Source of the DNA: an uncultured virus (IMG/VR IMGVR_UViG_3300014969_000015)
Taxonomy: Duplodnaviria; Heunggongvirae; Uroviricota; Caudoviricetes
Strand: one strand, 5' to 3'
Virus record (IMG/VR): IMGVR_UViG_3300014969_000015
Length of the DNA: 20,000 bases
Shown: in pieces, positions 1 to 20,000 of the stretch
Position numbering within the stretch: the stretch's first letter is position 1
How the letters are laid out: every line of letters starts with the position of its first letter
Position numbers and translations under genes: made by a program
The notes under the pieces: generated by a model
The model's database searches: none
The model's input: only the letters and a program-made list of their open reading frames with translations
Told to the model about the DNA's origin: nothing

Positions 1-124
1 GCGCAACTACAAAATAGTCTCCGACCCTTACGCGTCTTGGCATGCCTCAAGATACCATCCACCACCCGCAGCGCGCCAGATCCGCAAGCGCTTGGTTCTT
101 CAAGGCCTTCCCATACCACATGGT

Positions 125-194
125 GGGTGCCCAGATACCCGGCTCCTAGCTGCCACACCCTTGTGAAGGGTAGAGGCAGGGTGAAAATGCACTC
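125..194. promoter_or_regulatory. Paired palindromic element E1: GGGTG-cccaga-TACCC (125-140) and GGGTG-aaaatg-CACTC (179-194)
   Basis: Two GGGTR-N6-YACYC boxes 54 bp apart with hairpin CTGCC-AC-ACCCTT-GTG-AAGGGT-AGA-GGCAG (150-179) between them; upstream of the ORF at 262. Confidence 0.7.
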
Positions 195-261
195 ACAGCC
201 ACTAATCACGGGCTTGCCTTGGGGTCCTGCTCGGCACATAGATCGCAAGGAGCCTTTGTCC

Positions 262-477
262 ATGAATAAGCCTACGAGCACGCATGCAGCGCTGGCAGCC
301 ATGGCGCTGGAAGACGCGAGGAAGACGCGACTTGACGAAGAAGCGTCTGGTCGCGTGCGCCTCGACGCAATCGAGGCTGTGCGCTCGTGCGGACTTTCGC
401 TCCGAGAGGCAGTGACTGCCATCGACCATGTTTTGCTACACGGTCACCACTATCTCCATGACGGTGTGGGACGCTAA
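262..477 (+). CDS. Small hypothetical protein with ribosomal L7/L12 C-terminal-domain-like motif
   Basis: AAGGAG RBS at 247-252 before ATG 262; motif RLDAIEAVRSCGLSLREAVTAID resembles L7/L12 [24 protein letters not shown]; TAATG overlap with next gene. Confidence 0.6.
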   Translation: MNKPTSTHAALAAMALEDARKTRLDEEASGRVRLDAIEAVRSCGLSLREAVTAIDHVLLHGHHYLHDGVGR

Positions 478-689
478 TGTCGGCACTGAAGTACTCGTAT
501 GAAGACCTCGTGGGGTACGCAAGCCTTGCGATCGATGAGCATTTCAAAGAGCATCCTGGGGAGATCCACAAAGTTATTGGAGAGCTAAGAAAAGCGTTTC
601 CGATGTCTCTTCGAGATGCCCTCGATATCGTCAAAGAAGCGCGCCTCCGTAGGCTAGCTGACCTTAAAATTCTCATCCGGCGCGGATGA
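477..689 (+). CDS. Small hypothetical protein with L7/L12-CTD-like motif; possibly frameshifted near 666-669
   Basis: Coupled to upstream stop; motif IHKVIGELRKAFPMSLRDALDIVKEA. Confidence 0.65.
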   Translation: MSALKYSYEDLVGYASLAIDEHFKEHPGEIHKVIGELRKAFPMSLRDALDIVKEARLRRLADLKILIRRG

Positions 690-749
690 GCTGCCTATCT
701 CTGACTATGCCGTCACTATTCGCGGTCACCGATCTATCAAGGGCGCTGA

Positions 750-1112
750 ATGATCATCAAAACTGAGACAATTAACGGCAGGCAAATTGAGATCCACGAG
801 CATGCCTCCGGGCATCGACGCTTTTGGGCGAAGGTGGATCAGCAAGAGTTACTGAAGGCTGGGAGCCTGCGCGAAAGATTGTTTACAACGGCCGATGCAG
901 CACGGGCTGCTGCCCTCAAAGAGACCGAGATTTCTCAGACAGATGGTCTACCCGTACCGGGCGCGCGGGCGCGTGGGCGCGGAGCCCGGCAGCGCACACG
1001 CGAGAAGGAACGGGAAAATGCAGGGGGACCTCGTCCCGTACCTGGCTATTCTAACTTCGGAGGAGGGGGTCCATTCGCTCCCATGGGCACTCCGCCTCGG
1101 ACACCAAAGTGA
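750..1112 (+). CDS. Hypothetical protein
   Basis: 120-aa ORF, globular-looking N-terminal half with Arg/Gly/Pro-rich tail; fits operon tiling. Confidence 0.6.
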   Translation: MIIKTETINGRQIEIHEHASGHRRFWAKVDQQELLKAGSLRERLFTTADAARAAALKETEISQTDGLPVPGARARGRGARQRTREKERENAGGPRPVPGYSNFGGGGPFAPMGTPPRTPK

Positions 1113-1120
1113 GGTTTGCC

Positions 1121-1405
1121 ATGCGTCTCCGACTTTGCGCGCTCCTTCTGATCAGCCGTGGCATCACGGCCTGCACCACTGAGAACCTGCCCATCGATTC
1201 ACCATCCGCGGTCCTCTTGATCTGCGGAGAAGCTCCCCGACCCTCGGCTACACCGTCAATTACGTATTTACTCCAAGACGGGGTGTGGGCCGCCATGATG
1301 TCCCAATCAGATCTCGAAGCTCTCATGGTTGATCAAGACCGCCTATCCTCATGGGAGCGTTGTGCTACCGAGGCGTTCGTGCTGACCTGCCCACGGAAAA
1401 ATTGA
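1121..1405 (+). CDS. Small putative lipoprotein
   Basis: GAGGT RBS; MRLRLCALLLISRGITAC has basic N-region, hydrophobic stretch and lipobox-like ITA-C. Confidence 0.5.
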   Translation: MRLRLCALLLISRGITACTTENLPIDSPSAVLLICGEAPRPSATPSITYLLQDGVWAAMMSQSDLEALMVDQDRLSSWERCATEAFVLTCPRKN

Positions 1406-1407
1406 GG

Positions 1408-1680
1408 ATGCGCGACTGTCCAAAGCAAAAATCCCCCAGCACCCCACAATGCCACAAGCACCTGGATGAGGTGCTAGCCAGGATTTACACAATCTGGCCC
1501 GCCGATCGTGAGGGCGTGTTGGCCACGTCATCCGGCGCCTGGCACCAGGATCGTCACTGGCTGGTCCTCGACATCACGGATGGCTTGGACCAAGCGCGTG
1601 TCGTCGAAGGACCGGTTTCTCGAGAGACAGCCCTGCAGCGACAGCTAGAGCTCCGCACAATTTGCAGGGACCTGCCGTGA
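1408..1680 (+). CDS. Hypothetical protein
   Basis: ATG 1408 just after upstream stop; GTGA overlap with next gene. Confidence 0.55.
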   Translation: MRDCPKQKSPSTPQCHKHLDEVLARIYTIWPADREGVLATSSGAWHQDRHWLVLDITDGLDQARVVEGPVSRETALQRQLELRTICRDLP

Positions 1681-1913
1681 CGCTCGCCGACAAGCGCAAG
1701 GTGATCGAGGTGCTGATGTGCACCGGAGATCCCAACAAACTACTGCTGTTCGAGGTCGCGTCAGCCTTGGGCCGTAGCAGCGCTCCGGGGTATCGCGCCC
1801 TCGATGCCGTCCAGTTCGACAGCGACAACTATACCGGGCGCTGTCTCGAGGCTGCCTACCGTCTGATCGAGTCGTCGCCGACACTGCGGGGGGAATGGTT
1901 CGGATCGCAATGA
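1677..1913 (+). CDS. Hypothetical protein (MTLADKRKVIEVL...)
   Basis: GTGA overlap at start and ATGA overlap at end. Confidence 0.65.
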   Translation: MTLADKRKVIEVLMCTGDPNKLLLFEVASALGRSSAPGYRALDAVQFDSDNYTGRCLEAAYRLIESSPTLRGEWFGSQ

Positions 1914-2308
1914 GTGAAACAACGCAGGAAGAAGCACGCTGGGAAACCTGGGACCGCAACCGACTGCTCAAGCTCGTGGAGAAGCTACCGAGCACAATTC
2001 GAATTGGTATCTCACACCATGCCGATAGCATGTGGGCGCGGCGGCGGTCGCGGCATGCCGCGGCGGTCGGGAGGGCAGCGTGAGCCAACCGCGTGCGGAT
2101 CTCCGTCATGGGCCGATGGGCTGGATCTTCCCGGGTCCATGGGAAGAGCGCCAACGGTATGACGACGTCGACTGCGCTCGCGGCATCCGAGCGCGGTGCG
2201 GCTGCGGGGAGTGCACCACACACCGCGCTGTCGTAACCCGCAACAAGGCGCTCACTCGCCTCGGAGCCCGCCGCGAGTCGTTGCAGACACTGCGGCGGGA
2301 ATGGTTCG
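1868..2308 (+). repeat. 35-bp direct repeat, copies at 1868-1902 and 2274-2308 (32/35 identical)
   Basis: cgagtcgtcgccgacactgcggggggaatggttcg vs cgagtcgttgcagacactgcggcgggaatggttcg. Confidence 0.85.
1910..2083 (+). CDS. Small hypothetical protein (MSETTQEEARWETW...)
   Basis: ATGA/GTGA overlaps on both ends. Confidence 0.5.
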   Translation: MSETTQEEARWETWDRNRLLKLVEKLPSTIRIGISHHADSMWARRRSRHAAAVGRAA

Positions 2309-2352
2309 CTCGCAAGTCTTACCCCAACAGCTTACATAGGGAAGTTCCATGA
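2080..2352 (+). CDS. Hypothetical Cys-containing protein (CGCGEC)
   Basis: GTGA/ATGA overlaps on both ends. Confidence 0.55.
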   Translation: MSQPRADLRHGPMGWIFPGPWEERQRYDDVDCARGIRARCGCGECTTHRAVVTRNKALTRLGARRESLQTLRREWFARKSYPNSLHREVP

Positions 2353-2868
2353 TTGATGACAAAACCACGCTGACACATCAGCGGACCGCTCTCGTCGAGA
2401 GCCTCCTGACCCCGCTGTCAGCGCAAGAGCGCATTCGTGTTCAAGGGGAGCTTTCCCTCATCAATGCCAAGATCAAGGCACAGAACACAACGCTAGCTGC
2501 ACAGCTCAAAGCCGCCGCCGACCAGCGCAAGGTGTCAGGGCTGCTGGAGGCTCAAGCTAACGCCGCAAGGGCTCAGGGAAGAACCCCACGGGTCCCTGAT
2601 CCGTCGACACCAGCGACCGCAACGGACGCTTGGATTGACGCCGTGCTGCTCCATCACGACATTGACTTCACACGTACGGCTGCCGGCAAGATCTCGCTCA
2701 ACGTTCAACGTTTCACCGCCCTATAGCGCCGTCCTTGAAATGCTTATTGCAGGAATCTATGCACAGGCTCGAGGACAGGCGCTGCCAGAGCTGCCGCTGA
2801 TTCAACCTAAAGCCCAGGCCCCTGAGCCCCGTCGCCCATCCAAGTCCAAGAATGCCAAGAAGCGCTGA
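2349..2868 (+). pseudogene. Hypothetical coiled-coil protein split by a 7-bp tandem duplication
   Basis: ORF 2349-2726 and the tail of ORF 2635-2868 join into one 170-aa frame (...KISLNVSPPYSAVLEMLI...) if one TCAACGT copy at 2698-2711 is removed. Confidence 0.65.
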
Positions 2869-2919
2869 AGCGGACCTGGACAACGCGGCGACGCCGCGGA
2901 GTGTGTCGAGCTGTTCATG

Positions 2920-3198
2920 CTACGCGTATGGTGCGTATAGGCCGAATGCACTGACAGCCCTCAACAAGATAGGCATTGGCTCGCGAACAACCGCCACGAC
3001 GTGACCTCCGCCAGGGCCGAATTGTTTGAGCCCTGCAATGTAAGCGGACTCCTCATCGGAATGTACGCTCACAACAGCGTCGTTACGGAACACGACCCAC
3101 TTCCCTTTGTACAGTGGGAGAAGTTGCAAGATCTTGGCGCGGAACCGCGCAGACTCGTTCTTGACGCGCGCGAGGATCGTGTCTCGATCCGATATCAT
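2920..3198 (-). CDS. DUF5678-like small protein
   Basis: Motif LLPLYKGKWVVFRNDAVVSVHSDEESAYIAGLKQFG resembles the Y-x-GKWV signature of DUF5678 (recognised from memory, not searched); start could be 3216 or 3225. Confidence 0.6.
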   Translation of the reverse strand: MISDRDTILARVKNESARFRAKILQLLPLYKGKWVVFRNDAVVSVHSDEESAYIAGLKQFGPGGGHVVAVVREPMPILLRAVSAFGLYAPYA

Positions 3199-3299
3199 TG
3201 GCCGATCCGAGTCCATGACACACAATCTTAGCAGTTCGACAGTTATCGATCCCCTATGGGGGAGGAATCCAGAACGAATCCTGGCACACGACGTGCGTT

Positions 3300-3315
3300 G
3301 GGTGCAACGCTACTC
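3300..3315. promoter_or_regulatory. Single GGGTG-caacgc-TACTC box
   Basis: Matches GGGTR-N6-YACYC; lies in a divergent intergenic gap; followed by hairpin CTGCCAGC...GCTTGCAG (3335-3361). Confidence 0.5.
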
Positions 3316-3466
3316 GGTCTGTTACCCGCAATTGCTGCCAGCGCGCCCGCCCAGCTTGCAGACGACGCCCCGACAGTAGACGAAAAGGCTCTAAAAACAA
3401 ATACTCCCATGCTAAGAAGGACTACCAGGAAGCGCGCCGCGCGCGCATGCCACGAAGAAGGTCAGC

Positions 3467-4015
3467 ATGCCCCCAAAGAAGAAAGCTCCGCCACGCGCTT
3501 TGAAGACGCCTCTGACAACCAACCCCCTCGACATGATCCGACGTATCCTGAGGTCAACCGGCTTCGAGGAGGAAGAAGCGTACGGGCAGGCGCCCGATGA
3601 GGTGCTGTTCATGTCTCGGGAAGAAGCCGAAGACCGTGCGGATCCCGAGACGGTCCGCTTTGCGAGAGAGAAGGCCAAGGAACTCGAGAGCGCTGTGCCA
3701 GGAGCGCGGGCACGAGTCGAAGTCGTCGATGAGTGGGTCTCGATCAGAGTGACGCTGCCCCGGGGGGCGCAACGTAATCCAGAGCCCACTCCTGAGCCCC
3801 GCACACGGATCCTAGATCTTCCTCCTCGGCAGCGGCCGAGCCTCCGACCCGGAGACGAGGTGAAGTACGTCAACTTCACAACCGGCAGATCCTACGAGGG
3901 GAAAGCTGTCGTGACCTGGGACCACGGCAAGAGCGTCGAGGCCCTCACGCTGCCATCCAACGAGAAAATTCTGCTAGAGCGCGCGGCCGACGGATTGCTC
4001 CGAAGGTTCACGTAA
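3467..4015 (+). CDS. Hypothetical protein, possible C-terminal SH3/KOW-like beta domain
   Basis: 182-aa ORF, GAAGG upstream, strong GC3 bias; LRPGDEVKYVNF...GKAVV pattern. Confidence 0.75.
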   Translation: MPPKKKAPPRALKTPLTTNPLDMIRRILRSTGFEEEEAYGQAPDEVLFMSREEAEDRADPETVRFAREKAKELESAVPGARARVEVVDEWVSIRVTLPRGAQRNPEPTPEPRTRILDLPPRQRPSLRPGDEVKYVNFTTGRSYEGKAVVTWDHGKSVEALTLPSNEKILLERAADGLLRRFT

Positions 4016-4164
4016 AACGAGACGGCGCCGCCACGACAATGGGACATGCAACGCCGTCGCTCATCGAGCGCGCGGACCCCTCGGCTTCCCTCAGTCGCCA
4101 AACGAACCGCCATCTGTTGGACGAGATGCACGACACCAACGAAACTTTTCAGCTCTTGGCGCCT

Positions 4165-4234
4165 GGGTACACAGCTACCCGTATCTGGTACGACGCGGGG
4201 CGTGAAGCGTTAGCACCAGGGTTATTATTTACCC
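4165..4234. promoter_or_regulatory. Paired palindromic element E2: GGGTA-cacagc-TACCC (4165-4180) and GGGTT-attatt-TACCC (4219-4234)
   Basis: 54-bp spacing; intervening hairpin CTGGT-AC-GACGC-(GGGGCGTGAA)-GCGTT-AGC-ACCAG (4185-4219); upstream of parB-like gene. Confidence 0.75.
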
Positions 4235-4331
4235 AGGATTTGCCTTCGCGGACTTAGCTATTCATCCCGGCCGGCACGCGACGTGCTCCTTAGGAGAATC
4301 GTACTGCCAACGACGCCCAGGAGAATCAAAA

Positions 4332-5246
4332 ATGTCCAAGCCCTTCGAACATGCCACCCGCGCCGATGCCCAGGGCATCAATCCCCTCTACCTCTGCATC
4401 GTCGGGGGGCTCGCGCTCCCCAAGGACGAGAGGGGTCCCCTCGACACCGAATGGGACGCGAACAGCCCGTTTCACGCGCACGACCTGCTTCGCCCCCTAG
4501 AGGCCCGAGACGTCGACGACGTGTACGAGCAGGGCGTCATCGCGCCCATCGAGGTCGTTCGGGTCAAGCGCGACGGCCAGGACGTTCCCGTGGTCAACTG
4601 GGGGAGAGGCCGCGTCCGGAAGGCGCGGCTCGCAAACATCCGTCGAAAGAAGGAGGGTTTGCCGCTCATCGAGGTGAAGTTCGTCGTTGTTCGAATCGCG
4701 AACAACATCGCCTTGCTCAAGAGAGCCTTTGCCGAGAACCTCCGCCGCAAGACCTTCGGTCTGCTCGATCAAATCGAGCTTGCCAAGCAGTTTCTGGCGC
4801 ATGGCGCCAGCGACGAAGCCGCTGCAAAGGAGATCGGCATCCCCCTCGCCAAGTTCAAGCAGGTTATGGCATTCGAGGACCACGCCACTCCGACCGTGAA
4901 GGAGGCCCTCCGCCAGGATCGCCTGAGCCCCAGCGCAGGATTCGTACTCGCCGCGATCGAGGACCCCGCCGAGCAGGATCAGCGCTTGGCCGAGCTTTTG
5001 AGTGCTCCCAAGCCCACGGTGCGCCGCGCGAGGGAGCTGAGTGGCAAGGCGGAGGACTCTCCCCCTCGGCGGCCCATGCAGAAGAGGCTTCTGGCACGTG
5101 TCGACAAGCAGCCGCGCGGAGACGCGTGGATGCAAGGAGCCAAGGCCGCGCTCGCCTGGGTCCTGGATGGGACCCTGCACAAGGATCTCGCCAAGCTCCT
5201 CGACAGTGCGGAGGAGGAGCCTGCCGCGGGTAAGAAGAAGGCCTAA
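4332..5246 (+). CDS. ParB/RepB/Spo0J-family protein (ParB-like CTPase domain + HTH)
   Basis: GVIAPIEV box I, WGRGRVRKA (GxxRxxA-like) box II, AENLRR motif, HTH GASDEAAAKEIGIP; AGGAG RBS at 4319-4323. Confidence 0.85.
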   Translation: MSKPFEHATRADAQGINPLYLCIVGGLALPKDERGPLDTEWDANSPFHAHDLLRPLEARDVDDVYEQGVIAPIEVVRVKRDGQDVPVVNWGRGRVRKARLANIRRKKEGLPLIEVKFVVVRIANNIALLKRAFAENLRRKTFGLLDQIELAKQFLAHGASDEAAAKEIGIPLAKFKQVMAFEDHATPTVKEALRQDRLSPSAGFVLAAIEDPAEQDQRLAELLSAPKPTVRRARELSGKAEDSPPRRPMQKRLLARVDKQPRGDAWMQGAKAALAWVLDGTLHKDLAKLLDSAEEEPAAGKKKA

Positions 5247-5305
5247 GTGCAGGGGCCCGCGCCAGCCCGCGGTCTCCTAGGGCCGCAGTACGCCGAGTGG
5301 CCGAA

Positions 5306-5350
5306 GGGGGTCGCGCACCAGAGGGCCACGCGCCAGAGGGTCACGCACCA
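5306..5350 (+). repeat. 3 x 15-bp imperfect tandem repeat
   Basis: gggggtcgcgcacca / gagggccacgcgcca / gagggtcacgcacca. Confidence 0.8.
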
Positions 5351-5392
5351 GTCATGACAACCAACACAAACACAAACCACGCCGACATTGCG

Positions 5393-5466
5393 CCTCCCCC
5401 GGGCGCGGAGGCTCGTTGCGAGGAGACATTACTCCTCCCCCGGGCGAGGAGGCTTGTTGCGAGGAG
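5393..5466 (+). repeat. 2 x 33-bp direct repeat (period 41) with CCTCC...GGAGG hairpin, in the leader of the LuxR gene
   Basis: cctcccccgggcgcggaggctcgttgcgaggag (5393-5425) vs cctcccccgggcgaggaggcttgttgcgaggag (5434-5466), 31/33 identical. Confidence 0.85.
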
Positions 5467-5482
5467 CGAAAAGGAGCCTTCC

Positions 5483-5965
5483 ATGAAGAAAGCGCGCCTG
5501 CGTAAACAGGTGCAAAGCAAGCTCGTGGGCCAAGCGCTCACAGCGCGCGAAAATGCGGTCCTTTGGCTCGTCATTGAAGGCCTGTCAAACAAGTTGATCG
5601 CGGATCGAATGGCGCTCTCTGAGCACACCGTGAAGTTTCATTTGAGAAACGCCGGGAAGAAAATTGGAACAACCTCACGCACCAAAGCTGCCATCGATTT
5701 TGCTTTAGGCCAAGGCCGGACCGCTCTCGCGCGTATCTCGCCAGCCTCTGAAAAATCAGAGCTTGCTGCGAAACGTGACAAGCTTCTTGAGGACAACTGG
5801 ATCGGAGGTTTCGCAGTGGCCCTTGCAGAGGTCCTCCGCTATGGAGGAGGATACACTTGCGTGTGCCAAGCAGCACGAGCAGCCGGTGTAACCCTCGCGG
5901 CTGCACAAGAGGCAGGAGTTCCCGCGCTTCATCTAGAAACGCTCAAGAGCGCGCTGACCCCGTGA
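5483..5965 (+). CDS. LuxR/GerE-type HTH regulator (N-terminal HTH, unknown C-terminal domain)
   Basis: LTARENAVLWLVIEGLSNKLIADRMALSEHTVKFHLRNAGKKIGTTSR is a canonical LuxR HTH; AAGGAG RBS at 5471-5476. Confidence 0.88.
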   Translation: MKKARLRKQVQSKLVGQALTARENAVLWLVIEGLSNKLIADRMALSEHTVKFHLRNAGKKIGTTSRTKAAIDFALGQGRTALARISPASEKSELAAKRDKLLEDNWIGGFAVALAEVLRYGGGYTCVCQAARAAGVTLAAAQEAGVPALHLETLKSALTP

Positions 5966-6156
5966 CCCCGCGCGTAAGAAGGCGGTTGACACTTTTCTGG
6001 TGACAGGGCACGAAGATTAAAATGATCCACATCCGCAGCAGAAGTGTGCGCCGGAACCGGGTTCCCCTCACCCGAGTGCCCGCAGGGCCCCTCTATAACA
6101 GGCTCGCGGCCAGATCCGGCGCACCCTTTTGTTGCGGAGAACCTGAGGAATCCCTC

Positions 6157-7059
6157 ATGAACCCGCTAGATCCGGAAGGTGCCCCTCGTCCTCTAGATCC
6201 GGAGGGCAGCCCTTTAGACGAGAAGTTCGAGCACGGAATCGCAGCCCTTCGACACGAGCTCTCGCTCAAGGCCATTACTTGGGCCCGCGCAGATCGCAAT
6301 TGTGATGACCTAGCCGCGGCGCTGACTCGAGCCGAAGAAGAACCTGCTCAAAACGCGCTAAAGCGCCTTCAGATCAATTTCCAGCGCGCGTGCCAGCACG
6401 TAGAAGTCTGTGAAGAGGCTCTCAAACAGACAGCACGTGAGCTAGAAAGCGCTTTGGGAAGGCCGGAGGCCGGATCAATGAAAAAGGAATACAGCGGTGA
6501 TGCCGAGGGCGCAACTGTCAACTTGTGCGCTATCATCGAGCGTTTGCTACAGCTTCTCGACGAGAAGGACGCGCAAATCGGCGAGCTGCAGGATAAACTC
6601 GATGCAACCAAGTCCGAATTGGAACACGCGTCGGGTTGGTCTCAACACACGGTTTACAAGGATCCGTCCAAGGCTCCTAATCCAGAGTTGCCCGTCCCAC
6701 GGCTGGAGATCCGCTGGAGCGCGATCAAGAACGGAAGGCACGAGATCGAGGCGATCTATTCGCTTGTCTACCGCCACCTCCTGGGTCACATCGTGTTCGT
6801 ACCCTTCGGCAAAACCGGCTCCTCTGGAGCACTCGCCGATCGAGTGCGCGGGCACGTCATCGAGACACCGTACCGGGACGGTTGTCACTTCGCAAATGAG
6901 ATGCGACAGCTCAATCTCCGCGGATTTGTCGTCGCTGGCTCCAGTGTCTACGAGGCCAAGCTATGCTCGAAATGCGGACGATTCGAAGAGGCGCATCGCG
7001 GAAGGCTGTTCGGGGATGCGTGTACTTATCAAGACAGTGTATTGGAGCACGACCCGTGA
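6157..7059 (+). CDS. Hypothetical coiled-coil protein with C-terminal CxxC..H..C motif
   Basis: GAGGAA RBS before ATG 6157; PLDPEG repeat at N-terminus; heptad-like segments; CSKCGRFEEAH...C. Confidence 0.75.
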   Translation: MNPLDPEGAPRPLDPEGSPLDEKFEHGIAALRHELSLKAITWARADRNCDDLAAALTRAEEEPAQNALKRLQINFQRACQHVEVCEEALKQTARELESALGRPEAGSMKKEYSGDAEGATVNLCAIIERLLQLLDEKDAQIGELQDKLDATKSELEHASGWSQHTVYKDPSKAPNPELPVPRLEIRWSAIKNGRHEIEAIYSLVYRHLLGHIVFVPFGKTGSSGALADRVRGHVIETPYRDGCHFANEMRQLNLRGFVVAGSSVYEAKLCSKCGRFEEAHRGRLFGDACTYQDSVLEHDP

Positions 7060-7259
7060 ACGATCGACTGACCAAACAGGGGATACGCAATCTCAATCCA
7101 GTCGGGCATAATGGTCACAGGAATGCTGGTAAACAGTGCCGGCATCATTTCGCCATCCGCCTCATTATTGGCACACGCTGGACCATCGAATCGTACGAGG
7201 AGCCTGTGTACGGGCGCAAATGTCTGTGGTGCCCAACAATCCGGGAAGAGATCTGCTAA
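7056..7259 (+). CDS. Small putative Zn-binding protein (CRH...CLWC)
   Basis: GTGA overlap with upstream stop. Confidence 0.55.
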   Translation: MNDRLTKQGIRNLNPVGHNGHRNAGKQCRHHFAIRLIIGTRWTIESYEEPVYGRKCLWCPTIREEIC

Positions 7260-7278
7260 TTAAAAGGAAGACGTTCAC

Positions 7279-8019
7279 ATGGTTAATAACCCGCTAGCCG
7301 TGGAAGATCCGCTCATGAACCCTGTCGCACATGAGCTGATGAATAATGGACGCTCAGTTAAGGTGGATCTAGGCGCCATCATCAAGGCGTGTGCCTATGT
7401 GATTGCGGACCGGGCGTCCTATCACTTTGACGGATCGCCGCCAATGGTCGCGCTTAGCGCTGACGTGGTGCTTGCCGTCGCGGAGTTTACACAAAAGCTC
7501 GTAGAATGGGCTCCCCACGGGACCAAGACAGCAAAATGGCAAGCATTCATCGCAAAAGGACCCTCCGTAGGAGGAGCCGGGGTCGCGGATGCCGAAGGCA
7601 GCACAGTTAACCGCATCCACATATCAGCGGCACGTGCAAGCGTAATCAAGCGAGAACCTCGCGGCTGCCCTTGTGATGATGGCGACGGTGAAGGCTGTCC
7701 AGTGCACGGCATCGGATCGCCAGACAGCTCTCCAAATGTCCTTGCCCCCTCCAGGATGGCTGAAACGCCGTCCCCCTGGCGGGACTTACCCCCCACGCAC
7801 GTTGAGGTTAACAGCGGTGGCATCCATTGGTGGATTCAGCTGGCGGGCTGCGTGCCCTGGCCGGTGGAGTTATTCACGCGCGGTGACAGGATCTTCGAGG
7901 CCAAGAGCGGGCTGCCAATCAAGCGCCAGCATCTAGAGGGTGCGCGGTGGGCGCTGTGTGTGCCTCCGGCAGCCGTTGCCGAAGATCCCATTCACCCCTC
8001 GCATCCAGACCTGATATAA
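7279..8019 (+). CDS. Hypothetical protein
   Basis: 246-aa ORF with AAGGAAG upstream; CPC...CPVH motif; Trp-rich C-terminal domain. Confidence 0.7.
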   Translation: MVNNPLAVEDPLMNPVAHELMNNGRSVKVDLGAIIKACAYVIADRASYHFDGSPPMVALSADVVLAVAEFTQKLVEWAPHGTKTAKWQAFIAKGPSVGGAGVADAEGSTVNRIHISAARASVIKREPRGCPCDDGDGEGCPVHGIGSPDSSPNVLAPSRMAETPSPWRDLPPTHVEVNSGGIHWWIQLAGCVPWPVELFTRGDRIFEAKSGLPIKRQHLEGARWALCVPPAAVAEDPIHPSHPDLI

Positions 8020-8046
8020 AAATCAAGAATCCTATAAGGTACGCAG

Positions 8047-8364
8047 ATGGTACGCCCTCTAGATTTGACAGATGCGATGATCGTAGGCTTCTTTGGAGAG
8101 CATTGTGAGTGCCGCCCAGTGGACATCGATCGGATCTCGCATTCACACGACTGTGACGTACCCCTATGCGAGGAAGCTCGTATAGCCCTTGGAGGCCTAC
8201 CGATAGGATGTAGCTACCGGGGCACAATAGAAGCCCTTCAACATGCCCAGGAGGCGCGACAGCGCATCGCAGCGCACCTCAAGAGTGGCGAGGATCTTGA
8301 GGCACTCGACGCATCCGGCAGACAGCTGATCTACAACATGCAGCGCTGCCAGGGGCACTGCTGA
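8047..8364 (+). CDS. Hypothetical protein with Cys/His cluster
   Basis: TAAGGT RBS; HCECRP...HSHDCD..LC. Confidence 0.65.
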   Translation: MVRPLDLTDAMIVGFFGEHCECRPVDIDRISHSHDCDVPLCEEARIALGGLPIGCSYRGTIEALQHAQEARQRIAAHLKSGEDLEALDASGRQLIYNMQRCQGHC

Positions 8365-8430
8365 GCTACTCGCCGTCCAGAGGGTCGGCCCCCACTGCGG
8401 CCATCCACCGGAGGACTTCGCCGACGAGGA

Positions 8431-8445
8431 TACTATGGTATAGTA
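8431..8445. promoter_or_regulatory. AT-rich palindrome TACTAT-GGT-ATAGTA, candidate operator
   Basis: Perfect 6-bp inverted repeat in the intergenic gap before ORF 8520. Confidence 0.35.
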
Positions 8446-8519
8446 GGTGAAGGTAATGAAACTGCTCCAGGCAATTCGTTTCGTAGCTTCATGCAACGAA
8501 GATATGCCAGAATCGGCCC

Positions 8520-9185
8520 ATGAGCGACCCGACCAAAATCCGCGGCTTCCGAAACGTGAGCACGCCCCACCAGGCTGCCTTCATCACAGAGGGGGGCGAG
8601 GCCAAGATCAGTCAGATTAGTCCTCGACGCTGGAAAGTCTTACCGCGCGGAGGCGAAGCCTATGAGGTCAGCGGAAAACAGGAAGCGATCGAGGAAGCTC
8701 GCGGCATCGCGACGGGCCTGACGCCTTCGAATCTTCGCGAGCTACAGGAGAAGCAGCGCAGGCTGCAATCGAGCCTCCTTGCCGAGCCGCCCAAAAAGTC
8801 CCATGCGCAGATCAAGCGCGAAGTCGACGAGGTCTTGGCGAGGAAGCCTGGAAAGGATGCGATGAGGCATGACCAAGACGAACGTAACACTCGAACGCGA
8901 GATCGCTCCCATCGGGCGCCCATCGCGATCGTCGTGAGCGCAGGCTCGGCCGGAGAAGCTTTCATTCAGCACCTCGGCACTCGCGACATCGTCGCGAAAC
9001 GAGCCCCCGCGACGCATCGATATGCCGGTATTCGCGGTCCCTACGTGCTCTACCTGGTGGACGGGACGATGGACCAAGTTCAATCGGCGGCGGAGGCCCT
9101 GGGGGACGAATGCCGATTTCGCGCTACACCGACGAGTGATCCGGACGCTCCGGCTGCCGAGGTTCACTGCGGATTCCTGTGGTAG
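8520..9185 (+). CDS. Hypothetical multi-module protein
   Basis: 221-aa ORF; two globular-looking parts separated by a charged helix KKSHAQIKREVDEVLARKPGK. Confidence 0.75.
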   Translation: MSDPTKIRGFRNVSTPHQAAFITEGGEAKISQISPRRWKVLPRGGEAYEVSGKQEAIEEARGIATGLTPSNLRELQEKQRRLQSSLLAEPPKKSHAQIKREVDEVLARKPGKDAMRHDQDERNTRTRDRSHRAPIAIVVSAGSAGEAFIQHLGTRDIVAKRAPATHRYAGIRGPYVLYLVDGTMDQVQSAAEALGDECRFRATPTSDPDAPAAEVHCGFLW

Positions 9186-9290
9186 AGCCGAGCACGCGGG
9201 GCATGCCATGATTCGCATGCCCGGATCACGGATCGCGCCGAGTATGAACCGTGCGATTGCGAACCCAGCGACGCTTGTCAAGGGGCATGG

Positions 9291-9743
9291 CTAGACTTCT
9301 CCGCACGTGGGGTCGCCGCAGGTCGGACAGGTCCAAGTGCCCGCAGTCAAGTTGACTTCACAGCGATTCAACGCGCCGCACTTGTTTGTGCACATGCCGC
9401 GGATGGCACATTCGTTAGATTGCACAGGGCAGGCGCAGGAAAGGATTCGTCTGACCAGCCTGCGGGTCAGATCTCCCGTATGAAGCGGCAAAGCGCCGTC
9501 ATGAACAAGTCCAAGGGTGTCCCGTTCTGTGAGTGTCGGAACGAATCCAGTCAAAGTTACCCGCAAGCCCATGAGCTTGAGCAGCGCAGCCCGTTCTGCA
9601 GACCGGGTCTGGGCCTCCGGTCCTTCTTTACAGCGCAACGCGTCCTCCTCTTGCACTTCCAGCTCGTTACACAGTCGGATCAGATGTCCGCGCTCGTCCT
9701 CCGTGAGAAACACACCTACGGTTGAGATCGTCTTGTCATTCAT
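9291..9743 (-). CDS. Hypothetical protein with Cys-rich C-terminal Zn-ribbon-like region
   Basis: AAAGGT upstream on the minus strand; C-x5-C-x4-C...WTCPTCG. Confidence 0.65.
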   Translation of the reverse strand: MNDKTISTVGVFLTEDERGHLIRLCNELEVQEEDALRCKEGPEAQTRSAERAALLKLMGLRVTLTGFVPTLTERDTLGLVHDGALPLHTGDLTRRLVRRILSCACPVQSNECAIRGMCTNKCGALNRCEVNLTAGTWTCPTCGDPTCGEV

Positions 9744-9798
9744 GGGAGACCTTTAAATACGATCCCCTGGGGTTTTTTGGAAGAGCCTCAGTCTACCT

Positions 9799-9875
9799 GG
9801 GTGCTTAGATACCCAGTATACGATTCGCCCTACTGTGAGGCCGGAGCCCCAGCAGCCACAGGTGCAGCAATACCC
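9799..9875. promoter_or_regulatory. Paired palindromic element E3: GGGTG-cttaga-TACCC (9799-9814) and AGGTG-cagcaa-TACCC (9860-9875)
   Basis: 61-bp spacing; stem CTGTG (9833-9837) / CACAG (9857-9861); in the divergent gap upstream of the TM-RuvA_C gene. Confidence 0.7.
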
Positions 9876-9944
9876 GGCCAACGTCCAATTCGATAGTTGG
9901 AGAGCTCACGAAGTTGGCCCACAGTAAGCAAGTCCCATAAAATC

Positions 9945-10373
9945 ATGCTGAGCAACGTCCTCTTCATCCTCCTTGGCGCCGGGCTCGTCTCGGTGGGGTT
10001 CCTCGTAGCTGCCTTCGCAGAGCGGATCCGCGGCCCCCGTGAAACAGAGCCCTACAAGACGCGGCGGGGCCAGCGAACCATCCCGGTCGTGGAGGCCGTT
10101 GAGGTGTTCCATCCTACGGCAGCCCCTCCGCCTACGGCAGCCCAAGCCTCACGGACCGCCGCAGCCCCCGCCTCGCGATCTGCACGCGCCGAAACGAAAA
10201 ATGTCACCAGTTCCGAGGGTGGCGAAGATGTGATCAGCGCCCTCGCAGCGGCAGGCTACAAAAAGGCACTCGCAACAGAGGCTACATGGGCCTGCACAGT
10301 GGCAGAGCGCTCGACGATCGAAGGATGGACGGCAGCGGCTCTTCGTCGGTGTGCGCGAGGAGGGCTAGCGTGA
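9945..10373 (+). CDS. Membrane-anchored RuvA C-terminal-domain (domain III) protein
   Basis: N-terminal hydrophobic helix VLFILLGAGLVSVGFLVAAFA, Pro/Ala/Thr linker, C-terminus EDVISALAAAGYKKALATEAT...TIEGWTAAALRR aligning with RuvA domain III (EAVAALVALGYKPQEA...SSETLIREALR); no OB-fold or HhH domains. Confidence 0.75.
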   Translation: MLSNVLFILLGAGLVSVGFLVAAFAERIRGPRETEPYKTRRGQRTIPVVEAVEVFHPTAAPPPTAAQASRTAAAPASRSARAETKNVTSSEGGEDVISALAAAGYKKALATEATWACTVAERSTIEGWTAAALRRCARGGLA

Positions 10374-10705
10374 GCCCCTCGCACAAGGTAGCGGAAGTTA
10401 AACCGCTGGACGTGACTTGGTGGCGCCGTGACAGTAGCGGTGAGTTCTACACGCAACAAGATGGAGAGGCGCGACTCGTCAAGCTGCGCAACGGTCGAAA
10501 AGTGACCGGCTGGATCTTGTACATCCGCGGTGAATATCGAGGGCAGTGGTCTACGCTCGCGCAAGCTAAACACCGGGCACTGGAAATATCCAAAGGTCAA
10601 GCATCCTTCAACGCTACGCGAGCAACCTTGCGTAATTTCGAGGATGAAGCGGAACGGCTGCGGGCCACAGATAAAACACAGCTTTCAAAGAGTGCTTTAA
10701 AATGA
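10370..10705 (+). CDS. Hypothetical protein
   Basis: GGAGG RBS, GTGA overlap with the TM-RuvA_C stop; Trp-rich beta domain + TLAQAK helix. Confidence 0.7.
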   Translation: MSPSHKVAEVKPLDVTWWRRDSSGEFYTQQDGEARLVKLRNGRKVTGWILYIRGEYRGQWSTLAQAKHRALEISKGQASFNATRATLRNFEDEAERLRATDKTQLSKSALK

Positions 10706-10959
10706 CTGCCCTACACTGGTGGTGCGTTGAATGGCATGACCAGCCCAACCGTGCGATGCGGTCCGACTGGTTCTTGGCAGAGACAGTCGAGACCGCGATC
10801 ATGGAAGCTGCCAGCGTCCCACGTTATGGATGTGTGGAATTCCGAGCAAGTGGGCACCCGCCCATTTCAAATGAATCCGAAGCCGGACGAAAATTGTGGG
10901 TTCAACGCAACCACGGATCACCGACCAAAGGGACGGACCGCAGTGTCGGCCAAAGGTAA
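10702..10959 (+). CDS. Hypothetical protein
   Basis: ATGA overlap with upstream gene. Confidence 0.5.
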   Translation: MTALHWWCVEWHDQPNRAMRSDWFLAETVETAIMEAASVPRYGCVEFRASGHPPISNESEAGRKLWVQRNHGSPTKGTDRSVGQR

Positions 10960-11020
10960 CAGATCATAAGCCCTCGGTGGGACCGACGGTCGAGCCCCCG
11001 GCCGCAGCGGCCACAATACT

Positions 11021-11090
11021 GGGTAGTCCTTTACCCGTATTCGCCTAGCACCGCACCCGTGCACTCACAGACACGGGTATTTTACTACCC
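11021..11090. promoter_or_regulatory. Paired palindromic element E4: GGGTA-gtcctt-TACCC (11021-11036) and GGGTA-ttttac-TACCC (11075-11090)
   Basis: Two perfect boxes 54 bp apart; hairpin ACCCGTG (11055-11061) / CACGGGT (11072-11078); immediately upstream of ruvB. Confidence 0.8.
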
Positions 11091-11122
11091 CCTGCCCGAA
11101 AATCTAATAGTTAGCACCTAAA

Positions 11123-12184
11123 ATGCTCGGCACACACCTCGCAGCATCCCCTGACATGCCCACGCACCTCCACCTCGTCCATGAAGAGCCCCGCTCCACT
11201 CCTTGTCCTCAAGGAGCCGATCCTGCCCTCCGACCGACCTCATTCGACGACTATGTCGGACAGGCCGAGGTGATCAACAATCTCCGACAATCCGTCCGCG
11301 CAGCCAAGCGCGGTGCGTGGCAACTGGATCATATGTTGTTCGCCGGTCCCGCAGGCCTTGGCAAGACCTCGCTCGCGGCCGTCGTCGCGGCCGAGCTGGG
11401 CTCCAAGCTCCACGCCACCTCAGCCCCCGCGATCGAGCACAAGGGCGCTCTCGCGACCCTACTCACCACACTGGAAGAGGGGGACGTCCTGTTCATCGAT
11501 GAGCTTCACGCCCTCGATCGCGCGGTCGCTGAATGCCTGTACTCAGCCATGGAGGACCGCGTAATCGACCTACCTGCCGGCAAGCGCGTCATCCGAGTAC
11601 CACTGCCGAAGTTCACCCTGCTCGGAGCAACGACCCACGCGGGCAAGCTCTCCAAGCCCCTGCTCGATCGCTTCGGTTTCATCTGGCAACTCCGGCTCTA
11701 CACGCTGTCCGAGATGACCACGATCGTTACACGCTCTGCAGCCAAGCTCGGCGTCGCCATAGAGCCCCAGGGAGCAGAAGTGATCGCGCGCGCTTCGCGA
11801 GGCACCCCGCGCATCGCGAACCGCCTCCTGCGCCGGGTGCGCGACACCGCGACCAATGCAGCCGCGGATGGGGCCCTCGTTCTGGGCTGCCTCCAGGACC
11901 TGACATGCGCGGGCGGTACCATCAACGAAGCGCTTGCCACCAGCGCACTCACACTACTTGGCCTTGACCACCTAGGACTCGACCCCCTCGATCGTCGCTA
12001 TCTGGCAATCGTGGAAGAGCGGCCGGTAGGCATCGAGGCCCTCTGTGCCGAACTGGCCGAGGATCGCAGCACAATCGAAGACACAATCGAGCCGTTCCTG
12101 CTACAGGTCGGCCTCATCAAGCGCGGCAGCAAGGGCCGCCTCGCCACCGAGGCCGGACGAAAACATCTTGCGGAGGGCCTATGA
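11123..12184 (+). CDS. ruvB: Holliday junction branch migration AAA+ motor RuvB (start may be ATG 11156)
   Basis: LRPTSFDDYVGQ, Walker A GPAGLGKT, Walker B VLFIDELH, LYSAMED, sensor-1 GATT, DRFG arginine finger, sensor-2 RGTPRIANRLLRRVRD, winged-helix EDTIEPFL...GR. Confidence 0.97.
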   Translation: MLGTHLAASPDMPTHLHLVHEEPRSTPCPQGADPALRPTSFDDYVGQAEVINNLRQSVRAAKRGAWQLDHMLFAGPAGLGKTSLAAVVAAELGSKLHATSAPAIEHKGALATLLTTLEEGDVLFIDELHALDRAVAECLYSAMEDRVIDLPAGKRVIRVPLPKFTLLGATTHAGKLSKPLLDRFGFIWQLRLYTLSEMTTIVTRSAAKLGVAIEPQGAEVIARASRGTPRIANRLLRRVRDTATNAAADGALVLGCLQDLTCAGGTINEALATSALTLLGLDHLGLDPLDRRYLAIVEERPVGIEALCAELAEDRSTIEDTIEPFLLQVGLIKRGSKGRLATEAGRKHLAEGL

Positions 12185-12435
12185 GGTCCCAAAAGATCGA
12201 AGTCGTACCTGCATCGCGACCTGACAGCAAGGATGAGATCCTCGTTGAAATCTACAACGGCTTGACCGAGCGGCAACGAGCCGCGTTTTCAAACGGAGAT
12301 CTTGTCGAGTGTAACGCCTGCGACGCTAAATCTGGCACGCCAACGCTCTGTGCAAGTTGCCGCGCGAACCGCTACATCATCGGAATACTGACTCCGTCTC
12401 AACGTCGCAGACTCATCAAGGTCCTTCCCAAATGA
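12181..12435 (+). CDS. Small CxxC-x9-CxxC Zn-finger protein
   Basis: ATGA overlap with ruvB stop, GGAGG upstream; CNACDAKSGTPTLCASC. Confidence 0.65.
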   Translation: MRSQKIEVVPASRPDSKDEILVEIYNGLTERQRAAFSNGDLVECNACDAKSGTPTLCASCRANRYIIGILTPSQRRRLIKVLPK

Positions 12436-13126
12436 CCACTGAAGATCTTCACAACCGTGCGCTCCCCAAATGGCCCCAGATGATCGTTACGGGGCACCGC
12501 ATCCCCGAAGATCTCGCACTGGAGGTAATCCGGCGCACCGATTCGTGGTTCGTGCAGGGGCACGGATGTAACGATCGTGCGGGTGACCGCAGTCTCGCCC
12601 GGCGCTTCCGCATGCCCCATTTTATCGATTATTCCACGCCCTTACCCTACGATGCAGGAGACTGGAACCGCGAAGTGCGTTGGAAAGAAGCCTGGGGAGC
12701 GATCGAGACCAGCTACGTTAAAAACTACTGGATCGGGTCAGCTTTCATTTATGGCCCCCACGGCTGGTGCCACCCCGACGGTCAGATCGCTTACATCGAC
12801 AATGTCGGCAAATGGCCAACTGTCGAAGAGATCCAGGCAGACTGGCAACTACTAGCGACTGCTTTTCCGTTCCTAGACTTGACGGCTACGCTGATGAGTG
12901 GCGAGGACTGTGTAGACAACACACGTCCCGTCGTTGCAATGCACGTGAAGGCCAAGTGCATCTCATAGAGCCCGACGGCAGTGTCAATATGCCGCGACGC
13001 CACGAGGACACCTTCAGGGCAGTCTCCCAAAACCCCGCTCAGCGTGAGCGGTATCCGTTCAGTGAAGATGTCCTACTCGCGTGGGAGAAGAAGGCCGTTG
13101 AAATTGACGCCTGGATCAATGGCTAA
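12432..13126 (+). pseudogene. Hypothetical Trp-rich phage-type protein with apparent frameshift near 12945-12952
   Basis: ORF 12432-12968 ends ...VAMHVKAKCIS*, while the -1 frame continues GQVHLIEPDGSV...WEKKAVEIDAWING* to 13126. Confidence 0.6.
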
Positions 13127-13157
13127 AACCACGCGCGCCGCGCAAAAGGGCCGTGGC

Positions 13158-13673
13158 TCACTTCTTCTTGGACTTGGATCTTCCACTCTTCTTCGAGCGT
13201 GCGCTTTTCTTGGAGGCCTTACCCTTGCGGGTCTTCCCAGCAGTCGAGCCCTTCCCGGCAGTGCGAGCGGCGGCGGGTTCAGCAGCGCGCTTGCCCGCGA
13301 AGTAGGCCGTAGAGCGCTTCTGGCCCTTGACAGAGATGTCCCCGCTGGCAAGAAGCTTGCGAATTGGAAGTGCCAGCGCTGACGTCGAAGTGCCCAGTTG
13401 CTTGTTGATCTGCTCGATCCGCAGACCTGGGTTTTCCTGGACAAATTGGACAAAGCGCTTGGACAACTGCTCCAGCTCATCAGCCCCTCGTTTGGCTCCC
13501 CGTGAAAGGGCAGCACTGACTACGGGCGCCGCAGCGCGTTTCGTGCTGTCTCCGTTTCCCAGGGAGGAAAAGGTCTCCTGGAAGACGCGCGCTGTATGCT
13601 GCTCGGTTAGCTGTTGAAGGGCGGCGACGAAATCACTCGTCGCCTGGAAGATTTGCTCTTTTAGATTTTCCAT
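13158..13673 (-). CDS. Nucleoid-associated-type DNA-binding protein (helical N-terminus, winged HTH, Lys/Ser/Ala-rich tail)
   Basis: FVQENPGLRIEQINKQLGTSTSALALPIRKLLASGDISVKGQKRSTAYF has wHTH pattern; histone-H1-like tail GKASKKSARSKKSGRSKSKKK. Confidence 0.85.
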   Translation of the reverse strand: MENLKEQIFQATSDFVAALQQLTEQHTARVFQETFSSLGNGDSTKRAAAPVVSAALSRGAKRGADELEQLSKRFVQFVQENPGLRIEQINKQLGTSTSALALPIRKLLASGDISVKGQKRSTAYFAGKRAAEPAAARTAGKGSTAGKTRKGKASKKSARSKKSGRSKSKKK

Positions 13674-13799
13674 GGACTGTTGTTTTACCGGTGTTCAAAA
13701 TGAAGGGGTAGACGGCCACTAAGTTCACATCTTCTGCACGTTTTAAAAAGCTGTTTCTGCGCTCCTGTTTGTATGCTTACACCTCACATGAGGCGTTTT

Positions 13800-13961
13800 T
13801 CAGCTTGTCAATTTGCCAAGAGCCGGCGCGGCAGCCGAGTTACACCGCGCGCGGATCCAGGCACTGAGGCTCACCCCTGCGAGACGGGCAGCCTTTCGCC
13901 AAGCCGCGCGCTCCTTACGGAGCAGCCGAATATTCAGCGAGATTTCGCGTTTCGCAGCCAT
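13800..13961 (-). CDS. Ribbon-helix-helix DNA-binding protein (DUF1778/MobC-like pattern)
   Basis: ISLNIRLLRKERAAWRKAARLAGVSLSAWIRARC is a typical beta-strand-helix-GxSLS-helix RHH. Confidence 0.7.
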   Translation of the reverse strand: MAAKREISLNIRLLRKERAAWRKAARLAGVSLSAWIRARCNSAAAPALGKLTS

Positions 13962-14022
13962 TTCAGCTCGACGTATACACAGCATCTGTACAAAGCGCAA
14001 GTGGGGTGATATCTTGGCTGCG

Positions 14023-14505
14023 ATGAAACGCCTCAACATCCCGGACGCGCAAGGCTACCGGTGCCCCCTACATGGCTTGTTCTTCGCGCGCGTTCCACGG
14101 CCGATTCCAGACGAGGTGGAGTGCGAGGTGATCGCGGAGTGTCACCGACGAGCGCGTCCTACGTGCTTTGAGCTGTTCGAGATACAGGTTGACAACGCCT
14201 CAGACGACCTCGTGGAACCCGCCACGGAGGCTCTTGTAGAGTATCCTGCGCTCCCCGCACGCAGGACTATGGCCACGGAGGCTGCTCTCCGCGTCCGCAG
14301 GACGGCCCCCTTCAAAACGAAGGACGAAGCGTCGACCGACACCTGCAGCCCAAGTAAATCATGCCCACTCGTGATAGCCGTCCGCAAAATGATCAAGGCC
14401 CACGACAATTGTCGATATCTTTGGGGACCTACATCAGAGCTGCATGAAGCCCTTGAAGCACTGCGGATGCTGGTAGAACCTCCAGCGGTGGCAGGTCCAC
14501 AGTGA
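14023..14505 (+). CDS. Hypothetical protein with CPxH...C Zn motif
   Basis: MKRLNIPDAQGYRCPLHGLFF...; GTGA overlap downstream. Confidence 0.6.
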   Translation: MKRLNIPDAQGYRCPLHGLFFARVPRPIPDEVECEVIAECHRRARPTCFELFEIQVDNASDDLVEPATEALVEYPALPARRTMATEAALRVRRTAPFKTKDEASTDTCSPSKSCPLVIAVRKMIKAHDNCRYLWGPTSELHEALEALRMLVEPPAVAGPQ

Positions 14506-14804
14506 TCCCCACCTGTCGAAGGCCCACAGCACGTCTTACGGCTACGGATCCCCCAAGCCTGACTATTGCGGAACAGCCACTCCGGGTGTTCATCTGCGCG
14601 ATCGTCGACGATCTCTTCGTGATCTGCGCCAAGAACAGCGGTGTCGCCTGGGGCGTGGTGATGGACCGCTACCAAGTTCAACATCCAAGCGCCTTACCAA
14701 CGCCACGGCACCTCTACGCTGTCCCGATGACACGGGAAGCCCAGCCTGAGGATCCAACCACCACGCGCCAGCACATGGCACAAGCAACCAAGGGTAAACT
14801 GTGA
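14502..14804 (+). CDS. Hypothetical protein
   Basis: GTGA overlaps on both ends. Confidence 0.5.
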   Translation: MIPTCRRPTARLTATDPPSLTIAEQPLRVFICAIVDDLFVICAKNSGVAWGVVMDRYQVQHPSALPTPRHLYAVPMTREAQPEDPTTTRQHMAQATKGKL

Positions 14805-14983
14805 CATTCATCCTCCACCCAAAGCCTATCAACACAAAACTCCACGCCCAACTGACATGGCACGCGATCATTGCAGAGTACTACGCCAGCATTGACTGTG
14901 CCGATCGAGCCTCCCAACGATGGCACGCAATCGTGACGCTGTGCAAGGTCAATGGAGGCGTGCAGCGAGGAGCACCGTCATAA
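14801..14983 (+). CDS. Small hypothetical protein
   Basis: GTGA overlap, AAGGG upstream. Confidence 0.4.
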   Translation: MTFILHPKPINTKLHAQLTWHAIIAEYYASIDCADRASQRWHAIVTLCKVNGGVQRGAPS

Positions 14984-15060
14984 GAAGCAACGGGCAGCCA
15001 AAGCACAGTCTTGCGGAGCGTTTAGTAGCCGTAGAAAGTTCCAATAATGAACAGTCCCAA

Positions 15061-15564
15061 ATGAAGGCCCTTACGCTTACACAGCCCTGGTGTGGTCTGG
15101 TGGCCGCCGGTACGAAGCTCGTTGAAAACCGCTCGCGCTACATCATCAAGCGCTCGGACTTTGGCAAGCCTTTCGCGCTACATGCAAGCCGTGAGATCAA
15201 TGAGACAGTGTACGAGCGCATCTCCAAGATCGCCCCAGAGTTGCCAGGTAGTACACCTGCCGAGTGGGGTTGTCGCTGGCACGCACTCTCACGAATTACC
15301 AGTGCCGTGATTGCCATAGCGACAATCGACCGTTTGCTCGATCCACGGGCATGCGGAATCCTACCCGACACTGATGAAGCACGCGCGGCGCTGCCTCTTG
15401 ACCAACGGCGCTGGTTCTTTGGCCCCATCGGCTACGTGCTGCGCGACGTTCAGGCCCTCGCGACACCGGTACCGTGCCGGGGCTGGCAAGGCTTCTGGAC
15501 CTTGCCCCACAACGTAGAGCGTGCCGTGGTCGAACAGCTCGCGGCACCTCCACCCCCGCACTAA
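15061..15564 (+). CDS. ASCH domain protein
   Basis: MKALTLTQPWCGLVAAGTKLVENRS...GKPFALHAS and C-terminal PVPCRGWQGFW match the ASCH GxKxxExR signature. Confidence 0.88.
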   Translation: MKALTLTQPWCGLVAAGTKLVENRSRYIIKRSDFGKPFALHASREINETVYERISKIAPELPGSTPAEWGCRWHALSRITSAVIAIATIDRLLDPRACGILPDTDEARAALPLDQRRWFFGPIGYVLRDVQALATPVPCRGWQGFWTLPHNVERAVVEQLAAPPPPH

Positions 15565-15586
15565 CAGCCCTACCCGGAGATAGATC

Positions 15587-16003
15587 GTGAGCATGCAGAT
15601 CGACCTCGATGCACTCGAGCGCAAGGCACGGGCGGCACGGCCTGGTCCCTGGCAGTGGTACGGAAACACCAAGATGCACTCGGTCTACCTGGCCACTGTG
15701 CATGGGGGTCGGGTGTTCGTACTGGATTTCGAGCGATGGGGTATGCGCGGAGCGCAGCCACGCTTTCAAATGGACCGGCGCATGGTGGAGCTTGGAGAGC
15801 TAGCCAAGCAAGAGCACCCGTTCGGTCCCAAATTCGAGGTACCCTACCGCAGGGACTTTCACGGCATCGGCCATCCCGATGCAGAGCACATCGCTGCAAA
15901 CTCCCCCGAAATAACGCTGGGGTTAATCGCAAGAATTCGCGAGCTGGAAAAAGAATTGCAAGACGTTTCCAATAAAGAGCAATGCAGAAGCATGGCTCTG
16001 TGA
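15587..16003 (+). CDS. Ead/Ea22-like phage protein
   Basis: IDLDALERKARAARPGPWQW...DAEHIAANSPEITLGLIARIRELE pattern; GGAG RBS. Confidence 0.75.
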   Translation: MSMQIDLDALERKARAARPGPWQWYGNTKMHSVYLATVHGGRVFVLDFERWGMRGAQPRFQMDRRMVELGELAKQEHPFGPKFEVPYRRDFHGIGHPDAEHIAANSPEITLGLIARIRELEKELQDVSNKEQCRSMAL

Positions 16004-16049
16004 GGACACCCCATGTCGCTACGGTGCTCAAGAGTGGAGCACGGATCCC

Positions 16050-16262
16050 ATGAGCAACCACACGAACCGCCGCCGGAAAAAGCAAAAACGCAGCGAAACA
16101 GGACCACGCTTCGAGAGCAAGAACCCAGGAGCCGGCAGCAACTCCACACACGTAGCAAGAAGTCGCAAGAAATGGAAGCGCCGAGCAGCGCGCTCTGAGC
16201 GTAGAACGGGACAGACTTTGCCAAAATACCGTGGCACGCCACGGCACCGTCCAGAAGAATGA
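16050..16262 (+). CDS. Small highly basic (Arg/Lys-rich) protein
   Basis: GGAG upstream, ATGA overlap with the next gene. Confidence 0.5.
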   Translation: MSNHTNRRRKKQKRSETGPRFESKNPGAGSNSTHVARSRKKWKRRAARSERRTGQTLPKYRGTPRHRPEE

Positions 16263-16480
16263 CGAACATGGGCGTCACTGTCTGGTCCTGCTCGCGAAAA
16301 AATCAAGAGTCTGTAGTACTCTGCGACGCCTGCAAGGTCCACGCGTACACAACAACATGCACACTCGCATTACGAGGGACAAAACTTGGACAGCTGTGCG
16401 CCCGTAAACTTTGTGCGCGCTGTGCCGTTATGGTTGAGGGGGTTCCTCGATGCCCAGCACATGGGAAATTACATCCATGA
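16259..16480 (+). CDS. Small Cys-rich Zn-finger (B-box-like spacing) protein
   Basis: CDAC...C...CARKLCARCA...CPAH. Confidence 0.65.
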   Translation: MTNMGVTVWSCSRKNQESVVLCDACKVHAYTTTCTLALRGTKLGQLCARKLCARCAVMVEGVPRCPAHGKLHP

Positions 16481-16591
16481 TGGTACTCCTTCAATTCATC
16501 TGGGTTGCCGCGCACCACGGCCTACGCAAGCAACGGCACGTTGAGCGCCAGCGTCCGCGATCGAAACACCGACCCTCACTCTGGTGCGGCC

Positions 16592-16939
16592 GTGAGCGAC
16601 CTGACCGCCAAGGAGCAGCGCTCCGTCCGCACCACGCTGTTGTTCCTGCGCGTGCGCGCCGGGGGTACGTGGGAGCCGGTCGCGAGGGCGCTGCACATCG
16701 AGGAGGACACGATCGCGAAGGTCGAGCACGGCCGGCGTCCGGTCACCGAGCGACTCGCGATCCGCGTGGCCCGACTGATCGAGGTCGGGGTCGACGACCT
16801 GCTCGCCGGGCGACACATGTCCTCGCGCGTGTGCCCGCACTACGGCCACCCGCCCGACGACTTCACCAACGAGGAAAACGTCGTCACGGCGCGGGCGTCG
16901 GCCGGTAGCCTCGCGGCGCTCGACGGAGGCGAGCGGTGA
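16592..16939 (+). CDS. XRE-family HTH regulator (start may extend to 16505)
   Basis: LRVRAGGTWEPVARALHIEEDTIAKVEHGRRPVTERLAIRVARLIEVGVDDLL is a Cro/cI-type HTH pattern. Confidence 0.8.
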   Translation: MSDLTAKEQRSVRTTLLFLRVRAGGTWEPVARALHIEEDTIAKVEHGRRPVTERLAIRVARLIEVGVDDLLAGRHMSSRVCPHYGHPPDDFTNEENVVTARASAGSLAALDGGER

Positions 16940-17079
16940 TCTCGCTCGGCGAGGACAACGGCGCGTGCCCGTGCCTGTGCTACCTCGACCCGACGTCGAG
17001 CACGTGCGGCGTGTGGGACAACAACGAGAGCGCCTGCGGTTGCGCCGTTGACAGGCTCCGAGGGCAGTTACCGAGCTGA
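16936..17079 (+). CDS. 47-aa Cys-rich peptide (MISLGEDNGACPCLCY...CGVW...CGC), below ORF-track cutoff
   Basis: GGAGG RBS and GTGA overlap with XRE stop; 6 Cys. Confidence 0.5.
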   Translation: MISLGEDNGACPCLCYLDPTSSTCGVWDNNESACGCAVDRLRGQLPS

Positions 17080-17145
17080 TTCGAGGTCGTGCCGTGCAGG
17101 TTGCACGGCGAGCCGAGGAGACGAGACGAACATGCAGGAGAATTC

Positions 17146-17718
17146 ATGACTCATATTAGTTGTCCAAAGTGTCACGCCGGATCCGGCGACGACTGGAACC
17201 AGTGCGAGGGCGTCTGCCCCATGCCCGGCTCCCCGCACTACTACCCCGCGGCTCTATTTCTCCGGCCCCCGCTGCAGAGGAGCGTTACGTGGACATGTCG
17301 ATCGGTCCGGCGAGGCGACTCCCTGATCTCGATCGACCTCGCCTGCGACGACGTGCTTGCAAGGGTCGACCTGCGTCGGGACGCAAACCACATCGCGGTG
17401 TCCTTTGAGGGAACCGACGCGCGGCGCGTGTGGGCTGTGTGCCTGCGCGCGGTCTCGGACGTGCTCGCCGTGACGACGGAATGCGCCGAGATCCCGGCGC
17501 AGATCCGATCGTGGCCGGTCGACCTCCGAGACCCCGTCGTTGGTCCGCTGACCTACACTGTCGGCGACGCGTGGTTGGAGCTCACTGGTTCCCATGCCTG
17601 GCTCATCCTCGCCGCGGCCTTCGGCGAAACCTATGCCAGGGTCGTCTCGCAGGCGATGCGGCCGAGCGTCGCCGCGGACACGAGCACACTAACTGAAAGG
17701 CTGATCAGTCATGGCTGA
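17146..17718 (+). CDS. Hypothetical protein with N-terminal CPKC...C...CP..H Zn module
   Basis: AGGAG RBS before ATG 17146; high GC3. Confidence 0.7.
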   Translation: MTHISCPKCHAGSGDDWNQCEGVCPMPGSPHYYPAALFLRPPLQRSVTWTCRSVRRGDSLISIDLACDDVLARVDLRRDANHIAVSFEGTDARRVWAVCLRAVSDVLAVTTECAEIPAQIRSWPVDLRDPVVGPLTYTVGDAWLELTGSHAWLILAAAFGETYARVVSQAMRPSVAADTSTLTERLISHG

Positions 17719-17896
17719 AACAACTGTCAACGGCAGTCTTCCCCTGATCAGGGTGAAGATGACTTCCCGCGGCGTGCCTGTGCGACGCCCTGCCGACGAG
17801 GAGCCTGATGATGGCTGGGAAGCTGCCCTGCAGTTCGCGTTACCGCTGTCAACGCTGCCGGGCAGGGACATCTTGGTGATGTCAACCTCAAAATAA
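17711..17896 (+). CDS. Small hypothetical protein
   Basis: Overlaps upstream stop; GAAAGG upstream. Confidence 0.45.
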   Translation: MAETTVNGSLPLIRVKMTSRGVPVRRPADEEPDDGWEAALQFALPLSTLPGRDILVMSTSK

Positions 17897-18187
17897 ACGG
17901 TGTTTCACAACTCAGCGACGTGCGAGGCAGCACATTTTCGGTCAGTGCCCCCGATGAATTTTTGAAGTTCGCCTCGCCGTTGACCTTGAGGGACCTCATT
18001 GTTGTCGTGGTCACGTACATCGGTCTCCACAAAAGAGGGTGCCCATTTTTCGGGTGTCTGGTCGGTACGGACGCGCTAACCGAAAGGCTTGAAACAACAA
18101 AGAGCTGTTGAAAAGGTCACGCGTCTTGATGACTAGGTAGGGCCCACTGCCGCTACATCAACCATAACCGACGGCATGCATTGACCT

Positions 18188-18203
18188 GGGTAGCTAGCTA
18201 CTC
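18188..18203. promoter_or_regulatory. Single GGGTA-gctagc-TACTC box
   Basis: Matches consensus, preceded by CCT as in E2/E3; followed by hairpin TCTGCAA (18214-18220) / TTGTAGA (18233-18239); upstream of the operon starting at 18325. Confidence 0.6.
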
Positions 18204-18324
18204 ATGTTCCAAGTCTGCAACACCCCGTATACTTGTAGAGCCAGATAGCAAGAGCGCCTTGATTTACAGATCGTATACTTACAGCACTACCAAACCCGGC
18301 ACACGATCTGCTCTACTACCAGTC

Positions 18325-18609
18325 ATGCGTTACACACCAGGTCCCCTGACCGAGAGCGCTTGGCAGGAGCTCTACGAAATCACGAGTCTGAAGGGTCGCA
18401 TCTGGAAGCGCAGTGAAATCGCCAAGCGTGCCATCGAAATGTTGAGGGTCTTATCCCCCACCATGCCGTCTCCTTCTCGCCGTGTCTCTGTCCTGATGGT
18501 ACTGGACGATCCAGCCTTCATGCGCCCCCGCCGCGGCATGGTGCCCGCGCGCGTGATCGAGGATGCCGCGATAGAAGCCATGCTCCGCATGCAAGGAGGC
18601 AAGCAGTGA
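18325..18609 (+). CDS. Hypothetical protein
   Basis: MRYTPGPLTESAWQEL...; first gene of a translationally coupled chain. Confidence 0.6.
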   Translation: MRYTPGPLTESAWQELYEITSLKGRIWKRSEIAKRAIEMLRVLSPTMPSPSRRVSVLMVLDDPAFMRPRRGMVPARVIEDAAIEAMLRMQGGKQ

Positions 18610-18785
18610 GCGTTACTTTGCGACGTGCCTTCGCCATCGTAGCCGCGCTCTTGACAGCCTACTTTCTCTTGCACGTCCTACGGTTCGTGCTGCTTACAGG
18701 AGAAGCACGGGGCATCTGCGCCGGTATCGTTGGCTACATGGTGGGAGATCAAATCGCTGCGCCGCGTCGACGGAATAAACGATGA
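18606..18785 (+). CDS. 59-aa membrane protein (not in ORF track)
   Basis: GGAGG RBS, GTGA/ATGA overlaps; MSVTLRRAFAIVAALLTAYFLLHVLRFVLLTGEARGICAGIVGYMVGDQIAAPRRRNKR. Confidence 0.6.
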   Translation: MSVTLRRAFAIVAALLTAYFLLHVLRFVLLTGEARGICAGIVGYMVGDQIAAPRRRNKR

Positions 18786-18958
18786 GGACTGAGCGCGGAC
18801 CGTGCATCCGTTGTAGACAAAAGACGGCCATCCGTGACGGAGAAGCCCCAGACGGTCGTCCCAGGTATCGCTGCCTCAATGGAAGCTGCGAGGACACCTG
18901 GACCAGGGGTCACTTCGGGGAGCTTTGGGATACTGTGAAGCGAGCAACATTTCCGTGA
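18782..18958 (+). CDS. 58-aa Zn-ribbon protein (not in ORF track)
   Basis: MRTERGPCIRCRQKTAIRDGEAPDGRPRYRCLNGSCEDTW...; ATGA/GTGA overlaps. Confidence 0.6.
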   Translation: MRTERGPCIRCRQKTAIRDGEAPDGRPRYRCLNGSCEDTWTRGHFGELWDTVKRATFP

Positions 18959-19203
18959 ACACCGACGTCAACAAGATCCATCACGCGCCGCCTGATAACG
19001 AGCCACCGGTAAGCAGCCAAGGAAAGAACTCGGCCGGTACAACCCCTGCGCTGCTCACAATCATCATAGCCGCCTTCATCGGCGCCGTCCTCGTTGGCAT
19101 GAGGGTCGGAGATCTGTGGGGAGCCCTGGTGCTAGACATCGGACCCATACTTGTGGTGCTTTTTGTCTTTGCAGCCGCGGGCAAACTCGGAGCCGGGAAA
19201 TGA
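18955..19203 (+). CDS. Small two-TM membrane protein
   Basis: GTGA/ATGA overlaps; hydrophobic segments ALLTIIIAAFIGAVLVGM and ALVLDIGPILVVLFVFAAA. Confidence 0.6.
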   Translation: MNTDVNKIHHAPPDNEPPVSSQGKNSAGTTPALLTIIIAAFIGAVLVGMRVGDLWGALVLDIGPILVVLFVFAAAGKLGAGK

Positions 19204-19487
19204 AAATTGAAAAAGTGACGCTGGGATGGCAACCGGACTATAGCTTCGGCACCTGGCATCCCTGCGGGCGCCGACTCCTTGGCCCCGTCCGCTTCGAGCA
19301 GCGCCTTGACGGCTCGCCCACGGGCCTGTTTTTCATGGTGAGTCGACCGCGCTACTGGACGATACGCGCCCTCGCAGCCACGTGCAGGATATCAGTCGTC
19401 GGGTGCGTGGCGCGGCACCTGCTGCAAAAAATGCGAGTCCTTTACCAATGGACATGGCTGCACAACGGCCCGCGAGGAGAAAGCTAA
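19200..19487 (+). CDS. Hypothetical protein
   Basis: ATGA overlap at start, TAATG overlap at end. Confidence 0.55.
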   Translation: MKIEKVTLGWQPDYSFGTWHPCGRRLLGPVRFEQRLDGSPTGLFFMVSRPRYWTIRALAATCRISVVGCVARHLLQKMRVLYQWTWLHNGPRGES

Positions 19488-20000
19488 TGGCAAAAGCAAG
19501 GGTACAAAAGAGTGCAAAGACGACCTTCGGCAAAAGCAATGAGAACGATCCGCTCGTTCGAATTGAAATTCGTGCCGCAGCACTGGTCGCCGGAGCACGG
19601 AGTCGTAAAATGGAGCGCTATGGCATGACCGTGCATGGCATCGACTGCGAAGGGATTCGCGACGAGGAGCCCGTGTACCCGGCCCGTGACCGCGCTGACA
19701 TCGATGCTGGCTGGCTATGCAGCGAAATTCGTGAGCATTCGGATAGTCAGGTCGCGATCGACGCGCAGTTGCCGACCGACACCTCCATCGAAGACGCGGC
19801 TCCCCTCAAGGAGGACCAGGCATCATCCATCGACAGCGCCCCGCCCCTCGATGAGGCTGCGGCGCCCATCGCCAGTGACACGCCCCTCGACGAGGAGGCG
19901 GCACCCCTCGACAGCGCTCCGTCCCTCGATGAGGCGGCGGCACCCCTCGACAGCGCCCCATCCCTCGATGAGGCGGCGGCACCCCTCAACAGCGCCACGC
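19487..20000 (+). CDS. 3'-truncated ORF (MAKARVQKSAKTTFGK...) with acidic 13-aa tandem repeats
   Basis: GAGGAG RBS at 19474-19479; frame open to the window end; absent from ORF track because there is no stop. Confidence 0.75.
   Translation, partial: MAKARVQKSAKTTFGKSNENDPLVRIEIRAAALVAGARSRKMERYGMTVHGIDCEGIRDEEPVYPARDRADIDAGWLCSEIREHSDSQVAIDAQLPTDTSIEDAAPLKEDQASSIDSAPPLDEAAAPIASDTPLDEEAAPLDSAPSLDEAAAPLDSAPSLDEAAAPLNSAT
19829..20000 (+). repeat. 39-bp coding tandem repeat, at least 4.4 units (LDSAPSLDEAAAP)
   Basis: Units start at 19829, 19868, 19907, 19946, 19985. Confidence 0.9.

Follow-up and report, generated by a model that had tools for sequence, protein, structure and literature searches.

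Organization of the locus

The window analysed here, that is, the whole 20,000-nucleotide (20-kb) stretch of a viral contig of 127,649 bp, carries a short gene encoding a predicted membrane protein that ends in a domain resembling domain III of RuvA (hereafter, the anchor protein), and an intact ruvB further downstream on the same strand. The features discussed below are as follows.

9798..9814, + strand: motif TGGGT-N7-TACCC, promoter- or operator-like, 131 nt upstream of the anchor gene
9945..10373, + strand: gene of the predicted membrane-anchored RuvA-domain-III protein, a conserved family with a shared layout
9957..10019, + strand: predicted transmembrane helix, residues 5-25 (hydropathy, flanking charges, invariant columns, structure model)
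10020..10217, + strand: disordered, basic, Pro/Ala-rich linker, residues 26-91 (pLDDT, family composition)
10218..10370, + strand: RuvA domain III-like three-helix domain, residues 92-142 (profile, fold and docking comparisons)
10370..10705, + strand: small ORF of 111 aa, GTG start, overlapping the preceding stop (GTGA), no known family
10702..10959, + strand: small ORF of 85 aa, ATG start, overlapping the preceding stop (ATGA), no known family
11020..11036, + strand: motif TGGGT-N7-TACCC, second copy, upstream of ruvB by 87 nt
11123..12184, + strand: ruvB, 353 aa, intact (RuvB_N, AAA_lid_4, RuvB_C, catalytic motifs)
11432..11473, + strand: RuvB helix alpha3 region, residues 104-117, predicted docking surface with clade-specific H106 and A109
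11558..11611, + strand: RuvB presensor-1 beta-hairpin, residues 146-163, shortened, predicted docking surface

The anchor gene runs from the ATG at 9945 to the TGA at 10373 and encodes 142 aa; a longer frame, opening with a TTG at 9897, finds no support in the family, as members begin at the M(Q)LSNVL position. Its product begins with a hydrophobic helix of 21 residues, continues as a disordered linker that is basic and rich in Pro and Ala, and ends in a three-helix domain of 50 residues. An earlier sequence-only reading of this DNA had described a hydrophobic helix of about 21 residues, basic residues and a Pro/Ala linker in 9945-10373, and each of these elements was indeed recovered, at residues 5-25 and then 26-91. 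The same layout characterizes the whole anchor family, which comprises 278 clusters (50% identity) at E<=1e-3, all of about 60-180 aa, with viral taxon labels wherever taxa are known. Four columns of the transmembrane helix (L9, G11, A12, G18) are invariant in the family, and the structure model places a helix at residues 2-28, with block-mean pLDDT of 93, 97 and 86 across residues 1-30. By contrast with this helix, linker residues 39-90 are modelled at pLDDT <50; residues 56-85 or so are enriched in Pro, Ala, Ser and Thr, and a short conserved motif, IPVV, occupies residues 46-49. Across the family, linkers have a median length of 64 aa and are composed of 16% R, 15% A and 13% P, with a motif of the I-x-V type in 109 of 188 members. 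A pair of cysteines is conserved among close family members; distant members lack the second.

The gap between the anchor gene and ruvB is occupied by the two small ORFs. The ruvB start was set at ATG 11123, a gene call on record beginning at M12 (11156). The sequence-only reading had placed an intact ruvB 750 bp downstream of the anchor gene, which holds: it starts 749 nt after the anchor stop and scores above both curated family cut-offs (365.8 bits for NF000868, cut-off 282; 332.9 for TIGR00635, cut-off 299). That reading had also proposed that both genes carry the same upstream paired element (its E3 and E4), a claim which stands in part, in the form of TGGGT-N7-TACYC at 9798 and 11020. 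This motif has six copies in the window, all on the + strand, for 0.10 expected, and none of 200 shuffled sequences reached six. It was also considered as a sigma-54 promoter, the consensus of which has GC at -12, and was rejected as such: the spacing would suit, but AC stands at -12 in 6/6 copies.

Neither RuvA_N, HhH nor RuvC was found in a Pfam scan of 48 ORFs of the window, and a six-frame scan of its 20 kb found no RuvA domain I or II, in agreement with the earlier statement that the window lacks an OB/HhH-containing RuvA and RuvC. A canonical ruvA elsewhere on the same element would have spoken against that reading; none was found in the 20 kb covered of the 127,649-bp contig, nor in two fragmentary viral records, nor within 4 kb of any of 31 viral RuvB loci.

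Relationship of the C-terminal domain to RuvA domain III

The similarity of the anchor protein to RuvA is faint at the level of the single sequence and clear at the level of the family. Alone, the window protein matched no Pfam family at E<=10 and reached TIGR00084 (ruvA) with E=0.078, over positions 146-201 of 202, at 12.6 bits for a cut-off of 85. An HMM built from 22 canonical RuvAs, all of which match TIGR00084, hit the anchor ORF with E=6e-4, solely through positions 140-197 of its 198. Within the family, 33 of 58 members matched PF07499 (RuvA_C) at E<=1, the best at 2.3e-5; the earlier assignment of the C-terminus to RuvA domain III is thus solid for the family and weak for the single sequence. 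Profile-profile comparison (hhalign) with the 22 RuvAs gave E=1.8e-4 for the whole-protein family and E=9e-7 (probability 91%) for the domain alone, the latter match covering domain III only, along 49 columns up to the C-terminus of RuvA. The whole-family profile had no match at E<=10 among PDB sequences, and no PADLOC or PHROG family fits the anchor protein.

The isolated domain was modelled with a pLDDT of 86, and Foldseek returned RuvA domain III chains at ranks 1-5 (including 1ixs_A, 7pbm_H and 7x7p_A), the best row, 1ixs_A, having TM values of 0.69/0.76 and an rmsd of 1.9 over 47 columns. RuvA accounted for 13 of the best 20 rows, UBA domains filling the non-RuvA ones; with the full-length model, RuvA domain III again came top, but at E=1.1. 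By the profile comparisons, the C-terminal 50 residues are homologous to RuvA domain III. The OB fold of RuvA domain I and the two HhH motifs of domain II are missing from the anchor protein, where residues 1-91 are helix and linker. Furthermore, four residues invariant in the anchor domain, C117, E121, R122 and W128, are absent from canonical RuvA.

Membrane topology

Residues 5-25 form an uncharged stretch of 21 residues with a mean Kyte-Doolittle value of 2.59, directly followed by ERIRGPRETEPYKTR, in which 5 of 15 residues are K or R. An excess of K/R in the 15 residues after the helix over those before it was observed in 58/58 family members, with means of 4.5 and 0.05. The positive-inside rule and the n-, h- and c-regions of signal peptides are the textbook basis for judging export. 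By these rules, export is judged to be blocked, because most members have no basic residue before the helix, the hydrophobic stretch is as long as 21 residues and 4.5 K/R follow it; the features of a Sec-type signal peptide (basic n-region, short h-region, neutral mature start) are not those of the anchor family. The flanking charges therefore predict a cytoplasmic C-terminus, as the sequence-only reading had proposed from the basic residues of the window protein, and the cleaved signal peptide that would have contradicted it does not agree with the charge and hydropathy pattern of the N-terminus.

RuvB and its remodelled surface

Walker A, Walker B, AMED, DRF and the sensor-2 motif GTPRIANR are invariant across 39 RuvB sequences of the window clade and, with these catalytic motifs intact, the window RuvB looks like an active motor. 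The surface that binds RuvA in cellular systems is, by contrast, different. In the alignment, the presensor-1 hairpin is four residues shorter (18 versus 22 aa) in 39/39 RuvBs of the clade versus 0/59 cellular RuvBs. A regular expression spanning AMED to FTLxGATT gave a similar picture, with 18 residues in 36/39 clade RuvBs (the remaining 3 being unmatched by the expression) and 22 residues in 79/80 cellular loci (the remaining 1 being unmatched). In helix alpha3, position 106 is H in 39/39 clade members versus R or K in 59/59 cellular RuvBs, and position 109 is never D in the clade versus D in 59/59 cellular ones. The window RuvB, with LPAGKR at the tip of its hairpin, thus departs from the cellular type, which has 22 residues between AMED and FTLxGATT, a hydrophobic tip and GD in alpha3. 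These alignments show computationally that the RuvA-binding surface has been remodelled in this clade, and the anchor-RuvB pair is therefore probably private to the phage.

Other affiliations of the motor were not apparent: PADLOC recognized no defence family, the window RuvB resembling no more than AAA proteins in general (IetA, E=3.3e-5 over 48 residues), and FtsK_SpoIIIE was absent among the 18 Pfam matches of RuvB and from the anchor protein. A quick tree placed the anchor-linked RuvBs outside the cluster formed by all 59 cellular and 19 other viral RuvBs (SH-aLRT 99) and left two anchor-linked groups unresolved as a single clade. In this tree, the viral rows L094, L098 and L099 sat on a branch of length 10, probably an artefact of crude ORF extraction.

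Association of the anchor gene with ruvB

The sequence-only reading had suggested searching other genomes for genes of this type next to ruvB. Such neighbours were found: RuvB lies directly downstream of the anchor in six of seven related loci that extend far enough for a verdict (L001, L002, L004, L005, L007, L008) and, conversely, an anchor lies upstream on the same strand in 7/31 IMG/VR RuvB loci, two of these seven being L001 and L002 themselves. Phage contigs of IMG/VR with a terminase also carry the pair, relatives occur on contigs of 200-500 kb, and the phage records bearing the pair also encode recombination genes (SbcC-like, PDDEXK nuclease); apart from the pair, nothing in the window is common to these records. 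The pairing persists among RuvBs that share only 44-47% identity and whose surroundings are otherwise unrelated. In addition, 32 of 118 listed anchor family members lie on a contig exactly equal in size to one bearing one of the 120 closest RuvBs. Two exceptions were noted, namely L003, in which a Hint/LAGLIDADG gene is present and the 3 kb downstream of the anchor lack RuvB, and the 62-kb record G003 (L095), with the same RuvB type and no anchor gene. Linkage of anchor and ruvB is conserved by these computations, and functional pairing of the anchor with the adjoining ruvB is supported in silico.

No relatives of the anchor were found in INPHARED phages, in PLSDB plasmids or in GTDB representative genomes; among the matches listed, the best GTDB representative RuvB was 50% identical to the window RuvB. 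A search of viral contigs with the single window RuvB sequence returned nothing, whereas an alignment-based scan did find RuvB loci. Five IMG/VR records sharing the window gene at 14920-15564 had neither anchor nor RuvB. RuvB matches in phages were 41-49% identical and mostly on unannotated fragments.

Predicted docking of the anchor domain on RuvB

Complex prediction with the element's own RuvB, a check that the sequence-only reading had called for, gave canonical-type docking in silico. The complex of anchor domain and cognate RuvB scored 0.66 versus 0.01 for the best control, a result which shows likeness and not binding, as alignments made for this analysis were used and the model may echo solved RuvA-RuvB complexes. 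The score mark applied is reached by 116/157 solved complexes and 2/215 mismatched pairs. Docking runs agreed in at least 98% of contacts, with a partner pLDDT of 84. The predicted contacts on RuvB are residues 106-116 (helix alpha3) and 150-160 (presensor-1 hairpin); on the anchor side, the predicted interface comprises V96, L100, G104 and E126. Helix alpha3, together with the beta-hairpin of presensor-1, also makes up the site on which RuvA domain III docks, according to two reports (PMC9477746; PMC10272136). The invariant Cys, Glu-Arg and Trp of the anchor domain fall outside the predicted contact, and the domain may accordingly have a second partner.

Proposed mechanism and alternative explanations

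We propose, with about an even chance of being right, that the locus encodes a two-gene module of a tailed phage that holds RuvB at the membrane and moves DNA relative to it. The first gene would yield a single-pass membrane protein with its 3-5 N-terminal residues outside and, on the cytoplasmic side, a flexible basic linker of about 65 residues that bears the C-terminus. The C-terminal domain would grip the module's own RuvB at the composite site used by RuvA (helix alpha3 and presensor-1 hairpin). With RuvA domains I and II absent, the hexamer of RuvB would be kept at the inner face of the membrane instead of at a Holliday junction; at the membrane it would probably also be stimulated, by analogy with RuvA domain III. 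A ring motor acting on duplex DNA, with its stator fixed to the membrane, would move DNA relative to the membrane, and the most likely use would be the handling of phage DNA at the envelope, the genome being drawn in or positioned, or replication or recombination being organized there. The reality of the anchor gene is shown by computation; topology and docking are predicted, and we infer the stimulation of RuvB, the movement of DNA and the biological role. A membrane-tethered RuvB, as modelled here, is well supported in silico. A floppy linker of 65 residues is nevertheless a poor mechanical stator, which counts against a membrane motor. Of the interpretation given by the sequence-only reading, a membrane-fixed RuvB pump, the architecture, the pairing with ruvB without a junction-binding RuvA and the canonical-type docking all received in silico support; RuvB may in addition act as a double-stranded DNA pump for uptake, segregation or transfer. 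A more elaborate version, which we hold to be unlikely, would make the anchor the stator of a DNA import or positioning machine. In it, RuvB rings would form on phage duplex DNA at the cytoplasmic membrane face, be gripped and cycled by anchored copies of domain III, much as in RuvAB, and reel the genome relative to the envelope, as an AAA+ counterpart of FtsK, SpoIIIE and TraB derived from a recombination motor; the interface would have co-evolved and be insulated from host RuvA, and the IPVV / RVIPL motif and the Cys/Glu-Arg/Trp face would bind a second component.

The anchored domain may instead be a regulator or decoy, holding phage RuvB, host RuvB or both off DNA or in an off-state, and timing or blocking branch migration and fork reversal. 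A domain III without any DNA-targeting part would suit such a role, and the separate upstream motif copies of anchor and ruvB could allow their ratio to be regulated. Stand-alone RuvA_C proteins are, moreover, annotated in phages with no RuvB described, as for Bacillus phage Kirov (PMC10454425) and for an ESM Atlas cluster of 75 members, which hints that some act on host RuvB. The anchor is accompanied by a RuvB of its own, which at its docking surface departs from residues invariant in 59/59 cellular RuvBs; this makes sequestration of host RuvB less likely and speaks for a private, productive pair. In RuvAB, furthermore, domain III activates RuvB rather than inhibiting it (PMC9477746). We regard such a regulator as unlikely. 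Improbable as well is that RuvB migrates junctions or reversed forks with the help of host RuvA or of an unrecognized phage junction binder, the anchor only positioning this activity at a membrane factory. The window RuvB is complete and conserved, including its winged-helix head, the phage records encode the SbcC-like protein and PDDEXK nuclease mentioned above, and most neighbouring genes are without a known family and could hide a junction binder. Against this, RuvA domains I and II are absent in the window, in the two viral records and within 4 kb of the 31 viral RuvB loci, and the remodelled hairpin and alpha3 make the use of host RuvA doubtful.

The C-terminal domain could also be a generic UBA-like three-helix module with a partner other than RuvB, and the protein an envelope factor, for lysis timing or superinfection exclusion, which happens to be encoded in the same cluster: UBA domains fill the non-RuvA Foldseek rows, C117, E121, R122 and W128 are foreign to canonical RuvA and off the predicted RuvB contact, and the conserved glycines of the helix suggest helix-helix packing in the membrane. 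The profile match to RuvA, the RuvA domain III chains at Foldseek ranks 1-5 and a pairing kept at 44-47% RuvB identity in unrelated neighbourhoods, with no fitting PADLOC or PHROG family, argue against it and make it very unlikely. A secreted protein, with a cleaved signal peptide and a domain working outside the cytoplasm, would agree with the small-x-small end of the helix, AFA in the window protein and ALA as the consensus, which looks like a site for signal peptidase, and with the two cysteines of the close family. The second cysteine is however missing in distant members, the predicted partner is cytoplasmic, and the charge pattern (0.05 K/R on average before a 21-residue hydrophobic stretch, 4.5 after it, in 58/58) is opposed to export; this explanation is almost certainly wrong.

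Comparison with known systems

To our knowledge, RuvB has been described as working only when placed on a Holliday junction by RuvA, and our literature search turned up no published account of a RuvA domain III anchored in the membrane, nor of a phage RuvB paired with such a protein. The anchor family keeps only the RuvB-gripping domain, junction recognition having been exchanged for a predicted membrane anchor, and the adjoining RuvB surface has changed too. If the pair binds as predicted, RuvA domain III would be a portable adaptor for RuvB, RuvB could be re-targeted to a cell structure, and phages may run a private, host-insulated RuvB. Anchor and RuvB would also make a simple two-protein system, free of the junction complex, for testing the model of domain III as "stator and nucleotide-exchange factor" and, if the pump idea is true, a new type of membrane DNA translocase.

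FtsK, SpoIIIE and Streptomyces TraB are hexameric ring motors on double-stranded DNA at the membrane, where ATP hydrolysis moves DNA relative to the envelope; they are RecA-fold ATPases with a membrane domain in the same polypeptide. The module resembles them in its proposed working only, as a membrane-held ring motor for duplex DNA. Unlike them, it would use an AAA+ motor from the PS1-insert clade, kept in place non-covalently by an adaptor that is a separate protein with one helix.

In phi29, DNA transactions of the phage are brought to the membrane by p16.7, a small protein that starts with a membrane helix, has its C-terminal domain in the cytoplasm and itself binds DNA. By this description its layout is similar to that of the anchor protein, the cytoplasmic domain of which is predicted to bind a motor protein and not DNA.

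With RuvAB, the module shares a RuvB that is a full family member and an anchor domain that aligns with RuvA domain III and is predicted to dock at the same site, as given in the two reports (PMC9477746; PMC10272136). It differs from RuvAB in that RuvA domains I and II, responsible for the tetramer and for junction binding, are replaced by a predicted transmembrane helix and a disordered linker, in that the phage RuvB has a hairpin shorter by four residues and H106/A109 in alpha3 where cellular RuvBs have R/K and D, and in that the genes are phage-borne, with RuvC not found in the window. [quoted passage not shown] For these stand-alone proteins, we found no report of a membrane anchor, a cognate phage RuvB or a function. 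The ESM Atlas neighbours of the anchor (scores 0.79-0.88), to be taken as leads only, fall into all-viral clusters in which RuvA_C is annotated on 11%, 20% and 95% of the members.

Gene Arrangement and Upstream Motif

The window has a G+C content of 60%, and its plausible genes lie nearly all on the + strand, most of them without a Pfam or PHROG family. The sequence-only reading had described a membrane anchor fused to RuvA domain III next to a stand-alone ruvB, and this observation was confirmed, with the following arrangement.

Genes of the anchor/ruvB region
9945-10373, + strand: anchor gene (protein P0001, 142 aa), from ATG at 9945 to TGA at 10373
10370-10705, + strand: small ORF, its start codon overlapping the stop of the anchor gene
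10702-10959, + strand: small ORF, its start codon overlapping the stop of ORF 10370-10705
11123-12184, + strand: intact ruvB (protein P0002); the recorded gene call begins at M12

P0001 starts with MLSN and 21 uncharged hydrophobic residues (5-25), directly followed by the basic stretch ERIRGPRETEPYKTRRGQR, a Pro/Ala/Ser/Thr-rich segment and a C-terminal part resembling RuvA domain III (GGEDVISALAAAGYKK...AALRRCARGGLA), the order of parts read earlier from the sequence. A spacer of 163 nt separates the second small ORF from ruvB.

Six copies of the motif TGGGT-N7-TAC(C/T)C were found in the window, against 0.10 expected by chance, all on the + strand.

Copies of TGGGT-N7-TAC(C/T)C
124-140, + strand
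3299-3315, + strand
4164-4180, + strand
9798-9814, + strand
11020-11036, + strand
18187-18203, + strand

This motif is likely to act as an element-specific promoter or operator. Its flanks align poorly outside the core; its spacing is sigma-54-like, but AC, not GC, occupies the -12 position.

Identity of the Anchor Family

Judged by the conservation of its sequence, P0001 is a real, conserved gene. A word-indexed search returned 137 relatives (E ≤ 0.01), all of 115-171 aa and about 45-60% identical over their full length, and in an exhaustive profile search 278 cluster representatives passed E ≤ 1e-3, 198 of them also passing 1e-10; the top 150 of the 278 are 62-182 aa long and mostly match from the helix through the C-terminus. 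No relative of the anchor was found among GenBank phages, plasmids and GTDB representative genomes; its ESM Atlas neighbours belong to clusters labelled 100% viral (Uroviricota), and are leads only because their scores are 0.79-0.88. Within the alignment of 58 members, the helix (invariant L9, G11, A12, G18) and the C-terminal domain (invariant V96, L100, G104, A110, W115, A116, C117, E121, R122, E126, W128, A132) are conserved, with a linker varying in length and sequence.

As a single sequence, P0001 had no Pfam match at E ≤ 10, and matched only TIGR00084 ruvA (positions 146-201 of 202, E = 0.078). The expected RuvA_C match was found at family level, not for P0001 alone: 33 of the 58 members matched PF07499 at E ≤ 1 (best 2.3e-5), and no other family was matched by more than two of the 58. 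Comparison was made with 22 canonical RuvAs, taken as the ORF immediately preceding ruvB in cellular genomes and all matching TIGR00084 at E ≤ 1e-5. With hhalign, residues 87-138 of the 58-member alignment fell on the last 52 RuvA columns (E = 1.8e-4), and a domain-only alignment of 12 members, distant viral ones included, gave 91% probability (E = 9e-7, 49 columns). An HMM of the 22 RuvAs, searched in six frames, matched the anchor ORF at positions 140-197 only (E = 6e-4), and in two control loci it recovered RuvA over its full length (E ≤ 1e-59). AlphaFold2 on the full alignment predicted a confident N-terminal helix (2-28), an unstructured stretch (39-90) and three helices (93-139), the domain folded alone having a mean pLDDT of 86. 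The top Foldseek chains were RuvA domain III (1ixs_A, TM 0.69/0.76; 7pbm_H; 7x7p_A), RuvA filling 13 of the 20 top rows and UBA domains the remainder, with E-values all above 1 because the domain is tiny. Mainly on profile evidence, the C-terminal domain of P0001 is a homologue of RuvA domain III; P0001 itself is not a RuvA, since domains I and II are absent.

At 10080-10091 (residues 46-49), the linker carries a motif of the I-P/E/Q-V-V type, present in 109 of 188 family members; the distant viral linkers examined (L094, L096, L098, L100 and L002) have RVIPL, RLVPL or TIPL. Such a short conserved motif may be a second binding site.

Predicted Membrane Topology

In the 58 members, the hydrophobic stretch is 21 residues long at the median (median Kyte-Doolittle value 2.39), and it begins within the first 12 residues in 53 of them. 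In all 58, lysines and arginines are more numerous in the 15 residues after the helix (mean 4.5) than before it (mean 0.05). According to the positive-inside rule, the basic side of a membrane helix stays cytoplasmic, and P0001 is therefore predicted, from these flanking charges, to be a single-helix, N-out, C-in anchor, which would place the RuvA-III-like domain in the cytoplasm, the same compartment as RuvB. The cytoplasmic C-terminus proposed from the sequence is upheld as a prediction. The helix ends in a small-x-small motif. A cleaved signal peptide was considered, and is disfavoured because a basic n-region is absent, the h-region is long, and positions +2 and +4 are arginines.

The Neighbouring RuvB

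P0002 exceeds the NCBI curated RuvB cut-offs (365.8 against 282; 332.9 against 299), contains RuvB_N, AAA_lid_4 and RuvB_C, and has ATPase motifs that are invariant in the alignment of its RuvB type. All of its 120 closest relatives come from metagenomes, at 70-83% identity; in GTDB representative genomes, the closest RuvB among the matches listed reaches 50% identity. Compared with solved RuvBs, P0002 is four residues shorter at the presensor-1 hairpin tip, is missing another four before the winged helix, and carries a 16-residue insertion between lid and head.

11849-11920: lid-head insertion region of P0002 (RuvB residues about 243-266), from alignment to solved RuvBs

We compared 39 RuvBs of the P0002 kind with 59 cellular ones, which were those of 80 loci passing the extraction filter. 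The four-residue hairpin gap was present in 39/39 versus 0/59; position 106 was H in 39/39 versus R/K in 59/59, and position 109 was A, Q or E versus D in 59/59. These differences fall in helix alpha3 and the presensor-1 hairpin, which are described as the composite, hydrophobic site to which RuvA domain III docks (PMC9477746, PMC10272136).

When P0001 residues 86-142 were folded with RuvB 30-353, using a separate alignment for each, the complex scored 0.66 in three runs versus at most 0.01 in three controls. Of 157 solved complexes, 116 attained that mark, as did 2 of 215 mismatched pairs. The score expresses likeness rather than binding, and may be a memory of solved structures, because RuvA-RuvB complexes have been solved. 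The runs agreed in at least 98% of contacts (partner pLDDT 84), involving RuvB residues 106-109, 111-113, 115-116, 150-153, 155 and 157-160 and anchor residues 95-96, 98-100, 102-105, 125-127, 129-130, 133-134 and 136-137. The predicted docking site on the element's own RuvB is the canonical RuvA-III site.

The invariant W115, A116, C117, E121 and R122 are absent from the predicted contact list. Encoded within 10287-10310 (residues 115-122), they are invariant in the close family and absent from canonical RuvA; A-C and E-R remain invariant in the distant members too.

Linkage of Anchor and ruvB

Co-location elsewhere, as the tethered-motor proposal implied, was found from both sides. Among nine loci fetched via the anchor, six (L001, L002, L004, L005, L007 and L008) have a same-strand RuvB 0.02-0.45 kb downstream, and L006 and L009 are too short to judge. 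In the ninth, L003, a Hint and LAGLIDADG homing-endonuclease gene follows, with no RuvB within the remaining 3 kb downstream of the anchor; this ORF could be that of a mobile endonuclease, by which the neighbourhood was displaced or split.

L003, 6410-7570: homing-endonuclease ORF directly after the anchor, 386 aa (Hom_end_hint E = 2.3e-10; homing-endonuclease E = 3.2e-4)

Of 31 IMG/VR loci fetched via RuvB, seven (L094, L096, L097, L098, L099, L100 and L103, of which L097 and L103 are the same contigs as L001 and L002) carry an anchor gene 0.1-2.3 kb upstream, always with helix, basic cluster, long linker and domain. L095, with a P0002-type RuvB, has no anchor gene in its 62-kb record, and canonical RuvA occurs within 4 kb of RuvB in none of the 31. 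Contig size served as a proxy for linkage: for 32 of the 118 anchor proteins listed, the longest contig is exactly as long as that of one among the 120 closest RuvBs. Apart from the pair, the window proteins have no relative in two phage records.

Viral RuvBs of L101-L124 differ again in their hairpins, with 14 residues in L106, L107, L109 and L111 and a different 18-residue type in L101 and L102, and may have unrecognised partners of their own.

Possible Function and Alternatives

The proposed module would work like FtsK, SpoIIIE and TraB, and is not related to them. It is a variant of RuvAB: both share the motor family, the adaptor domain and the predicted docking site, whereas in the module a membrane helix carries the adaptor and the interface has co-changed. 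Our literature search found no description of a membrane-anchored RuvA domain III, or of a phage RuvB with such a partner; in one phage paper, a RuvA C-terminal domain protein is listed with no further remark (PMC10454425).

In RuvAB, domain III is described as tethering the RuvA-junction core to RuvB rings, as acting both as nucleotide-exchange factor and ATPase-activating domain, and as having to release and rebind as the ring turns (PMC9477746). With domain III kept and the junction core exchanged for a membrane helix, a RuvB ring would be held, and probably cycled, at the membrane, and a tethered ring translocating on duplex DNA would move this DNA relative to the membrane. That the anchor brings its own RuvB to the membrane and activates it there has, in our judgement, an even chance of being correct. 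The tethered-motor interpretation is partly supported, as regards anchor, domain identity, pairing with ruvB and predicted docking; that the pair forms, overall, a true DNA import or positioning motor is unlikely. The stator idea is weakened by the floppy linker, the two linkage exceptions and the conserved domain surface left unexplained. A regulator or decoy is an unlikely reading too, and branch migration sited at the membrane with another junction binder is quite unlikely. That the C-terminal domain serves an unrelated partner is improbable, and a secreted protein is hardly credible beside the charge pattern of the helix.

Element and Other Features

The contig carrying the window is 127,649 bp long, and we read the window as a segment of a large tailed-phage genome; integration or mis-binning is still conceivable. 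Viral records with distant pairs, estimated to be 21-53% complete, encode a gpA-type large terminase, phage PDDEXK nuclease, MT-A70, SbcC-like ATPase and AAA ATPase. Besides the pair, the only window gene with clear viral relatives is 14920-15564 (phrog_3193, E = 7.7e-31), 57-61% identical to relatives on five IMG/VR records, none of which has anchor or RuvB and two of which are complete with terminal repeats. Two RuvB relatives bear MAG labels (Gaiellaceae and Acidobacteriota).

A 345-aa ORF at 6022-7059, of no known family, has relatives of its residues 73-153, at 30-38% identity, that immediately precede the anchor gene in L003, L006 and L007, and may belong to the neighbourhood as a third member. 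At 19811-20000, at least four tandem 39-nt repeats, 69-80% alike, extend through to the end of the window in an open frame and presumably encode a 13-residue Pro/Asp/Ala-rich protein repeat. Two adjoining 41-nt copies, 90% alike, are found at 5384-5465 inside gene 5297-5965, which carries a GerE/LuxR-type HTH (E = 3.3e-17).
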